64,000 bases of DNA, from positions 97,759-161,758 of the forward strand of contig CAZRGC010000003.1 in the NCBI GenBank assembly GCA_964599625.1, in the 5' to 3' direction. The notes below the pieces were generated by a model, which saw only the letters and a list, made by a program, of their open reading frames with translations, ran no database searches and was not told where the DNA came from. Shown here piece after piece: positions 1 through 64,000 of the stretch (its first letter is position 1; every line of letters begins with the position of its first letter). The position numbers and the translations under genes were made by a program. This DNA is from an uncultured Gammaproteobacteria bacterium (GTDB lineage Bacteria > Patescibacteriota > Microgenomatia > UBA8517).

Positions 1-1
1 G

Positions 2-361
2 GCAGACGCCGAAAAGATAACACTTCTTAAGTTCAATATAATTTACGAGCTTCTCAAAGAGATTGAGGAAATTATGAAAAAAGGAAAAGTGGTAGAAGTC
101 GGAAAGGCGGAGATATTGGCCATATTCCCGTTTGATAATAAAAAAGTTGCAGGCTCCAAAGTCATTTCCGGAAGAATCACCAAGGGTGACCAGATAATAT
201 TAAGACGGGCTGACAAAGATCTTGGTAAGGCAAAAGCAGTTTCTGTAAGAAAGGGGAAGCAAGAGGTGGGGTCGGTAGGACAAAGTGAAGAATTTGGCGT
301 TATTCTTGAACCACAGCTTGATTTTGCTGTAGGTGACGTGTTAGTATCCGTGGCGAAGTAA
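2..361 (+). CDS. infB: translation initiation factor IF-2, C-terminal end (5' part outside window)
   Basis: The frame is open from the window edge (ADAEKITLLKFNIIYELLKEIEEIMKKGKVVEVGKAEILAIFPF..GRITKGD..VGDVLVSVAK*). This matches the conserved C-terminal barrel text of IF-2. Confidence 0.8.
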   Translation, partial: ADAEKITLLKFNIIYELLKEIEEIMKKGKVVEVGKAEILAIFPFDNKKVAGSKVISGRITKGDQIILRRADKDLGKAKAVSVRKGKQEVGSVGQSEEFGVILEPQLDFAVGDVLVSVAK

Positions 362-379
362 ACCTGCCTCATTTAAGTA

Positions 380-1345
380 ATGGACAATACTCTATCTCAA
401 TTAATTGATTCGTCTTCATCTGTACTTATTATTTTGCCAACAAAACCGTACTTTGATCAGGTTGCTGCGGGGCTTTCGCTTTATTTATCTCTTAGGGATA
501 AGAAAGATGTGGCTATAACATGCCCAAGTCCAATGACAGTCGGATTTAATAGGCTCATAGGGGTTCAAAAGATTGTTTCTGAGGTTGGCAATAAGAATCT
601 AACAATTAGGTTTGCAGGATACGACGCCACAAACATTGAAAAGGTGAGTTATGATATCGAAAACGGTGAATTCAAACTAACTGTGGTTCCCAAGGTCGGT
701 TTCGATTCTCCTCAAAAGGAAAACTTGAACCTGAATTATTCAGGGATGTCTGCTGACCTTGTTATTTTGGTGGGTGGTGCCAACGAGACTCATTTTCCGG
801 TACTAACCTCACCTGATTTTAGTGTAGAAAAAATTGTTCATGTAGGCACAAGAGTTTTAACCACAACCCGTGAAGTCATGTCGCTTTCGAAACCGGGTTC
901 TTCTACCAGTGAAATTGTTGCCAACATAATTAAGACTAACGAGCTTGCAATGGACCCGGATATCGCAACCAATCTCATCATGGGTATAGAAGAGGGCAGC
1001 TCCCACTTTGAGAGTTCCGAAGTTCGTGCGGAAACCTTTGAGACTTTTGCTTTTCTTTTAAGAAATGGAGGAAGGAGAATGCCTAAAAACAAATTAAGTC
1101 CCATGAATTTTCCTCCAGGATCAATTCCCGGAGTACCCGTAGCCCAGCCAGGGATAAGGCTTCCAAAGATGCCACCGATGCCACCTTTGCAGACTCTACC
1201 TTCTTTTGATGAAGTTCTTGCTCCTGACATGGACTCAACCAAAGAGGAAGAATCTGAAATTGACCCCCCTGACGATTGGCTTCAGCCAAAAGTATTCAAA
1301 GGATCCGTTAACCAACCCGAGTCTTTTAGCGAGAACAAGGGTTAA
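380..1345 (+). CDS. hypothetical protein; N-terminal half resembles a degenerate DHH/NrnA-like fold, proline-rich acidic tail
   Basis: This is a 321-aa ORF. VLIILPTKPYFDQVAAGLSLYLSL..KDVAI parallels the DHH motif region but lacks the catalytic Asp/His. It has a PKMPPMPPLQTLP low-complexity C-terminus. Confidence 0.35.
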   Translation: MDNTLSQLIDSSSSVLIILPTKPYFDQVAAGLSLYLSLRDKKDVAITCPSPMTVGFNRLIGVQKIVSEVGNKNLTIRFAGYDATNIEKVSYDIENGEFKLTVVPKVGFDSPQKENLNLNYSGMSADLVILVGGANETHFPVLTSPDFSVEKIVHVGTRVLTTTREVMSLSKPGSSTSEIVANIIKTNELAMDPDIATNLIMGIEEGSSHFESSEVRAETFETFAFLLRNGGRRMPKNKLSPMNFPPGSIPGVPVAQPGIRLPKMPPMPPLQTLPSFDEVLAPDMDSTKEEESEIDPPDDWLQPKVFKGSVNQPESFSENKG

Positions 1346-1395
1346 ATTTCCCCATATGGTTTAAAATGAGATTTTCCTGATCACTTATAGATATT

Positions 1396-2013
1396 ATGGA
1401 CAAAAAAAATGACCCCGTAGGACATGGTTACGGAACAGATACCCAGAGAGTTATAGATACTTATGTTTCTAGTAGAGACATTGAAGAGTATAGAAGGAAC
1501 TTGGGTTTCGAAAACAAAGAATCTTTTTTAGCCAATATTCCCCAAGGTGCAGTACTGCTTGATATAGGTTCCGGTAACAATGAATTTTCCAGAAACATGA
1601 TGGATGTAAGACCTGACGTTAAGATATTTAACCTCAACCCCGCTTTGGCGGACAAAACAAATAGACTATTCAGCAAACGTTACAACAATTCCTCGAACGA
1701 TATAGCAGCAATTAATCCAGGGCTTCCTTACAAAGACGCTTCTTTTGATGTTGTTTTGGACTGCATGGCCAGTATTTACCGAGCAGATCCGATTTTTGGT
1801 ATGACGAGAGAGGAATCAAATTTACAAAAATTAAAGGAGGTTGTTAGGGTTCTTAAACCCAATGGCTTTGCAGCAGTGGGCCCCCTCTTGAGAGAAGACG
1901 AGATTGCAGAGTTAGTTGAGAATTCGAGACGCATTGGTGGTATTTCGGTTCAAAAAGCTAAAATTATCGAGCCTAACTTCCAAAGTTTTCATATCCGAAA
2001 ACTACCTCTTTGA
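1396..2013 (+). CDS. class I SAM-dependent methyltransferase
   Basis: It carries motif I VLLDIGSGNNEF, an acidic loop FDVVLDCMA, and VLKPNGFAAV. Confidence 0.6.
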   Translation: MDKKNDPVGHGYGTDTQRVIDTYVSSRDIEEYRRNLGFENKESFLANIPQGAVLLDIGSGNNEFSRNMMDVRPDVKIFNLNPALADKTNRLFSKRYNNSSNDIAAINPGLPYKDASFDVVLDCMASIYRADPIFGMTREESNLQKLKEVVRVLKPNGFAAVGPLLREDEIAELVENSRRIGGISVQKAKIIEPNFQSFHIRKLPL

Positions 2014-2038
2014 ACTCAGCCTTGAGTTGTGGTAAAAT
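2010..2038 (+). promoter_or_regulatory. sigma70-like promoter upstream of rpsO
   Basis: TTGAAC (2010-2015), a 17-nt spacer, then TGG-TAAAAT (extended -10, 2033-2038). Confidence 0.45.
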
Positions 2039-2114
2039 ACCCAAGATGAAAACAAGGTTTTCTCTGAAATGAGGCTACTTTGTTTAACATGACGAATAGT
2101 CTTTCAAGACAACT

Positions 2115-2384
2115 ATGGCACTAGCCAAAGATCACAAACAAGACATTATCAAGAAGTTTTCCCGCGAAAAGGGTGATACAGGTTCTCCTGAAGTTCAGGT
2201 TGCGCTTCTTACCATCCAAATTGAAAAACTCGTAGGGCATCTTAAGGAACACAAAAAGGACGTTCATTCCAGACGTGGACTTTTGTCCATGGTTGCCAAA
2301 AGGCGCAGGCTTTTGAACTATCTTAGAAGAAGAGATGAAGAAAGATACAAAAAGCTTATTGAGGAATTGAAATTAGAGAAGTAA
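2115..2384 (+). CDS. rpsO: 30S ribosomal protein S15
   Basis: 89 aa with [14 protein letters not shown] and HSRRGLL signatures. Confidence 0.95.
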
Positions 2385-2405
2385 AATACAAACAGTAGGT
2401 TTGAG

Positions 2406-2455
2406 GTTGAAGATGGTGTCCCGCAACGGCGGGACTTCAGAATACAACCTTCAAC
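2406..2455 (+). promoter_or_regulatory. nested stem-loop in the rpsO-pnp spacer (possible pnp leader processing/autoregulation stem)
   Basis: GTTGAAG (2406-2412) pairs with CTTCAAC (2449-2455). This encloses GTCCCGC (2418-2424) paired with GCGGGAC (2429-2435), loop AACG. Confidence 0.45.
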
Positions 2456-2470
2456 TTACCCCAGAATTAC

Positions 2471-4825
2471 ATGAAGAAAATAACAAAATCTTTAGAGCTC
2501 GGAGGAAAAACTCTGACTCTTACCACAGGTGAACTTGCAGAACAGGCAGCGGGTGCAGTTCTCGCTAGAATGGGCGACACAGTCGTATTGGCAACAGTGG
2601 CCGCAGCTCCACTCAAGATGGAAATGGATTATTTTCCACTTACAGTTGAATACCTCGAAAGACTTTATGCCGGTGGACGTATCAAAGGCAGTAAATGGGT
2701 CAAAAAAGAAGGAAGGCCCACAGATGAGGAAATTCTTTCCGCGAGACTTATAGACAGATCCATAAGACCCCTTTTCCCCAAGACCTACAAAAAAGAAGTT
2801 CAGGTGATTGTCACTGTAATGGCTGTGGACATGGAAAATGACCCTGCCATTTTGGGTGCAATCGCGGCTTCGGCAGCTGTTCACGTTTCTACACTTCCCT
2901 GGAAAGGTCCAGTTGCTCCACTTACGGTTGGACTTATAAACGGAGAGTACAAGATTAACCCGTCAAATTCAGAGATGGAAAATTCACTTATGGATCTTAC
3001 AGTTTCTTCGACAAAAGAGGCTGTTCTCATGATCGAGGCAGGAGCCAAAGAAGTAACAGAAGAGCAAATTGTGGGAGGAGTTGAATTTGCACAGAAAGAA
3101 TCTAAAGCGGTTTTGGCTTTTATTGAAGAACTTGCAAAAGAGGCAGGTAGGGACAGAGAAACATATGTTCCCGAAAAACCTTCTGCTGAACTTGAAAAAC
3201 AAGTAGAAAAACTGGTTGGAGACAAAATTGCGGGTGTTGTTGAAAGCTTGGTTAGTGTAGAAAACGGAAGATCTACAGAGCTTCAGGATTTGATTGACGC
3301 AGTTGTTGCAAATGTTACGGAGGAAGATGCTAAATGGGTTCCTGAGATTGTTGACCATATGAAGAAAGATTATATTCGTAGTCAGATTCTCAAAAAAGGA
3401 AAAAGACCAGACGGCAGGAAACTCACGGAAGTCAGAAAACTTTCTGGTGAGGTTGGCTATTTACCCAGAGTTCACGGTTCGGCTTTGTTCAAAAGAGGGC
3501 AGACACATGTCTTGTCTGTAGCTACGCTTGGTGCTCAGTCAATGGGACTCCTTTTGGAATCTGCAGAAGGCGAAGTCGAAAAAAGATATATGCACCAATA
3601 TTCCATGCCTCCTTATGCCAGCGGTGAGGTTGGAAGATTTGGTAACGCAGGAAGACGCGAAATTGGACACGGTGCTCTCGCAGAACGTGCACTTACACCG
3701 GTAATTCCTTCTCAGGATGAGTTCCCTTACACAATAAGAGTGGTATCAGAAGTTATGAGTTCAAATGGTTCGACTTCAATGGCTTCTGTTGTTGGTTCTA
3801 CATTGTCACTCATGGATGCAGGTGTACCCATAAAAGCTCCTGTTGCAGGTATTGCAATGGGTCTCATTATCGAAAACGAAAAAGAATTTGCGGTTCTTTC
3901 GGATATCATGGGCATCGAGGACTTCAACGGTGATATGGATTTCAAAGTGGCAGGCACCGATAACGGAATTACAGCACTTCAGCTTGATGTTAAGACCCTA
4001 AACCTTACCAAAGAAATTCTGGAGAAAGCACTTGAACAGTCCAAGGATGCAAGGTCCCAAGTGATGAAAGCCATCAAGGACACTTTGGCTGAACCCAGAA
4101 CTACAGTCTCGGAATATGCACCCAAGATTAAAGTGGTTAAGATTCCAGTTGAGAAGATTGGGGAATTTATAGGCCCAAGCGGAAAGAATATCAAAAAGCT
4201 TATGGCTGACACAGGGTGTCAGGTGGACGTTGAAGACGATGGAAGTGTTGCTATATCTGGAGTTGACCCGGACAAGATGCAGCAGGCGGTTGCATTTGTA
4301 GAAGGTTTTGCAAAAGTCGTGCAACCTGGAGAAATTTATGAAGGTGAAGTCGTGAGACTTATGTCATTCGGGGCATTTGTAAATATTTTGCCCGGCAAAG
4401 ACGGCATGGTGCATGTTTCAGACATGGGCCAGGAGGGATTTGTTAAAGATGCAGGAGATGTTGTAAGCATTGGACAAAAAGTTCAAGTTAGAGTTAAAGA
4501 AGTTGACGATATGGGAAGAATCAATCTTTCTATGAATATGGATCCTGCAATGGATGAAAAGATCAAAGCTGAAAGACAAGCAAAGTTTGGTGACAGAGGC
4601 GGCAGAGGTGGCGGACGAGGTGGATTTGGCGGAGGTCGCGGCGGATTTGGAGGCGGCAGAGGTGGCGGACGAGGTGGATTTGGCGGAGGTCGCGGCGGAT
4701 TTGGAGGCGGCAGAGGAAGAAGTTTTGACAGAGCCGATAGGGGTGCAAGTGGGGGACCACATTTTCCTGCATCCAGATTAATGGGTGACAATAATTCTTC
4801 GGGTGGCAACGACTTCGGAAGATAA
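2471..4825 (+). CDS. pnp: polyribonucleotide nucleotidyltransferase (PNPase) with C-terminal RGG-repeat tail
   Basis: 784 aa with two RNase PH-like halves (FPLTVEYLERLYAGGRIKG, GHGALAERAL), a KH region (IGEFIGPSGKNIKKL) and an S1 region (GEVVRLMSFGAFVNI). The tail is a Gly/Arg/Phe repeat. Confidence 0.95.
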   Translation: MKKITKSLELGGKTLTLTTGELAEQAAGAVLARMGDTVVLATVAAAPLKMEMDYFPLTVEYLERLYAGGRIKGSKWVKKEGRPTDEEILSARLIDRSIRPLFPKTYKKEVQVIVTVMAVDMENDPAILGAIAASAAVHVSTLPWKGPVAPLTVGLINGEYKINPSNSEMENSLMDLTVSSTKEAVLMIEAGAKEVTEEQIVGGVEFAQKESKAVLAFIEELAKEAGRDRETYVPEKPSAELEKQVEKLVGDKIAGVVESLVSVENGRSTELQDLIDAVVANVTEEDAKWVPEIVDHMKKDYIRSQILKKGKRPDGRKLTEVRKLSGEVGYLPRVHGSALFKRGQTHVLSVATLGAQSMGLLLESAEGEVEKRYMHQYSMPPYASGEVGRFGNAGRREIGHGALAERALTPVIPSQDEFPYTIRVVSEVMSSNGSTSMASVVGSTLSLMDAGVPIKAPVAGIAMGLIIENEKEFAVLSDIMGIEDFNGDMDFKVAGTDNGITALQLDVKTLNLTKEILEKALEQSKDARSQVMKAIKDTLAEPRTTVSEYAPKIKVVKIPVEKIGEFIGPSGKNIKKLMADTGCQVDVEDDGSVAISGVDPDKMQQAVAFVEGFAKVVQPGEIYEGEVVRLMSFGAFVNILPGKDGMVHVSDMGQEGFVKDAGDVVSIGQKVQVRVKEVDDMGRINLSMNMDPAMDEKIKAERQAKFGDRGGRGGGRGGFGGGRGGFGGGRGGGRGGFGGGRGGFGGGRGRSFDRADRGASGGPHFPASRLMGDNNSSGGNDFGR
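4598..4717 (+). repeat. perfect 54-nt tandem duplication (2.2 copies) encoding GGRGGGRGGFGGGRGGFG
   Basis: 4598-4651 and 4652-4705 are identical base for base. A partial third copy spans 4706-4717. Confidence 0.95.
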
Positions 4826-4882
4826 TCTTCATTGCCTAAGATTTAGGTGATACACTGGAAAGGAATTTTTTTTAAATTTGTT

Positions 4883-5929
4883 ATGGATACTGCCGCACAA
4901 GAAATAAACGTACTTATAGAAAAAGTTAAGGCCTCGGATATGCCCGACAAACTTCGTGAGAGAGTGATGGTAAGACTTAGTCAGTTGGCAAAACTTACAA
5001 ATTCCCCATCTTTTTTGCCAGAATTCGACAGCATGGTCAAATATATTGATTGGATAACAATTCTTCCTTGGAACAAAAGAACTAAAGATGTTTTGGATCT
5101 AGCTAACGCCGCAAAAATTTTGGAAGAACATCATTACGGATTGGCCGAGCTAAAAGAGAGAGTTTTGGAGTACATGAGTGTTATGAAACTTAAAACAGAG
5201 CGCGGAGAAAGTGCAGACATATATAGGGCCCCAATTCTTTGTTTTGTGGGACTTGTTGGTACAGGAAAGACAACGATCGCATATTCTATTGCCGAAGCTT
5301 TGGGACGCCCCATTGCCCGTATTCCTTTTGGAGGAATGGGAGACCCGCTTGATCTTCGTGGACAGTCTCGTATGCACCCCGAAGCAGAGCCGGGGAAGAT
5401 TATTAAAGCACTAAGAGACTGTCAGTCCAAAAATCCTGTCATACTTTTGGATGAAATCGACCGTGTCACAGAACAGGGTAGGGCTTCAATAATGGGTGTT
5501 TTGGTTGAGCTTTTGGACCCTAAACAGAATAAAGCTTTTACTGACCACTATTTAGATTTTCCAGTGGATTTATCCGAAGCATTGTTTATTGCGACAGCAA
5601 ACAACACAACCAATATAGCAACTGCTGTTATGGACAGAATCGAACCAATTTCCATGCCTTCATACTCAGATCAAGAAAAAATAGTAATTGCCAAAAAATA
5701 TATTCTGCCGCACGCGCTTAAAGCGTCAGGGCTTCCCGAGGGGTCTTTAACTATAGACGACGAAGTTTGGATTAATATTGTCCGTCCTTTGGGATTTGAT
5801 GCAGGTATCCGTACATTGGAAAGAAATATAGACGGCGTTGTGAGGAAAGTTGCAAGGTTAATGGTGGAAGGAAAAGCACAAACAGTAAGTGTTACCCCCC
5901 AGAACGTTAAACAATTCATGCCACAGTAA
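4883..5929 (+). CDS. Lon-like AAA+ ATPase module without a protease domain
   Basis: Lon-type text is present: EHHYGLAELKERVLEYMSV, Walker A GLVGTGKTT, Walker B ILLDEIDR, GIRTLERNI. The ORF stops where the S16 protease domain would begin. ATG 4883 is preferred over GTG 4847. Confidence 0.7.
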   Translation: MDTAAQEINVLIEKVKASDMPDKLRERVMVRLSQLAKLTNSPSFLPEFDSMVKYIDWITILPWNKRTKDVLDLANAAKILEEHHYGLAELKERVLEYMSVMKLKTERGESADIYRAPILCFVGLVGTGKTTIAYSIAEALGRPIARIPFGGMGDPLDLRGQSRMHPEAEPGKIIKALRDCQSKNPVILLDEIDRVTEQGRASIMGVLVELLDPKQNKAFTDHYLDFPVDLSEALFIATANNTTNIATAVMDRIEPISMPSYSDQEKIVIAKKYILPHALKASGLPEGSLTIDDEVWINIVRPLGFDAGIRTLERNIDGVVRKVARLMVEGKAQTVSVTPQNVKQFMPQ

Positions 5930-5992
5930 TGTCACAAGAAAGCTATGCCGCAGTAACTCACTAAGTCTGCGACATAAAATTTACAAGCTATT

Positions 5993-6559
5993 TTGTTGTG
6001 TATAATGTTTGAAATGGCAGAGGTTGGATACAATGTTTACGCACAAGAACGAAGATATATAGAAACCCGTGTTGCTGAGATTACATTGGTGGAGCATATA
6101 GCAACAATGTATAAATCCATTCAAGACAATGTTACTACGGGTTGGCATTCTGTAAACAATACTCAAAACCAAATTCTGGACATATTGGCAAACGATTACA
6201 ATTCATGGCAATCGTTTCCTGAGCACCAAAATAAAGCAGGTTTGGACAGGGGCGCTCACGGTGAATACTTTATGAGACTGATTGGAGCCGGAATATTGGA
6301 GGATTTACCTCACAGATTTTTGTCAGAAGATGGAAAAGACATTTCGGGCGTAGAAATTCTCGCCACTCCTTCAGGAGACGACGGTGTAGGTATATTTGAT
6401 GTGACTTTTAAAATAGAATCAGGCAAAAAGAATGAATTTGGAAGGGTTAGAGTAAACGCAAGTATGCAATCACTTAGAGCTAGGATGAAAGATTTGTCCG
6501 AAGAGATGCGAATTTATAACGAAAGAATAAATGAAGGTAGGGGCGATTGGCAAAAATGA
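5993..6559 (+). CDS. hypothetical protein
   Basis: 188-aa ORF that overlaps the next gene by 13 nt. No motif recognised, and the start is uncertain. Confidence 0.45.
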   Translation: MLCIMFEMAEVGYNVYAQERRYIETRVAEITLVEHIATMYKSIQDNVTTGWHSVNNTQNQILDILANDYNSWQSFPEHQNKAGLDRGAHGEYFMRLIGAGILEDLPHRFLSEDGKDISGVEILATPSGDDGVGIFDVTFKIESGKKNEFGRVRVNASMQSLRARMKDLSEEMRIYNERINEGRGDWQK

Positions 6560-7032
6560 AAATATTAGTCATTTCTGACTCTCATGGACAAATTTCCAAC
6601 CTTGAACATATCTTGGGTTTTGCAAAAAAGATAGGCGCCGGGGCACTTATTCACTGTGGAGATTGGGATAATTTATCTTCCGTAGAAAAAGTTTTGGAGT
6701 CACAAATTCCGCTTTATTCAGTTTCTGGAAATGCCGATGTCGACCCCAGTATTAAAAAAAGACTAGAAGAAGGATCGGAAAAATATGGAGAAAACTTTCT
6801 GTATTTTGAGTTGGAAGGAAAAAAAATCGGAGTGACCCACAAACCTAAAGATGTTAAAAAATATTTTGAAAATAGTGGGGCAGATATAGTTTTTTGTGGA
6901 CATTTACACTCTGTAGACGACAATTTTGTTTCCGGAATCCGAGTTGTCAGACCCGGAGCGGTAAAATCAGGAATAAATATTGTTGTTTATGAAACAAAAA
7001 ATGGAGACCTAGAATTTATAAAAGATGAATGA
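6547..7032 (+). CDS. YfcE/MJ0936-type metallophosphoesterase
   Basis: Motifs ISDSHG, HCGDW, GNAD and GHLH occur in canonical order. Confidence 0.8.
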   Translation: MAKMKILVISDSHGQISNLEHILGFAKKIGAGALIHCGDWDNLSSVEKVLESQIPLYSVSGNADVDPSIKKRLEEGSEKYGENFLYFELEGKKIGVTHKPKDVKKYFENSGADIVFCGHLHSVDDNFVSGIRVVRPGAVKSGINIVVYETKNGDLEFIKDE

Positions 7033-7615
7033 AAGTATAATTCACGAAAAATACAAAAAACTCCACGAGTTAAAAGACAAAATGGAAAAGGACGAATCTT
7101 TACCTTTGAAAAAGGGTGCCACCCGCCTTGTTTTTGGAACCGGTAACACAGAAGCAAAGATTTTATGTATTGGGGAAGGGCCGGGCTTTAATGAGGACCG
7201 AGAAGGTCTGCCTTTTGTGGGACAAGCAGGGAGGTTGTTGGATAAACTTTTACATCTTGCAGGCATCGAGCGCAAGACGGTATTTATAACAAACGTTGTT
7301 CATCACAGACCCCCTGAGAACCGTGACCCGTTGCCAGAAGAAATATCCGCTTACGGAAAATACCTGGACGAAATAATAAAAATAATAAATCCTAAAATGA
7401 TTATTACACTTGGAAGGTTTTCAATGGCAAAGTTTTTACCTGATGTATTTATTTCTCAGGTGCATGGTAAAAATTACAAAGTTGATTTTGGAGGCAGAAC
7501 AGTAACTATTGTGCCAATGTATCATCCCGCAGCAAGTTTGAGGAACGGCAATATTTTAGAAGCAGAAAAAAAAGATTTTTTAGAACTCGGAAAAATATTG
7601 CGGGATTTTAATTAA
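7025..7615 (+). CDS. uracil-DNA glycosylase, family 4/5 type
   Basis: GEGPGFNEDREGLPFVGQAGRLLDKLL and a C-terminal HPAA motif. Confidence 0.8.
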   Translation: MNESIIHEKYKKLHELKDKMEKDESLPLKKGATRLVFGTGNTEAKILCIGEGPGFNEDREGLPFVGQAGRLLDKLLHLAGIERKTVFITNVVHHRPPENRDPLPEEISAYGKYLDEIIKIINPKMIITLGRFSMAKFLPDVFISQVHGKNYKVDFGGRTVTIVPMYHPAASLRNGNILEAEKKDFLELGKILRDFN

Positions 7616-7649
7616 ACCGATTATTGGGTACAATATAGATACTTCGAAA

Positions 7650-9377
7650 ATGAAAACATCTTCGCAAAGCAAAAACATGAATGAAAAAAATATAAAAACC
7701 AATCCCTCGATAATGACAACAAAAGTTACAGGTGGAATGAAATTTATAGCACTTTCGGGAACAACAGGTGTTACAGAGAATCTTTATGTATATGAATACG
7801 GTAACGACATGGTTGTTGTTGACTGTGGTGTCGGGTTTCCCGAATCTGAAATGTTTGGGGTGGACCTGGTTATACCTGATTTTTCTTATATAAAACAAAA
7901 CGCCCACAAATTAAGAGGTGTTCTTATTTCTCATGGACACGAAGACCACATTGGAGGTTTACCTTTCCTGCTAAAGGAAGTAAAAACCACAGTGTATGCC
8001 AGTAAACTTGTTGCCGGTTTTATTCAGGAGAAACTTGATGATGCAGAGGTCCAGGGGAATATTAAAGTCTTTGACCCCGAACGTGATGTTTTGACACTTG
8101 GAGTTTTTAAAGTTACACCTTTCAGAGTTGCCCACTCGGTTCCCGATGGGGTTGGTTTTTGTATCGACACACCCGAAGGAAAAATGTTCCATGTGCCGGA
8201 TTACAAATTTGATTGGACACCTGTAGATGGTAGGCCGTTTGACGTCGCAAAACTTTCTGTTCTGGCATCTGGTGGTGCATTGGCCTTGGCATCGGATTCT
8301 CTGGGGTCTACTTCACCTGGATACACTGAAAGCGAGAGAGAGATAGAAGGCAGAATTGAACCTATTGTGCGGGACGCCAAAGGTAAGGTGTACCTGACCA
8401 CTATCTCGTCAAATATAAGTCGTATGCAGCAAACTCTTAATGTCGCAGCAAAAACAGGAAGAAAAGTATGTTTCATTGGCAGATCTATCGTCAGAAAGTC
8501 CGAAATAGCCAGAGATCTGGGTTTTATGTCGCAGGGGAACGGAATAATTGTTCAACCCAAACAAGCCGCCAAACTTCCACCCAATAAAGTTCTTTATATT
8601 ATTTCAGGTAGTTACGGTCAACCCGGAAGTGCACTATACAGGCTTTGTCTGGGCGACCACGACTTCTTGTCTATTGGCAGTAATGACGTGGTTATATTTT
8701 CGGCAGATCCTGCTCCTCCAGGCAGTAAGGCAAATGTTGATTTTTTGGTAGACAAATTAATCGAGTCTGATGTGGATGTGCATTATTACGACATGCAGGA
8801 AGATCTTCATGTTTCGGGACATGGATGTATCAAAGACATCGAAATGCTTTTTGCTTTAGTTAGACCAAAGTATTTTATACCAATTGGTGGAACAGTAAGA
8901 CACAATAGAGCATATGGACTTATTGCTCAAAGTATGGGTGCCGAAGAAAAAGAAATCCTTGCACTTTTGCCTGGCGACATTGTTGAGTTTAATTCTGGAA
9001 TAGCCAGAAGGTCCGGAAAAATTCAGGTTAAAGAGGTGCTGGTTGACGGATTAGGCATTGGAGATGTTGGCAATTCGGTATTAAGGGATAGACACATCCT
9101 TTCTAAAGAGGGAGTTGTTATTGCAATGTGCCAATTTGATCGCAACAACGGTGTTCTTTCCGCACTCCCCGAAATGATAAGCCGAGGTTTTGTTTTTGAA
9201 CAAAAATATGGCCGGCTTTTGGATGAAGCGTCACGGGACCTTGCAAAGGTCCTGGATAGAAAAAAGAATGTTAACGCGCTTTTTATACGAAACACTACGA
9301 TTGATTTTCTCGAAAAATATTTCTTCCAAAAAACAGGCAGGCGCCCAATGATACTTCCGTTGGTTGTGGAGACTTGA
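7650..9377 (+). CDS. rnj: ribonuclease J
   Basis: Metallo-beta-lactamase motif HGHEDHIGG, a beta-CASP region (LHVSGHG) and 575 aa length. The exact start is uncertain. Confidence 0.85.
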   Translation: MKTSSQSKNMNEKNIKTNPSIMTTKVTGGMKFIALSGTTGVTENLYVYEYGNDMVVVDCGVGFPESEMFGVDLVIPDFSYIKQNAHKLRGVLISHGHEDHIGGLPFLLKEVKTTVYASKLVAGFIQEKLDDAEVQGNIKVFDPERDVLTLGVFKVTPFRVAHSVPDGVGFCIDTPEGKMFHVPDYKFDWTPVDGRPFDVAKLSVLASGGALALASDSLGSTSPGYTESEREIEGRIEPIVRDAKGKVYLTTISSNISRMQQTLNVAAKTGRKVCFIGRSIVRKSEIARDLGFMSQGNGIIVQPKQAAKLPPNKVLYIISGSYGQPGSALYRLCLGDHDFLSIGSNDVVIFSADPAPPGSKANVDFLVDKLIESDVDVHYYDMQEDLHVSGHGCIKDIEMLFALVRPKYFIPIGGTVRHNRAYGLIAQSMGAEEKEILALLPGDIVEFNSGIARRSGKIQVKEVLVDGLGIGDVGNSVLRDRHILSKEGVVIAMCQFDRNNGVLSALPEMISRGFVFEQKYGRLLDEASRDLAKVLDRKKNVNALFIRNTTIDFLEKYFFQKTGRRPMILPLVVET

Positions 9378-9456
9378 CGTTAATGTTGCAGGCTTGAAGC
9401 TTCCAAGATCTTTTTGTAAAGTATACAATGCATTTGCGTAGTGAAATCAAAATAAA

Positions 9457-11592
9457 ATGAAGCAAAGAAAAAGAATAACAAAACGGGGTTTCAAATTAAA
9501 ACTTAAGAAGGAAACTACTTTTTCTATTGCTCAGATTTTTTTCTTTATTTTTTCTGCTCTTATTTTGGTCTCTTTTTCAAAACAGGGCGCAATTCTTCGG
9601 GGTTTTAATGACTTTTTAACAAATTATTTTGGATGGTCTGCTGTGTTTTTGCCATTTATAACCCTGTCGTTTGCGTTTCTGGTGTCCAAAATTAAATTTC
9701 CTTTGGGTCAACCCAATGTTGTTGTCGGCGGACTTCTTTTTTTTGTTTCTGTGATGGCTTTGGGTAAGGCGGGGGCTTTGGGAGTGGGCTCCTGGGAGAT
9801 GATTGCCAGTTTGATATCTGGGTTTGGGGCTGGATTGGTTTTTTTCTGCTCGGCCTTTATTGGGTTAATAGTTCTTTTTAACACTTCAGTAGATGTTGTT
9901 TTTAAATATTTACAGGGACTTTTCAAGACAGCAAAAGGATATGTAAAAAGCGATACACAATTTAAAGTTAGCGGTTCCGGCATTAGTAAACCCTTAAGCA
10001 CGGGTCCTTTGAAAGTTGTTGGTGGTGGCGCTTCCCCAGCCATTAATTCGAATACTACGGTTACTCCTACAAAAACTACTGTACCCGCAGCCGTTCCTCA
10101 TGCTGCGCTTGAACAAAAGTTGGTGAGCAATGTTCCAGGCGAAGAGATGATTTGGAAATATCCGTCGGTAAATCTTCTTAGTGAAACGGACAATGGTAAA
10201 GCAGAGCGAGGAGATATCAAAGGCAACGCTGATACTATCGAGAAAACCCTGGACTCTTTTGGAATATCTGCGCGTGTTGTGGAAGTAAACCTTGGCCCTG
10301 CTGTCACACAGTATGCCCTAGAGGTGGCACTTGGAACCAAGCTTTCCAAAATAACCTCACTCGAACGTGATTTGGCATTGGCACTTTCCGCACCAACAGG
10401 AACTATAAGAATAGAGGCTCCAATTCCTGGGCGTAATTTAGTGGGAATTGAGCTTCCAAACCGATCTGCCGAGTTTGTGAGTCTAAGAAAAATGATGTCT
10501 TCTGATGAAATGCTGGGTCATAAATCTAAGCTCGCGGTTGCATTGGGTTTTGATGTTTCGGGTAAGCCTATTGTTGCAGATGTTGCCAGAATGCCCCATG
10601 TGCTTATTGCAGGACAAACAGGATCCGGAAAGTCTGTTTGTATAAACACTTTCCTTGCATCAATTCTTTTCAGAGCAGCACCAACCGAAGTAAAAATGAT
10701 ATTGGTTGACCCTAAGCGAGTAGAAATGACTGGTTACAATGGAATTCCCCATTTGTTGACCCCTGTTATAGTTGAGCCGGATAAAGTCATAAACGCTCTT
10801 AATTGGGTAATGGGGGAAATGGATAGAAGATACAAACAATTTGCCGAAGCAGGCGCCAGAAACATTGAGGCTTATAACGAGATGTCCGGTTTTCAAGCCC
10901 TGCCTTATATAGTTGTAGTTATCGACGAACTTGCTGATATTATGCTTTTTTCACCTGTTCAAGTTGAGGACGCCATTACCAGGATTGCACAAATGAGCCG
11001 TGCAACCGGGATACACATGGTCCTGGCAACTCAAAGGCCGTCTGTGGATGTCATTACCGGACTCATTAAAGCAAATGTACCAAGCAGGATTGCATTTGCC
11101 GTGTCGTCCCAAATTGACTCTCGTGTTATTTTGGATACACAAGGAGCAGAAAAGCTTTTGGGTAAAGGTGATATGCTTTATCTACCTCCGGAACAAGCTA
11201 AGCCGTTGAGAATTCAAGGGGCTTTCGTGAATGACAAAGAAATAAACGCTTTGGTATCGTTTATTAAAAATCAGGGAATTGAGCCGCACTACACCGAAGG
11301 TGTCACAACAAGTGTTAAGCCGGGCACTGTTGTAGTTCCGGGAGTTGAAGGAGGGGTTGATGATATGTTCAAAGAAGCGGTAAGGGTGGTGTGTCAATTT
11401 GATCGAGCAAGCGCGTCACTTTTGCAAAGAAAACTTTCAATTGGTTATTCAAGGGCAGCAAGAGTTATAGATCAGTTGGAAGCTGCGGGGGTGGTGGGCC
11501 CCTCTGATGGAACAAGTAAACCCAGAGAAGTATTGGTGCAAAATGCGGAAGAATTCCTTGCCTCATTCGGTGCTCAGCCAGCCCAAGGTTAG
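9457..11592 (+). CDS. ftsK: DNA translocase FtsK/SpoIIIE
   Basis: N-terminal TM helices, Walker A GQTGSGKSV, VVVIDELADIM, and a C-terminal gamma wHTH (LLQRKLSIGYSRAARVIDQLE). Confidence 0.9.
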   Translation: MKQRKRITKRGFKLKLKKETTFSIAQIFFFIFSALILVSFSKQGAILRGFNDFLTNYFGWSAVFLPFITLSFAFLVSKIKFPLGQPNVVVGGLLFFVSVMALGKAGALGVGSWEMIASLISGFGAGLVFFCSAFIGLIVLFNTSVDVVFKYLQGLFKTAKGYVKSDTQFKVSGSGISKPLSTGPLKVVGGGASPAINSNTTVTPTKTTVPAAVPHAALEQKLVSNVPGEEMIWKYPSVNLLSETDNGKAERGDIKGNADTIEKTLDSFGISARVVEVNLGPAVTQYALEVALGTKLSKITSLERDLALALSAPTGTIRIEAPIPGRNLVGIELPNRSAEFVSLRKMMSSDEMLGHKSKLAVALGFDVSGKPIVADVARMPHVLIAGQTGSGKSVCINTFLASILFRAAPTEVKMILVDPKRVEMTGYNGIPHLLTPVIVEPDKVINALNWVMGEMDRRYKQFAEAGARNIEAYNEMSGFQALPYIVVVIDELADIMLFSPVQVEDAITRIAQMSRATGIHMVLATQRPSVDVITGLIKANVPSRIAFAVSSQIDSRVILDTQGAEKLLGKGDMLYLPPEQAKPLRIQGAFVNDKEINALVSFIKNQGIEPHYTEGVTTSVKPGTVVVPGVEGGVDDMFKEAVRVVCQFDRASASLLQRKLSIGYSRAARVIDQLEAAGVVGPSDGTSKPREVLVQNAEEFLASFGAQPAQG

Positions 11593-11673
11593 TGTAATAA
11601 TATAAAATTCCGTTAGGAGATGTTAGGCGATTCGAAGAATCTCCAAAGATGAATTTTATATAAAACAAATTTT

Positions 11674-12303
11674 ATGAAAACAATTGGACAGATACTCAAA
11701 AATGCCCGTGTTGAAAAAAAACTTTCAATTGCTGATCTGGAAGACACCACAAAGATCAAGGAATCTTTTCTAAGATCGATCGAAAATGAAAACTGGTCGT
11801 CACTTCCCGCATTCCCAGTGGTACTGGGTTTTGTAAAGAGCATATCAGGTGTGTTGCATTTAAACGAAAACACAACGGTGGCAATTCTTAAAAGGGACTA
11901 CCCACCCAAGAAACTGACAATAAATCCAAGTCCGGATATTTCTGATAAAAAAATGGTGTGGGGTCCAAAGACGACTTTTTTTGCCGGTGTTTTTTTTGTG
12001 GTTCTTTTTGTTGTTGGGTATTTGGGTTACCAATACTACAAATTTGTTTCTCCACCAATGATAAGACTGGAAAGTCCCAAGGAGAATCAAATGATTTCAG
12101 GGAGTTCTGTTCTCGTGTTTGGTTCAACAGATACAGACGCCAAAATAACTGTAAACAACCAACCTGTTTTGGTTGATGACGGGGGTAAGTTCAAAGTAGA
12201 TCTTGGAGTGAGCAAAGCGACTCAGGAAGTTGTTGTGAAGGCCACGTCCCGTACTGGCAAAGAGAGTGTAGTTTCGCGTAAAATAAACGTAAGTCAAAAC
12301 TGA
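11674..12303 (+). CDS. rodZ: RodZ-like cytoskeleton-associated protein (HTH + TM)
   Basis: N-terminal XRE-type HTH (IGQILKNARVEKKLSIADLEDTTKIKESFLRSIE), one TM helix, and a beta-rich C-terminal domain. Confidence 0.6.
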   Translation: MKTIGQILKNARVEKKLSIADLEDTTKIKESFLRSIENENWSSLPAFPVVLGFVKSISGVLHLNENTTVAILKRDYPPKKLTINPSPDISDKKMVWGPKTTFFAGVFFVVLFVVGYLGYQYYKFVSPPMIRLESPKENQMISGSSVLVFGSTDTDAKITVNNQPVLVDDGGKFKVDLGVSKATQEVVVKATSRTGKESVVSRKINVSQN

Positions 12304-12306
12304 TAT

Positions 12307-12540
12307 ATGGACTCTGTTCAAACACTTTTAGTGATCGTAGTGATAAGCCTGACGTTGCTTTTGATGGTTGTGGGTGTTCAAGTGATGCTTATAATTTTTG
12401 ATCTTAGAAAGGCAATCAAAAGACTCAATAGTATTTTGGAAGACTCAATTTTGGGTGGAGGACTTATACGACCCGAAAAGCTGACTTCAGTTATGGAGAT
12501 CCTCAGGAAAAACAAGAAAATTGAGACTCACGGAGGATAG
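12307..12540 (+). CDS. small single-pass membrane protein
   Basis: 77 aa with the TM segment LLVIVVISLTLLLMVVGVQVMLIIF. Confidence 0.5.
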   Translation: MDSVQTLLVIVVISLTLLLMVVGVQVMLIIFDLRKAIKRLNSILEDSILGGGLIRPEKLTSVMEILRKNKKIETHGG

Positions 12541-12582
12541 GAGTATAATCTATAGGATAGTTTTCGTTTAGAGGAGTGAACC

Positions 12583-12936
12583 TTGAACATAAGATTACCC
12601 TACTGGATTACAGGGATTGCCTGGATCCTTATATTTATCTACCTGGGATACAACAACATCAACTACCTTTCCGGGCGCCCTAACACATATTTTGGCGGTG
12701 TCGAGGCCATGATTCTCGTCATGGGTGGTGTTGGTCTTGTTTTTTCGGTCTTTCAATTTAAGTATGGGCTTTTGGGAGTTGGCATCCTGATGCTGGTGTT
12801 CGCTGTATGTGGCGGGCTTGCGACAATTATCACATCGGTGAACCTGGAATACATGGTGCAGTATTTGAAAGGTTTGTCCTTTCTGGCTCACACCTCCCTT
12901 CCCAATTTTGTGGTTCTTTTTGACAAAGAAAGTTAA
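12583..12936 (+). CDS. small multi-pass membrane protein (TTG start)
   Basis: 117 aa with 3-4 hydrophobic segments. AGAGGAG lies about 6-7 nt upstream of the TTG. An intrinsic terminator follows. Confidence 0.5.
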   Translation: MNIRLPYWITGIAWILIFIYLGYNNINYLSGRPNTYFGGVEAMILVMGGVGLVFSVFQFKYGLLGVGILMLVFAVCGGLATIITSVNLEYMVQYLKGLSFLAHTSLPNFVVLFDKES

Positions 12937-12941
12937 GGCCT

Positions 12942-12979
12942 AACCGCGACGACAAAAAACCGTCGCGGTTATTTTTTTT
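12942..12979 (+). terminator. rho-independent terminator
   Basis: AACCGCGACG (12942-12951) pairs perfectly with CGTCGCGGTT (12961-12970). A T8 run follows at 12972-12979. Confidence 0.85.
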
Positions 12980-13003
12980 GACCAAATGCGATATACTTTA
13001 CGC

Positions 13004-14815
13004 ATGACGACGAAGGAAATAAGAGAAAAATATTTAGAATTTTATAAAAAACAAAACCATAAGATTATTGCTCCATCTCCGTTGGTTTTGGAAAACGACC
13101 CAACAACGCTGTTTACTTCGTCCGGAATGCAACAAATGATCCCCTACTTAAAAGGTGAGACGCATCCTCTGGGAAAAAGACTTGTTGATTCGCAGCCGTC
13201 ACTCAGGCTGCAAGATTTGGAAGAAGTTGGAGATAATCGTCATACGACTTTTTTTGAAATGCTTGGTAATTGGAGTTTGGGTGATTACTTTAAAGACGAA
13301 CAACTCAATTGGATCTGGCAGTTTTTTACAAAGGAGCTTGGGCTTAATCCCGACAGACTTTACGTGTCATGTTTTGCCGGAAACGAGAGTGTTGCAAAAG
13401 ATGAGGAATCATACGAAATTTGGAAAAAAATTGGTGTTCCCGAAAATCACATTCATTTTTATGATGCCAAAAAAAACTGGTGGAGCAGAGCAGGTGGGCC
13501 CGACCAAATGCCTGCTGGTGAAGTGGGTGGACCAGATAGTGAAGTCTTTTTTGAATTTGAGAATGTGTCCCACAACCCAGAATTTGGCAAATTTTGTCAT
13601 CCGAACTGCGACTGTGGAAAATTCATGGAGATTGCCAACTCAGTTTTTATGCAGTTTAAAAAAGAGAGTAGCGGGAGTTTGAGCGAGCTGCCTCAGAAGA
13701 ATGTCGACTTTGGGGGAGGTCTCGAAAGAATCTCGGCTGCTTTAAACAATGATCCTGATATTTTTAAAATAGACATTTTTGACTCAATTGTTAAGAAGAT
13801 TGAAAAAGAAGTTGGTGCAGAGTACGGAACTGACGAAAAGAAGACAAAGAGTTTCAGGGTTATAGCGGATCATCTTCGTGCTTCCTGCAATCTTCTTTCG
13901 GAGGGCGTCATTCCTTCCAACAAGCTCCAAGGTTATGTGCTTAGGCGTTTGGTTAGACGGGCGATGTTTCACTTTCACTTGTTGGGAAGCGGAATTTCTG
14001 GGAGTGCAGTCTCATCCATCGCTGAAAGCCTTAGAAATGAGTATCCAATTATCGATAAAAACTGGCAAGTTGTATCAGAAAACTTGACTATAGAGGCAAC
14101 AAAGTTTGAATCTGCTCTCAAACGGGGTCTTGCCAAATTGACTAAGGGGGTTTCCGGTGGCAAAAACATTGACGGTAAGTTTGCATTTGACTTGTATCAA
14201 ACAGAGGGTTTTCCTCTTGAGCTTACGCTTGAGATTTTGACTCAAAACGGAATGCAGTTTAGTGACAACGAGAAGAATAATTTTGCATCGGAATTTGAAA
14301 AACATAAAGAAAACTCAAGAACAACAAGTGCCGGAATGTTTAAAGGTGGTTTGGAAAGTAAGAGCGATGAGACAATCACCAAGTTGCATACTGCGACACA
14401 TCTTTTGCATGCATCGCTGAGAAAGGTATTGGGAGAACATGTTTCCCAAAAAGGAAGCCATATTACGAAAGAAAGATTGAGATTTGATTTTTCTCACCAA
14501 TCTAAACTTACTCAAGAACAGATAAAAGAAATTGAAAATCTTATAAACGAACAAATTAAAAAAGATTTACCTGTGTCTTTTGAGATGAAAACTCTTGATG
14601 AGGCGATTACAGAAGGCGCTTTGCATTTTTTTGCGGAGAGATATGGGAGTGAGGTTAAAGTCTATACGATTGGTGACCCTAAGGGTGATTATTTTTCTAA
14701 AGAAATATGTGGCGGTCCCCATGTTGCCCACACTGGCGAGGTTGGTAATATTAGTATAATAAAGCAAGAGAGCATTGGTTCAGGAACAATTAGGATTTAT
14801 GCGTCTATAACCTGA
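13004..14815 (+). CDS. alaS: alanine--tRNA ligase, short form lacking the C-Ala domain
   Basis: N-terminus MTTKEIREKYLEFYKKQNHKIIAPSPLV, FTSSGMQQ, HTTFFEMLGNWSLGDYFK, and editing-site motifs HTATHLLH and CGGPHV. An alternative upstream ATG lies at 12986. Confidence 0.9.
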   Translation: MTTKEIREKYLEFYKKQNHKIIAPSPLVLENDPTTLFTSSGMQQMIPYLKGETHPLGKRLVDSQPSLRLQDLEEVGDNRHTTFFEMLGNWSLGDYFKDEQLNWIWQFFTKELGLNPDRLYVSCFAGNESVAKDEESYEIWKKIGVPENHIHFYDAKKNWWSRAGGPDQMPAGEVGGPDSEVFFEFENVSHNPEFGKFCHPNCDCGKFMEIANSVFMQFKKESSGSLSELPQKNVDFGGGLERISAALNNDPDIFKIDIFDSIVKKIEKEVGAEYGTDEKKTKSFRVIADHLRASCNLLSEGVIPSNKLQGYVLRRLVRRAMFHFHLLGSGISGSAVSSIAESLRNEYPIIDKNWQVVSENLTIEATKFESALKRGLAKLTKGVSGGKNIDGKFAFDLYQTEGFPLELTLEILTQNGMQFSDNEKNNFASEFEKHKENSRTTSAGMFKGGLESKSDETITKLHTATHLLHASLRKVLGEHVSQKGSHITKERLRFDFSHQSKLTQEQIKEIENLINEQIKKDLPVSFEMKTLDEAITEGALHFFAERYGSEVKVYTIGDPKGDYFSKEICGGPHVAHTGEVGNISIIKQESIGSGTIRIYASIT

Positions 14816-14878
14816 TATTATATAGTCATATTAAAACAAGATATCAGTTTTGTTTTGCTATAAATAGCTGCCCAAAAG

Positions 14879-17107
14879 ATGAATTTAAAAGATTTTTTGT
14901 CCAACAAAGGAAAACCACCCGAACTCTATTGGTCGTTGGTATTGGAAGACGGTTGGGTTCAAGCCGGTATTTGGTATATAGATCAGTCTGTTGCGCAGGT
15001 TGTTGGAACAAGTCCCGCAGCAGCATGGGAAGTCAAAGAAGAATTGGTTGGAGCAACTGATTCAGCTTTGTCTTCGGCGATTCAAAGACTTCCGGAGGAT
15101 TACCCCGAACCCAACAAGACAGTGTTTGGCGTTCCTTCTTCATGGGTCAAAAACGGCGAGATCGACGAAGATCATTTGAGGTTGATTAAAAAAATTTGTT
15201 CAGAACTATCATTGATACCTGTGGGTTTTGTTGTGCTTCCTGAAGCAATTGCACATCTTTACAAGTCTGAAGAAGGGGCGCCTGTTAATGCGATAGTAAT
15301 GGGAATAGGGAGAGAGAATTTGGAAATTGCAGTGTTTTCTTTGGGTAATCTGTTGGGTACAACTCAGGTTGCCAGAAGTGTGTCTTTAATCGATGATGTT
15401 ACCGAGGGGCTATCCAGATTTGAAAGCTCTTCACCGCTCCCGTCTAGGTTTATTCTTTTTGACGGAAAAGGGGGAGAGTTGGAGGATGCTAAAGACCAAA
15501 TCCTAAAAAATCGTTGGGAAGAGAGTGAAAGAGTCAAATTTTTACACACACCAAAAGCTGAAATATTGCTCCCCGAAAGGAAAGTTTTGGCAACGTCTTT
15601 GGCGGGTGCAAACGAAATTGCAGATGTCTCAAAAGTTGAAACTCAAGACCAAAAAGAAGTTATCGAAGGTCCCTATACGGAGAACATCCCACCCGAAACA
15701 GCAAATGTCCAGGAAACAAACGAAGTTACACCTGAAGACCTTGGTTTTTCTTTGGATTCCGACGTGAGTTTGAACAAACAGGTTGAACCTGATGTTGTAA
15801 AAGCTTTTGAAAAACCGCCGGCTACTGAGCACGTGCAGCCCACGATTCACCGTCAATCTCCTGTTTTTGAACATAAGCCAAAAATTAACCTTAAAGAAAT
15901 GTTCAATAAAGTGAAAACAAAAGCATCGGCTTTGCTGAAAAGACTTTCGTTTTCGGCAAAAATCTCTTCTGCCAGACATGGAGTGATGAAGCCGGTGTAT
16001 CTGGTTGTTCTTGTGCTTGTTTTGGCAGGACTAGGGGCGCTTTGGTGGTTTGTACCCAAAGCGGAAGTAGTTGTATATGTTAGGCCTCAAATAGTTCAGG
16101 AAGAAACAGAAGTTGTATTTACAACTAGTGGCCAGGGTGACATAAATTCGGGGTTGGTTGCTGCCAAATCCGTGACCTCTAATGTTAGCGGCGAAAAGAC
16201 GAAGTCGGCAACTGGAAGCAAACTTGTCGGTGACAAAGCCAAGGGTACAGTACAAATTCAAAACGGCACAGCATTTCCAATCAATCTGACTGCCGGAACT
16301 TTTTTGGTGTCGTCGGGTAATTTAAAATTCGAACTTGATCAGGCAGCCTCAGTCTCTGCTGCGCTGTCCCCGACTTCGCCGGGAACGGCTAGCTTGTCTG
16401 TGACGGCGGGTTCGATAGGCGCGGAATACAATTTGGCAAAAAGTGAAGTATTCAAGGTAGGCAATTATCCCAAAGCCGAGGTTGATGCCACATCAATAAC
16501 CGACTTTGCAGGAGGAAGCTCCAGACAGATTTCAGCCGTAAGCAAAGTGGATATTGAAACATTGCAAACTTCACTTAAAGAGGAGCTAGTACAAAAAGCA
16601 AAGGAAGATTTATCGTCTAAGGTTTTAGACGGCCAAGTGTTGGTTTCTGATTTTGTTTCAAGCGATGTTGCATCCGAAACATTTGATCACAAACAGGGTG
16701 AAGAAGCCAACAACGTTAAGTTAAATATGGAGATTGCTGCCAATGCGCTTGTGGCCGACAAGAACAATTTATATGATTTTGCATCAAAAGTTCTGACTGA
16801 CAAAAAACCGGAGGGTTTTGTTTTAAGAAACGAACAAATAAAGTTCGAGTTTAGTTTTGTGGAACAAAAAGACGAGGGTTATGTTTACAAGGTAAAAATC
16901 AATGCAAATTTCCTACCTTCATTTTCTGAGAAGGACATAGTAGATAAAATTATTGGAAAGAACCGGGCAACCGCAAAAAATTATCTGTCGAGTATTCCTG
17001 GCTTCGTAAGGGTGGAACTGAAAATCAATCCGCCTTATCCGTTTATATTTAACAGCCTTCCAAGAGTTAGAAAAAACATTGATATTACAGTTGAGGCAGA
17101 CAGGTAG
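14879..17107 (+). CDS. membrane-anchored protein: divergent FtsA/PilM-like actin-fold N-domain, TM helix, beta-rich extracytoplasmic domain
   Basis: 742 aa. The N-terminal pattern (VFGVPSSW..LIPVGFVVLPEAIAHLY..AIVMGIGRENLEIAVF) resembles an actin-like ATPase. The TM segment is VYLVVLVLVLAGLGALWWFV. The C-terminal region has repeated G.a.G.v patterns reminiscent of baseplate-J-like proteins (weak). Confidence 0.35.
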   Translation: MNLKDFLSNKGKPPELYWSLVLEDGWVQAGIWYIDQSVAQVVGTSPAAAWEVKEELVGATDSALSSAIQRLPEDYPEPNKTVFGVPSSWVKNGEIDEDHLRLIKKICSELSLIPVGFVVLPEAIAHLYKSEEGAPVNAIVMGIGRENLEIAVFSLGNLLGTTQVARSVSLIDDVTEGLSRFESSSPLPSRFILFDGKGGELEDAKDQILKNRWEESERVKFLHTPKAEILLPERKVLATSLAGANEIADVSKVETQDQKEVIEGPYTENIPPETANVQETNEVTPEDLGFSLDSDVSLNKQVEPDVVKAFEKPPATEHVQPTIHRQSPVFEHKPKINLKEMFNKVKTKASALLKRLSFSAKISSARHGVMKPVYLVVLVLVLAGLGALWWFVPKAEVVVYVRPQIVQEETEVVFTTSGQGDINSGLVAAKSVTSNVSGEKTKSATGSKLVGDKAKGTVQIQNGTAFPINLTAGTFLVSSGNLKFELDQAASVSAALSPTSPGTASLSVTAGSIGAEYNLAKSEVFKVGNYPKAEVDATSITDFAGGSSRQISAVSKVDIETLQTSLKEELVQKAKEDLSSKVLDGQVLVSDFVSSDVASETFDHKQGEEANNVKLNMEIAANALVADKNNLYDFASKVLTDKKPEGFVLRNEQIKFEFSFVEQKDEGYVYKVKINANFLPSFSEKDIVDKIIGKNRATAKNYLSSIPGFVRVELKINPPYPFIFNSLPRVRKNIDITVEADR

Positions 17108-17145
17108 CACTTAACTTCATCCAAATAATTGTTTATATTTGTGAG

Positions 17146-17826
17146 ATGGATCAACGTACAGTTCTTAGAATATCGGCAATAATCTCAGGTATATCAGGGG
17201 TAATAATACTGGTTGGAGTTTTTTATCCAATAATTTCATACAATTCATCAAAAACCATACCACTCGTTGCACCCGTAACCGAAGAAAATTCCGGTAACCC
17301 TGTTGTTGAAGGTTATCAAACCACACAAAGTTTGGACTACACCCAGGCCAGCAATTGGTTTCAGGGTGGTAATGTTACCAAGAGTGACTTTATTTCTTCG
17401 AAAATTGAATACTACACAATAACCATCCCCAAACTGAAAATTGACTCTGCAACTGTGGCAATTGGTGGAGAGGATTTAAGCAGCCACCTTATACAGTATC
17501 CCGGAACCGCCGTACCGGGAAAAAGGGGAAACTCAGCGATTTTTGGACATTCTATTTTGCCAATTTTTTACAACCCCAAAAATTATCTTGCAATATTTTC
17601 ACTTCTGCCAACCCTTAAGAAAGGTGACGAGATTTTCATCAACTACGACGGTATAGCCTACACTTATAAGGTTGAGTCCATGTTTGAAGTTCTTCCAACA
17701 GACATTCAAGTTCTTGACCAGGATTCCTCTGACTCATTTTTGACACTTGTCACATGCGTACCTCCGGGAGACCCAGGACAACCAAGGAGGCTTGTTGTTA
17801 GGGCAAGAGTTGTTCCGCCTACTTAA
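17146..17826 (+). CDS. sortase family transpeptidase
   Basis: N-terminal TM anchor, catalytic His (AIFGHS), the TLVTC motif, and a conserved Arg (RLVVRA). Confidence 0.85.
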   Translation: MDQRTVLRISAIISGISGVIILVGVFYPIISYNSSKTIPLVAPVTEENSGNPVVEGYQTTQSLDYTQASNWFQGGNVTKSDFISSKIEYYTITIPKLKIDSATVAIGGEDLSSHLIQYPGTAVPGKRGNSAIFGHSILPIFYNPKNYLAIFSLLPTLKKGDEIFINYDGIAYTYKVESMFEVLPTDIQVLDQDSSDSFLTLVTCVPPGDPGQPRRLVVRARVVPPT

Positions 17827-18219
17827 ATGAAAATCATCGGAATAGATTACGGAAGAAAAAAAATAGGAGTGGCACTTTCTATAAACGGATTTGTGGAGCC
17901 AATCAAGGTGTTGCATCTTTCCAACTACCAAGATGGTTTGCAAAAAATAAGAAGCGTGGTTGAATCCGAGAGTCCAGAAAAGATTGTCGTGGGTGTTTCT
18001 GAGGGCGAAATGGGCCTTGAGATAGAAGATTTTGCTGATGACTTGGCAGAAATGCTCAGTCCAACTCAGATTGAACTTTTTGATGAGACCCTCTCTACAA
18101 AAGATGCTAACTTTATTGCCAGGGAATCTGGTGTCGGACGTAAAAAGCTAAAAGAGATGGAAGATGCCTATGCGGCTACGATAATGCTCCAAAACTATTT
18201 AGACTCAAGCGTCTCGTAG
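17827..18219 (+). CDS. ruvX: YqgF/RuvX-type putative pre-16S rRNA nuclease / Holliday junction resolvase-like protein
   Basis: MKIIGIDYGRKKIGVALS N-terminus, 130 aa, and a C-terminal AAATIMLQNYL. Confidence 0.8.
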   Translation: MKIIGIDYGRKKIGVALSINGFVEPIKVLHLSNYQDGLQKIRSVVESESPEKIVVGVSEGEMGLEIEDFADDLAEMLSPTQIELFDETLSTKDANFIARESGVGRKKLKEMEDAYAATIMLQNYLDSSVS

Positions 18220-18273
18220 TTTGCCAATTCTTGGCTGGTCCTAAAAAAGATAGTTTGGATTTGTCGAAAAAGG

Positions 18274-18300
18274 TTGACACGCCAGCCTTCGTGTTATACT
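18274..18300 (+). promoter_or_regulatory. sigma70-like promoter
   Basis: TTGACA (18274-18279), a 15-nt spacer, then TGT-TATACT (18295-18300). It overlaps the TTG start proposed by the ORF track, which argues for the ATG at 18313. Confidence 0.4.
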
Positions 18301-18312
18301 TTTATTACACAA

Positions 18313-18507
18313 ATGTTTAAAACAGTTATAGCACCAATACAGGCTTGGTTGATGAGTCAAGGAAGATGTGTGGGTTGTGGAACTGAACTTTCGGAAGGAA
18401 CAACCAAAAGTACAAGATTTGGTGAACAGGTTACCTGCAAAAAATGCGGTAGGATTTTTATCAAGAAAGACGGAAAATACCGCAGGGCCCTTCTTGAAGA
18501 GGTTTGA
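18313..18507 (+). CDS. small zinc-ribbon protein
   Basis: 64 aa from the ATG, with CVGC..x..CKKC (CxxC-x20-CxxC). Confidence 0.5.
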   Translation: MFKTVIAPIQAWLMSQGRCVGCGTELSEGTTKSTRFGEQVTCKKCGRIFIKKDGKYRRALLEEV

Positions 18508-18515
18508 TTTTTTAA

Positions 18516-19487
18516 ATGAAAAAGCTACTTTACGTTCCTTTGTTTCTCTTGTTGCTTGCTTTGGGAATTTTTGCCTGGTTTTACTCAGTAATTAAACCCG
18601 TGGCATCAACCAAAGAGTTCACAACTTTTGTAATCAATAGGGGCCAGTCTGCAGGTCAAATTGCTCAAAATTTGGAAAGTTCTGGGATTATAAGAAGTGC
18701 TTTGGCTTTCAAAGTTTATCTTCAATTCACAAATCAGTCTGGAAAAATTCAAACGGGTGAATTTAGACTTTCGCCGGGACTTTCGCTGTTCGAAGTTGTT
18801 GATGCATTGCAAAAAGGACCATTGGAAATTTGGGTCACAATACCCGAAGGACTAAGAAGAGAAGAGGTGGCTTCAAGATTTGCAGATACTCTTGGAAAAG
18901 ATCAGCTGTTTGTCGACGAATTTTTGAGTCTGACTGAGGGCAAAGAAGGAATGCTTTTTCCTGACACATATCTGTTTCCTAAAGAAGCGTCTGCGTCATC
19001 AATTGTTAAAAAGTTGTTGAGCAATTTTGATGCCAAAACCCAAGGTTTGTCTTCCGCAACCAACCTTAACCCTAACCAAGTACTAACATTGGCATCCCTG
19101 ATCGAGAGAGAGACAAAAAAAGGCAGTGAAAGAGAAATTGTTGCGGGAATACTTTTGAAACGCATGGAAGCGGGTTGGCCCCTGCAGGTTGATGCTGCCG
19201 TTCAGTATGCAGTTGCAGATAAAAAGTCGGGAGGAAAGTCTTTGGATAATTGGTGGCCGATATTAACCAGAGATGACTTGGGAATAGATTCACCATACAA
19301 TACTTACAGGTTTCAGGGCCTACCACCGGCACCAATTGCAAACCCAGGGTTGACCGCAATTAAAGCTGCTTATAGTCCCCAAGACTCAGAATATTGGTAC
19401 TATATACATGACAACTCAGGTGTAATCCACTACGGCAGGACACTTGAAGAGCACAACCAAAACATTGCAAAGTACTTGGGGAAATGA
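18516..19487 (+). CDS. mltG: endolytic murein transglycosylase MltG (YceG family)
   Basis: N-terminal TM, LASLIERETKK, and SPYNTYRFQGLPPAPIANPG. Confidence 0.9.
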   Translation: MKKLLYVPLFLLLLALGIFAWFYSVIKPVASTKEFTTFVINRGQSAGQIAQNLESSGIIRSALAFKVYLQFTNQSGKIQTGEFRLSPGLSLFEVVDALQKGPLEIWVTIPEGLRREEVASRFADTLGKDQLFVDEFLSLTEGKEGMLFPDTYLFPKEASASSIVKKLLSNFDAKTQGLSSATNLNPNQVLTLASLIERETKKGSEREIVAGILLKRMEAGWPLQVDAAVQYAVADKKSGGKSLDNWWPILTRDDLGIDSPYNTYRFQGLPPAPIANPGLTAIKAAYSPQDSEYWYYIHDNSGVIHYGRTLEEHNQNIAKYLGK

Positions 19488-19500
19488 TCTATATTACCTG

Positions 19501-19528
19501 TTGACATGGTGTATTTTTCTAATATAAT
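19501..19528 (+). promoter_or_regulatory. sigma70-like promoter for rpoBC
   Basis: TTGACA (19501-19506), a 16-nt spacer, then TATAAT (19523-19528). Confidence 0.6.
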
Positions 19529-19536
19529 CCCCATTA

Positions 19537-19580
19537 GGCGTACATAGATTGGTACGCCAGTCCCGCTTCTTTGTAGCGGG
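19537..19580 (+). promoter_or_regulatory. two leader hairpins at the predicted 5' end of the rpoB mRNA
   Basis: GGCGTAC (19537-19543) pairs with GTACGCC (19552-19558). CCCGCT (19562-19567) pairs with AGCGGG (19575-19580). Confidence 0.5.
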
Positions 19581-19605
19581 AATTTAGTGTCTTTAAACTA
19601 CAAAA

Positions 19606-22600
19606 ATGAACTCAAAAACTAACCGCAGAAATTTTGGTAAAGATGACACAAACCTCCCAGTCATAAATTTATCAGAAGTCCAAACAGAAAGCTGGAAGTG
19701 GTTTTTGACAGAAGGAATCAAAGAAGAACTCATTCAAATTTCCCCAATTGATGATTTTACCGGGAAAAACTGGCAACTAATTCTCGGAGACCATTCCTTG
19801 GGAGTCCCCACAATTTCTCCAAGACAGGCACAGAAAAAAGGCATAACATACTCCTCACCTTTGAAGATAAGAGCAACTTTAGTAAACAAGAAAAATGGAC
19901 GTGAAGTAACCCAGGATGTTTTCTTGGGAGATATTCCACAAATGACTACCCGTGGCACCTTCATCGTTAACGGAATTGAAAGAGCAGTTATCAACCAGAT
20001 TGTCAGATCTCCGGGAGCATATTTCTCAGGTGAACTCGATCCTTCATCAGGAAGGGTTTTGTATAAGGCTGAAATCAGACCACTTCACGGAAGTTGGTTG
20101 GAATTTGAAGTTACAAGAGGTGATCTCATTTATGCAAGAATTGACAGGCGCAGAAAAGTGTTGGCGACCACTTTCCTGAGGGCAATGGGTCTTGAATCCG
20201 ATCAGGAAATAATGTCTGCCTTTGCAGATTCTGATAAACATGCAGAACATAAATATATTGCCACAACACTTGCTAAGGATTCCACAAAGACTAGGGAAGA
20301 AGCTCTTATAGAAATTTACAGAAAAATGAGGCCAGGAGAACCAGCTGTTTTGGACAATGCCGAAACACTTTTTGCTACTCTTTTTACAGACGGCAGAAGG
20401 TACGACCTTGGTAAAGTTGGAAGGTTCAAGATTAATAAAAGACTTGGTGTAACTCTTCCCAACGATAAGTCCACATGGGTTTTAACAAAACAAGACGCAG
20501 CCGCATCGATCAATTACCTTTTGGGACTCCAAAATGGAAACGGAAGAATTGACGACATTGACCATCTTAGCAATCGAAGACTCAGAAGAGTTGGTGAACT
20601 TGTTGCTGTCAACGCATTTAGAGTGGGACTTTTAAGACTTGAAAGGTCCGTTAAGGAAAAGATGAGTTTGATTTCCCCTGATGACAAACCTCTTCCTGCA
20701 AGCCTCATCAACGCAAGACCTTTAATAGCATCACTAAACGAATTTTTCCGAAGCAATCAGCTGTCAACCATATTGGATGACACAAACCCCTTGAGTGAGG
20801 TAGATAACCTTAGACGTGTTTCTGTTCTTGGTACGGGTGGTATAAACAGGGAACGTGCAAGTTTCTCAATTCGTGACGTTAACGCTTCTCAATATGGAAG
20901 AATTGATCCGGTCAGAAGCCCTGAAGGACCAAACATTGGATTGGTAACATATCTTACCCTTTACGCAAAAGTAGACGAATTTGGATTTATTCAGGCTCCA
21001 TACAAAAAAGTTGAAAAAGTTAACGGAAAAATGAAAATCTCAGATGAGGTGTCCTACCTTACAGCCGACGACGAAGAAGACAAATACATTACCCATTCGG
21101 GAGTTGGAGTCGATAAAGACGGTTTTATAACAGATACTCGTGTACCGCTTAGACAAAGAGGAAAGTTTATCGAAGGTGACGTCGAGCTTGTTGAGTATAT
21201 TGACATTACACCTAGAGAAGTTATTGGTGCATCTGCTTCTCTCATTCCGTTTTTGGCCAACGACGAAGGTAACAGAGCCCTCATGGGAAGTAACATGCAA
21301 TGTCAGTCTGTTCCTCTTGTAAATCCGGAATCTCCAGTGGTCGGAACTGGTATGGAAAAGGTAATTTCGGCAGGAATGCAGAGAGTTTTTACAGCCAGGC
21401 ACGCAGGAGTTGTTGAATGGGTTGACGGGGAAAAAGTAATAGTCAAACTGGACAAGAAGGAAGAGACAGAGCCGGGAACCGAGATGGAGGACGTTGAGAT
21501 TACTGACGGAGGAAAGAAAGAAGTCTATTATCTTACAAAGTTTAAGCGCACTGCTCACTCAACTGCTTACAACCAAATAGCACGGGCAATGCCAGGCCAG
21601 AAAGTTAATGTTGGAGATCTTTTGGTGGACGGTCCTGCAAGTCAGCACGGAGAGCTTGGACTTGGACGTAATTTGGTGGTTGCTTATGCAAACTATGGTG
21701 GATACGGTTTTGAGGACGCTATTCTCATATCCGACAGATTAGTCAGAGAAGATCTTTTGACCTCTATTCATATCGAAGAATACGACGCCGAGGTTGTTGA
21801 TACCAAACTTGGTCCTGAAGAAATTACCAACGACATTCCTAACGTTTCCGAAGCCGAACTTGCAAATTTGGCAAGTGATGGAATTGTAATGATTGGAGCC
21901 GAAGTTGGCCCCAATGACATTTTGGTGGGTAAAATCGCACCAAAAGGAGAAACAGAGCTGACATCTGAGGAGAGGCTTCTGAGAGCCATATTCGGTGAAA
22001 AGGCAAGAGAAGTTAGAGACACATCTCTAAGAGTTCCTCATGGAGAAAAAGGAATTGTAGTTGATGTTCAGGTTTTGGATCGCGACAAGGGTGATGAACT
22101 AGGGGCAGGTGTAATCAAAAAGGTTATAGTCAGAGTAGCCCAAATCAGAAAGATCACAGTAGGTGACAAAGTTGCGGGCCGTCACGGAAACAAGGGTGTT
22201 GTTGCTAAAGTAATGCCAGTTGCAGACATGCCTTATATGGAAGACGGAACACCTGTAGATATTATTATCTCCCCACTTTCTGTTATTTCCCGTATGAATT
22301 TGGGACAGCTCATGGAAGCACATCTCGGATGGGCACTTCTTAAAAAAGGTGACAAAGCTGCACTCCCTGTTTTTGACAAGATTGGTGCAGACACAATTAC
22401 AAATGAGCTTAAAGATGCCGGTCTTCCTGTAACAGGAAAAACACGACTTTATGACGGTAGAACCGGTGAGCCGTTCAAAGAGGATACTGTGGTCGGAGTT
22501 TCATACATCATGAAGCTTATCCACATGGTGGAGGACAAGACTCATGCACGCTCAACAGGTCCGTACTCACTGGTTACACAACAGCCGTTGGGAGGAAAAG

Positions 22601-22974
22601 CTCAAATGGGAGGTCAGAGACTTGGAGAAATGGAAGTCTGGGCACTCGAGGCACACCGTGCCAGCCATACATTGCAGGAAATGCTTACCATTAAATCCGA
22701 CGATGTGTTAGGGCGTGCCAAAGCATTCGAAGCAATTGTCAAAGGAATTGATATTCCAGAAGCAACAATACCAGAGTCGTTTAAGGTTTTGGTTAGGGAA
22801 CTTAACTCATTGGGTCTTGCAATTGACCCTAAAGGAGTTAGCCTTGCAAAGGTAGAGGAAACATCAACAGACGAAGGGGCGATTCTTGCAGAAGCAGCCG
22901 GAGCTGAATTGGTTGCAACAGAAGAACTTTTAGCCAAAGACAGTCCAATGGAAGTCGAGGAGGCGGCAGTCTAA
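19606..22974 (+). CDS. rpoB: DNA-directed RNA polymerase subunit beta
   Basis: 1122 aa with GDKVAGRHGNKGVV and RSTGPYSLVTQQPLGGKAQMGGQRLGEMEVWALEA. Confidence 0.98.
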   Translation: MNSKTNRRNFGKDDTNLPVINLSEVQTESWKWFLTEGIKEELIQISPIDDFTGKNWQLILGDHSLGVPTISPRQAQKKGITYSSPLKIRATLVNKKNGREVTQDVFLGDIPQMTTRGTFIVNGIERAVINQIVRSPGAYFSGELDPSSGRVLYKAEIRPLHGSWLEFEVTRGDLIYARIDRRRKVLATTFLRAMGLESDQEIMSAFADSDKHAEHKYIATTLAKDSTKTREEALIEIYRKMRPGEPAVLDNAETLFATLFTDGRRYDLGKVGRFKINKRLGVTLPNDKSTWVLTKQDAAASINYLLGLQNGNGRIDDIDHLSNRRLRRVGELVAVNAFRVGLLRLERSVKEKMSLISPDDKPLPASLINARPLIASLNEFFRSNQLSTILDDTNPLSEVDNLRRVSVLGTGGINRERASFSIRDVNASQYGRIDPVRSPEGPNIGLVTYLTLYAKVDEFGFIQAPYKKVEKVNGKMKISDEVSYLTADDEEDKYITHSGVGVDKDGFITDTRVPLRQRGKFIEGDVELVEYIDITPREVIGASASLIPFLANDEGNRALMGSNMQCQSVPLVNPESPVVGTGMEKVISAGMQRVFTARHAGVVEWVDGEKVIVKLDKKEETEPGTEMEDVEITDGGKKEVYYLTKFKRTAHSTAYNQIARAMPGQKVNVGDLLVDGPASQHGELGLGRNLVVAYANYGGYGFEDAILISDRLVREDLLTSIHIEEYDAEVVDTKLGPEEITNDIPNVSEAELANLASDGIVMIGAEVGPNDILVGKIAPKGETELTSEERLLRAIFGEKAREVRDTSLRVPHGEKGIVVDVQVLDRDKGDELGAGVIKKVIVRVAQIRKITVGDKVAGRHGNKGVVAKVMPVADMPYMEDGTPVDIIISPLSVISRMNLGQLMEAHLGWALLKKGDKAALPVFDKIGADTITNELKDAGLPVTGKTRLYDGRTGEPFKEDTVVGVSYIMKLIHMVEDKTHARSTGPYSLVTQQPLGGKAQMGGQRLGEMEVWALEAHRASHTLQEMLTIKSDDVLGRAKAFEAIVKGIDIPEATIPESFKVLVRELNSLGLAIDPKGVSLAKVEETSTDEGAILAEAAGAELVATEELLAKDSPMEVEEAAV

Positions 22975-23023
22975 AAAAATTGAAGCTTAACCAAGGCTAA
23001 AAATTTGGTAAAATACGAAAATT

Positions 23024-26000
23024 ATGGAACAAATGGCAGATCTAAAAAACTTAGCAGACTTTAAGAGTCTTTTGGTGCGTTTCGCGTCACCGGAAGAAAT
23101 CAGAGCTTGGAGCCGTGGAGAAATAACCAAACCCGAGACAATCAACTACAGAACCCTCAAGCCGGAGAAAGATGGACTTTTTGACGAAAGGATCTTTGGA
23201 CCTACAAAAGATTGGGAGTGTTATTGTGGTAAGTACAAGAGGATTAGATACAAAGGAGTTATTTGTGATAAATGTGGTGTCGAAGTCACCCAATCTCGTG
23301 TTAGACGCGAAAGAATGGGTCATATCACACTTGCTTCGCCGGTTGCACATGTCTGGTTCTTTAAAGGTGCACCTTCAAAGATCTCACTTCTTTTAGGGGT
23401 TGCTCCAAGAGGAATTGAACAAGTGGTCTATTTTGCAAGATATTTGGTCACTGAAGTAGACGAAGAGAAGAAGAAAGATGCCATGAAGAGCATTGAGAAT
23501 GCCAAGAATGAAAGACTCGACGAAATCGCAGAAGGTTTTAAATCCAGAAAAGATGCACTCAAGCAAGAAGAGAAAGAAGCTAAGGACAAAATATCTGCAA
23601 AAATCAAAGACAAAGAACAGGCGTCATTAGCCATAAGTGAAATCGAGCTTTCATTAAGAAAGAAAGAAGCTGCAGTAGGCGAAGAAGAAAAAGGTACTAT
23701 TTCCAAAACAGAACAGCTTTTTGAAAATCTTAACCTTGTAATTAAAAGCCTTAAACCTCTTAGTATTCTTTCTGAAGAAGAATACGATGAGCTTTATCAG
23801 CATGGTGCAGCAGATTTCTTTACAGCCAAAATGGGTGCTGACGCAGTATTGGAAGCCGTATCCAAACTTAATTTGGAAGAAATAGTCAAACCTTTGAGAG
23901 AAGAAATCACAACAATTAAGGGTGGAAGTAGCAAGTATGTGAAATTGGTTAAAAGACTCAAGCTTATAGAAGGACTCAAAAGAGCAAAGGTAAATCCTTC
24001 GTGGATGGTTCTTAAGGTTCTTCCGGTGCTTCCGCCAGACTTGAGACCAATGGTTCAACTTTCAGGCGGGAGATTTGCAACAAGCGATCTTAACGATCTT
24101 TATAGAAGAGTAATCAACAGAAACAACAGATTAAAACATCTTATTAGTCTTGGTGCCCCCGAAATTATCTTGAGAAACGAAAAGAGAATGTTGCAGGAAG
24201 CAGTCGACTCTTTGATTGATGCATCCCAAAGAAAGGCAACAAGAAAGTCCCGAGGTAGACAACCATTAAGGTCGCTTTCCGACATGCTTCGTGGTAAACA
24301 GGGAAGATTCAGACAAAACCTTTTGGGTAAACGTGTCGACTATTCCGGCAGGAGCGTCATCATCGTCGGACCCGAACTCAAACTCACTCAGTGCGGACTT
24401 CCCAAAGATATGGCTCTTGAAATGTTTAAGCCTTTTGTTCTTCGTGAAATGATTGCCAGAGGAATTGCACCCAACGTAAAAAGTGCCAAAAACATGCTCG
24501 AAAGACGACCTCCCGAGGTGTTTGATATTTTGGAAGAAATCACCAAAGATCATCCTGTGCTTTTGAATCGTGCGCCAACTTTGCACAAACTTTCAATTCA
24601 GGCTTTTTATCCTGTTCTTATTGAAGGGAGCGCAATAAGACTTCATCCTGCAGTTTGTAGCGGATTTAACGCAGACTTTGACGGAGACCAGATGGCTGTA
24701 CACGTTCCACTTTCAAAACAGGCTATCGAAGAGGCCAGAGCCTTGATGCTTCCATCCAACAACTTGCTTAGACCTGCTGACGGATCTCCTGTTGCCACCC
24801 CTTCGTCTAAAGAAATTGCTTTGGGCGCTTATTATCTCACCAGTGATGACGACAGAATTCCGATGGGTGAAACTGTTTTTTCAGACAAAGACGAAGCCAT
24901 ATATGCATATCAGTGTGGACGAATTGAGGTAAGGCAAAAAATAAACGTTTATATGAGTGGCAAAATAGTTACAACAACAGTTGGAAGAATTCTTTTCAAC
25001 GAAGTTTTGCCAGAGAACTTTGATTATGTGAACGAGGCGGCGACATCATCGCTCATCAAGGGACTATTCGTAAAAGCTTATGCCACAGTATCCAAAGATA
25101 GAGTTGTTCAAATGGTAGACGACATTAAAGACCTCGGATTTTTGGGAGGGACAATGTCTGGTATATCTTTTGGAGTGTTTGATGCCAAAGTCTATCCCGG
25201 AAAAGCAGATGTTCTTAAAGAAGCAGATGCAAAAGTTGCCGAAATCGAAGACAACTTTGATCAGGGGCTTATCACAGCAGAAGAGAAAAAGCGCCTTACT
25301 CAGGAAGTTTGGATCGACGTTTCTGAGGACTTGGCAGACAAGACTTGGAACGAAATGGAGCCCACAAACCCAATTAGGGTTGTTATTGATGCAAAAGTAG
25401 GTCGTGCAAGCAAAGATCAAGTTAAACAGCTTGCAGCCATCCGCGGACTTGTTGTTGACCCGCTTGGAAAAATCGTTGAACTTCCTATTAAGTCCAACTT
25501 CAGGGAAGGACTTTCGATATTTGAATATGTTACATCATCTCGTGGTTCCAGAAAGGGTCTTACCGATACAGCTATCAAAACCGCCGACGCAGGTTATCTT
25601 ACACGCCGTTTGGTAGACGTTGCTCATGACGTGATCATTAGACTCGAAGATTGTGAAGCCAAAGAAGGACTAATCATTAAAAGAGACATCAGGACACCGG
25701 CATTTTATGCCAGAATCCTTGGAAGGTTTGCAGCAAAAGATGTTGTAGGGAAAGATGGGAAGAAAGTTTTGGTTCCCGCCGGCGAGCTTATTGACGAAGA
25801 AAAAGCAAAAATGATCGACGAAAGTGGAATTTCAGAACTTACTTTGAGATCTCCTCTGGAGTGCAGGGCCAGATATGGAATGTGTGCCAAGTGTTACGGA
25901 TGGGATTTGGGTACCAAGAAAGTTGTTGATTTGGGAATGCCTGTGGGAGTTGTTGCTGCACAATCAATCGGAGAGCCTGGAACCCAGCTAACACTTCGTA

Positions 26001-26743
26001 CTAAACACGCAGCTGGTGTGGTTGGAGTAGACGTTACACAAGGTCTTCCTAGGGTTGAAGAACTTGTGGAATCAAGAATTCCCAAAGTTGTGTCTGCACT
26101 TTCAGAAATCGCAGGCAAAGTCAGAGTTGGTGAAGCAGAAGAAGGTTGGACTGTTACCGTTGTTAGCAAGGGTACTCCCAAAGAAGAGAAGTCATACATT
26201 ATTCCAAAGACCTTGGAACTGGCAGTGGGAGATGGAGATCTTATAGACTCGGGTACACCTTTGGCCAAAGGACCGCTTGATATCAAAGATGTTCTTTCTA
26301 TAAAAGGGCTGAGAGCTGCTCAGGAATATTTGGTAAACGAAATCCAAAGAGTCTATGAATCTCAGGGAATTCCCATTAATGACAAACACTTTGAGGTAAT
26401 TGTCCGAAAGATGAGTGATGAAGTAAGGATTGTTACAACAGGAGACACTCCTTTCCTTCCGGGAGAGCTTACAAGTCGTGCAGTATTTGAAGAAGAAAAC
26501 GAAAAAGTTTTGGCAGCGGGTGGGGAACCTGCAAGCGCACAACAAGTTGTCTTGGGAATTACCAGAAGGGCTTTGTACACAGACAGCTGGCTTTCGGCAG
26601 CATCTTTTGAACAGACAACAGATGTTCTTACGGAGGCTTCACTCTTGGGCCGAGAAGACAGGCTTATTGGACTCAAGGAAAACGTTATCATCGGAAGACT
26701 TATTCCGGTTTCCCCAGAACGGGCCGCCTTGCCTCAGAAGTAA
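23024..26743 (+). CDS. rpoC: DNA-directed RNA polymerase subunit beta'
   Basis: 1239 aa with a zinc-binding CYCGKYKR..CDKCG, catalytic NADFDGDQMAVH, and the trigger loop/bridge region. Confidence 0.98.
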   Translation: MEQMADLKNLADFKSLLVRFASPEEIRAWSRGEITKPETINYRTLKPEKDGLFDERIFGPTKDWECYCGKYKRIRYKGVICDKCGVEVTQSRVRRERMGHITLASPVAHVWFFKGAPSKISLLLGVAPRGIEQVVYFARYLVTEVDEEKKKDAMKSIENAKNERLDEIAEGFKSRKDALKQEEKEAKDKISAKIKDKEQASLAISEIELSLRKKEAAVGEEEKGTISKTEQLFENLNLVIKSLKPLSILSEEEYDELYQHGAADFFTAKMGADAVLEAVSKLNLEEIVKPLREEITTIKGGSSKYVKLVKRLKLIEGLKRAKVNPSWMVLKVLPVLPPDLRPMVQLSGGRFATSDLNDLYRRVINRNNRLKHLISLGAPEIILRNEKRMLQEAVDSLIDASQRKATRKSRGRQPLRSLSDMLRGKQGRFRQNLLGKRVDYSGRSVIIVGPELKLTQCGLPKDMALEMFKPFVLREMIARGIAPNVKSAKNMLERRPPEVFDILEEITKDHPVLLNRAPTLHKLSIQAFYPVLIEGSAIRLHPAVCSGFNADFDGDQMAVHVPLSKQAIEEARALMLPSNNLLRPADGSPVATPSSKEIALGAYYLTSDDDRIPMGETVFSDKDEAIYAYQCGRIEVRQKINVYMSGKIVTTTVGRILFNEVLPENFDYVNEAATSSLIKGLFVKAYATVSKDRVVQMVDDIKDLGFLGGTMSGISFGVFDAKVYPGKADVLKEADAKVAEIEDNFDQGLITAEEKKRLTQEVWIDVSEDLADKTWNEMEPTNPIRVVIDAKVGRASKDQVKQLAAIRGLVVDPLGKIVELPIKSNFREGLSIFEYVTSSRGSRKGLTDTAIKTADAGYLTRRLVDVAHDVIIRLEDCEAKEGLIIKRDIRTPAFYARILGRFAAKDVVGKDGKKVLVPAGELIDEEKAKMIDESGISELTLRSPLECRARYGMCAKCYGWDLGTKKVVDLGMPVGVVAAQSIGEPGTQLTLRTKHAAGVVGVDVTQGLPRVEELVESRIPKVVSALSEIAGKVRVGEAEEGWTVTVVSKGTPKEEKSYIIPKTLELAVGDGDLIDSGTPLAKGPLDIKDVLSIKGLRAAQEYLVNEIQRVYESQGIPINDKHFEVIVRKMSDEVRIVTTGDTPFLPGELTSRAVFEEENEKVLAAGGEPASAQQVVLGITRRALYTDSWLSAASFEQTTDVLTEASLLGREDRLIGLKENVIIGRLIPVSPERAALPQK

Positions 26744-26789
26744 GGTAGATGATACAATACAGCCTTGAATTAACCTAAACCGATTTATT

Positions 26790-27215
26790 ATGCCAACAAT
26801 TAACCAACTTACCAGGAAAGGTAGAAAAAGAGTTATTAAGAAAATGAAAACTACTTCTCTCAAGAAGTGGTTTAACGCTAAAGAAAGAAGTTTCAAAGAA
26901 AACCCTTCGGCTTTCAAAAGAGGGGTGGTTTTGGCTGTGCGTACTATGACTCCCAGAAAACCAAATTCGGCTCTTCGAAAAGTTGCCAGGGTTAGGCTTT
27001 CCAACAAGCAGGAAGTTACAGCTTATATTCCAGGTGAAGGGCACGAACTCGCCGAGCATTCTATCGTATTGGTCCGAGGAGGGCGTGTTAAGGATTTGGC
27101 CGGGGTTAAATATCATGTAGTTCGTGGAAAGTTTGACACAACCGGTGTTACTGGAAGAATTAACGGTCGAAGCAAATATGGAGCAAAGATGAATCAAAAA
27201 GCAGCAACTAAATAA
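26790..27215 (+). CDS. rpsL: 30S ribosomal protein S12
   Basis: MPTINQL.., [36 protein letters not shown]. Confidence 0.97.
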
Positions 27216-27217
27216 AT

Positions 27218-27697
27218 ATGTCACGAAAAGGACAGTTCAGAAGAATAAAAGCACAGCCCGACCCGGTTTACGGAAGTTTCCTTATTTCCAAGCTCATCAA
27301 CAGGGCAATGTTTGATGGCAAAAAGTCTGTTGCCAGAAAAGAAATATATAGCGCGCTCGAGATCATAAGAGAAAAGATGGGCGAAGATCCGGTTAAAGTC
27401 TTCGACAGAGCAATGGAAAATATTAAGCCTGTGATGGAAGTCAGACCCAGACGTGTAGGAGGAGCTGCCTATCAGGTTCCTCAACAGGTCAGAGGTGATA
27501 GGCGTGAATCTTTGGGAATAAGGTGGTTGGTTGCAGCAGCAAATTCAAAATCCAACTCCGAATTCAAGACATTTGGTCACAAAATGGCCCAAGAAATAAT
27601 GGACGCGGCAAAGGGCGAAGGGGCGTCTGTCAAAAAGAGACAGGATGTCGAACGTGTTGCCGAAGCCAACAAAGCCTTCAGCCATTTTAGATGGTAA
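27218..27697 (+). CDS. rpsG: 30S ribosomal protein S7
   Basis: 159 aa with MEVRPRRVGGAAYQVP and a C-terminal NKAFSHFRW. Confidence 0.97.
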   Translation: MSRKGQFRRIKAQPDPVYGSFLISKLINRAMFDGKKSVARKEIYSALEIIREKMGEDPVKVFDRAMENIKPVMEVRPRRVGGAAYQVPQQVRGDRRESLGIRWLVAAANSKSNSEFKTFGHKMAQEIMDAAKGEGASVKKRQDVERVAEANKAFSHFRW

Positions 27698-27731
27698 ATA
27701 TGGTTTGTCACTCAAGGTGATAATATAAAAC

Positions 27732-28511
27732 ATGTCTGGCCCCGATTCCCCTTTTCACTCAGACTCAAGTGTTTTCGAAACAAAAAACTCTCATATAGAC
27801 ACCCCTTTAGAGACAGTAATAAAAGCGGATTATTGGGCCAATTCACATTATCCTCAAATGTGGATAGCAAAACGCCTGGTTACAACGCACGCAGCTTTGG
27901 AACAGGTGCTTGCGGGAAAGTTGTTGTGGAGTGATTTTTCCACATCACAACTCCCCGACGTTTTTATTGAACCCCATATGAAAGAAAAGGCAAATAAAGC
28001 ACATGCTGCATATGGGCAACCTGCAATAATGGATCGTGATCTTAACAACCTGTGGAGGTCTGATGTAAGTGATGTATCAAATACACTTTGGAATTTGCTG
28101 CCCGACAAGGGAGACCCGTTGGAAATCCAAGACGTAACAATTGCCAAAGCCTTGAAAGACCCAAAAAATAAACAGTTTTTTGGGTCGTTGTTGGGTGTAT
28201 TGGCGGCAGAGAAGTCGGCCTTGGAAAGCCAGGAGTGCCTGGAGATATCAAAAGACCTGCGTGAGTCATTAAGAGACCTTCATCATAAAAAATTTGACCG
28301 CGGGTATAGTTTTTCTTTAAAGGAACAAGCTGACTTAAGGGTCAGATGGAACGCTATTTCAGACCGTCTCGAGTCTGTTTTGCAGCGGGAGCTTTCAAAG
28401 GCCAATCAAAAAGCAAAACTGATGCTTAACGATAGCCAATTGGAGTTTCTAACGCATCAAATCCATGTTGGTTCGAGAGTTGTGGCCAGTACGCCGATGG
28501 AGTCTTTTTGA
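27732..28511 (+). CDS. hypothetical protein inserted between rpsG and fusA
   Basis: 259-aa ORF, predicted helical, with no motif recognised. Sampled 60-nt lines are 50-57% G+C, above the flanking genes. Confidence 0.55.
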   Translation: MSGPDSPFHSDSSVFETKNSHIDTPLETVIKADYWANSHYPQMWIAKRLVTTHAALEQVLAGKLLWSDFSTSQLPDVFIEPHMKEKANKAHAAYGQPAIMDRDLNNLWRSDVSDVSNTLWNLLPDKGDPLEIQDVTIAKALKDPKNKQFFGSLLGVLAAEKSALESQECLEISKDLRESLRDLHHKKFDRGYSFSLKEQADLRVRWNAISDRLESVLQRELSKANQKAKLMLNDSQLEFLTHQIHVGSRVVASTPMESF

Positions 28512-28517
28512 TTCATA

Positions 28518-28546
28518 TTGAGCTTTGGAGTTTTAACTGATAAAAT
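28518..28546 (+). promoter_or_regulatory. sigma70-like promoter upstream of fusA
   Basis: TTGAGC (28518-28523), a 17-nt spacer, then TGA-TAAAAT (28541-28546). Confidence 0.4.
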
Positions 28547-28554
28547 CACTTTTG

Positions 28555-28574
28555 CTTCCGATAGGGAGTTTTTT
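28555..28574 (+). terminator. weak hairpin + T6 (terminator of the inserted gene or fusA leader attenuator)
   Basis: CTTCC (28555-28559) pairs with GGGAG (28564-28568), loop GATA, including one G-U pair. TTTTTT follows at 28569-28574. Confidence 0.35.
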
Positions 28575-28591
28575 GTTTGGATCTTACTTAA

Positions 28592-30763
28592 ATGGCAGAA
28601 GTTGCAAAGAAAAAGGCAAGTATTGTTATGACGGCCACCAAGGACCGTGTAGTTTCCTATGAAAAAATTAGAAACATAGGAATTATTGCCCACATCGACG
28701 CAGGAAAAACTACAACAACAGAGAGGCTTCTTTATGAAACAGGCAGGACCTACAAATTGGGGAGTGTCGATGATGGAACCACAGTTACAGATTGGATGGC
28801 CCAAGAAAGGGAGCGTGGGATCACAATTGTTTCTGCTGCAATCACCGCTTTTTGGGACCTTAAAACAGATTCGTCTGTAGAAGCTGGTCATTACAGAATT
28901 AACCTTATTGATACACCAGGCCACATCGACTTTACTGCAGAGGTAGAAAGAAGTTTGAGAGTTCTAGACGGTGCTGTAATGGTATTTGATGGAAGGACAG
29001 GTGTTGAGTCCCAATCCGAAACAGTTTGGAGACAGGCAGATAAATACAACGTCCCAAGAATTTGTGTTCTAAATAAACTCAACTTGATTGGAGCTGACTT
29101 TGAAAGCTCAATCCAATCAATCAGAGAAAGACTCAAGGCAAATGCATCCCCGGTAGTAGTTCCAATTGGTCAAGAACACGACCACAGAGGTGTTGTGAAC
29201 CTTATTACAATGAAAGCTTTGACATTCAAAGCTATCGAAGACCACGAACTTACAGAAGGAGAAATTCCTGCAGAAGTTGCCGACATGGCCCAAAAATACA
29301 GAGCCGAACTAATTGAAAAGGTTTCAGAATTTGACGACGAAGCTCTTAACATGTTTTTGGAAGGAAAAGAACCGGATGAAATAACTCTTAAGCGGGCAAT
29401 CAGAAAAGGAGTTATTGCCGGCAAGTTCTTCCCCGTATTTGGTGGAGACAACAGAACTGCAGAAAGCCAGTTGCTTTTGAACGGGGTTGTGGAATTTTTG
29501 CCGTCTCCAATCGACGTTCCACCTGTGGTCGGTTCAAATCCCAAGACCGGAGAAGAAGAAAAAAGAGAAAGAAAGAACGAAGCTCCGCTTTCCGCTTTGG
29601 CATTCAAGGTTATCACGGATCCTCATGTAGGACGATTGGTTTATATGAGAGTTTATTCCGGAACACTCAAAACAGGACAAGAAGTCTATAACTCATCCAA
29701 ACAAAAATACGAAAGAATTGGAAAACTGGTTCTTTTGCACGCTGACCAAAGAGAGCTTATTGAAGAAGCATTCGCAGGAGAAATTGTTGCGGTTGTCGGT
29801 GTAAAAGATACTTCTACAGGTGATACGGTTTGTGATTCGGATCATCCAATATTCTTGGAGTCAATTTCGTTCCCAGAACCTGTCATATCACTGGCAATCG
29901 AACCCGCAACCAAATCTGATCAAGAAAAAATGGGAATTGCCCTTTCCAAGCTTTCGGACGAAGATCCAACCTTTAGAATCAAAAGCAATCCCGAGACAGG
30001 GCAGACAATTATCTCCGGTATGGGTGAGTTGCAGCTAGAGGTTTTGGTAGACCGTATGAAACGGGAATTCAATGTTGTCGCTAATACCGGTGCTCCGCAG
30101 GTTGCGTACAAAGAAACAATCAAAAAATCAGGCGATGGAGAAGGAAAATACATCAGACAAACAGGAGGACGCGGACAGTATGGACACTGTCTCCTTAGAC
30201 TTGAACCTTTGGGCAGGGGTGAGGGTTTTGAATTCAAGAGTGAAATCAAAGGAGGGGCAATTCCACAAGAATACATTGGGCCAATCGAAAAAGGTGTCAA
30301 AGAAAAGATGGAGAATGGAGTTTTGGCGGGCTTTCCTATGGTTGACATGAGAGTTGTCGTTTATGACGGATCATTCCACGAAGTTGACTCTTCTGAAATG
30401 GCCTTCAAGATTGCAGGATCGATGGCTCTTGAGGATGGTTTCAAAAAATCAGATCCGGGACTTTTGGAGCCCATAATGAAGATAGAGGTTTTCACCCCAG
30501 GTGAATTCATGGGAGATGTCATAGGAGACCTTTCTAGTAAACGTGCACAAATTTCAGGGTCCGAAGAAAAAGCGGGAGAAACAGTTATCTACGGCAGTGT
30601 TCCTTTGGCCGAGCTTTCTGGTTATGCAACCAAACTTAGGTCGTTGACTCAGGGTCGTGCCAGGGCCTATGTGGAGCCGTCACACTATGACGACGTTCCT
30701 TCGCATATAGCCGCGCAGGTTATAGAAAAGGCAGGTAAAGTTACAATGGCCAGGGGCCAGTAA
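28592..30763 (+). CDS. fusA: elongation factor G
   Basis: 723 aa with AHIDAGKTTTTERLL, DTPGHIDF and NKLN. Confidence 0.97.
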   Translation: MAEVAKKKASIVMTATKDRVVSYEKIRNIGIIAHIDAGKTTTTERLLYETGRTYKLGSVDDGTTVTDWMAQERERGITIVSAAITAFWDLKTDSSVEAGHYRINLIDTPGHIDFTAEVERSLRVLDGAVMVFDGRTGVESQSETVWRQADKYNVPRICVLNKLNLIGADFESSIQSIRERLKANASPVVVPIGQEHDHRGVVNLITMKALTFKAIEDHELTEGEIPAEVADMAQKYRAELIEKVSEFDDEALNMFLEGKEPDEITLKRAIRKGVIAGKFFPVFGGDNRTAESQLLLNGVVEFLPSPIDVPPVVGSNPKTGEEEKRERKNEAPLSALAFKVITDPHVGRLVYMRVYSGTLKTGQEVYNSSKQKYERIGKLVLLHADQRELIEEAFAGEIVAVVGVKDTSTGDTVCDSDHPIFLESISFPEPVISLAIEPATKSDQEKMGIALSKLSDEDPTFRIKSNPETGQTIISGMGELQLEVLVDRMKREFNVVANTGAPQVAYKETIKKSGDGEGKYIRQTGGRGQYGHCLLRLEPLGRGEGFEFKSEIKGGAIPQEYIGPIEKGVKEKMENGVLAGFPMVDMRVVVYDGSFHEVDSSEMAFKIAGSMALEDGFKKSDPGLLEPIMKIEVFTPGEFMGDVIGDLSSKRAQISGSEEKAGETVIYGSVPLAELSGYATKLRSLTQGRARAYVEPSHYDDVPSHIAAQVIEKAGKVTMARGQ

Positions 30764-30805
30764 AGTATTTGACTTAAAAACCCCGCGGTGTAAACTGAAT
30801 TAAGT

Positions 30806-31600
30806 ATGAATTTCTTTAAGAAAGTTGCTTCTAGTGTTTATTCCCCGGAGTTCTATTCCCAAATACCCAAAATGACACTTGGTTCTGTGTTGGGTTATTT
30901 TTTCTTGCTGCTTCTAGTGGTCGAACTTGTCATGTTTGGCAAAAGCATGCCGGAGTTTATGTTTGGTTTCTCAGGAAAGATAAAATCTACAATAAGCGAG
31001 GTTATCGACACTTATCCCAGTAATTTGGTTTTGACAATCAAAGATGGAGCGCTTTCCACCAATGTTAAGGAGCCTTACTACCTTATGGATAAAACCAACA
31101 ACAAGTTCGCGGTTATAGACACAAAAACTGCATACTCTGCCGATCAATTTAAAAAGTACAACGTACCGGTCTGGGTTACCAAAGATACTGTTTTTTACCA
31201 AGACAGCGACCAAATCAAGAGCAATAGTTTTGTAGAGATGAAAGATATGGTGGTAAACAAAGAACTTGTAAACAGTTTTTCTGCCAAAATATCTCCCTGG
31301 ATTCCATATTTTGGCCCTGTTGTTATGATTTTTGCACTCGTAACTCTTTACGCCCTCCAATCTTTCAGACTGGTTTATGGGTTTTTCCTTGCACTTTTAA
31401 TTTTGCTGGTTGCCAAAATGACCAAGAAAAGTCTGACGTATAAAGAATCTTACAAAGTAGGGATATTTGCCATGACACTACCCTTTATTTTAGAAGCGCT
31501 TAATACCTATATCGGTTGGAAGGCTTTTCCGTTCACTTTTACTATAATTGCACTTATTGTTGTTGGCGTAAATTTTGCAGGATCCAACTCGAAGAAGTAG
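30806..31600 (+). CDS. DUF1189-like polytopic membrane protein
   Basis: 264 aa. The N-terminus MNFFKKVASSVYSPEFYSQIPKMTLGSVLGYFFLLLLV follows the DUF1189 pattern. C-terminal TM helices are present. Confidence 0.45.
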   Translation: MNFFKKVASSVYSPEFYSQIPKMTLGSVLGYFFLLLLVVELVMFGKSMPEFMFGFSGKIKSTISEVIDTYPSNLVLTIKDGALSTNVKEPYYLMDKTNNKFAVIDTKTAYSADQFKKYNVPVWVTKDTVFYQDSDQIKSNSFVEMKDMVVNKELVNSFSAKISPWIPYFGPVVMIFALVTLYALQSFRLVYGFFLALLILLVAKMTKKSLTYKESYKVGIFAMTLPFILEALNTYIGWKAFPFTFTIIALIVVGVNFAGSNSKK

Positions 31601-31610
31601 AATATTCCTA

Positions 31611-31640
31611 TTGACAGCTTTATTTAGGCTCAATTATAAT
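31611..31640 (+). promoter_or_regulatory. sigma70-like promoter upstream of tuf
   Basis: TTGACA (31611-31616), an 18-nt spacer, then TATAAT (31635-31640). Confidence 0.55.
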
Positions 31641-31683
31641 TGCTCTAGGTAATTAGATTTCTTAGAGAAATCATAATAACTTT

Positions 31684-31710
31684 GGAGGCTAAATATGCCT
31701 CTTGTTTTTT
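31684..31710 (+). promoter_or_regulatory. short hairpin + U-rich tract in the tuf leader
   Basis: GAGGC (31685-31689) pairs with GCCTC (31697-31701), loop TAAATAT. TTGTTTTTT follows. Confidence 0.3.
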
Positions 31711-31754
31711 GAAAGACAGTTATTTATACTAGCATTTCGGTAAAATTAAAAAAA

Positions 31755-32945
31755 ATGGCAGACGCAAAACAAAAATTTGATCGCAGCAAACCACACGTAA
31801 ACATTGGTACTATTGGTCACGTTGATCACGGAAAGACAACCTTGACCTCTGCTATCACCATGGTTCTTGCCAAGCAAGGACTCGCCACAGCTAAGAAATA
31901 CGAAGACATCGATTCAGCCCCAGAAGAGAAAGAAAGAGGAGTTACAATCAACCTTTCTCACCAAGAATACCAAACAGCAAAAAGACACTATGCTCATATT
32001 GACGCTCCTGGCCATGCCGACTATATCAAGAACATGATTACCGGTGCAGCACAAATGGACGGAGCAATTCTGGTTGTTTCCGCAGCAGACGGACCCATGC
32101 CTCAGACAAGAGAACACGTTATTTTGGCCAGACAGGTTAACGTGCCAGCTTTGGTAGTTTTCCTCAACAAATGTGATACAGTTGATGATCCAGAAATTAT
32201 CGACTTGGTAGAAGCAGACGTAAGAGAACTTCTCAAAAAATACGAATACCCAGGAGATGAAGTTCCTGTAATTCGAGGTTCCGCTCTCAAAGCAGTCGAA
32301 GGCGACGCAGAAGCAGAAAAGAAGATCACAGAGCTCATGGATGCAGTAGACAGCTACATCCCTGATCCTGTAAGACAAACAGATAAACCTTTCTTAATGC
32401 CTGTTGAAGACGTATTTACAATTTCAGGACGCGGAACAGTTGTTACAGGTAGAGTAGAACGCGGAGTTATCAAAGTTAACGAAGAAATTGAAATAGTTGG
32501 TATCAAAGACACAGCAAAGTCAGTTGTCACAGGTCTTGAGATGTTCAGGAAGACTTTGGACGAGGCTATGGCAGGTGACAACGTTGGAGTTCTTCTAAGA
32601 GGTGTAGAAAAAGATCAAGTAGAAAGAGGACAAGTTCTCGCAAAGTCGGGAAGTGTTACTCCGCACACAGAATTTGAAGCAGAAGTTTATATTCTTTCAA
32701 AGGAAGAAGGAGGAAGACACACGCCTTTCTTTACAGGTTACAAACCTCAGTTTTATATTAGGACTGCAGATGTAACAGGAGAAGCAACACTCCCCGAAGG
32801 AATCGAAATGGTTATGCCTGGCGACAACGCTAAGATGAAAGTCAAACTTATTCAGCCAGTAGCTCTCGAGGAAGGTCTTAGGTTTGCAATCAGAGAAGGC
32901 GGACACACAGTAGGTGCAGGAGTTATCACCAAGGTACTTGTATAA
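31755..32945 (+). CDS. tuf: elongation factor Tu
   Basis: 396 aa with [18 protein letters not shown] and NKCD. Confidence 0.98.
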
Positions 32946-32985
32946 CCGCTAAAAGCTTTCACGCTTCTAGCTCTTTCATAAGGAT

Positions 32986-33291
32986 ATGGCAATTAGACTA
33001 AGAGTCAAACTTAAAAGTTATGACCACAGGGTCTTAGATGAAGCAGCCGGTAAAATTATAGATACCGCGCTATCATCTGGTGCAAAAATTGTCGGTCCTA
33101 TTCCTCTCCCCACAAACCGCAGCGTAATGGCAATCAAAGAATCACCATTTACGGACAAAGACGCTCAGGAACACTTTGAAGTTCTAACCCACAAAAGACT
33201 TATTGATATTTTGGACCCAACCCCCAGAACTGTTGATTCTTTGGGCAACCTCGACCTCCCTGCGGGAGTTTCTATCGAGATTAAGATGTAA
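32986..33291 (+). CDS. rpsJ: 30S ribosomal protein S10
   Basis: 101 aa: [35 protein letters not shown]. Confidence 0.97.
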
Positions 33292-33318
33292 GGCCTCTTG
33301 TTCGACCAAACCCCATAG

Positions 33319-33346
33319 TTGGAATAACTGAACTACCTGATATAAT
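33319..33346 (+). promoter_or_regulatory. island promoter P-A (preceded by a CCCATAGTT box)
   Basis: CCCCATAGTTGGAA, with -35 TTGGAA (33319-33324), a 16-nt spacer, then TGA-TATAAT (33341-33346). Confidence 0.55.
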
Positions 33347-33398
33347 GCCAATGTCTGAATTAAGTTAGATCTTTGTACAATCAAAAAGGAATTTGACT

Positions 33399-33701
33399 AT
33401 GGATCCGATAAGAGTAGTTGTTGCAGTGGATGGCGACAAGGCAAAGTTCCACACCACTTTTCCGTTGGACGTGTATTTACCAGGACGACAAAAAAGGTCT
33501 GAAAAAGGCCAGGAGCTGGTAAACAAGTTGAAAGAGGTCAAGGGTATTAAAAACGAAGAGTTGGATATCTGGATCTACGAATATGAAATTTCGGCCAATA
33601 AGCTACACGCCTTTAAATGGAAGGATGAGGTCGCACCTGCTGTAGTTGAGGTTCTCAAGACCTTTTACAATCTCGGCACAGTCGAAATTGTATACGAATA
33701 A
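33399..33701 (+). CDS. island ORF A, orphan protein (100 aa); weak Nfu_N-like pattern
   Basis: ATG at 33399 with AAAGGAA 7 nt upstream. No family recognised. The EKGQELVNKLKEVKGI...WKDEVAPAVVEVL pattern is shared with ORF D. Confidence 0.6.
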   Translation: MDPIRVVVAVDGDKAKFHTTFPLDVYLPGRQKRSEKGQELVNKLKEVKGIKNEELDIWIYEYEISANKLHAFKWKDEVAPAVVEVLKTFYNLGTVEIVYE

Positions 33702-33735
33702 TACCCTGTCCGAATATCTGTTGTGTTAGTTTTTG

Positions 33736-33771
33736 CTCCGCTTTGTGGAAATTTCCCGGGCGGAGTTTTTT
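33736..33771 (+). terminator. island terminator, junction copy alpha
   Basis: CTCCGC (33736-33741) pairs with GCGGAG (33760-33765). The inner palindrome is GGAAATTTCC. T6 follows at 33766-33771. Confidence 0.8.
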
Positions 33772-33793
33772 GTGGCCAACATTAGTCCCATAG

Positions 33794-33823
33794 TTGGATT
33801 TATGGTGGTTAATCTGCTAGAAT
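33794..33823 (+). promoter_or_regulatory. island promoter P-B
   Basis: CCCATAGTTGGAT, with -35 TTGGAT (33794-33799), an 18-nt spacer, then TGC-TAGAAT (33818-33823). Confidence 0.55.
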
Positions 33824-33866
33824 CCGCTAGCACGTTGAATTATTACAGAACGTCCTTGGAGGAACA

Positions 33867-35015
33867 ATGATTCTTGGACTGAAATTAACTGTCGAAAACG
33901 ACGATATTGTCGACATTGGCGGAGATTTGTACGTCAAAAACTCCAAAGCCATGAAGCGTCTTCACAGGGAGCTTCGCTACCTGGGATACCAAATCGACAA
34001 CTTGCGGCACGATAAATACCGCTTGGACAAGGGAGCCACCCCGCGCGAAATGGAAAAAGGTGGTTGGTCGCTTTGGTTTGCCAAGTTACCCAATATCAGA
34101 CGTGGTGTCTGTGGAAGCTGTGGAGCAACCATTTCCACTCTCGGCATTCAGTCACACGGCCACAAATGCGAGAGGTGCGGCGAAGTGACCTACTGGGAAA
34201 TGGTGGAAGGATCAGTAATCCGGTTCGTCTTTTTGCAAAAAGAGGGCCGTGGAATGTGGGATCCCGAGCTTAAGATGAAAGTGCACCATTGGGATACGCG
34301 TGAAGGGCTTTTATATCTTTACCCGGAAGCCTTGGAAGGTGGCCTTTCGACTGTGACGGGAGATACAGCACGGCAGTACTTGGGCAATAACCACGAAAAG
34401 TGGAATGTAGTCACGATCGATGGCCAAAAAATTATCGTGATCAAGTACCCCAAGCAGTGGCGGCGCGATACGGCTGTTATCGAACCTTATGAGATTTACG
34501 GTCATCAGTGGAATCACAAGATCGTCAAAATCTACAAAGGTAAACATTACAGTGACTGGGACCGGCTCCCTGTTCCCGAGACATTTTCTATCTACGAAAC
34601 CTGGCACTGGGACAAGCTTGTGGCTTCGCCAACATTGCACAGGCGTGTATTGCAGGCTGTTCACAACACCGATGACAAGGGTTGGCACTACCAAGACGGT
34701 CGTCCCTGGTTTAGAGAAGGAAGCTGGAAGGGCATGGCAAAGTTTATTCGCCATTTTACAGCCCTTGATGCTGATGCCTTTGACCGAGCCTGGCCACGTT
34801 TCAGAAACGACGGTCCCGGCGGGATCGACGACTTGGCACACTTCTGTCACCCCAAAGCCATCACTCGTGATGAGCCAAACATAGGTAATGTTCTTGTTGC
34901 CATGGGGAAACGCATGGAAAATAAGTCTCTCACGCGCGATGAGATCGAAGCAGCCAAACGCGGCTTGAGCGATCCATTGACGGGTGATTTTTTACGTTCC
35001 CTGCGTAAGCGTTAG
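33867..35015 (+). CDS. island ORF B, orphan Trp-rich protein with a CxxC..CxxC zinc ribbon (382 aa)
   Basis: GGAGG lies 4 nt upstream of the ATG. It contains CGSCGATISTLGIQSHGHKCERCG and many Trp residues (WHW, WDxxW). No family recognised. Confidence 0.7.
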   Translation: MILGLKLTVENDDIVDIGGDLYVKNSKAMKRLHRELRYLGYQIDNLRHDKYRLDKGATPREMEKGGWSLWFAKLPNIRRGVCGSCGATISTLGIQSHGHKCERCGEVTYWEMVEGSVIRFVFLQKEGRGMWDPELKMKVHHWDTREGLLYLYPEALEGGLSTVTGDTARQYLGNNHEKWNVVTIDGQKIIVIKYPKQWRRDTAVIEPYEIYGHQWNHKIVKIYKGKHYSDWDRLPVPETFSIYETWHWDKLVASPTLHRRVLQAVHNTDDKGWHYQDGRPWFREGSWKGMAKFIRHFTALDADAFDRAWPRFRNDGPGGIDDLAHFCHPKAITRDEPNIGNVLVAMGKRMENKSLTRDEIEAAKRGLSDPLTGDFLRSLRKR

Positions 35016-35028
35016 TTTTGGAGTCTCA

Positions 35029-35064
35029 CTCCGCCTTGTGGAAATTTCCCGGGCGGAGTTTTTT
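35029..35064 (+). terminator. island terminator, junction copy beta
   Basis: CTCCGC (35029-35034) pairs with GCGGAG (35053-35058). T6 follows at 35059-35064. It is near-identical to copies alpha and gamma. Confidence 0.8.
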
Positions 35065-35087
35065 GTGGCTAAAATAAGCCCCATAGT

Positions 35088-35116
35088 TTGACATAACTTT
35101 GAACCTTTGATATATT
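35088..35116 (+). promoter_or_regulatory. island promoter P-C
   Basis: CCCATAGTTTGACA, with -35 TTGACA (35088-35093), a 17-nt spacer, then TGA-TATATT (35111-35116). Confidence 0.65.
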
Positions 35117-35156
35117 CACAAGGTTTATTTGCACATTATGGTTAAAAGGAGAGACT

Positions 35157-35660
35157 ATGGGAATTACCCATGCAGAGGGTGTTGACTTGCAAGAGTGGGC
35201 GAATGCTCACAAACCGGATGATGACTTGATTTACAGGGATGGTTATTGGCATCAAATCATCTTTGTCCGGGATCGCTTGCCACAGCCGCTTTTTGGCTCA
35301 TACGAAGAGTACAAAGCCAATCCGGTACGCGTGGTGGGTGATCATACAAGCAAATCAGTACTCCTTCCTGTTTACAGTATCAAATTTGCTCCTCTCGAAA
35401 TTCGGATGCGTTACAACTTTTACGACTGGAAAGTGAGTGTGGTATCTCAAGTTCCCATCAGGTCGAACTTTTACCCGTTCCTTTTTAGAGATGAAGCTGT
35501 GCACCCGGTTTATTTTGAGGGTTTTACCAATGACTGGGTTTTTGGCTCCTACTCTGCCGACAACACCAAATTTTCTGTTGAAATTAGCAACGAACACATG
35601 TTGTTCGCTTTCATGGCTATTTTAGCGGGTGATTTGGGCTTGGGAGGCAATAAGAAGTAG
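35157..35660 (+). CDS. island ORF C, orphan aromatic-rich protein (167 aa)
   Basis: AAGGAGAG lies 3 nt upstream of the ATG. No TM segment or signal peptide, and no family recognised. Confidence 0.65.
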   Translation: MGITHAEGVDLQEWANAHKPDDDLIYRDGYWHQIIFVRDRLPQPLFGSYEEYKANPVRVVGDHTSKSVLLPVYSIKFAPLEIRMRYNFYDWKVSVVSQVPIRSNFYPFLFRDEAVHPVYFEGFTNDWVFGSYSADNTKFSVEISNEHMLFAFMAILAGDLGLGGNKK

Positions 35661-35672
35661 TTTGGAGCTCAA

Positions 35673-35708
35673 CTCCGCTTTGTGGAAATTTCCCGAGCGG
35701 AGTTTTTT
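35673..35708 (+). terminator. island terminator, junction copy gamma
   Basis: CTCCGC (35673-35678) pairs with GCGGAG (35697-35702). T6 follows at 35703-35708. Confidence 0.8.
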
Positions 35709-35731
35709 GTGGCAAAAACAAGTCCCATAGT

Positions 35732-35761
35732 TTGACAAAGCCTCGAATATGGTTTTATAAT
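35732..35761 (+). promoter_or_regulatory. island promoter P-D
   Basis: CCCATAGTTTGACA, with -35 TTGACA (35732-35737), an 18-nt spacer, then TATAAT (35756-35761). Confidence 0.65.
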
Positions 35762-35805
35762 CATCTGTTGTCAGAAATTTGTACTTTACAAAAAATAGCT
35801 TGGCA

Positions 35806-35846
35806 GGCAGCTTTTTACCCGTAAAATTTATGGTTGAAAAGCTGCC
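35806..35846 (+). promoter_or_regulatory. 10-bp perfect stem in the ~155-nt 5' UTR of ORF D
   Basis: GGCAGCTTTT (35806-35815) pairs with AAAAGCTGCC (35837-35846), with a 21-nt loop. Confidence 0.5.
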
Positions 35847-35922
35847 TACGGATGATAGTGAGGCGTATGGGAGCACTCCTAAAACAAAAACCAAATAAAA
35901 ATTAGAAAGTAACAGGAGCAAA

Positions 35923-36300
35923 ATGTCTCAATCTCAAAAGCGCGTTTCCGAACGCGAGGTACCCGAAGTCAATCCCAACAAGAGGTTTTTCCCAGACTTT
36001 CCTCTTTGCAACGACACGGCTACCCACACAAGCTATTCATACAGGAACAAGAAGGATGTCGGTGAAAAGGGTGTCGCCTTGGTAGAGGCTGTTTTGGCAA
36101 TCCACGGCGTGATCGATCTGACGATCTCAAAGAATGAACTTCGGGTCGTCAAACAACCTGCCCACACCTGGGAAGAGGTTACACCTTTGATCCACAATGC
36201 TTTCAGGCATGTTTACGGCGACGATATCAAATTTATCGGAGAAAACAAGGCTATTTTGGCCTACAGACGTCTCCGAGTTGCCATGAACGTGGCTAAGTAA
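35923..36300 (+). CDS. island ORF D, orphan protein (125 aa); weak Nfu_N-like pattern
   Basis: AGGAG lies 4 nt upstream of the ATG. EKGVALVEAVLAIHGVIDLTISKNELRVVKQPAHTWEEVTPLI resembles the Nfu/NifU N-terminal domain text and ORF A. Confidence 0.65.
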   Translation: MSQSQKRVSEREVPEVNPNKRFFPDFPLCNDTATHTSYSYRNKKDVGEKGVALVEAVLAIHGVIDLTISKNELRVVKQPAHTWEEVTPLIHNAFRHVYGDDIKFIGENKAILAYRRLRVAMNVAK

Positions 36301-36315
36301 CATCAATGGCCTTCC

Positions 36316-36347
36316 GGCCCAAATCTCACAAGGTTTGGGCCTTTTTT
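36316..36347 (+). terminator. strong rho-independent terminator closing the island
   Basis: GGCCCAAATCT (36316-36326) pairs with AGGTTTGGGCC (36331-36341), loop CACA. T6 follows, and the TTTTTTGTGG tail is shared with the junction repeats. Confidence 0.85.
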
Positions 36348-36364
36348 GTGGGTTTGACCCGTGC

Positions 36365-36393
36365 TTGCGGCGTTTTGGTATATCTGATATAAT
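36365..36393 (+). promoter_or_regulatory. promoter re-starting transcription toward rplC
   Basis: TTGCGG (36365-36370), a 17-nt spacer, then TGA-TATAAT (36388-36393). Confidence 0.45.
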
Positions 36394-36465
36394 TCCGAAT
36401 AACAAATATGGTGGTTACAATGTTTGCTCAACCACGCTAAGTTAGTCTTTGGCAGATGCCTCACT

Positions 36466-36489
36466 GGCGCCTTCCGAAGGCGCTTTTTT
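36466..36489 (+). terminator. terminator-like hairpin inside the rplC leader (attenuator or end of a ~90-nt small RNA)
   Basis: GCGCCTT (36467-36473) pairs with AAGGCGC (36477-36483). T6 follows at 36484-36489, 50 nt upstream of the rplC ATG. Confidence 0.5.
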
Positions 36490-36539
36490 GTTTAATGTCC
36501 TTCGACTCGCAAGAGCTCGCTCTAGGATCCAAAACAAAT

Positions 36540-37265
36540 ATGATCAACACAATTTTAGGTTCCAAGCTGAAAAACAGTCAAACCTTCTTGCAAGGGTTTA
36601 GGATTCCCGTGACCAAAATCATGGCAGGCCCCTGTACAGTCACTCAAATTAAGAAAATGGACAAAGATGGATATTGGGCAGTTCAGATCGGATTCGGTAC
36701 CAGACGCACCAAAGTTACTTCAAAAGCACTCCAAGGACACCTCAAACTAACAGCAAAAGAAAACCTTTTCCCCAGACATCTTAGAGAAATAAGATTAACA
36801 GAAGAACCCGAGTTTAAAGTAGGCGATACAATAAATGTCGCCGATATTTTTGCTGCAGGGGACGTTGTTGCTGTCACTGGGGTTTCCAAAGGCAAGGGAT
36901 TTGCCGGCGTTGTCAAAAGGCACGGTTTTCGTGGAGGACCCAGAACTCATGGACAATCTGACCGCGAACGCGCACCCGGATCAATCGGACAAACAACAAC
37001 ACCAGGCAGGGTCTACAGAGGCAAAAGAATGGCAGGAAGAATGGGTGGCGAACAAATAACCATCAAAAATTTGCATGTGGTATCAGTGAATGCAGACACC
37101 GGCGAGGTGGAAATTTCAGGACAGGTTCCGGGATCCGTTGGAACACTTCTTTCAATCAAAAAGATCAAAGCAGGCAGTCTTAAAGATTTGGAACACGAAA
37201 CAGTTGCTCAGGTAGTAGAAGGAGAAGGTGCTAAGGTTGCAGGTTCGGCACCAAAATCAGAATAA
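36540..37265 (+). CDS. rplC: 50S ribosomal protein L3
   Basis: MINTILGSKL..PVTKIMAGPCTVTQIK and GKGFAGVVKRHGFRGGPRTHGQS. The track start at 36456 would read through the leader hairpin, so ATG 36540 is preferred. Confidence 0.93.
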   Translation: MINTILGSKLKNSQTFLQGFRIPVTKIMAGPCTVTQIKKMDKDGYWAVQIGFGTRRTKVTSKALQGHLKLTAKENLFPRHLREIRLTEEPEFKVGDTINVADIFAAGDVVAVTGVSKGKGFAGVVKRHGFRGGPRTHGQSDRERAPGSIGQTTTPGRVYRGKRMAGRMGGEQITIKNLHVVSVNADTGEVEISGQVPGSVGTLLSIKKIKAGSLKDLEHETVAQVVEGEGAKVAGSAPKSE

Positions 37266-37270
37266 TCAAA

Positions 37271-37933
37271 ATGCTGAAAATAAATTCATACACACTCAAA
37301 GGTGAGAAGAAAGGAGAAATAGTTCTTCCCAAGGAGTTTGATGTCAAACTAAATCTTCCTTTGTTGGCTCAGGCAATTAGAGTTTACGAAGAAAGATCTC
37401 ATGTCGGTCTTAGAAACACAAAAACAAGATCCGAGGTCAACAGAACCACCAAAAAAATTTACAAACAAAAAGGAACAGGTGGGGCCAGACATGGAAGCAG
37501 ACGCGCTAACGTGTTTGTGGGCGGAGGCATAACTTTTGGTCCCAGACCGGAACGAAGAATCTTAACTCTTACTTCGGCTCTTAAGTCTTTGGCAAAAATG
37601 ACAGCCTTTGTTTACAAAGCAAGTGAAAAGTCGCTGATTGCTGTCGAAGGCCTTTCTAAAATTGATAAGACAAAAGTAGCCGGAGAATTTCTCAAAAAGT
37701 TATCCACCGAGCTTAAGGCAAATAGGTTCACTTTTGTAATTGCAGACAAAAACGCCGCTTCAAGAAAGTTCCTTAGAAACTTGGGCAATGCTGTTCCGAT
37801 TTCGTTCAAAGAAGTTAGCGCCTTTGATGTGGCCCGCGGTGGTGTTGTAATAATGGACGCTGATATTTTTGAAAAAGCAGCCGACAAAGCCGTAAAGACT
37901 GTCAAAAAGATAGCTGTTAAGAAGCAAACATAA
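37271..37933 (+). CDS. rplD: 50S ribosomal protein L4
   Basis: QKGTGGARHGSRRANVFVGGGITFGPRP. Confidence 0.95.
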   Translation: MLKINSYTLKGEKKGEIVLPKEFDVKLNLPLLAQAIRVYEERSHVGLRNTKTRSEVNRTTKKIYKQKGTGGARHGSRRANVFVGGGITFGPRPERRILTLTSALKSLAKMTAFVYKASEKSLIAVEGLSKIDKTKVAGEFLKKLSTELKANRFTFVIADKNAASRKFLRNLGNAVPISFKEVSAFDVARGGVVIMDADIFEKAADKAVKTVKKIAVKKQT

Positions 37934-37950
37934 GAAATAAATATATAACT

Positions 37951-38226
37951 ATGATTAAACCAGTATTTACAGAAAAAAGTTTAACGCTTGCCAGACAGGG
38001 TAAGTATTCATTTTGGGTGGACAAAAATGCAACCAAGCCCGCGCTTAAGGCTGCCATTGCAAAAATGTTTGGAGTTCATGTTTTGTCCATTAAAACAATC
38101 ACCATCCCGGGTGAATCCAAAAGAAATGTACGAGGCAAAAAGATAGTTGTTCTCCCAAGTAAGAAGGCGGTTGTAACTCTCAAAAAAGACGAAAAAATAG
38201 ACATTTTTGAAGAAACCAAGAAATAA
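37951..38226 (+). CDS. rplW: 50S ribosomal protein L23
   Basis: 91 aa in the conserved operon position, with IKPVFTEKS...VDKNATK. Confidence 0.9.
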   Translation: MIKPVFTEKSLTLARQGKYSFWVDKNATKPALKAAIAKMFGVHVLSIKTITIPGESKRNVRGKKIVVLPSKKAVVTLKKDEKIDIFEETKK

Positions 38227-38264
38227 AACATAGAATATAGAACATAAAACATAAAAAATAAAAT

Positions 38265-39017
38265 ATGAAAAGACTCAAATCAATATTATCCAAAAAATCA
38301 GGACGTGCAGGGGGAACAGTTGTTGTCAGACACCAAGGTGGACGACACAAAAGATTTTTGAGAGAAATCGATTTTAAGCGTGTTCACAAGGATGTTTGGG
38401 GAGTTGTTCAGGCAGTAGAATACGATCCCAACAGAAACTCAGAAATCGCCCTGGTACTTTACGAAAACGGCAAGAGAGGGTATATTTTGTCTCCTGTCGG
38501 TCTTACGGTTGGGATGAAGGTGATAAGCTCAGAGTCCGCGCCAATAGAGCCCGGGAACTCACTTCCTTTAAAATTGATTCCAGTGGGTGCTCAGGTTCAC
38601 AACATAGAATTAACAAAAGGCAAAGGTGGCCAAATAGTTAAAGGGGCAGGAAGCGCAGCCGTTATTTTTGGACGTGAAGAAGCTTGGATTTTGGTTAAGC
38701 TTCCGTCTGGAGAAATCAGAAGATTTGATCCGGAATGTTATGCCACAGTTGGTCAAGTCGGCAATGTTGATGCCAAAAACGAGATAATGGGGAAAGCGGG
38801 AAGAGTGAGGCATATGGGTGTAAGACCTTCAGTTCGTGGAGTTGCAATGCATCCTAATGCACATCCTCACGGAGGAGGAGAAGGAAGAAGTGGAATTGGT
38901 ATGAAGCACCCCAAGACTTTTTATGGTAGAAGTGCAGTCGGAAAAACAAGGGCTAAGAAAAAATATTCTGATAGACTAATAGTTCAAAGGAAGGGAGGCA
39001 AAGCCCTTCTGGGTTAA
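38265..39017 (+). CDS. rplB: 50S ribosomal protein L2 (short N-terminus)
   Basis: VRHQGGRHKRFLREIDFKR, VEYDPNRNSEIALV, HPHGGGEGRS. The usual N-terminal KPxTPGRR segment is absent. Confidence 0.93.
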   Translation: MKRLKSILSKKSGRAGGTVVVRHQGGRHKRFLREIDFKRVHKDVWGVVQAVEYDPNRNSEIALVLYENGKRGYILSPVGLTVGMKVISSESAPIEPGNSLPLKLIPVGAQVHNIELTKGKGGQIVKGAGSAAVIFGREEAWILVKLPSGEIRRFDPECYATVGQVGNVDAKNEIMGKAGRVRHMGVRPSVRGVAMHPNAHPHGGGEGRSGIGMKHPKTFYGRSAVGKTRAKKKYSDRLIVQRKGGKALLG

Positions 39018-39025
39018 TTTAAATT

Positions 39026-39307
39026 ATGGCAAGAAGTTCAAAAAAGGGTCCGTTTGTAGACCCGATACTAGTCAAAAAGTTGGAAAAAGGAATGGGCACA
39101 AAAGAAAGCCCTATCAAAACCTGGTCCAGAAGATGCCAAATTTCACCGGAATTTGTTGGTAAATATTTTCAGGTTCATAACGGTCGTGTATTTATCGATG
39201 TATTTGTAACAGAAGACATGGTCGGCCATAGGCTTGGTGAGTTTTCACCTACAAGAACATTCAGAGGACACGGAGAGATAGTCAAAAGAACGATGGACAA
39301 GACGTAA
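39026..39307 (+). CDS. rpsS: 30S ribosomal protein S19
   Basis: [11 protein letters not shown] and [16 protein letters not shown]. Confidence 0.96.
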
Positions 39308-39341
39308 ATGTCTTCGTCTGGCGACGTAAAAAAGTAAAACT

Positions 39342-39803
39342 ATGGAAAAAACATACACATCAACTCAAAAATATCTGATTATGAGTCCTAGAAAAATAAG
39401 ACTTGTAACTGAACTTGTAAAAAAGATGAAACCGCTTGATGCGATTGAGAAGTTGCCCTTTGTTCAAAAAAGAGCAGGAGAGGTTGTTGCAAAAGTAATA
39501 AAAAGCGCTTTAGCAAACGCTAGAGTTCAGGGTGCGACCGATACAGATTTGGTTTTTAAAGAGATTCAAGTTGGCGAAGGACCCAGACTCAAAAGAGGTA
39601 GGGCTGCAAGCCGCGGAAGATGGCATCCGTTTAAACACAGAATGTCACACATTAGAGTGGTTTTGGTATCAGGTAAACAAGTAAAGACAGTGGAAGCCGA
39701 AGTGACCAAGAAAGTAGAAGATAAAGAAGTCAAAGCAGAAGTAGTGAAGAAAGAGACGCCGGCAAAAAAAGCCGCAGCAAAGAAAAATGGGACAAAAGGT
39801 TAA
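39342..39803 (+). CDS. rplV: 50S ribosomal protein L22 with Lys/Glu/Val-rich C-terminal extension
   Basis: SPRKIRLVTELV and GEGPRLKRGRAASRGRWHPFKHRMSHIRVVL, followed by a ~45-aa KKVEDKEVKAEVVKKETPAKKAAAKK tail. Confidence 0.92.
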   Translation: MEKTYTSTQKYLIMSPRKIRLVTELVKKMKPLDAIEKLPFVQKRAGEVVAKVIKSALANARVQGATDTDLVFKEIQVGEGPRLKRGRAASRGRWHPFKHRMSHIRVVLVSGKQVKTVEAEVTKKVEDKEVKAEVVKKETPAKKAAAKKNGTKG

Positions 39804-40443
39804 TCCAATCGGTATAAGAATCGGAAGCTACCTTCCTTGGAAATCAAGATGGTTTGCCGACGGTGGTGTTCTGAAGGACTTTTTGGTGGAAGATATCAAA
39901 ATCAGAAAAGGACTCATGGAACGTCTCAAGCTTGCCGGAGTCACAACTGTTGAAATCGAAAGACTTCCCAAAAGCATGGTGATTTCGATAACAGTCAGTA
40001 GGCCAGGAGTTGTAATTGGGCGAGGCGGAACAGGAATCGAAGACGTCAAAAAATTCGTAATGAGCATAATTAACGAGGTTAGAAAGAAAAAAGTTAAAGA
40101 TCTTAAAATCGACATTAGAATCAATGAAGTCAAAAATGCAGAACTTTCGGCACATCTTGTTGCAGGAAGGATTGTGGGAGAGTTGGAACGTAGAATTCCC
40201 CACAGACGTGCAGTTACAAAAGCTCTCGAAAGAGTAATGGCCTCGGGGGCCTTGGGAGCCAAAGTTGTTTTGGCAGGGCGCATAAACGGAGCAGAAATCA
40301 GCAGAGTTGAAAAGTTCCATGTTGGATCTGTTCCCACTCAAACACTTAGAGAAACTGTCGATTATGCACAGACACCGGCATCGCTTAAAAGAGGTTATGT
40401 CGGGGTAAAAGTTTGGATACACAAAAAACAGGAAGGTAATTAA
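39787..40443 (+). CDS. rpsC: 30S ribosomal protein S3
   Basis: MGQKVNPIGIRIG and a KH domain. It overlaps the rplV 3' end. Confidence 0.96.
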   Translation: MGQKVNPIGIRIGSYLPWKSRWFADGGVLKDFLVEDIKIRKGLMERLKLAGVTTVEIERLPKSMVISITVSRPGVVIGRGGTGIEDVKKFVMSIINEVRKKKVKDLKIDIRINEVKNAELSAHLVAGRIVGELERRIPHRRAVTKALERVMASGALGAKVVLAGRINGAEISRVEKFHVGSVPTQTLRETVDYAQTPASLKRGYVGVKVWIHKKQEGN

Positions 40444-40448
40444 CGATT

Positions 40449-40859
40449 ATGATGCAACCAAAGCGAAGAAAGTTTGTAAAAGAGTTTAGGGGAAGACGAC
40501 GCGGTCTCGCTACCCGCGGTGCCAGTATGGCTTTTGGAGAATTTGCACTGAAGGCTCAGGAAGTTTCTTGGATAACATCTGCTCAGATTGAGGCAGCTAG
40601 AAGAAGCATAACCCACAATCTAAAAAAAGGTGGACGTGTTTGGATTAGAATTTTTCCGGACAAGCCCATTACCAGTAGGCCAGCAGGAAAAAGAATGGGT
40701 GGAGGAAAGGGAGATATTTCGACATATGTTGCAGTAGTTAAACCCGGAATGATACTTTTTGAAGTTGCAGGGGCAGCGGAAGATGTGGTTAGGACTGCAT
40801 TCAAAAGAGCATCCGCCAAGCTCCCGATAGATGTCAAGATAGTTACAAGAGAAGACTAA
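40449..40859 (+). CDS. rplP: 50S ribosomal protein L16
   Basis: MQPKRRKF..RGRRRG..FGEFALKA and RMGGGKG. Confidence 0.96.
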   Translation: MMQPKRRKFVKEFRGRRRGLATRGASMAFGEFALKAQEVSWITSAQIEAARRSITHNLKKGGRVWIRIFPDKPITSRPAGKRMGGGKGDISTYVAVVKPGMILFEVAGAAEDVVRTAFKRASAKLPIDVKIVTRED

Positions 40860-40863
40860 GACT

Positions 40864-41091
40864 ATGAAAAGAAAAGAATTTACAGATTTAAAAACAAAAC
40901 AGATAAAAGACCTTTTAAAAATGGTTTCTGCCAAAAGTCTTGAGGCGGGCAAGAAACAAATGGAAGTGTCCGGAGGAAAAGAAAAGAATCTAAGATCGGT
41001 CAAAAATATCCGAAAAGATATTGCCAGAATTTTGACGTTAATCAAAGAAAAGCAGATAATCGAGACTTTGGAGAAAGGAGTGAATAAATAA
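40864..41091 (+). CDS. rpmC: 50S ribosomal protein L29
   Basis: 75 aa, helical, in the conserved position between rplP and rpsQ. Confidence 0.85.
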   Translation: MKRKEFTDLKTKQIKDLLKMVSAKSLEAGKKQMEVSGGKEKNLRSVKNIRKDIARILTLIKEKQIIETLEKGVNK

Positions 41092-41094
41092 TTT

Positions 41095-41340
41095 ATGAAA
41101 ATTTTTAGAGGAAAAGTAATCGGTAAAAAGATGACCAATACTGCGACTGTGGCTGTAGAGCGTGTTATTGTTCACCCTCTTTATCAAAAAAGATTCAGAC
41201 GCGATACAAAATATCAAGTCCACGACGAGATGGATACAAAAGTTGGTGATACTGTCAAATTTGCAGCCAGTAAACCCTATTCAAAGACAAAGAAATGGAA
41301 AATTTTGGAGATAGTTAAGGAGAAAGGGGGAGCCAAATAA
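41095..41340 (+). CDS. rpsQ: 30S ribosomal protein S17
   Basis: GKVIGKKMTNTATVAVERVIVHPLYQKRFRRDTKYQVHD. Confidence 0.95.
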   Translation: MKIFRGKVIGKKMTNTATVAVERVIVHPLYQKRFRRDTKYQVHDEMDTKVGDTVKFAASKPYSKTKKWKILEIVKEKGGAK

Positions 41341-41705
41341 TGGTGCAGTTAAGAACAATGTTGGTTCCTGCAGACAACAGCGGAGCCAAAAGACTCCAGA
41401 TAATTGGAGTTCCTGGAAGAGTTGGTAAAATTGCCACTTTGGGAGATGTTGTTCTTTGTGTAGTCAAAGGCGCGGACCCAACAGGTGTGGTGGCTGATCA
41501 CGAAAAAGTGAAAGTGCTTATCGTACGCACCAAAAAAGAAGTAGGCAGACCAGATGGAAGCTATATCAGATTTGACGATAACGCAGGGGTGGTAATTGAT
41601 AAACAAGGGTTGCCAAGGGGTACCAGAATATTGGGACCGGTTGCCCGCGAGGTTAAAGAGGCAGGGTACAACAAAATTGCATCACTCGCCCGTGAGGTTA
41701 TATAA
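41340..41705 (+). CDS. rplN: 50S ribosomal protein L14
   Basis: MVQLRTMLVPADNSGAK...IRFDDNAGV. Confidence 0.96.
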   Translation: MVQLRTMLVPADNSGAKRLQIIGVPGRVGKIATLGDVVLCVVKGADPTGVVADHEKVKVLIVRTKKEVGRPDGSYIRFDDNAGVVIDKQGLPRGTRILGPVAREVKEAGYNKIASLAREVI

Positions 41706-41720
41706 GCAAACAAAACAAAT

Positions 41721-42035
41721 ATGCTCAAAATTAAACTTGGAGACACAGTCAAAATAACAGCAGGCAAAGACAAAGGCCGCGAAGGGAAGGTTGAAAAAAT
41801 CTACCCAGAGGACTCAAAGGTTGTTGTGCCAGGCGTAAACCTGTACAAAAAACACGTTAAAGGTTTTGGTGACGTTAAGGGTGGAATCTACGAAATTCCC
41901 AGAGCTTTGGGATTTGGAAAAATTGCACTTATATGTCCAAAATGCAAAAAAATAACCAGAGTTGGTTTCAAATTTGCGGGTAAGGAAAAAGTGAGAGTTT
42001 GCCGCAAGTGCGGAAAAGAAATCGACGGTAAATAA
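41721..42035 (+). CDS. rplX: 50S ribosomal protein L24 (Cys4 variant)
   Basis: KOW motif GDTVKITAGKDKGREGKV. The C-terminal part carries CPKC..x18..CRKC. Confidence 0.92.
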   Translation: MLKIKLGDTVKITAGKDKGREGKVEKIYPEDSKVVVPGVNLYKKHVKGFGDVKGGIYEIPRALGFGKIALICPKCKKITRVGFKFAGKEKVRVCRKCGKEIDGK

Positions 42036-42040
42036 ACAAT

Positions 42041-42619
42041 ATGGAAAATAATAAACAAAGATTACAGGTTAAATACGAAAAAGAGGTTAAGCCGGTTTTG
42101 ATGAAAGAGTTTGGCATCAAACACGAACTGGCCACTCCCAAGATTGCCAAAGTGGTTGTTAATATGGGAGTCGGAAAACTCTCCAAGAACCAAGCCCAGA
42201 TGGACGCACTTAAAAAAGATATTGCTACCATGACAGGTCAGGCGCCGTCGGTCAGAAACGCGAAGGTTTCTATTGCGAGCTTCTCGCTCAGGGAAGGACA
42301 GCCTGTAGGTTTGTCAGTGACTCTTAGAGGTGCCTCTATGTACGGTTTTCTGGATAGACTAGTTTCTATAACCTTACCGCGTCTTAGGGACTTTAGAGGA
42401 GTTTCTGGTAAGTCTTTTGACCAGGCAGGCAACTACACCCTTGGTTTTCAGGAACATACGGTTTTTCCGGAAATTGACCCGACCCGGTCTGCTCAGCCTC
42501 ACGGAATGGAAGTAACAGTAGTTGTAACAGGCACCGATCCGTCAGATAAATCAGGCACAAACGTGGTAAAATCCAAAAGACTTTTAGAGCTTATGGGTAT
42601 GCCTTTTGAAAAACCCTAA
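42041..42619 (+). CDS. rplE: 50S ribosomal protein L5
   Basis: PKIAKVVVNMGVG and RDFRGVSGKSFDQAGNYTLGFQEHTVFPEI. Confidence 0.96.
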   Translation: MENNKQRLQVKYEKEVKPVLMKEFGIKHELATPKIAKVVVNMGVGKLSKNQAQMDALKKDIATMTGQAPSVRNAKVSIASFSLREGQPVGLSVTLRGASMYGFLDRLVSITLPRLRDFRGVSGKSFDQAGNYTLGFQEHTVFPEIDPTRSAQPHGMEVTVVVTGTDPSDKSGTNVVKSKRLLELMGMPFEKP

Positions 42620-42655
42620 GGTTTTTGGTTCTAAAGTACAAATAAATATAAACAT

Positions 42656-42841
42656 ATGGCAACAACAGCAAAAGAAGTAAGAGAAACAAAAAAATTAAAG
42701 TACGCAATTAGGTACCGCAATAGGTGCCGCCTTTGCGGAAGAAGCAGAGGTTACCTTAGAAAATATGGTATTTGCAGACTGTGTTTTAGAGAGCATGCCT
42801 TAAGAGGTGAAATTCCAGGTGTCAGAAAGGCAAGTTGGTAA
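42656..42841 (+). CDS. rpsN: 30S ribosomal protein S14, type Z (zinc form)
   Basis: 61 aa with [23 protein letters not shown]. Confidence 0.95.
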
Positions 42842-42853
42842 TTAATAATAACT

Positions 42854-43261
42854 ATGAAAAAAGCAGAAACAATCAAACACGGAACAGTTAACTACGGAGT
42901 AGGAGATTTTCTTATAAAAATCAAAAACTGTTCTATGGCCAAAAACAAAAGCCTGGTAACCAGATATACAAAACACAATATGGCTATCGCAGAAACTCTC
43001 AAGAAACTTGGCTATTTGGACGAAGTCAAAAAAGACGGACTCAACCTCCATCTTTCTCTGACATTCAAAAACAAAAGACCTGTAGTTATGGACCTCAAAC
43101 TTGTTTCCAAACCAGGACTTAGGGTTTACAAGGGAGTAGATGAAATTGAAAGCAAAAAAGGACCTTCCCTTCTTTTGATTTCTACACCTTTGGGAGTAAT
43201 TTCTTCCAAAGAAGCCATCAAAAAGAGAGTTGGCGGAGAAGTAATAGCAGAAATTTGGTAA
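42854..43261 (+). CDS. rpsH: 30S ribosomal protein S8
   Basis: 135 aa in operon position, with a C-terminal GGEVIAEIW. Confidence 0.92.
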   Translation: MKKAETIKHGTVNYGVGDFLIKIKNCSMAKNKSLVTRYTKHNMAIAETLKKLGYLDEVKKDGLNLHLSLTFKNKRPVVMDLKLVSKPGLRVYKGVDEIESKKGPSLLLISTPLGVISSKEAIKKRVGGEVIAEIW

Positions 43262-43265
43262 AAAT

Positions 43266-43814
43266 ATGTCAAAGATAGGAAGACAACCAATTAAAATTGC
43301 CCAAGGAGTAACGGTTGCGGCCGACAAATCAAATGTCAAAGTCACCGGTCCCAAAGGAACGCTTGATCTTGCATTGCCTGCAGGTGTAAGTGTGGAAGTT
43401 AAAGATGGTGAAGCGCTTGTGAATGTCAAAGGCACAGGTAAGTTTTACTCTAGCCTTCACGGAACAATCCGTTCGCGCATCAACAACAATGTAAAAGGTG
43501 TGAGTACGGGTTGGAATAGACAGCTTGAACTTGTGGGTACAGGTTTTAGGGCCGAAGTTTCGGGAAAAACATTGACACTTACTGTAGGATATTCTCACCC
43601 TGTAAAAATCGAGGCACCCGAAGGGATTACGTTCAAGGTGGAAAAATTAATAGTAACCGTTGAGGGTTACGATAGAGTAGTTGTCGGACAAGTGGCTGCA
43701 AATATCAGAGCAGTAAGACCGCCCGAACCATACAAAGGAAAAGGAATTAAATATGTCGACGAGGTTATAAGAAGAAAGCCTGGTAAAGCTGCAGCAAAAA
43801 CAACAGGAGCATAA
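43266..43814 (+). CDS. rplF: 50S ribosomal protein L6
   Basis: MSKIGRQPIKI..V.V.GPKGTL and PEPYKGKGIKY. Confidence 0.95.
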   Translation: MSKIGRQPIKIAQGVTVAADKSNVKVTGPKGTLDLALPAGVSVEVKDGEALVNVKGTGKFYSSLHGTIRSRINNNVKGVSTGWNRQLELVGTGFRAEVSGKTLTLTVGYSHPVKIEAPEGITFKVEKLIVTVEGYDRVVVGQVAANIRAVRPPEPYKGKGIKYVDEVIRRKPGKAAAKTTGA

Positions 43815-43832
43815 TCCCAGCAGTAAAATATT

Positions 43833-44192
43833 ATGAAAACAATACAACTTAAAGCTAAAAGACAAGCAAGAAGAAAAACAAGTGTTAAGTCCAAGATTTT
43901 TGGGACAACCGATAGGCCAAGACTTTCCGTTTTCAGGTCCAACCTGCACATTTACGGACAGTTGGTGGACGATGTTAAAGCTATTACAGTCGCAGCTTTT
44001 TCCGACCTTAAACTCAAAAAATCAGATAAAATGACAAAATCGCAAATTGCAGAAGCGGTTGGCGAGGAACTTGCCAAGCTCGCAGTTGCTAAAAAAGTCA
44101 AAAAAGTAATTTTTGACAGAAACGGATTTATTTATCACGGACGAGTAAAATCACTGGCAGAGGGAGCAAGAAAGGGAGGATTGGAGTTTTAA
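43833..44192 (+). CDS. rplR: 50S ribosomal protein L18
   Basis: [20 protein letters not shown] and [20 protein letters not shown]. Confidence 0.95.
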
Positions 44193-44201
44193 GATATAAA
44201 T

Positions 44202-44708
44202 ATGGCAAATTTTAACCGAACATATGCCGACCAGGCACCAAAAGAATATGAGGAGACAGTTGTTCAAATAAACAGGATCTCCAAAAAGACAAAAGGTGGA
44301 AACACAATGAGATTTTCTGCACTTATTGTGGTGGGCAACAGAAAAGGAAGAGTTGGGGTTGGTATGGCCAAGGCACACGACGTTAGAAACGCAATCCGAA
44401 AATCAATCGAGGCAGCCAAAAGAAATTTGGTGGACGTTCCTCTTACTGGAACAACCATCCCTTACTCAGTAAGCGAAAAGTATTCTGCAGCTAAAATTCT
44501 TTTGAAACCAGCACCCCCCGGATCCGGAATTATTGCAGGCGGACCAATGAGAGTTGTTTTGGAAGCGGCAGGAATCAGAGATGCAGTCGGAAAAATTTTG
44601 GGAACAAAGAATAAAATTTCTAATGTTTATGCGACACTCAAGGCGCTGGAGCAAGTATCACGCCTTGTTGTTATGAAGAAAAATGAGCCAAAAGCAGAAA
44701 CTAAATAA
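44202..44708 (+). CDS. rpsE: 30S ribosomal protein S5
   Basis: VVQINRISKKTKGGNTMRFSALIVVGN..GRVGVGMAKA. Confidence 0.95.
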   Translation: MANFNRTYADQAPKEYEETVVQINRISKKTKGGNTMRFSALIVVGNRKGRVGVGMAKAHDVRNAIRKSIEAAKRNLVDVPLTGTTIPYSVSEKYSAAKILLKPAPPGSGIIAGGPMRVVLEAAGIRDAVGKILGTKNKISNVYATLKALEQVSRLVVMKKNEPKAETK

Positions 44709-44710
44709 CT

Positions 44711-45118
44711 ATGAGCAAATTACCAAAAGTTGTAACAAAGTCAAAAAAGAGAATCGGTAGAGGTTTTGGAACCGGTAAAGGTGGACACACCACAAACCGC
44801 GGACAGAAGGGGCAAAAATCCCGTGGTTCCATTGGAGTTCTTTTCGAAGGAATGAAAGTCAAGAAGTCACTTCTTAAAAGACTTCCATTGCAGCGCGGAA
44901 AAGGAAAGTTCAAAGCCAACGGAAAACCGGTTATTGTTACCCTTACCGACCTGGATATTCTCCCAACCGGTAGTGAAATTACTTTAGATCTTTTGATCAA
45001 AGAGAACTTGGTCGACCCTATTTTAGGCCGAAAATTCGGAGTAAAAGTCTTGGGAGGAGGAAAATCTACCAAGAAATTTACTTTCAAAGTCCCAACTTCC
45101 AAATCTGTAGCCAAATAA
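44711..45118 (+). CDS. rplO: 50S ribosomal protein L15
   Basis: KRIGRGFGTGKGGHTTNRGQKGQKSR. It starts 2 nt after the rpsE stop, so there is no rpmD between them. Confidence 0.94.
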   Translation: MSKLPKVVTKSKKRIGRGFGTGKGGHTTNRGQKGQKSRGSIGVLFEGMKVKKSLLKRLPLQRGKGKFKANGKPVIVTLTDLDILPTGSEITLDLLIKENLVDPILGRKFGVKVLGGGKSTKKFTFKVPTSKSVAK

Positions 45119-45122
45119 ATAT

Positions 45123-45599
45123 ATGACAGAAAGTCCAACACCTGTTGGAGAAGAAGCAGAAAAACTACAAAAAACATCACTTTTAGTGATGTATTCACGC
45201 CAAGATATGGCAGATACAGCCCTTGAGGTAATAAAAGAACTTAGGGAAGCAGGTCTTAATGTCATCGATATAAACGATAAGATTGCAGATGGCTCGTGGG
45301 TGGGTGAGTCGGATAAAATATTGGAAAATACCCCAGCAGTTCTTGTTATTCCATCAAAATCCATAAAAGAAGATGGTTTGGTTAAGGACGCAGTTTACCG
45401 TGCCGACATGCTAAGGGTAGAAAAAAGAAAGAGAATCGTTCCAATATTTTTTCAGGCTAATGCAAATGTTTCGATAGGAGGCCTTGGCAGCCTTGCCGGA
45501 ATAAATTGGGACGGTGAGACAGAAGGGATTCAAAATTTTGATAAGACTGCAGCTTTCGGCCACCTCAAAACTTTTGTCGCCCAAAATACTAATTCATAA
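45123..45599 (+). CDS. TIR-like domain protein (tentative)
   Basis: SLLVMYSRQDMADTALEVIKELREAGLNVIDINDKIADGSW..AVLVIPSKSI..RIVPIFF follows the bacterial TIR_2 layout (hSYSxxD, G..W, hhhhS, hhPhhh). The conserved catalytic Glu is not evident. Confidence 0.4.
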   Translation: MTESPTPVGEEAEKLQKTSLLVMYSRQDMADTALEVIKELREAGLNVIDINDKIADGSWVGESDKILENTPAVLVIPSKSIKEDGLVKDAVYRADMLRVEKRKRIVPIFFQANANVSIGGLGSLAGINWDGETEGIQNFDKTAAFGHLKTFVAQNTNS

Positions 45600-45601
45600 A
45601 C

Positions 45602-46030
45602 ATGGAAACAATTAAACCTAACGGGTTTTTGACAAGCTTCGAGTTTGAGGGATTAAAACTTCCTGTGGAATACGTGAGAACAGATCAAGTTTGTGAGGGT
45701 GTAACTTGCGACGTTTACAAATTTTGGGGAGACAAAAAGAAGGACTTGGCGATAATAACAATACAACCTGACGCCAAAACACCACCCCAAAAAGTTTTGT
45801 CGGGAGAAAAAACAATCGAAGGATATATTTCGGGATCGGGTGTATTTACAGTGAAAAAGGACGACGGGGGTGAAGAAAGAATATTGGTAGAAGATAAGCC
45901 CACAGAGTACTTTTCAATTCAAGTAAACGTAGGGGACACAATGCAATGGAAAGCTTCGGAAGATTCTATTCTTACTGTTTTTGAAGTTTGCTACCCCCCA
46001 TACGAAGACGGCAGGTTTCAAAATCTTTAG
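45602..46030 (+). CDS. cupin-fold protein (tentative)
   Basis: 142 aa, beta-rich. GYISGSGVFTV...VNVGDTMQW...LTVFEVCYPP resembles the two cupin motifs. Confidence 0.4.
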   Translation: METIKPNGFLTSFEFEGLKLPVEYVRTDQVCEGVTCDVYKFWGDKKKDLAIITIQPDAKTPPQKVLSGEKTIEGYISGSGVFTVKKDDGGEERILVEDKPTEYFSIQVNVGDTMQWKASEDSILTVFEVCYPPYEDGRFQNL

Positions 46031-46045
46031 TGTTATACTTCCAAT

Positions 46046-46489
46046 ATGTCCCGCGATAGATTCAGACTTCTTGCAGCGTGTTACTTATTGCCAATAAAGG
46101 GGAAGAAAGTTCTTTTGTCCCGCCGTTTTAACACTGGCTGGAAGGATGGTTGGTATTCCTTGATTGCAGGGCATTTGGATGGCAACGAATCTGTAAGCGA
46201 CTCAATGATTCGTGAAGCGAAAGAGGAGTCTGGTATTGAAATTGCCAAAAAAGACTTGGTTCCTTTAACCTCCGTTCACCACAAAACAGAAGACTCAGAA
46301 TATGTGGACTTTTTCTTCGCAGTAAAAAAGTGGAAAGGTGAACCGCAAATCAAGGAGCCCAACAAGTGTGACGATATGTCCTGGTTTCCAATAGACAAAC
46401 TTCCGGAAAAATTACTTCCACACGTTAAGCAAATAATTCAAAACCTGGACTCCAATGTTCCTTTTTTTGAACACGGATGGAACAAATAA
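46046..46489 (+). CDS. NUDIX hydrolase
   Basis: Complete Nudix box GHLDGNESVSDSMIREAKEESGI (Gx5Ex7REx2EExGU). Confidence 0.85.
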   Translation: MSRDRFRLLAACYLLPIKGKKVLLSRRFNTGWKDGWYSLIAGHLDGNESVSDSMIREAKEESGIEIAKKDLVPLTSVHHKTEDSEYVDFFFAVKKWKGEPQIKEPNKCDDMSWFPIDKLPEKLLPHVKQIIQNLDSNVPFFEHGWNK

Positions 46490-46504
46490 CTGCTAAACTA
46501 TTTT

Positions 46505-47476
46505 GTGGCTCAAAAAGAAGACGACTCCTACCAAAAATATCTTGAAGACAAACACTTGGCATTTGCAACGCCCGAAAGTCTGGTATCGTCTATGGTAAAA
46601 AAGGCAACGGGATCAGAACCCTTTTCTGTCGAAAAGTTGATTCAGGGTGAAGTGAACGAGGTTTATGATGTGGAGGCTGGTGGTCAAAATGTAATAGTAA
46701 GAATTTCCCGACAAGGACCGGAAAATTTTGAAACCGAAGAAACTGTAATACGCCTCGCTTTGCAAGCAGGTGTACCCGCTCCCAAAGTTCTTCTTTTGGA
46801 ATCTGCCTCAACCGAAACCGAAGAATTGACCTTTTGTATAGAAGAAAAGATTGAAGGAAAGCCATTGAAAGAATTACTAAAAACTCTGGACGCAGAAACT
46901 CTCAAGGCAATTCTGATTCAGTCGGGCGAGATATTATCCCGTATCCATTCATTGGAAACGGACAGATTTGGGCCCTTGGATAGGCAGGTCTTTTATCCTT
47001 CATGGACAGAATATTTATTCAGGAAGGAAGAAAATAAACGTGAGATAATTGAGTATGGCTCTAAAGTGGGACTCCTGCCCGGTGTTATAGATAAAGCCTT
47101 TTCTATACAAAGGAAAAACTCAGGAATTTTGGAAATACAAATCCCCTATATTCTGCACGGCGATTTTAGTCCCAAACACATTCTCACGAATGGAAAAACA
47201 GTCACTGGAATAATAGATTTTGAAGACGCCAAAGGAGGCGATCCGGTGAGAGATATTGCTTGGATGAACTTTTTTTATGGCGATTCGGTAAATCTTGAGT
47301 GGTTTTTAGAAGGATACGGAAGGGAAAAAACAGGAATGGACTTTGATATAAAAATGAGACTTTTGAAAGTTAACTTGGGACTGGACCTGTTGGATTATTA
47401 CGGATCAGAAGGTAATATTTCAGGACTTAAATACTCGAAACGTAAATTGGAGGAAGAGATGGAATTTTTCAAATGA
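46505..47476 (+). CDS. APH/choline-kinase-family phosphotransferase (GTG start)
   Basis: Kinase-like N-lobe (VYDVEAGGQNVIVRI), catalytic loop ILHGDFSPKHIL, and metal-binding IIDFEDA. Confidence 0.75.
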   Translation: MAQKEDDSYQKYLEDKHLAFATPESLVSSMVKKATGSEPFSVEKLIQGEVNEVYDVEAGGQNVIVRISRQGPENFETEETVIRLALQAGVPAPKVLLLESASTETEELTFCIEEKIEGKPLKELLKTLDAETLKAILIQSGEILSRIHSLETDRFGPLDRQVFYPSWTEYLFRKEENKREIIEYGSKVGLLPGVIDKAFSIQRKNSGILEIQIPYILHGDFSPKHILTNGKTVTGIIDFEDAKGGDPVRDIAWMNFFYGDSVNLEWFLEGYGREKTGMDFDIKMRLLKVNLGLDLLDYYGSEGNISGLKYSKRKLEEEMEFFK

Positions 47477-47483
47477 CCCGACA

Positions 47484-48065
47484 ATGAATTCAAACACAAT
47501 AGTAATTTTGGGAACCCTGATTGGTGCAATTGGCTCGATCTTTTATCTTGTCGACGTTGTTAAGGGAAAAATAAAACCCAATCGGGTTTCTTTTATTCTT
47601 TGGTCACTCCCACCATTGATATCTGCATACGCAAATATTAAAAGTGGCGGTGGAATTGAATCTTTAATGACTTTTAGTGTTGGTTTTTTTCCACTGCTTA
47701 TATTTTTGGCAACTTTTCTCAACAAAAAATCCGTTTGGAAACTTACCAAATTTGATTTTGTTTGCGGCGCACTTTCACTTTTGGGATTCCTGCTTTGGCA
47801 GGTAACAAAAGAAGGATATTTGGCAATAACTTTTAGTATAGTTTCCGATTTTTTGGCTGGAATTCCCACCATAACAAAAACTTACAAACACCCAGAAACG
47901 GAACTGGCTTGGCCCTGGTTGATGCCGGTCTTGGGAGAAATTCTTACACTTTCCACACTTGGGGATATTACTTATCTCAACTCAGGTTTCATGATTTACG
48001 TAACTTTGTATAACACAGTCATTTTTCTTTTGGCGCAGTATAAAATCGGAAAGATATGGAAATAA
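47484..48065 (+). CDS. polytopic membrane protein, unknown function
   Basis: 193 aa with about six hydrophobic segments. Confidence 0.55.
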   Translation: MNSNTIVILGTLIGAIGSIFYLVDVVKGKIKPNRVSFILWSLPPLISAYANIKSGGGIESLMTFSVGFFPLLIFLATFLNKKSVWKLTKFDFVCGALSLLGFLLWQVTKEGYLAITFSIVSDFLAGIPTITKTYKHPETELAWPWLMPVLGEILTLSTLGDITYLNSGFMIYVTLYNTVIFLLAQYKIGKIWK

Positions 48066-48562
48066 TTAAACTACCTGTTTCAGAGTGGAAAAGTTATAAA
48101 GCAATAAGGCTTCGAGCTCTCAAGGAAGACCCTCAGGCATTTGGAGCCTCATACGACGATGCGGTCAAATTTGACGAGTCCGAATGGAGACGCAGGCTTG
48201 AAAATGCCGAAAATTCGGACAGAAGTTGGTTATGGTTTGCACAAGAAAACCAGAAAATTGTAGGCCTTATTGGGGCATATATGGAAAAAGGTGCAACAAA
48301 TGAGGCAACTATAGTTTCTGTTTTTGTTCCCAAGGAAGAAAGAGGGAAAGGAATATCGAGCCTTTTGATGGATAAGATGATATCCGAACTTTCAGCTAAA
48401 CCATATCTCAAAAAAATTAATTTGACTGTGAACAAAGACCAAGTAGCGGCCGTAAATCTTTATACAAAGTTTGGTTTCGTAAAAGTCGGTGAGCAAAATT
48501 TTAAAATGGGAAACGGTCAGAAGGCTGTGGAATTTGTTATGGAAAGACAAATTAGCACTTAA
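48056..48562 (+). CDS. GNAT family N-acetyltransferase
   Basis: Motif A VFVPKEERGKGISSLLM, and a C-terminal NLYTKFGF. Confidence 0.8.
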   Translation: MEIIKLPVSEWKSYKAIRLRALKEDPQAFGASYDDAVKFDESEWRRRLENAENSDRSWLWFAQENQKIVGLIGAYMEKGATNEATIVSVFVPKEERGKGISSLLMDKMISELSAKPYLKKINLTVNKDQVAAVNLYTKFGFVKVGEQNFKMGNGQKAVEFVMERQIST

Positions 48563-48565
48563 GGT

Positions 48566-48595
48566 CTGTCATTGATAACTTAGTTGCGATATAAT
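48566..48595 (+). promoter_or_regulatory. possible promoter upstream of secY
   Basis: CTGTCA (48566-48571), an 18-nt spacer, then TATAAT (48590-48595). The -35 is weak. Confidence 0.3.
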
Positions 48596-48606
48596 TCAAC
48601 TTCGGT

Positions 48607-49890
48607 ATGTTTGAACAAATTTTGAATTTCTTCAAGAAAGCTGTAACCACACCTTCTATTAGGAAGAAGCTTCTGGTTACCGCGGTTATCCTTGTTGTAT
48701 TTCGTTTGGCAGGACATATCCCGGCCGCAGGAATAGATCGCAATACACTCACCGCACTCTTTTTGGGAAGCCCTCTTCTTTCGCTTTTGGATGTGTTTTC
48801 CGGAGGAACTCTTGCAAACTTTTCTATTTTGGCCTTAGGGCTTAACCCTTACATCAATGCATCCATTATTTTGCAGCTTTTGGGTTATGTAGTTCCATCG
48901 TTGGAAGCCTTGCAAAAAGAGGGTGAGTACGGCCAGGAGAAAATAAATCAGTACACAAGGCTTTTGACAGTGCCTCTTGCGGCTCTCCAGGCGTTTGGTA
49001 TGTACGCACTCCTTAAGGGGCAAAATGTAATTTCCAATCTTGCTCCTTTGGAACTTTTGGCTTTGGTGATTACGATGACAGCCGGAACTGTTTTCTCGGT
49101 TTGGTTGGGAGAGCTGATTAGCGAGTATGGATTTAAAAATGGAGTTTCCCTGCTAATTTTTACAGGAATAGTAGCAAGACTTCCTGTTGTTTTGGGACAG
49201 TCGGCCAGTGTTGTACAGTCGCAGGATATTCTGAAAGTAATTCTCTTCCTGGTTGTAGCAGCTTTGGTTGTGGGAATGATTATTTTCATAAGTGAAGCTT
49301 CCCGCAAAATCCCAATACACTATGCAAAAAGACGCACCGACACAGGTTTGGGGGCAACTTCCTATTTACCACTAAGACTCAATCAAGCAGGTGTGATTCC
49401 TATCATATTCGCGGTTTCATTGGTTTTGATACCTTCGCTTATGGGTCAGTTTTTGGCCAACATTCCAAATGCTGCTGTTGCGAATGCTGCCAGATTCATA
49501 AGTACTGCATTTAATCCCCAGTCTGTTGTCTATAACCTTACATATTTTGTTTTAGTGTTTGGTTTCACTTATTTTTATACAGCGGTTATTTTCAATCCGG
49601 ATAAAATTTCCGAAGATTTACAAAAAGGTGGAGGTTTTATTCCGGGAATCAGACCCGGAAAAGAAACATCCAAATATTTGTCTTTCGTTTTGTCTCGTTT
49701 GACAGTGGTTGGAGGAGTGTTTTTGGGTTTGGTTGCTGTCATGCCTTCTTTCTTTCAAAATTCGATTGGTGCCAGTAATTTAGCAATTGGAGGAACTGGG
49801 GTGTTGATTGTTGTTTCTGTGGCTTTGGAAATTGTCAGAGAAATGGAAGGTGAGTTGGTAATGGGTAAGTATGAAGGTTTTCTAAGATGA
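48607..49890 (+). CDS. secY: preprotein translocase subunit SecY
   Basis: 427 aa, 10-TM pattern, with [16 protein letters not shown] and [13 protein letters not shown]. Confidence 0.96.
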
Positions 49891-50519
49891 ACATCATTTT
49901 AATTGGGCCTCAAGGGTCCGGAAAAGGAACTCAAGCAAGACTTATTTATGAGAAGTTTAACTTTTTTTATTTTGAGTCTGGGGCCTTCTTGCGAAAAATT
50001 GCCGAAAACAATCAGGAGCTGAAAGAAGCATTGGCCTCTGGTATGTTAGTACCAGACAGGGAAATGACATCATACCTTTCTGCTTTTTTGGATCAGGAGG
50101 GTCTTTATGACGATGTGATTTTTGACGGGTTTCCAAGAACTGTTGACCAATTTAAGTTTTGGAGAAAATGGCTTGAAGACAAAGAGGTGAAATTGGACCT
50201 AACACTCCTTCTGGTTATTAGCGAGGACGAAACAGTCAGAAGACTGTCGGCAAGAAGGCTCGATCCCGCCAGCGGGGCCATATACAATTTGGTGACAGAT
50301 CCCCCACCCAAAGAAGTAGACATTAGCAAATTGGTTCACAGGGACGACGACAAACCCGAGGCAATTAAAAAAAGGCTTGCTTTATACAAGGAACGCACAG
50401 AACCCCTGATAGAGGAACTCAGGAGTGTGTCAGAGGTTGTGGAAGTCAGCGGAGAACGACCAATTGACGAGATTGCCAAGGAGATTAGAAAGATTATAGA
50501 ATACCGCCTCAGGTCATGA
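49887..50519 (+). CDS. adk: adenylate kinase
   Basis: [12 protein letters not shown] and FDGFPRT. The lid has no Cys4. Confidence 0.93.
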
Positions 50520-51265
50520 TTACAATTAAAACTGACGAAGAGATCAAAATAATGGCGGAGGGTGGCGCCAAACTTGGACGGGTTAAAAACTCCCTCAAAG
50601 AAGCGGTGGCTTCGGGTGTCAGGGCCTCTGAGATAGACAAGTTGGCCGTTGAGCTCATCAAAAAGGAGGGAGCGGAAGTGGCATTTAGCAAAGTGAAAGA
50701 CTACAAATGGGCTACCTGCATAAATGTAAATGAGAGTCTGGTGCATGGAATTCCCCATGACTCAATAGTTTTCAAAGATGGCGATGTTGTTTCAATAGAT
50801 GTTGGGGTTTATTACAAGGGCTTTTTTACCGACACTTCTATATCTACAGTCATCAACCCTTCTCCCGAAGTAAAAAAATTTGTGAATATAGGAAAGATGG
50901 CTCTTGAGAAGGCAATATCCAAAGTAAGGATTGGAAACTATATATACGACATCTCAAAGGTGATCGAAGACGCCGTCGAAGGTGCAGGCTACGCAACAGT
51001 CAAAGCCCTTGTGGGGCATGGTGTGGGGCGTGAGCTTCACGAGGATCCGCAGATACCATGTTTCGTTCCCGGCAAACGTGAGGAAAGCCCGGAAATCAAA
51101 AAGGGTATGGTTTTGGCCGTGGAGGTAATGTATGCTATGGGAAGCGATAAAGTGGCCATCGCCGAAGACGGGTGGACAATTGTTATGCGTGATGGTAAAA
51201 TATCAGCACTTTTCGAGGAGACAGTGGCAGTAACCGAAAAAGGCCCTAAGATACTGACTCTTTAA
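50516..51265 (+). CDS. map: type I methionine aminopeptidase
   Basis: VHGIP, D..SIDVG, GHGVGRELHE, and EETV metal ligand text. Confidence 0.94.
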   Translation: MITIKTDEEIKIMAEGGAKLGRVKNSLKEAVASGVRASEIDKLAVELIKKEGAEVAFSKVKDYKWATCINVNESLVHGIPHDSIVFKDGDVVSIDVGVYYKGFFTDTSISTVINPSPEVKKFVNIGKMALEKAISKVRIGNYIYDISKVIEDAVEGAGYATVKALVGHGVGRELHEDPQIPCFVPGKREESPEIKKGMVLAVEVMYAMGSDKVAIAEDGWTIVMRDGKISALFEETVAVTEKGPKILTL

Positions 51266-51316
51266 GTTAGTTATATCCACGTAAAGTAGGTAGTCTAAGG
51301 CTATCTGTGTCAAAAA

Positions 51317-51532
51317 ATGAAAACGACAAGCGTACTGGAAGTTGACGGAACAGTTAGTCAGGCCTTGCCCAATACAATGTTTAGGGTTGATTTGGCTGAC
51401 GGCCGAGAGGTCTTGGCAACTTTGAAAGGCAAAATGAGACGAGCCTATGTCAGGATTTTTCCGGGCGACAGGGTTAAAGTTGAAATGACACCTTTTGACG
51501 AAAAGAGAGGGAGAATAGTTTTTAAGTATTAA
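51317..51532 (+). CDS. infA: translation initiation factor IF-1
   Basis: 71 aa: LEVDGTVSQALPNTMFRVDLADGREVLATLKGKMR...PGDRVKVEMTPFD..RGRIVFKY. Confidence 0.95.
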   Translation: MKTTSVLEVDGTVSQALPNTMFRVDLADGREVLATLKGKMRRAYVRIFPGDRVKVEMTPFDEKRGRIVFKY

Positions 51533-51565
51533 AAAGAGAAAGGAATTTATATCAATAAGATAGCT

Positions 51566-51679
51566 ATGAAAGTTATAAGCTCAATCAAGCCAAGATGTAA
51601 GGACTGCAAAATTGTCAAAAGACGAGGGGTGCTTTATATTATTTGCAAAAATCCTAGGCACAAACAGCGTCAAGGTTAA
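51566..51679 (+). CDS. rpmJ: 50S ribosomal protein L36
   Basis: This 37-aa ORF is below the track cutoff. Hand translation gives [37 protein letters not shown]. Confidence 0.93.
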
Positions 51680-51689
51680 TTTTAAATAA

Positions 51690-52100
51690 ATGAGAATTGT
51701 AGGTATTGATTTACAAGACGGTTGGAAGGTAGACTACGCTCTGACAAAAATCAAGGGGCTTGGATGGACATTGTCCAGAAAAGTCATGAAAAGCGTAGGA
51801 GTTGATTTGGCAAAAAGAGTTTCAGAACTTACAACCGACGAGGTTAGCAAGATCTCTGCAGAGCTCGAAAAATATACAGTAGAAGGAGATTTGGCCAGGG
51901 TTGTCAGAGGTAACATTCAAAGACTGCAAGTAATCGGATCTTATAGGGGTTTGAGACATTCCAGAAATCTTCCGGTTAGGGGTCAAAGAACCAAAACTAA
52001 CGGTCGTACAAAACGAGGTAAAAGAAAGACAGTTGGTGCATTCAAGAAAGAAGTTCTTTCCAAGATGGCAACTGCCAAAGCTGAAGACGCAAAGAAATAA
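51690..52100 (+). CDS. rpsM: 30S ribosomal protein S13
   Basis: MRIVGIDL and GSYRGLRHSRNLPVRGQRTKTN. Confidence 0.95.
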   Translation: MRIVGIDLQDGWKVDYALTKIKGLGWTLSRKVMKSVGVDLAKRVSELTTDEVSKISAELEKYTVEGDLARVVRGNIQRLQVIGSYRGLRHSRNLPVRGQRTKTNGRTKRGKRKTVGAFKKEVLSKMATAKAEDAKK

Positions 52101-52109
52101 TTTATTTAA

Positions 52110-52490
52110 ATGGCTACAACAACTAAAAATATTAAAAAAGAATCCAAACTCGGAAAGATTTACGTTTCTGCTTCGTTCAATAATACATTGGTTACCATTA
52201 CAAACGATCGTGGGGAAACACTCGCTTGGGGTAGCTCAGGTGCGTCAGGTTTCAAAGGAACAAGGCGCGCAACTCCTTATGCTGCAACAACTGCAGTTGA
52301 GAAAGTCTTAGGAAAAGCTAAATCTGAATTTGGTGTTGAAGAAGTTGAGATTTACGTAAAAGGTCCCGGACCGGGCAGAGATGCCGCACTGCGTGCTGTA
52401 AGAAGCACTGGGGTTAAAATCAATTTGATTGCGGACATCACACCGGTTCCACACAACGGACCAAGACCCAAGAAAAAGAGGAGAGTGTAA
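52110..52490 (+). CDS. rpsK: 30S ribosomal protein S11
   Basis: GKIYVSASFNNTLVTITNDRGETLAWGSSG and DITPVPHNGPRPKKKRR. Confidence 0.96.
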   Translation: MATTTKNIKKESKLGKIYVSASFNNTLVTITNDRGETLAWGSSGASGFKGTRRATPYAATTAVEKVLGKAKSEFGVEEVEIYVKGPGPGRDAALRAVRSTGVKINLIADITPVPHNGPRPKKKRRV

Positions 52491-52520
52491 GCAAATAAAT
52501 AAAACAAAAATAAAAAAGAC

Positions 52521-53120
52521 ATGGCAAAATACGTAGGACCAAAAGATAGACTTTCAAGACGCGAAGCGTTTGATATTTTTAGTGCTGGAACAAAACTCAC
52601 AAGACTCAATGTTCCGCCCGGGGTTCATGGGCCAAAAGGTTCCAGATCTTCTTCCCAATACGGAAAGCAGCTCAGGGAAAAACAAAAGGTCAAAAGAATG
52701 TATGGCATTATGGAAGCACAGTTCGAGAGGTATGCAACCGAAGCTTTCAAATCCAAAGGAAACACAGGTGAAGCACTTCTATCTGCTCTTGAGAGACGTT
52801 TGGATAGTGTTGTCTACAGACTTGGCCTTGCTCCCAAAAGGACATCTGCAAGACAGCTTGTTTCTCACAGACACGTGCTCGTGAACGGAAAAAAGCTTAA
52901 TATTCCTTCGTACAAAGTCATGGTGGGGGATACAATTTCCCTGGATGGTAAGGGTATGAATATTCCCGAAATCAAAAAAAGCATCGACAATGACGAGTAC
53001 AAAGCCCCTGAGTGGTTGGAAAGAAAAGCTGCAGCAGGAAAAATGGTTAGAGAGCCAAAAAGAGGAGATATAACAGAACCTATCAGCGAACAGGACATAG
53101 TAGAGTTTTATAGTAGATAA
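52521..53120 (+). CDS. rpsD: 30S ribosomal protein S4 (no N-terminal zinc ribbon)
   Basis: MAKYVGPK..LSRREA, an S4 domain (RLDSVVYRLGLAPKRTSARQLVSHRHVLVNG), and no Cys. Confidence 0.95.
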   Translation: MAKYVGPKDRLSRREAFDIFSAGTKLTRLNVPPGVHGPKGSRSSSQYGKQLREKQKVKRMYGIMEAQFERYATEAFKSKGNTGEALLSALERRLDSVVYRLGLAPKRTSARQLVSHRHVLVNGKKLNIPSYKVMVGDTISLDGKGMNIPEIKKSIDNDEYKAPEWLERKAAAGKMVREPKRGDITEPISEQDIVEFYSR

Positions 53121-53170
53121 AGACAAATTGAGGCTATTTTGTGCCTAAATAGGCAATTTCAGAATTGGTG

Positions 53171-53199
53171 TTGAAAAACACTTAAATTAGGTTTAAAAT
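53171..53199 (+). promoter_or_regulatory. sigma70-like promoter upstream of rpoA
   Basis: TTGAAA (53171-53176), a 17-nt spacer, then TAAAAT (53194-53199). Confidence 0.4.
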
Positions 53200-53207
53200 A
53201 GCTCAAT

Positions 53208-53234
53208 TCCCAAGAAATCTTGGGACTTTTATTT
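53208..53234 (+). promoter_or_regulatory. hairpin + U-rich tract between rpsD and rpoA
   Basis: TCCCAAG (53208-53214) pairs with CTTGGGA (53219-53225), loop AAAT. CTTTTATTT follows. Confidence 0.45.
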
Positions 53235-53251
53235 GTAAGCGAGTTAATAAT

Positions 53252-54169
53252 ATGAACGAACCAATGTTTGAGATCAAAGAAGAAGGAAAGTCGGCAAACT
53301 ATTCAAAGTTTGTGATTTCTCCTTTGGAGAGGGGTTACGGACTTACAGTCGGAAACTCTCTCAGGAGAGTTTTATTGACCAGCCTTTCCGGAATTGCAGT
53401 TACTTCTGTTAAGATTGCAGGTGTTAAGCACCAATTCTCAAGCCTTAGCGGCATGAGAGAGGATGTAGTAGAGTTTGTTTTAAACCTCAAAAAAGTCAGA
53501 TTCTCCGGAGACATAGATAAAGTAACCAAAGCCACAATCGAAGTAAGTAAAGAGGGTGAATTCACAGCAGAAAACATTAAAGTTTCAGGAGGGGTAAAGG
53601 TTGTTAATCCGGAACTGGTACTAGGAACACTCAACAAGGGGACAAAACTTTCTGCGGAGCTCACAATCGAAAAAGGAGTAGGTTTTTCTCCCGCGGAAGA
53701 TAGATCAGTGGAAACAATTGGACTTATCCCCATGGACGCATCTTTCTCTCCTGTCAAAAGAGTAAGCTACAAAATCGAAGAGACACGTGTTGGACGCCTT
53801 ACAAACTACGACAAACTTATTTTGGAAGTCTGGACAGATGGCACAATGGACGCCGCAGATGCAGTTACCGAATCTGGTAAAATTTTGGTTTCTTACTTTG
53901 GACAGGTGGTAAACCCCAAAAAAGTAGAGGAAGCCGAAGTCGAAATTAAAAACGACCTTGGTTTGGTGGGTAAACTCTCTGTAGAAGAAATTGGACTCCC
54001 AACAAGAGTCGCAAATGCTTTAATCAAGGCTGGTTTTGAAACAGTCGAGCAATTGGCATATGCCAAGAAAGAAGATTTGGTCAAAGTCAGAAACTTGGGA
54101 GAAAAGTCCCTCAAAATTATAGCGGCTGCACTCGGAACAAAAGGAGTCGAGTTCCAGGCTATAAAATAA
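53252..54169 (+). CDS. rpoA: DNA-directed RNA polymerase subunit alpha
   Basis: 305 aa with an NTD (PLERGYGLTVGNSLRRVLL) and a CTD HhH (LPTRVANALIKAGFETVEQL). Confidence 0.96.
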   Translation: MNEPMFEIKEEGKSANYSKFVISPLERGYGLTVGNSLRRVLLTSLSGIAVTSVKIAGVKHQFSSLSGMREDVVEFVLNLKKVRFSGDIDKVTKATIEVSKEGEFTAENIKVSGGVKVVNPELVLGTLNKGTKLSAELTIEKGVGFSPAEDRSVETIGLIPMDASFSPVKRVSYKIEETRVGRLTNYDKLILEVWTDGTMDAADAVTESGKILVSYFGQVVNPKKVEEAEVEIKNDLGLVGKLSVEEIGLPTRVANALIKAGFETVEQLAYAKKEDLVKVRNLGEKSLKIIAAALGTKGVEFQAIK

Positions 54170-54215
54170 TAGTCCCGAACTTCGATTTTCTACATTCTGT
54201 CTTAAATTTCATCAC

Positions 54216-54695
54216 ATGAACAAGAAAGTCTTTGGAAGAAAATTGTCCAGAAGCAGGCCTGCAAGAGAAGCTTTATTTGCCTCAATTGCTCGCGCAATGC
54301 TTCTTAATGGAAAAGTTGAAACAACCAGGGCCAAAGCCAAGGCTACTCTTGGCATGCTTGAAAAAATGGTAACAGTTTCCAAAAAGGGAACAGTTGCAGG
54401 TATGAGGCGTGTTTTGGCAGATCTGGATAATCAAAGAGATGCTCTAAACGCTTTGTATCAGGAGGTTGCACCATCGTTTACAAGGACGTCCGGTTTTATC
54501 AGACTTATCCAACTTCCAAACAGGAAGGGTGACAATGCCCAGATGGTAAGGATGGAATGGACTGATAAAATTGTCAAAAAAGCCGTGCCCGCCGGCAGGC
54601 AGGAAAAAGTTGTTAAAGAACCTAAGAAAAAAGAAGTTAAAAAAGTAGAAAAATCGGCTAAAAAAGTAGCAACAAAGAAAGAAACAAAGAAATAA
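54216..54695 (+). CDS. rplQ: 50S ribosomal protein L17 with Lys-rich C-terminal extension
   Basis: GRKLSRSRPAREALFASIARAML..ETTRAKAK, followed by a KEPKKKEVKKVEKSAKKVATKKETKK tail. Confidence 0.9.
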   Translation: MNKKVFGRKLSRSRPAREALFASIARAMLLNGKVETTRAKAKATLGMLEKMVTVSKKGTVAGMRRVLADLDNQRDALNALYQEVAPSFTRTSGFIRLIQLPNRKGDNAQMVRMEWTDKIVKKAVPAGRQEKVVKEPKKKEVKKVEKSAKKVATKKETKK

Positions 54696-54696
54696 A

Positions 54697-55116
54697 ATGA
54701 AAACATACCAGCCATCATCCAAAGAAATCACAAGAACCTGGCGTGTAATGGACGCCAAGGATAAGATTTTGGGTAGATTCGCCACAGAAGTTGCAATAGC
54801 ACTTACAGGCAAAGACAAAGTTACCTACAGCACACATATGGATTCTGGTGATTTTGTGGTTGTTTTGAACTCCGAAAAAGTAAAGGTAACAGGCCGAAAG
54901 GCCTCTCAGAAAGTTTACAGAAGCCATTCTGGATACCCAGGTGGTTTTCGAGAAAGAAAGTTCTCCAAGGTTATGAACGAACATCCTGAGAGAATCTTGG
55001 AAAATGCAATTTCCGGAATGCTTCCTGACAACAAACTCAAAGCCAAAAGAATGGCAAGGCTCAGAGTTGTGGTAGGTGACAAAAATCCGTATTCGGATAA
55101 AATTGAGAAACAATAA
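54697..55116 (+). CDS. rplM: 50S ribosomal protein L13
   Basis: WRVMDAKDKILGRFATEVAIALTGK and HSGYPGG. Confidence 0.95.
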   Translation: MKTYQPSSKEITRTWRVMDAKDKILGRFATEVAIALTGKDKVTYSTHMDSGDFVVVLNSEKVKVTGRKASQKVYRSHSGYPGGFRERKFSKVMNEHPERILENAISGMLPDNKLKAKRMARLRVVVGDKNPYSDKIEKQ

Positions 55117-55118
55117 CT

Positions 55119-55523
55119 ATGGCAAAGAAACTTGATTACACATACGCAATTGGTCGCAGAAAAGAATCCCAGGCAAGGGTGAGGGTATACCGTGGCAAAG
55201 GAGAAAACACTGTTAACGGAATGCCGGCATCAAAATATTTCGAGGGTGAACTTTTCCAAAAAATGCTTGCAAAGCCGATGGGTGCAACCGAAACATCCGA
55301 CAAGCATTATTATTCCGGACGCGTTGTGGGCGGCGGGAAAATGGGACAGCTTTCCTCGTTGATCCTGGCACTTTCCAGGGCTTTGGTAAAGATTTCTCCC
55401 GAAAAAAACAGAATAGTTCTTAGAAAATTAAATCTTCTCACCCGTGATTCCAGAATCAGACAACGAAGGATGGTTGGAATGGGTGGAAAAGCCCGCAGAA
55501 AGAAACAATCTCCAAAACGTTAA
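55119..55523 (+). CDS. rpsI: 30S ribosomal protein S9
   Basis: GRRKESQARVRV and a C-terminal KARRKKQSPKR. Confidence 0.95.
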   Translation: MAKKLDYTYAIGRRKESQARVRVYRGKGENTVNGMPASKYFEGELFQKMLAKPMGATETSDKHYYSGRVVGGGKMGQLSSLILALSRALVKISPEKNRIVLRKLNLLTRDSRIRQRRMVGMGGKARRKKQSPKR

Positions 55524-55567
55524 CGGTTTTCTTTTTCCATAGCTTCACTTTGTAGTACAATCTTTCT

Positions 55568-55939
55568 ATGGTAAGTGATCGTATTTTGGCAGAGGCTAAA
55601 AAATATATACCTGAGTGTGACTACATCGTAGATCTTTTTGACCTAATGTTTATTTGGGTTAGCGACAAAGCACTAAAGGAGACAGGTTTTACCAAGGATG
55701 AGATTTTGAGGATGCGAAACCTTGATCTTATAGCCGAAGGAATGTATTCCGAAGTTGACTTGCGCAAGCAACTTATTGAAAGAATTACCAAAAAACAGGG
55801 CGAAAACACTTACATTCTCAAAACCGCCAAGGGTCTTTTGAATGTGCGTTATCAATATCAGGCATTTCAATTTGATGGCGGCTGGTACATAACGGGAAAG
55901 ATTTTGGAAACCTCCCCCGCCCCAAATCCTCAGTCTTAA
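55568..55939 (+). CDS. small PAS-like domain protein (tentative)
   Basis: 123 aa. FIWVSDKALKETGFTKDEILRMRNLDLI resembles the PAS N-cap/core text. Confidence 0.3.
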   Translation: MVSDRILAEAKKYIPECDYIVDLFDLMFIWVSDKALKETGFTKDEILRMRNLDLIAEGMYSEVDLRKQLIERITKKQGENTYILKTAKGLLNVRYQYQAFQFDGGWYITGKILETSPAPNPQS

Positions 55940-55954
55940 GTTATAATTTTTACA

Positions 55955-56998
55955 ATGTCAGAACCACTTTATGATCCGACGGTTTTGGAAAAATATGAAG
56001 TGCCGGAAGCTTTCCGTTATTCGTTGGACGAAGAAGAGGTGACCAACGAAGAAATTTCGGCTGTCAGGCGTTTGGTAAGGGAAAATAAAATAGAGCAAAA
56101 AGGAGCATTTGCAGCAGGTATTAAATACGCGAGGCAAGAGATAATAGCGCTGGAGAATGATCTGGGTCTGGTTCAGAAAGATGAAAGGTCGATGCAAGTA
56201 GCTGTCTTACCCGACGCAGTATTTGAAAAGGCATACTTTGATCTTACCCGTCAAGAAGCCGGAGACAGTGGTGGCGGTTATGCAAACGCACTGGGAAGTG
56301 TTGTATTAAGAGCAAGTACCGACCCTGCATATATAAAATCTTCAATGGTTTACCACGAGTTTGTACATAAGTTTATAGATAAGCATATACAGGTTTTTTC
56401 CAAGGTAAGACGCCCAAGTGGCAGAATTGCCCATGATTATGTAGATAGAAGATCGGGTCTATCGGTGGAAAATGTAACCAAAGAAAGCTCGGCAAAAGGG
56501 ACAAAACCCCGCGGCGAACTTTTGAATGAGCTGGGAAACTACATGGAACAGCATAGGTTTATTTTAAATATATTGGATAAGCCCGAATTTGCTGAAGAAA
56601 AACAGAGGCGCGAGAAACTTCTCAGATCGATGGGTTTTGGAGAATCGGGAGGGTTTTGGATAGCAAATGTCAAAAAGCAGGATGGGAGTACATTGCAGAT
56701 AAACCTTGATAGAGACAGTATTCATATTGACGAAAACGGGGATTTTAATCCCGCAACCCTGTTTTTTTATATGCAACTTGCAACGGATTTGGGAAAGGCA
56801 TGTGACCCACAAAACGATGGGGCGGCTTTCAGGAAGCTTCTTTTGGATTGTAAAGTTGATCCCTCAAAACAAAACGAACTCAGAAAGATGGTGGATATGG
56901 GAATGGGAGAGGGTTTTTACACCAGATTAAAGTCGGCGGGTTACCAATCGGACGATGAACTTTTAGACCTCATTGTAGAGGTGCAATCCAAACTATAG
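55955..56998 (+). CDS. hypothetical protein with HExxH motif (possible zinc metallopeptidase)
   Basis: 347 aa with MVYHEFVHKF, and a downstream Glu-rich segment ELLNELGNYMEQ about 50 aa later (gluzincin-like spacing). Confidence 0.35.
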   Translation: MSEPLYDPTVLEKYEVPEAFRYSLDEEEVTNEEISAVRRLVRENKIEQKGAFAAGIKYARQEIIALENDLGLVQKDERSMQVAVLPDAVFEKAYFDLTRQEAGDSGGGYANALGSVVLRASTDPAYIKSSMVYHEFVHKFIDKHIQVFSKVRRPSGRIAHDYVDRRSGLSVENVTKESSAKGTKPRGELLNELGNYMEQHRFILNILDKPEFAEEKQRREKLLRSMGFGESGGFWIANVKKQDGSTLQINLDRDSIHIDENGDFNPATLFFYMQLATDLGKACDPQNDGAAFRKLLLDCKVDPSKQNELRKMVDMGMGEGFYTRLKSAGYQSDDELLDLIVEVQSKL

Positions 56999-57030
56999 TG
57001 AAACCTATTGTGTGGTAAAATAGGCTCCTA

Positions 57031-57172
57031 CGGGGTGTAGTTTTAGCCAGCAGGCGAAATACACACTTTAGTCTTAGTTACAAACGGGGTGTAGTTTACC
57101 CGGTAAGCTTCGATGGGTCCCTTCCCATCTCAGGTGCTTTGCACCAAGCTTGGCCAGTAATCTCCACCCCTC
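57031..57172 (+). repeat. two upstream partial copies of the tRNA-Pro 5' end; the second is embedded in a nested stem structure
   Basis: CGGGGTGTAGTTT occurs at 57031, 57085 and 57181. In 57086-57170 the pairings are GGGGTG/CACCCC, GTTTAC/GTAATC (one mismatch), AAGCTT/AAGCTT, GATGGG/CCCATC and GGTGC/GCACC. Confidence 0.6.
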
Positions 57173-57180
57173 GCATAGCT

Positions 57181-57251
57181 CGGGGTGTAGTTTACCGGTA
57201 GAATGGGCGCATGGGGTGCGTCCGGACTGAGTTCAATTCTCAGCACCCCGA
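57181..57251 (+). tRNA. tRNA-Pro (anticodon GGG), no encoded CCA
   Basis: Hand-folded cloverleaf. The acceptor is CGGGGTG/CACCCCG and U8 is present. The D-loop carries GG. The anticodon stem is GGCGC/GCGTC with loop AU-GGG-GU. The T arm is CTGAG-TTCAATT-CTCAG. The discriminator is A. Confidence 0.75.
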
Positions 57252-57754
57252 CCGAATGGTGGGTTTAGTTTATAAAGGTCGGCAAGGGTTTTTTTGACGC
57301 TTTCAAAACCGATATTTTTAAGATTTGGAATATCTTTGATATCCACCCAAACCAGTTCTGATACGTCGTCACTTGCTTCTATCTCTCCACCCGTAATCTC
57401 CACAATAAACTGAAATACTAATATTGGTTTGTCCGCATCACCATATGTGTCGGGATAATTCCCGAGAAGTCTGATTACTTTAACATCAAGCCCTGTTTCT
57501 TCTTTTGTTTCCCGAATAGCAGCCTCTTCAGCTGACTCTCCCGGGTTTATAAATCCTCCAATCACATCATATGTTCCTTTGAATGGTTCGTTTTTTCTTA
57601 TTGCCAGAAGTACTTTATTGTTTTTTATGGGAATTGCTGAGGCGCCGGGTACAGGGTCTTGGTAAATACTAAACCCGCAGTCCAAACAAATGATTTTGGT
57701 TTCTTTGAGGTCCAGTTTCCGACTTCCGCAAACAGGGCAAAATATATATTTCAT
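57233..57754 (-). CDS. NUDIX hydrolase with N-terminal zinc ribbon
   Basis: MKYIFCPVCGSRKL..CLDCG, and Nudix box GGFINPGESAEEAAIRETKEETGL. The start at 57754 forms an ATGA overlap with the upstream gene's stop. The 3' end overlaps tRNA-Pro by 19 nt on the opposite strand. Confidence 0.8.
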   Translation of the reverse strand: MKYIFCPVCGSRKLDLKETKIICLDCGFSIYQDPVPGASAIPIKNNKVLLAIRKNEPFKGTYDVIGGFINPGESAEEAAIRETKEETGLDVKVIRLLGNYPDTYGDADKPILVFQFIVEITGGEIEASDDVSELVWVDIKDIPNLKNIGFESVKKTLADLYKLNPPFGRGAEN

Positions 57755-58311
57755 TTTTCTACCTTCGAATTTTCGAACATTGTCTTTAGTGTCTTCCAAT
57801 TCTCTGGTAACGGTGTGCCATTTTGTGATAATTCCAAAGCAAAAAGAATTATTTTTTCGTCTCCATCTTGCCAATCCTCAATTCTTCTGTCGGGATAATA
57901 ATAACCATTCGGTGGTATTTGGATGTCTTTGTTTACCTTGTAATCAGTAAAATACTGAGGTATTTTGTCGGGAAACATGTGTGCAATTCCCGAAAAGGCG
58001 TCCATAACAGAAGCGGCATATTTTGAACCGTTTTCGGAAACATCAGGGCCGTCTTCCACATGTCTTTGTAAATTTTTTATATGCATGTGCAACACTTTTG
58101 TTTCAAATACTTTCTTTTTTCCATCCTTGGTTACCGGCAGATAAACCTGACTTCCACCTTGGTCCAAGATGTAATCATGTGACACTTTGTCCAATACACT
58201 TCTGGCTTTTTCCCTGAAGTCGTTGCCAAGACGTTCTGTTAAGTGCAAATTATTTTCGGCAAGTTTTCCTGTGTGTTGTCTCAATTCTATTTTGTCGTTT
58301 GTTGAGTCCAT
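57751..58311 (-). CDS. hypothetical protein
   Basis: 186-aa ORF, translationally coupled (ATGA) to the Nudix gene. No motif recognised. Confidence 0.55.
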   Translation of the reverse strand: MDSTNDKIELRQHTGKLAENNLHLTERLGNDFREKARSVLDKVSHDYILDQGGSQVYLPVTKDGKKKVFETKVLHMHIKNLQRHVEDGPDVSENGSKYAASVMDAFSGIAHMFPDKIPQYFTDYKVNKDIQIPPNGYYYPDRRIEDWQDGDEKIILFALELSQNGTPLPENWKTLKTMFENSKVEK

Positions 58312-58366
58312 GGAGATAGTCTAACATTTTAATTGCTTTTTTATCTGCTAAGGAGTAAAAAAAGCT

Positions 58367-58981
58367 ATGCCCAAGAAAGAAACACATTCTTTGATTGAGT
58401 ACTTGGCAATACGCGAAGAAGAACGAATGAAAGCTGTTCGCGAGGGAACACCCGGAGTGCAAAAACGGCTTAAAGAAATGATTCTTCACAGATGGGGGGA
58501 GATTTTGGCAATAAAACAAACAGAAATCCCGCCCGAAATCCATGAAATGGTTGGGTACAAAATGCCGAAAACCGCGGCAACAGTTCTTTGGATGTCGCCT
58601 TCCCCAAACGATTTTGATGTTTTTGGTAAAACCGACATTGATTCAGTGAGTCTTTTTACACAACTTGCCCAAAACACACTTTGGGAAGCCAATAAAAAAA
58701 GTGACGTTTTGAATTATTTCCAAAAACTTGCCGATAATTTGTCGGATTTGAAACACAAATTTAAAATTCCCACCGAGATCAGATATTTTTCACCGCGTCT
58801 AAATGAAAGTGTTTTGCAAACATTATGGAGGCTTCCTTCACCTTGGCTTTGGGGATTTGATGACCGCGATGAGGTTGTTGACTTGCGAAGGTCGCCAATG
58901 GGTATGTGGAAAGACAACGACAGACAACAAGTTATAAATTATATGAGAGTTGTTGCTGACAACATTGAGTATATTCATTAA
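58367..58981 (+). CDS. hypothetical protein
   Basis: 204-aa ORF, divergent from 57751-58311. Trp-rich, with no motif recognised. Confidence 0.55.
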   Translation: MPKKETHSLIEYLAIREEERMKAVREGTPGVQKRLKEMILHRWGEILAIKQTEIPPEIHEMVGYKMPKTAATVLWMSPSPNDFDVFGKTDIDSVSLFTQLAQNTLWEANKKSDVLNYFQKLADNLSDLKHKFKIPTEIRYFSPRLNESVLQTLWRLPSPWLWGFDDRDEVVDLRRSPMGMWKDNDRQQVINYMRVVADNIEYIH

Positions 58982-59042
58982 TTCTACCTTCATCCTGTAA
59001 TTGCTTCTTGTAATTTGTTTTTACAAATAGTAAAAAGTACCA

Positions 59043-60131
59043 ATGGCAAACAAGAAAAAACCCGAAACAGACGCACCGGTCAAACAAGAAGGTGCATCCG
59101 CAAAGCTTCAGGCAATCAAACTTGCCATGGATCAGATTGAGAAACAATACGGAAGGGGTTCCATTATGCGACTTGGAGAAAGAACTCCGGAGCAAATGAA
59201 AATAGAAGTAATCTCAACAGGGGCAGTTGCCTTGGACTTGGCACTTGGAGTGGGTGGATTTCCCAGGGGAAGGATAATTGAAATCTATGGACCAGAAGCT
59301 TCCGGAAAAACTACACTGGCATTATCAGTAATTGCAGAAGCTCAGAAAAAAGGCGGGCAGTGTGCTTTTGTAGATGCAGAACATGCTCTAGACCCAGTAC
59401 GGGCCGAAACAATAGGAGTTGATTTGGACAATCTTCTTATGAGCCAGCCTGATACAGGCGAGCAGGCTTTAGAAATTACAGAAACTTTAATCAGGTCGGG
59501 TGCGCTGGACGTTGTCGTTGTTGACTCGGTCGCCGCTCTTGTGCCGCGGGCAGAGTTGGAGGGTGAAATGGGTGACTCTGTCATGGGTATGCAGGCACGC
59601 CTTATGTCCCAAGCATTAAGAAAGCTCACAGGCGCAATTTCCAAGTCTAAAACTGTTCTTATATTTACAAACCAACTCAGACAAAAAATCGGTGTCATGT
59701 TTGGAAATCCGGAGACAACACCCGGCGGACTTGCGCTTAAGTTTTATGCATCCGTAAGAATTGACACCAGAAGGATAGAAGTCCTGAAAGATGGTGAACG
59801 TGTAATTGGTTCACGCCACAGGGCCAGAATAGTCAAAAACAAAGTTGCGCCCCCTCTTCGAGTAGCTGAATTCGACATAATGGAGTCAGAAGGAATATCC
59901 AAGTCCGGCGGACTTTTGGATGTGGGACTTGAGCTTGGTATAGTTGGAAAAAACGGTTCATTCTTTAATTACGACGGTAAACCCATAGCCCAAGGAAAAG
60001 AGGCTGCCAAAATGTATCTTTCCGACAATCCCAAAGTTGCAGACGAGATAGAAAAGAAAATCCGCGATATGGCAACCTCCGGAAAAAAGCTTCCCAAGGA
60101 AATAGGCGAAGAAGATTCAGAGGAAGAGTAG
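59043..60131 (+). CDS. recA: recombinase RecA
   Basis: [21 protein letters not shown], and an acidic C-terminus. Confidence 0.98.
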
Positions 60132-60140
60132 AATAAGATT

Positions 60141-60746
60141 GTGCCGACAGTCACTTCATTAAAAAGCCAGAAAAAAGACGGAAGAGTTAATGTTTTTATA
60201 GATGGCAAATTTGGATTCGGAATAGACCTGGACAATTTAGTTCTCCAAAAAATAAAAATCGGAAAAGAGTTTACCGACGAAGAATTGGCAGAGGTGGTTA
60301 AAAAAGCAGAGTTTCAAAAGACTTTGGACAAACTCTTGGCATATGCAACACTCAGACCCAGGTCAGAAAAGGAAGTGTCCAACTACTTCAAAAGAAAAAA
60401 GATTCATGATAGTTTATGGAACACCCTTACCGACAAACTTCGGCATTTTGAACTTTTGGACGATCTTAAATTTGCCCGTTGGTGGGTGGACCAAAGGCAA
60501 TCTTTCAAGCCCAAGCCAAAAAGAATATTGGTTGCGGAACTAAAGACAAAGGGTATAAAAGATGTTTTTATTGAAGAGGTTTTGGGTGAAACAAAATTGG
60601 ATGAGGTGGTTATGGCCAAAAACATTTTGGAAAAAAGATCCTATAAATGGGCCAAATTTGAACCAAGGATAGCACGACAAAAAATGGCGCAATACCTGGG
60701 TGGAAAAGGTTTTTCTTGGGAAACTATTGAGAAAGTTCTTCCTTGA
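60141..60746 (+). CDS. recX: recombination regulator RecX (GTG start)
   Basis: 201 aa immediately after recA, with repeated three-helix text (ALRLL-type: AYATLRPRSEKEVSNYFKRK, FARWWVDQR). Confidence 0.8.
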   Translation: MPTVTSLKSQKKDGRVNVFIDGKFGFGIDLDNLVLQKIKIGKEFTDEELAEVVKKAEFQKTLDKLLAYATLRPRSEKEVSNYFKRKKIHDSLWNTLTDKLRHFELLDDLKFARWWVDQRQSFKPKPKRILVAELKTKGIKDVFIEEVLGETKLDEVVMAKNILEKRSYKWAKFEPRIARQKMAQYLGGKGFSWETIEKVLP

Positions 60747-60862
60747 TTAGAGGTGGTCTAAGATGGTAAAATAGCACAGTCAAAGATTATGGTTAAAAGA
60801 GCACAAAATTCAGCCCCTTTTGCCACAAGGCTTTCTTAAGCCCCTCTTTGCGTTATTAGAAT

Positions 60863-62026
60863 ATGTCTAAACAGGACGAATATATCGAAAAATTGGCCAA
60901 AGTGGCTAAAATGACCTCTGAAGAGGCTAAGCGAGCTCTTCTTGACGAGGTACAAAAGGATCTGGTGGGCGAAATTGCCAAGAAGATTAGAGCCGCGGAA
61001 GAAAAGATTAAAGAAGAGGCCAAATTAAAGGCTCAGGAAATTCTTTTGGACGCCATGAAACAGGGAGCCACCCAATACACCGCTGAGTACACAGTTTCTG
61101 CGGTTACAGTCCCCAACGAAGACGTCAAAGGAAGAATAATAGGTGCGGGTGGAAGGAACATCAGAACTTTTGAAAAAGAAGCAGGTGTGGAAATTGAAAT
61201 TGACGAAACAAACGAAATCAGACTTTCCTCGTTCGACGCAATAAGACGTGAAATTGCCAGGAGATCTTTGGAAATACTTATCAATGATTCAAGAATTCAG
61301 CCTTCCAGAATTGAGGAAGTGATTAGACAAGTGAAAGCAAGTATGGAGGATGTTCTTTTGGAAGAAGGAAAGAAAATCACTCACGAGTGTGGTGTTTACA
61401 ATCTTCCGCTTGAGCTTATGAAGATGATAGGCAGATACAGGTTTAGAACTTCTTACGGGCAGAATTTGGGCATCCACACAATCGAGGAAACCAAAATGGG
61501 AGTTGCTATCGCCGAAGAGATCGGCGCCAATACAGACATTGTAAGACTTGGATGTTTACTCCATGACGTTGGTAAAATTGTCACCGACGAAGAAGGTAAT
61601 CATGTGGAGTTGGGAGTGAATCTTCTTAAAAAGTACGGCATTCCCAAAGAGGTGGTTGCTTGTGTTGCAGAGCATCATGAGGATAGACCTTTTTCTTCAA
61701 ACGAGTCAGTTTGTGTGTGGATAGCAGATGCAGTTTCGGGTTCCCGCCCTGGTGCCAGATATGAACCACACGAAGGTTATGTTAAAAGAATGAGCAAGAT
61801 TGAGGAAATCAGCAAAGGTTTCCCGGGTGTTGACGCAGTATTTGCTTTCCAGGCAGGCCGTGATGTTCGTGTTATTGTTAACCCTGATGAAGTAGATGAT
61901 GACAAACTTACAGTTTTGGCACACGATATTGCCAGAAAATTAGAAAAAGAAGCAGAATATGCAGGTCAGGTTAAAGTATCTGTGATTAGAGAAGTTAGGG
62001 CCACCGAAATTACTTCAGCAAAATAA
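60863..62026 (+). CDS. rny: ribonuclease Y, short form without N-terminal membrane anchor
   Basis: KH domain (GRIIGAGGRNIRTFEKEAGVEIEID), HD domain (LLHDVGK, EHHED), and a C-terminal QVKVSVIRE. Only a ~60-aa coiled-coil lies ahead of the KH domain. Confidence 0.9.
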   Translation: MSKQDEYIEKLAKVAKMTSEEAKRALLDEVQKDLVGEIAKKIRAAEEKIKEEAKLKAQEILLDAMKQGATQYTAEYTVSAVTVPNEDVKGRIIGAGGRNIRTFEKEAGVEIEIDETNEIRLSSFDAIRREIARRSLEILINDSRIQPSRIEEVIRQVKASMEDVLLEEGKKITHECGVYNLPLELMKMIGRYRFRTSYGQNLGIHTIEETKMGVAIAEEIGANTDIVRLGCLLHDVGKIVTDEEGNHVELGVNLLKKYGIPKEVVACVAEHHEDRPFSSNESVCVWIADAVSGSRPGARYEPHEGYVKRMSKIEEISKGFPGVDAVFAFQAGRDVRVIVNPDEVDDDKLTVLAHDIARKLEKEAEYAGQVKVSVIREVRATEITSAK

Positions 62027-62105
62027 TTTTTTAAATTATAAATTTAGTTTCTATCTTTGCCCGAAATCTTGACTTTTTATTCAATGTGTCATATCCTTTT
62101 CGGTA

Positions 62106-62381
62106 ATGACAAAAGGTGAACTTATGGATCAGGTCGCAAGAAAAGCGCACCTCACAAAAAAAGCCGCAGAAGAGGCAGTAGAAGTTTTTTTGGACGAAAT
62201 TGGAAGAGTTTTGGGTAAGGGAGAAAAAGTAGTTTTGTCAGGCTTCGGAACTTTCAGAGTTATCTCCATGAAAGGTAAAACCGTAAAAATTCCCAAAACC
62301 GATAAACTGGTTACAATAAAATCACATAGATCTCCAAGGTTTACTCCTGGTAAAAAACTCAAAAGACAAGTAAGCAGATAA
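62106..62381 (+). CDS. hup: HU family DNA-binding protein
   Basis: MTKGELMDQVA, LSGFGTFRV, and RFTPGKKLK. Confidence 0.92.
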   Translation: MTKGELMDQVARKAHLTKKAAEEAVEVFLDEIGRVLGKGEKVVLSGFGTFRVISMKGKTVKIPKTDKLVTIKSHRSPRFTPGKKLKRQVSR

Positions 62382-62444
62382 TTTCCTCGTTATATTTCAA
62401 AGTAGTATACTGGGCCCAGGGGCTAGTTAGCTGTAATAACTATT

Positions 62445-63431
62445 ATGGATAGAGCTGTCATTGTAGATCATCTTGTTAAAAACTTCGAAGTACCCGTAAG
62501 GGGTAAGGGTCTGTCTGGTGCTATTTCTTCATTTTTGTCTCCCAAGGTGAAAACCGTAAACGCTGTCCGCGATATAACCTTTACAATTCAACCGGGTGAG
62601 TTGGTGGGTTTTATCGGCCCAAATGGCGCAGGTAAAACAACCACACTCAAAACACTTTCCGGCCTTTTGTACCCAACTAACGGATTTGTACAAGTCCTTG
62701 AGTTCGACCCTTGGGATAGACGGCCGGAGTTTTTGAAACAAATAGCACTTGTTATGGGTCAGAAAAATCAGATGTGGTGGGATTTGCCTGCAATTGAAAC
62801 TTTTGAACTAAATAGAGCAATTTACGAAATTCCTAAAAAGGAGTACGAAGACTCACTTAAAGAACTTGTCGGTATGTTAGAGGTTGGCAAACTTTTGGAT
62901 ACACCAGTTAGAAAATTATCTTTGGGGCAGAGGATGAGGATGGAGTTGATCGCGGCGTTGATTCATAAACCAAAAATTCTTTTTTTGGATGAACCCACCA
63001 TTGGCTTAGATCTTGTTGCTCAACAAAAAGTTCGTGATTTTATATACGAATACAACCGAAAATACAAAGCAACAATATTGCTCACATCTCACAACATGGA
63101 CGACCTTACAGACTTGGCCAGACGGGTGATTGTAATAGATGAAGGGAAAATGTTATTTGATGGGGTTATCGATGAACTTGTATCAAAATTCGCAAAAGAC
63201 AAAATAATCAAAGTTACCTTTAAAGGCGGCGAAGACATTAAAGAATTGGAAAATATTGGCAAAGTCAAAAAGTTAAATTATCCAACAGCGGTTATTAGTG
63301 TTCCCAGGGATACTGTGCCGGTTGCTGCTTCAGAGCTTTTGCAAAACTATCCTGTGGAAGATCTGACAATTGAGGAGGTTCCCATTGAAGACATAATTAG
63401 AAAAGTCTTTAAAGGAGAACTCAAAAAATGA
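62445..63431 (+). CDS. ABC transporter ATP-binding protein
   Basis: Walker A GPNGAGKTT, signature LSLGQRMR, Walker B LFLDEPTIGLD. Confidence 0.93.
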   Translation: MDRAVIVDHLVKNFEVPVRGKGLSGAISSFLSPKVKTVNAVRDITFTIQPGELVGFIGPNGAGKTTTLKTLSGLLYPTNGFVQVLEFDPWDRRPEFLKQIALVMGQKNQMWWDLPAIETFELNRAIYEIPKKEYEDSLKELVGMLEVGKLLDTPVRKLSLGQRMRMELIAALIHKPKILFLDEPTIGLDLVAQQKVRDFIYEYNRKYKATILLTSHNMDDLTDLARRVIVIDEGKMLFDGVIDELVSKFAKDKIIKVTFKGGEDIKELENIGKVKKLNYPTAVISVPRDTVPVAASELLQNYPVEDLTIEEVPIEDIIRKVFKGELKK

Positions 63432-64000
63432 ACACTCTGATTTCTGTCTTCAAGATATCGTTTCAACAAGAATTTATTTACAAAGCAAACTTCATTATGT
63501 GGAGAGTCAGAAATATATTTCAGATAATTGTTAATTTCTTTTTATGGACAACTATTTTTGCCGCAAAAGACAGTCAATTTTTTGGTTATGACAAAACAAT
63601 GATACTAACATATGTTTTTATGCTCATGGTGGTAAGGTCAATAGTTTTGTCCGGTCGTGCAAGCGATGTTTCAACAGATGTATCCGAAGGTAACATTTCG
63701 AACTACCTTCTCAAGCCAATAAGCTATTTTAAATATTGGTTTGTAAGAGACATTGCCGGAAAATCGTTGAATCTTTTTTTTGCTTTTTTGGAATTTGGTG
63801 CTTTGTATATTATTTTGCAGCCGGAAATTTTTATCCAAAGTAATCCCTTGTACTTACTCCTTTTTGCTCTGTCATTGGCTATCGCAATACTTATTTATTT
63901 CAATGTTGTTTTCTTAATTTCTGCAGTTCCTTTTTGGGCTCCTGAACTCGGATGGGCATCACAATTTTTGGTGGCTGTGGTTGTTGTTGAGTTTTTGTCC
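63428..64000 (+). CDS. ABC-2 type transporter permease (3' end outside window)
   Basis: ATGA overlap with the ATPase gene. The frame stays open to the window end and gives a hydrophobic polytopic translation (MNTLISVFKISFQQEFIYKANFIMWRV...). This ORF is not in the track because no stop codon is reached. Confidence 0.75.
   Translation, partial: MNTLISVFKISFQQEFIYKANFIMWRVRNIFQIIVNFFLWTTIFAAKDSQFFGYDKTMILTYVFMLMVVRSIVLSGRASDVSTDVSEGNISNYLLKPISYFKYWFVRDIAGKSLNLFFAFLEFGALYIILQPEIFIQSNPLYLLLFALSLAIAILIYFNVVFLISAVPFWAPELGWASQFLVAVVVVEFLS

What the first reader, a model, noticed from the sequence alone, without database searches (positions are those of the whole stretch)
57031..57251. Triplicated tRNA-Pro 5' end, with the middle copy inside a well-nested ~86-nt structure
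Seen: CGGGGTGTAGTTT(A/T) occurs three times in direct orientation, at 57031, 57085 and 57181. Only the third copy continues into a complete cloverleaf (tRNA-Pro GGG, 57181-57251). The second copy cannot be folded as a tRNA because it has no T arm. Its flanks do pair in a nested series. GGGGTG (57086-91) pairs with CACCCC (57165-70). GTTTAC (57094-99) pairs with GTAATC (57157-62), with one mismatch. AAGCTT (57105-10) pairs with AAGCTT (57146-51). This last helix encloses two hairpins, GATGGG/CCCATC (57112-29) and GGTGC/GCACC (57133-45). Inference: this may be a tRNA-derived structured RNA of unknown role. Alternatively these are scars of repeated recombination at the tRNA gene. Integrases normally duplicate tRNA 3' parts rather than 5' parts, so classic att scars are unlikely.
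Basis: partly seen in the sequence, partly recalled or inferred. Interest (0 to 1): 0.55.

Follow-up and report, generated by a model that had tools for sequence, protein, structure and literature searches.

The report
Hairpin modules stacked before tRNA-Pro
In front of a proline tRNA gene of an ultra-small (Patescibacteria) bacterium sit two extra copies of the gene's first 13-20 bases, each folded back on itself as a hairpin; in related bacteria the same slot holds the same hairpin modules or a small nuclease gene, so these are most likely footprints of mobile DNA that nests inside tRNA genes.

Summary
CGGGGTGTAGTTT occurs exactly three times in 64 kb, at 57031, 57085 and 57181. Only the third copy is a tRNA, tRNA-Pro(GGG). 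The middle unit folds at -40.9 kcal/mol (z = -5.8).

The fold is a quasi-palindrome. Its 3' arm is an inverted copy of the tRNA's first ~20 bases, and both DNA strands fold equally well.

The window is a Microgenomates chromosome, with the tRNA between rplQ-rplM-rpsI and recA. About 40 related loci share this arrangement. The promoter always abuts the most upstream copy.

The middle unit recurs upstream of tRNA-Pro(GGG) in four other contigs from three further lineages. Its core is 75-89% identical and shows two compensatory pair changes. Unit 1 recurs in two relatives. One near-identical strain carries an extra 61-nt unit.

In relatives, the same slot holds small GIY-YIG nuclease genes (Pro, Asn, Lys, probably Ser). 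These sit between a duplicated tRNA 5' part and the intact tRNA, next to a 20-nt GC-rich palindrome. A copy of that palindrome is a strain-specific in-frame insertion in this window's L17 gene.

Best reading (~0.45): ORF-less modules or relics of tRNA-nested mobile cassettes. A functional leader RNA is not excluded. The window has no nuclease gene, and the units share no sequence with the cassettes beyond the tRNA part.

The parts
57013..57021 (+). Extended -10 promoter-like element TGGTAAAAT, ending 9 nt before the first copy
   Evidence: Read from the sequence. In 34 of 40 distinct related loci a TAnAAT lies within 45 nt of the most upstream copy; most have the TG extension and most lie 7-17 nt away. 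This holds for single-copy and multi-copy loci alike. The tool's sigma-70 scan found no + strand promoter between the units and the tRNA.
57031..57084 (+). Unit 1 (type 1). It consists of tRNA nt 1-13, an apical hairpin TAGCC-AGCA-GGCGA, an imperfect complement AAATACAC, and an AT-rich tail.
   Evidence: Homologous units stand first in the array in L016 (79.6% identical) and L010 (72.2%). The fold alone is weak (z = -1.3).
57085..57180 (+). Unit 2 (type 2). The 5' arm is tRNA nt 1-20 with one extra C. The centre is a double hairpin (57112-57129 and 57133-57145) closed by AAGCTT/AAGCTT (57105-57110 / 57146-57151). The 3' arm (57152-57172) is an inverted copy of the tRNA 5' segment. The tail is CATAGCT.
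   Evidence: Fold -40.9 kcal/mol, z -5.3 to -5.8. Homologues in L006, L056, L071 and L072 fold the same way with z about -5.6 to -5.9 where tested. There are two compensatory pairs. The covariance model finds it only at tRNA-Pro loci. Both strands fold equally well.
57181..57251 (+). Intact tRNA-Pro(GGG) gene
   Evidence: ARAGORN; Rfam RF00005 at 47.6 bits. It is 71/71 identical to the tRNA in L006, L014, L016, L027, L031 and L062.
57261..57272 (+). Possible fourth, downstream echo of the 5' segment (GGGTTTAGTTTA, 11 of 12), inside the last codons of the minus-strand NUDIX gene. Its status is uncertain.
   Evidence: the repeat finder family D1. Not followed up in relatives.
54582..54602 (+). 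21-nt GC-rich quasi-palindrome (GCCGTGCCCGCCGGCAGGCAG) inserted in frame in rplQ (L17). It belongs to the palindrome family that accompanies the GIY-YIG cassettes in relatives.
   Evidence: Two-mismatch match to CCTGCCTGCCGGYAGGCAGG, with 0 expected by chance. It is absent from L065, L066 and L067; over the 7.9 kb aligned with L065 (99.2% identical) it is the only gap.
55955..56998 (+). Upstream flanking gene: 347-aa protein with no Pfam match
57233..57754 (-). Downstream flanking gene: NUDIX hydrolase. Its last codons overlap the tRNA 3' end on the opposite strand.
   Evidence: PF00293.

Best explanation
The two extra tRNA-Pro 5' ends are the heads of two ORF-less insertion modules lying inside the transcription unit of tRNA-Pro(GGG). 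They sit between the gene's original promoter-attached 5' end and a reconstituted, intact tRNA.

Each module consists of:
- a copy of the tRNA's first 13-20 nt;
- a GC-rich hairpin or double hairpin;
- an imperfect inverted copy of the same tRNA segment;
- a short AT-rich tail that runs straight into the next copy.

The modules belong to, or are relics of, a class of elements in Microgenomates/Patescibacteria that nest in tRNA genes. These elements duplicate the tRNA 5' part so that the tRNA stays functional. In relatives they carry a small GIY-YIG nuclease gene.

Inferred mechanism. A nuclease-made break in the tRNA gene is repaired by recombination. The highly conserved tRNA sequence itself serves as the homology. 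Each event adds one unit directly upstream of the intact tRNA and pushes older units towards the promoter. Because an intact tRNA (the target) is always regenerated, events can repeat and build arrays. Units are lost again by recombination between the 13-20-nt direct repeats.

The inverted arm may come from fold-back repair at the ACCGGT palindrome in the D loop. The whole array is transcribed from the tRNA promoter, and RNase P cutting at the true tRNA would separate it from the leader.

Shown: the anatomy, the conservation, the copy-number polymorphism, the promoter position, and the nuclease cassettes in the same slot in relatives.

Inferred: mobility, the nuclease's target, the fold-back origin, and RNA processing.
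For: (1) All extra copies lie upstream of the tRNA in the same orientation, and none lies downstream.

(2) The extended -10 element keeps its canonical 7-17-nt distance to the most upstream copy in multi-copy loci. This is the same distance it has to the tRNA in single-copy loci. So the first fragment is the original gene start, and the rest was inserted into the gene.

(3) The locus is syntenic (rplQ-rplM-rpsI ... tRNA-Pro ... recA) across about 60 fetched loci, most of them single-copy. The units are therefore presence/absence insertions.

(4) The units are modular. Type 2 is second in the window and in L056, and first in L006 and L071. Type 1 is first in the window, L016 and L010.

(5) Copy number is polymorphic. 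L001 has an extra 61-nt unit flanked by perfect 20-nt repeats, and its 347-aa flanking protein is identical to the window's. This unit matches the type 2 model (27 bits) as a version without the double hairpin.

(6) The closer homologues of an 81-aa GIY-YIG protein (PF01541, E 9e-17) occupy the same slot in four settings: tRNA-Pro(GGG) (L008/L029, L070, L071/L072), tRNA-Asn (L073), tRNA-Lys (L074), and tandemly with a Ser-like 5' part (L076). In L075 the gene lies after a full tRNA-Cys and before a Cys fragment. In these cassettes the ORF has the tRNA's orientation, and in most of them it ends inside the tRNA.

(7) L071 and L072 carry a type 2 unit and a GIY-YIG cassette in one array.

(8) A second nuclease-type ORF (PF18780 repeat) interrupts tRNA-Pro(GGG) after nt 24-27 in L011/L025. 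It is deleted in L030.

(9) The 20-nt palindrome that accompanies the GIY-YIG ORFs is a strain-specific insertion in this window's rplQ. So palindrome turnover is ongoing in this very lineage.

(10) There is a precedent. The GIY-YIG endonuclease SegB cuts within tRNA genes and drives recombination-dependent tandem amplification of a tRNA-containing segment (PMC13096335, read; PMC2330249, title and abstract as listed).
Against: The 64-kb window encodes no GIY-YIG homologue. tblastn and a family HMM against all six-frame ORFs both find nothing.

Outside the tRNA-derived part, the ORF-less units show no significant similarity to the GIY-YIG cassettes. My impression that the L012-type unit is an internally deleted cassette was not supported statistically.

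The GIY-YIG cassettes lack the inverted arm that characterises the window's units. The two may therefore be separate classes that merely share an insertion logic.

The 81-aa proteins are catalytic domain only, with no DNA-binding domain. Neither homing activity nor target is known.

Because the intact tRNA is regenerated, it is unclear how a cassette-bearing allele would escape re-cutting.

The type 2 core is conserved at 75-89% between genomes whose leaders cannot be aligned. That fits purifying selection for a host function as well as it fits drive.

The patchy distribution could reflect vertical descent with frequent loss rather than transfer.
Confidence: 0.45

Rival explanations
1. Unit 2, and perhaps unit 1, is a functional structured leader RNA kept by the host. 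It would be co-transcribed with tRNA-Pro(GGG) and released by RNase P. It might modulate tRNA maturation, because its 3' arm can pair either with its own 5' arm or with the 5' part of the real tRNA. Alternatively it might act as a stable small RNA.
For: - Strong fold in every type 2 unit tested (window, L006, L056), z -5.3 to -5.9.
- Core 75-89% identical between genomes whose flanking leaders are unalignable.
- Two compensatory pair changes and no change that breaks the two inner hairpins.
- The element is retained even though deletion via the flanking direct repeats should be easy (compare the L001/window polymorphism).
- It lies right behind the tRNA promoter, so it is almost certainly transcribed.
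- In the whole-leader minimum-energy fold, the 3' arm pairs with the tRNA 5' end.
Against: - Plus and minus strands fold equally well, and no helix depends on G-U pairs. The signal is that of a DNA palindrome.
- Only 4 distinct sequences are available, so the covariation evidence is thin (covariation term -0.25 kcal/mol).
- There is no Rfam family.
- Most related loci do without the element.
- In silico, the leader lowers the equilibrium probability of the tRNA acceptor stem from 1.0 to 0.03. That looks like a cost rather than a designed function.
- No expression data are available.
Confidence: 0.27
2. Purely local tandem partial duplications of the tRNA 5' region, arising from replication slippage, unequal crossing-over or template switching at the ACCGGT palindrome. 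No mobile element or nuclease is involved. The copies then drift, and the hairpins are by-products.
For: Units of type 1 (window unit 1, L001 unit 3, L016 A and B) look like paralogues. They share arms and tails and differ in the apical hairpin. One unit differs between near-identical strains and is flanked by perfect 20-nt repeats. The window has no nuclease gene.
Against: Drift does not explain why the same type 2 and type 1 sequences are kept across species while neighbouring intergenic DNA is unalignable. It also does not explain why the identical architecture surrounds nuclease genes at several different tRNA genes. The tails are not copies of the local leader.
Confidence: 0.15
3. Classic attachment-site scars left by integrase-mediated integration and excision of prophages or islands at the tRNA gene.
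For: tRNA genes are common integration sites. L073 has a tyrosine integrase next to the tRNA-Asn that carries a cassette.
Against: - The duplicated part is the 5' end, not the 3' end.
- The DNA between repeats is only 41-83 nt.
- Breakpoints vary from nt 13 to 38, rather than falling at one crossover site.
- There is no integrase among the genes flanking the array, which are ribosomal, NUDIX and recA genes.
- The tRNA 5' pattern has no match in viral contigs.
Confidence: 0.03
4. The middle copy is a degenerate or unusual tRNA, for example T-armless, a Sec-like long D stem, or a split tRNA half.
For: It shares nt 1-20 with tRNA-Pro and ends in CACCCC, which could pair as an acceptor stem.
Against: ARAGORN and the Rfam tRNA model find nothing there, even at E <= 10. 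The 3' arm continues as the complement of the D-arm segment (TAAACT-like). That marks it as an inverted copy of the 5' part, not a tRNA 3' half. There is no anticodon arm with a 7-nt loop and no matching 3' half.
Confidence: 0.02

Closest known systems
Free-standing GIY-YIG homing endonuclease SegB in the tRNA gene cluster of T-even phages, and SegB-driven segmental amplification (PMC2330249; PMC13096335)
   Same: A GIY-YIG nuclease gene is embedded among tRNA genes. The nuclease cuts inside tRNA genes. Recombination-dependent repair yields tandem repeats of a segment that contains tRNA sequence, and the copy number is unstable.
   Different: SegB is a ~220-aa phage protein with a DNA-binding part. 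Here the relatives' proteins are 76-109 aa, catalytic domain only, and chromosomal in Patescibacteria. They sit between a duplicated tRNA 5' part and the intact tRNA. The window itself has only ORF-less hairpin units. No cleavage data exist.
Endonuclease-gene invasions of fungal mitochondrial genes that bring a replacement gene part and leave the displaced native part as a partial duplicate. Double-hairpin elements and GC clusters are found near such sites.
   Same: A mobile cassette restores the interrupted gene with its own copy of the gene part, leaving a partial duplicate. Short GC-rich (double) hairpins accompany the insertion points.
   Different: In mitochondria the 3' part of a protein-coding gene is usually replaced. 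Here the 5' part of a tRNA gene is duplicated in a bacterial chromosome, and each module also carries an inverted copy of that part.
Integrative elements that target tRNA genes (tyrosine-integrase att sites)
   Same: The element carries part of the tRNA so that the gene stays intact after insertion, and direct repeats of tRNA sequence mark the borders.
   Different: Those duplicate the 3' part, have one defined crossover site, and enclose kilobases that include an integrase. None of these applies here.
Small palindromic mobile repeats such as Rickettsia palindromic elements and REP/BIME elements (from my own knowledge)
   Same: These are hairpin-forming repeats that insert in intergenic DNA and even in frame in protein genes. 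The 21-nt insertion in rplQ here does the same.
   Different: The palindrome here is only 20-21 nt. The type 2 unit was found only at tRNA-Pro(GGG) and not dispersed. A link to a Y1 (RAYT-type) transposase is not seen.
Group I introns in Patescibacteria tRNA genes (PMC13011429)
   Same: Same phylum, and tRNA genes serve as a haven for selfish insertions, some of which carry endonuclease genes.
   Different: Introns interrupt the tRNA at 35/36 and are spliced out. Here the tRNA is uninterrupted, the insertions precede it, and no group I intron model matches.

Membership tests
Canonical tRNA gene (for the copies at 57031 and 57085) | Cloverleaf with D, anticodon and T arms, detected by ARAGORN or the Rfam RF00005 model | tested here: not met
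   Only 57181-57251/3 is called. No hit at E <= 10 covers 57031-57180.
Any curated RNA family (Rfam 15) | Covariance-model match at or near the gathering score | tested here: not met
   No match over 57031-57180 in the gathering scan of the window or in the E <= 10 scan of 56500-57700.
Integrase att-site scar at a tRNA gene | Direct repeat made of the tRNA 3' part with a single crossover position | tested here: not met
   The repeats are the 5' part. Breakpoints lie at nt 13, 15, 20, 24-27 and 31-38 in different loci.
Integrase att-site scar at a tRNA gene | An integrated element with an integrase gene between or beside the repeats | tested here: not met
   Spacers are 41-83 nt. The neighbours are rpsI, two unknown ORFs, NUDIX and recA. 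The whole 64-kb window was not scanned for integrases.
Free-standing GIY-YIG homing-endonuclease cassette | An ORF with a GIY-YIG catalytic domain inside the element | tested here: not met
   None in the window (tblastn; family HMM against six-frame ORFs). The feature is met in relatives L008, L029 and L070-L076.
Free-standing GIY-YIG homing-endonuclease cassette | The endonuclease cleaves the cassette-free allele, and the cassette is copied in by repair | not testable with these tools
   This needs purified protein and cleavage or homing assays. There is only presence/absence polymorphism across syntenic loci.
Dispersed palindromic repeat (REP, RPE or MITE type) | Many copies dispersed through one genome | tested here: inconclusive
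   The type 2 model hits only the tRNA-Pro loci in 433 kb of window plus loci. The 20-nt palindrome has one copy in the window, in rplQ. The rest of the genome is not available.
Dispersed palindromic repeat (REP, RPE or MITE type) | Insertion polymorphism between close strains | tested here: met
   The 21-nt rplQ insertion is absent from L065-L067, which are 99.2% identical where measured. The 61-nt unit is present only in L001.
Conserved structured RNA (generic criterion) | Fold better than shuffled controls, and a structure kept in relatives with compensatory changes | tested here: inconclusive
   z is -5.3 to -5.9, and 2 of 23 pairs are compensatory among 4 sequences. But there is no strand asymmetry, and there are too few sequences.
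Split or permuted tRNA gene | A matching 3' half with a complementary leader elsewhere | tested here: not met
   The fragments end at nt 13-20, not at 37/38. An intact tRNA follows. No 3' half duplicates were found.

The most novel reading that the evidence does not exclude
Patescibacteria (Microgenomates) harbour a previously undescribed family of tRNA-nested selfish modules. The family would include small Slx1/YhbQ-like GIY-YIG nuclease genes, ORF-less quasi-palindromic hairpin modules and a hopping 20-nt GC-rich palindrome.

The modules insert into tRNA genes by duplicating the tRNA 5' part. They ride on the tRNA promoter and on RNase P processing for expression. They use the ultra-conserved tRNA itself as portable homology arms to move between species, and they build polymorphic arrays such as the one in this window.
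Probability: 0.35. Interest if true: 0.75.

Novelty: new variant of a known kind. Interest (0 to 1): 0.6.

Why it matters
If the model holds, tRNA genes in these reduced genomes are landing pads for a compact kind of mobile DNA, in addition to introns and integrases. This DNA keeps its host gene alive by carrying a spare 5' part.

That would have four consequences:
- It would explain odd tRNA 'pseudogene' fragments in Patescibacteria genomes reconstructed from metagenomes.
- It would give the widespread, uncharacterised ~80-aa GIY-YIG proteins a testable role.
- It would offer a natural example of nuclease-driven array building at a chromosomal tRNA gene, parallel to the SegB amplification recently shown in phage T6.
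- It would flag a 20-nt palindrome that can enter essential protein genes in frame.

For annotation, the practical point is that 57031-57180 should not be called tRNA or pseudo-tRNA. It is a leader made of insertion modules.

Tried and rejected
- **Phage and viral origin.** No blastn match of 55900-58400 in the phage collection. Neither the tRNA 5' pattern nor the type 2 core pattern matches viral contigs.
- **Unit 2 as a Sec-like, T-armless or 8-nt-loop tRNA.** Considered from the sequence. Rejected because no tRNA model matches, and because the 3' arm is the complement of the D-arm segment.
- **Leader peptide in unit 2 (MGPFPSQVLCTKLGQ, 57113-57160).** The start codon is lost in L071, the stop is lost in L056, and there is no ribosome-binding site. 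Rejected (sequences).
- **ORF-less units as decayed GIY-YIG cassettes.** Local alignment against three cassettes with shuffled controls gave nothing above z 2.5. Not supported.
- **'Masking' idea.** The idea was that each inverted arm hides the decoy 5' fragment so that the tRNA can fold. Equilibrium folding gives an acceptor-stem probability of 0.03 with the wild-type leader. Scrambling the arms changes it only within 0.00-0.13. Inconclusive. If anything, the leader competes with tRNA folding.
- **Strand asymmetry as a test of RNA versus DNA structure.** None was found.
- **Terminator or attenuator role.** No T run follows the hairpins. The two terminator-like hits on the + strand are just the CGGGG starts.
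- **More distant homologues of the 347-aa flanking protein (L068, L069).** They lack the tRNA downstream and were uninformative.
- **Literature searches.** The four searches that ran found no description of this architecture.
Full report
**1. Observation**

The 13-mer CGGGGTGTAGTTT occurs at 57031, 57085 and 57181 (+ strand) and nowhere else in the 64-kb window. Shuffles give 0.09 matches on average, and none of 100 reaches three (sequence).

ARAGORN finds one tRNA in the window, tRNA-Pro(GGG) at 57181-57253. The Rfam tRNA model scores 47.6 bits at 57181-57251. Nothing else in Rfam touches 57031-57180, even at E <= 10.

It gives -40.9 kcal/mol against -23.1 +/- 3.1 for shuffles (z = -5.77).

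Six independent assemblies contain the identical three-copy sequence (L002-L004; L065-L067). Mis-assembly is therefore excluded.

**2. Context**

The window is a bacterial chromosome. It carries adk, map, rpsM, rpsK, rpsD, rpoA, rplQ, rplM and rpsI, then two unknown ORFs and the tRNA. A NUDIX gene follows on the other strand, then recA, recX and rny. GC content is about 0.42.

An exact-pattern scan for the tRNA's first 20 nt returned only Microgenomates/Patescibacteria MAGs (Woesebacteria and Levybacteria; one record, L016, carries a different label, see section 10) and metagenome contigs. In most of them the tRNA lies between the rplQ-rplM-rpsI block and recA. The locus is thus old and syntenic.

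An extended -10 element (TGGTAAAAT, 57013-57021) ends 9 nt before the first copy. In 34 of 40 distinct related loci a TAnAAT lies within 45 nt of the most upstream copy, usually 7-17 nt away. This is true whether the locus has one copy or several. The first fragment is therefore the original gene start, still attached to its promoter. Everything up to the intact tRNA was inserted into the gene, together with a new 5' part.

**3. Relatives**

Most of the ~60 loci have a single tRNA. Extra upstream 5' copies occur in several lineages, always upstream and in the same orientation.

Window unit 2 ('type 2') has homologues in four contigs:

| Locus | Position of the unit in the array |
|---|---|
| L006 | first |
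| L056 | second |
| L071 / L072 | first, followed by a nuclease cassette |

The type 2 cores are 75-89% identical, while the leaders of these genomes cannot be aligned.

Window unit 1 ('type 1') recurs as the first unit in L016 and in L010. L016 is the closest relative found, with RecA 96% identical.

L001 encodes a 347-aa flanking protein identical to the window's. It has an additional 61-nt unit flanked by perfect 20-nt repeats. The type 2 covariance model recognises this unit (27 bits) as a version lacking the double hairpin. Copy number is therefore polymorphic between near-identical strains.

**4. Nature of the structure**

The 3' arm of type 2 units is an inverted copy of the tRNA 5' segment. 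In L006 it reads GGCCGCTAAACTCCACCCCTCG. By eye, 17 of 19 positions agree with the reverse complement of the tRNA 5' segment, ACCGGTAAACTACACCCCG (sequences).

The centre is a double hairpin closed by AAGCTT/AAGCTT.

Type 1 units have the same plan, with a small apical hairpin instead.

The type 2 units of the window, L006 and L056 give the same three-way fold, with z of -5.3 to -5.9. The four-sequence alignment, which adds L071, supports a common structure. It has two compensatory changes: U-A to C-G in hairpin 1, and G-C to A-U in hairpin 2. No change breaks the inner hairpins.

However, plus and minus strands fold equally well, and there are only four distinct sequences. The data therefore show a conserved quasi-palindrome. 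They do not show that RNA is the level at which it acts.

The model finds no further copy in 433 kb of window plus loci.

**5. What occupies the same slot elsewhere**

In L008/L029 and L070, a tRNA-Pro 5' fragment (nt 1 to ~32) is followed by an 76-81-aa GIY-YIG ORF in the tRNA's orientation, and then by the intact tRNA. The ORF matches PF01541 at E 9e-17. In L008 its stop codon is the TAG inside CGGGGTGTAG.

I searched for homologues of this protein and looked up their contigs. The closer homologues show the same architecture at other tRNAs:

| Locus | tRNA | Arrangement |
|---|---|---|
| L071 / L072 | tRNA-Pro | behind a type 2 unit |
| L073 | tRNA-Asn | fragment, ORF, intact tRNA |
| L074 | tRNA-Lys | fragment, ORF, intact tRNA |
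| L076 | Ser-like 5' part | tandem [fragment + ORF] repeats |
| L075 | tRNA-Cys | variant order: full tRNA, ORF, then fragment |

A more distant homologue lies ~170 nt downstream of a tRNA-Ser gene.

Independently, L011/L025 have tRNA-Pro(GGG) broken after nt 24-27 by a reverse-oriented ORF with the homing-endonuclease-associated repeat PF18780. An inverted tRNA-Pro-like gene follows. L030 has the same scar with the ORF deleted.

**6. The palindrome**

In L008/L029 and L070-L074, the GIY-YIG ORF is preceded by a perfect or nested GC-rich palindrome, CCTGCCTGCCGGYAGGCAGG. It is inserted at different positions of the 5' fragment. L075 and L076 carry other GC-rich palindromes instead.

The window contains one two-mismatch copy, with none expected by chance. 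It is a 21-nt in-frame insertion in rplQ. It is missing from L065, L066 and L067. Over the 7.9 kb aligned with L065 (99.2% identical) it is the only gap. So small palindromes of this family have moved recently in this very lineage.

**7. Model**

Shown:
- the anatomy;
- the promoter position;
- synteny with presence/absence of units;
- modularity of the units;
- conservation across species;
- strain polymorphism;
- nuclease cassettes and palindromes in the same slot in relatives.

Inferred: a nuclease-made break in the tRNA gene is repaired by recombination that uses the conserved tRNA as homology. Each event adds one [5' part + hairpin (+ ORF)] unit next to a regenerated intact tRNA. Because the target is regenerated, events can repeat and build arrays. 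L076 and the window's two to three units would be examples. Direct-repeat recombination removes units again.

The D loop of this tRNA contains the palindrome ACCGGT. Fold-back priming there after a break would create exactly the observed direct-inverted arrangement. This last step is speculative.

The closest experimental precedent is the phage GIY-YIG endonuclease SegB. It cuts inside tRNA genes and drives recombination-dependent tandem amplification of a tRNA-containing segment (PMC13096335, read; PMC2330249, title and abstract as listed).

**8. Weak points**

- The window has no GIY-YIG gene.
- The ORF-less units share nothing significant with the cassettes beyond the tRNA part.
- The cassettes lack the inverted arm.
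- The 81-aa proteins have no DNA-binding domain, and their activity is unknown.
- Conservation of the type 2 core fits a host function as well as it fits drive.
- In silico, the leader competes with tRNA folding. The acceptor-stem probability is 0.03, against 1.0 without the leader. In the whole-leader minimum-energy fold, the unit 2 3' arm pairs with the tRNA 5' end. This could be a cost, or a regulatory switch.

I therefore put the mobile-module reading at about 0.45 and a functional leader RNA at about 0.27. Purely local duplication gets about 0.15. Integrase scars and an odd tRNA get a few per cent each.

**9. Novelty**

Four literature searches ran. They found group I introns in Patescibacteria tRNAs (PMC13011429), SegB, and mitochondrial endonuclease-linked partial duplications. 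None describes tRNA-nested GIY-YIG cassettes or hairpin modules with 5'-part duplication in bacteria.

I rate the window's feature as a new variant of a known kind, namely footprints of endonuclease-linked or palindromic mobile DNA at a tRNA gene. The broader family it points to would be the more interesting result if confirmed.

**10. Other points**

- The Rfam gathering-threshold scan of the whole window missed even the true tRNA. The 'no Rfam family' statement therefore rests on the more permissive local scan.
- The L016 record is titled Gammaproteobacteria, but it is clearly a close relative of the window organism.

Noticed in passing
window 54582-54602 (inside rplQ, 54216-54695 +): A 21-nt GC-rich quasi-palindrome (GCCGTGCCCGCCGGCAGGCAG) is inserted in frame and adds AVPAGRQ to the tail of ribosomal protein L17. 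It is absent from L065, L066 and L067; over the 7.9 kb aligned with L065 (99.2% identical) it is the only gap. It belongs to the palindrome family CCTGCCTGCCGGYAGGCAGG that flanks GIY-YIG ORFs in relatives.
   Followed up: partly
window 57261-57272: GGGTTTAGTTTA matches the tRNA 5' segment at 11 of 12 positions. It lies 10 nt downstream of the tRNA, inside the last codons of the minus-strand NUDIX gene. That ORF (57233-57754) also overlaps the tRNA 3' end by 19 nt.
   Followed up: no
L011 2540-3540, L025, and L030 230-520: tRNA-Pro(GGG) is interrupted after nt 24-27 by a reverse-oriented 308-aa ORF with the homing-endonuclease-associated repeat (PF18780). Next comes an inverted tRNA-Pro(GGG)-like gene (CGGGGGATAGCTCAG...) whose T loop reads GGCGGAA; ARAGORN does not call it. 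A decayed 3' part of the original tRNA follows. L030 has the same scar with the ORF deleted.
   Followed up: partly
L076 1400-2039: Tandem repeats of [Ser-like tRNA 5' part with two hairpins, TCCGCCTACGGCGGA and TCCGCCTTTGGCGGA, in the anticodon loop, followed by a 109-aa GIY-YIG ORF]. This is an array in which the units still carry the nuclease gene.
   Followed up: partly
L074 1440-1500: The palindrome in the D loop of the tRNA-Lys 5' fragment is nested: cctgcctgcc[gcctgcctgtcggtaggcaggc]aggcagg. It looks as if one copy had inserted into another.
   Followed up: no
L012 3120-3290; L048; L055; L056 875-984 (-): A third unit type: tRNA-Pro nt 1-13, a conserved ~83-nt insert (TTGCGACTYRCGAATC ... 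GATGAG ... a TATGAAAT/ATTTCATA hairpin), then tRNA nt 17 to ~28. It is shared by two lineages. Its fold is only marginally better than shuffles (z -1.5 to -2.1).
   Followed up: partly
whole window versus 56500-57700: The Rfam gathering-threshold scan of the full window returned no match at all. Yet the tRNA scores 47.6 bits (gathering score 29) when the region is scanned alone. This is a filter effect to keep in mind for other negative results.
   Followed up: no
L016 (CAZRJH010000002.1): The record is titled 'uncultured Gammaproteobacteria'. However, its RecA (96%), S9 (97%) and NUDIX (70%) proteins, its gene order and its tRNA array make it the closest relative of the window organism. The MAG is probably mislabelled or contaminated.
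   Followed up: no
window 57113-57160: A 15-codon ORF inside unit 2 (MGPFPSQVLCTKLGQ, with two Pro codons). It is kept in L006, but its start is lost in L071 and its stop is lost in L056. There is no ribosome-binding site. Judged to be chance.
   Followed up: yes
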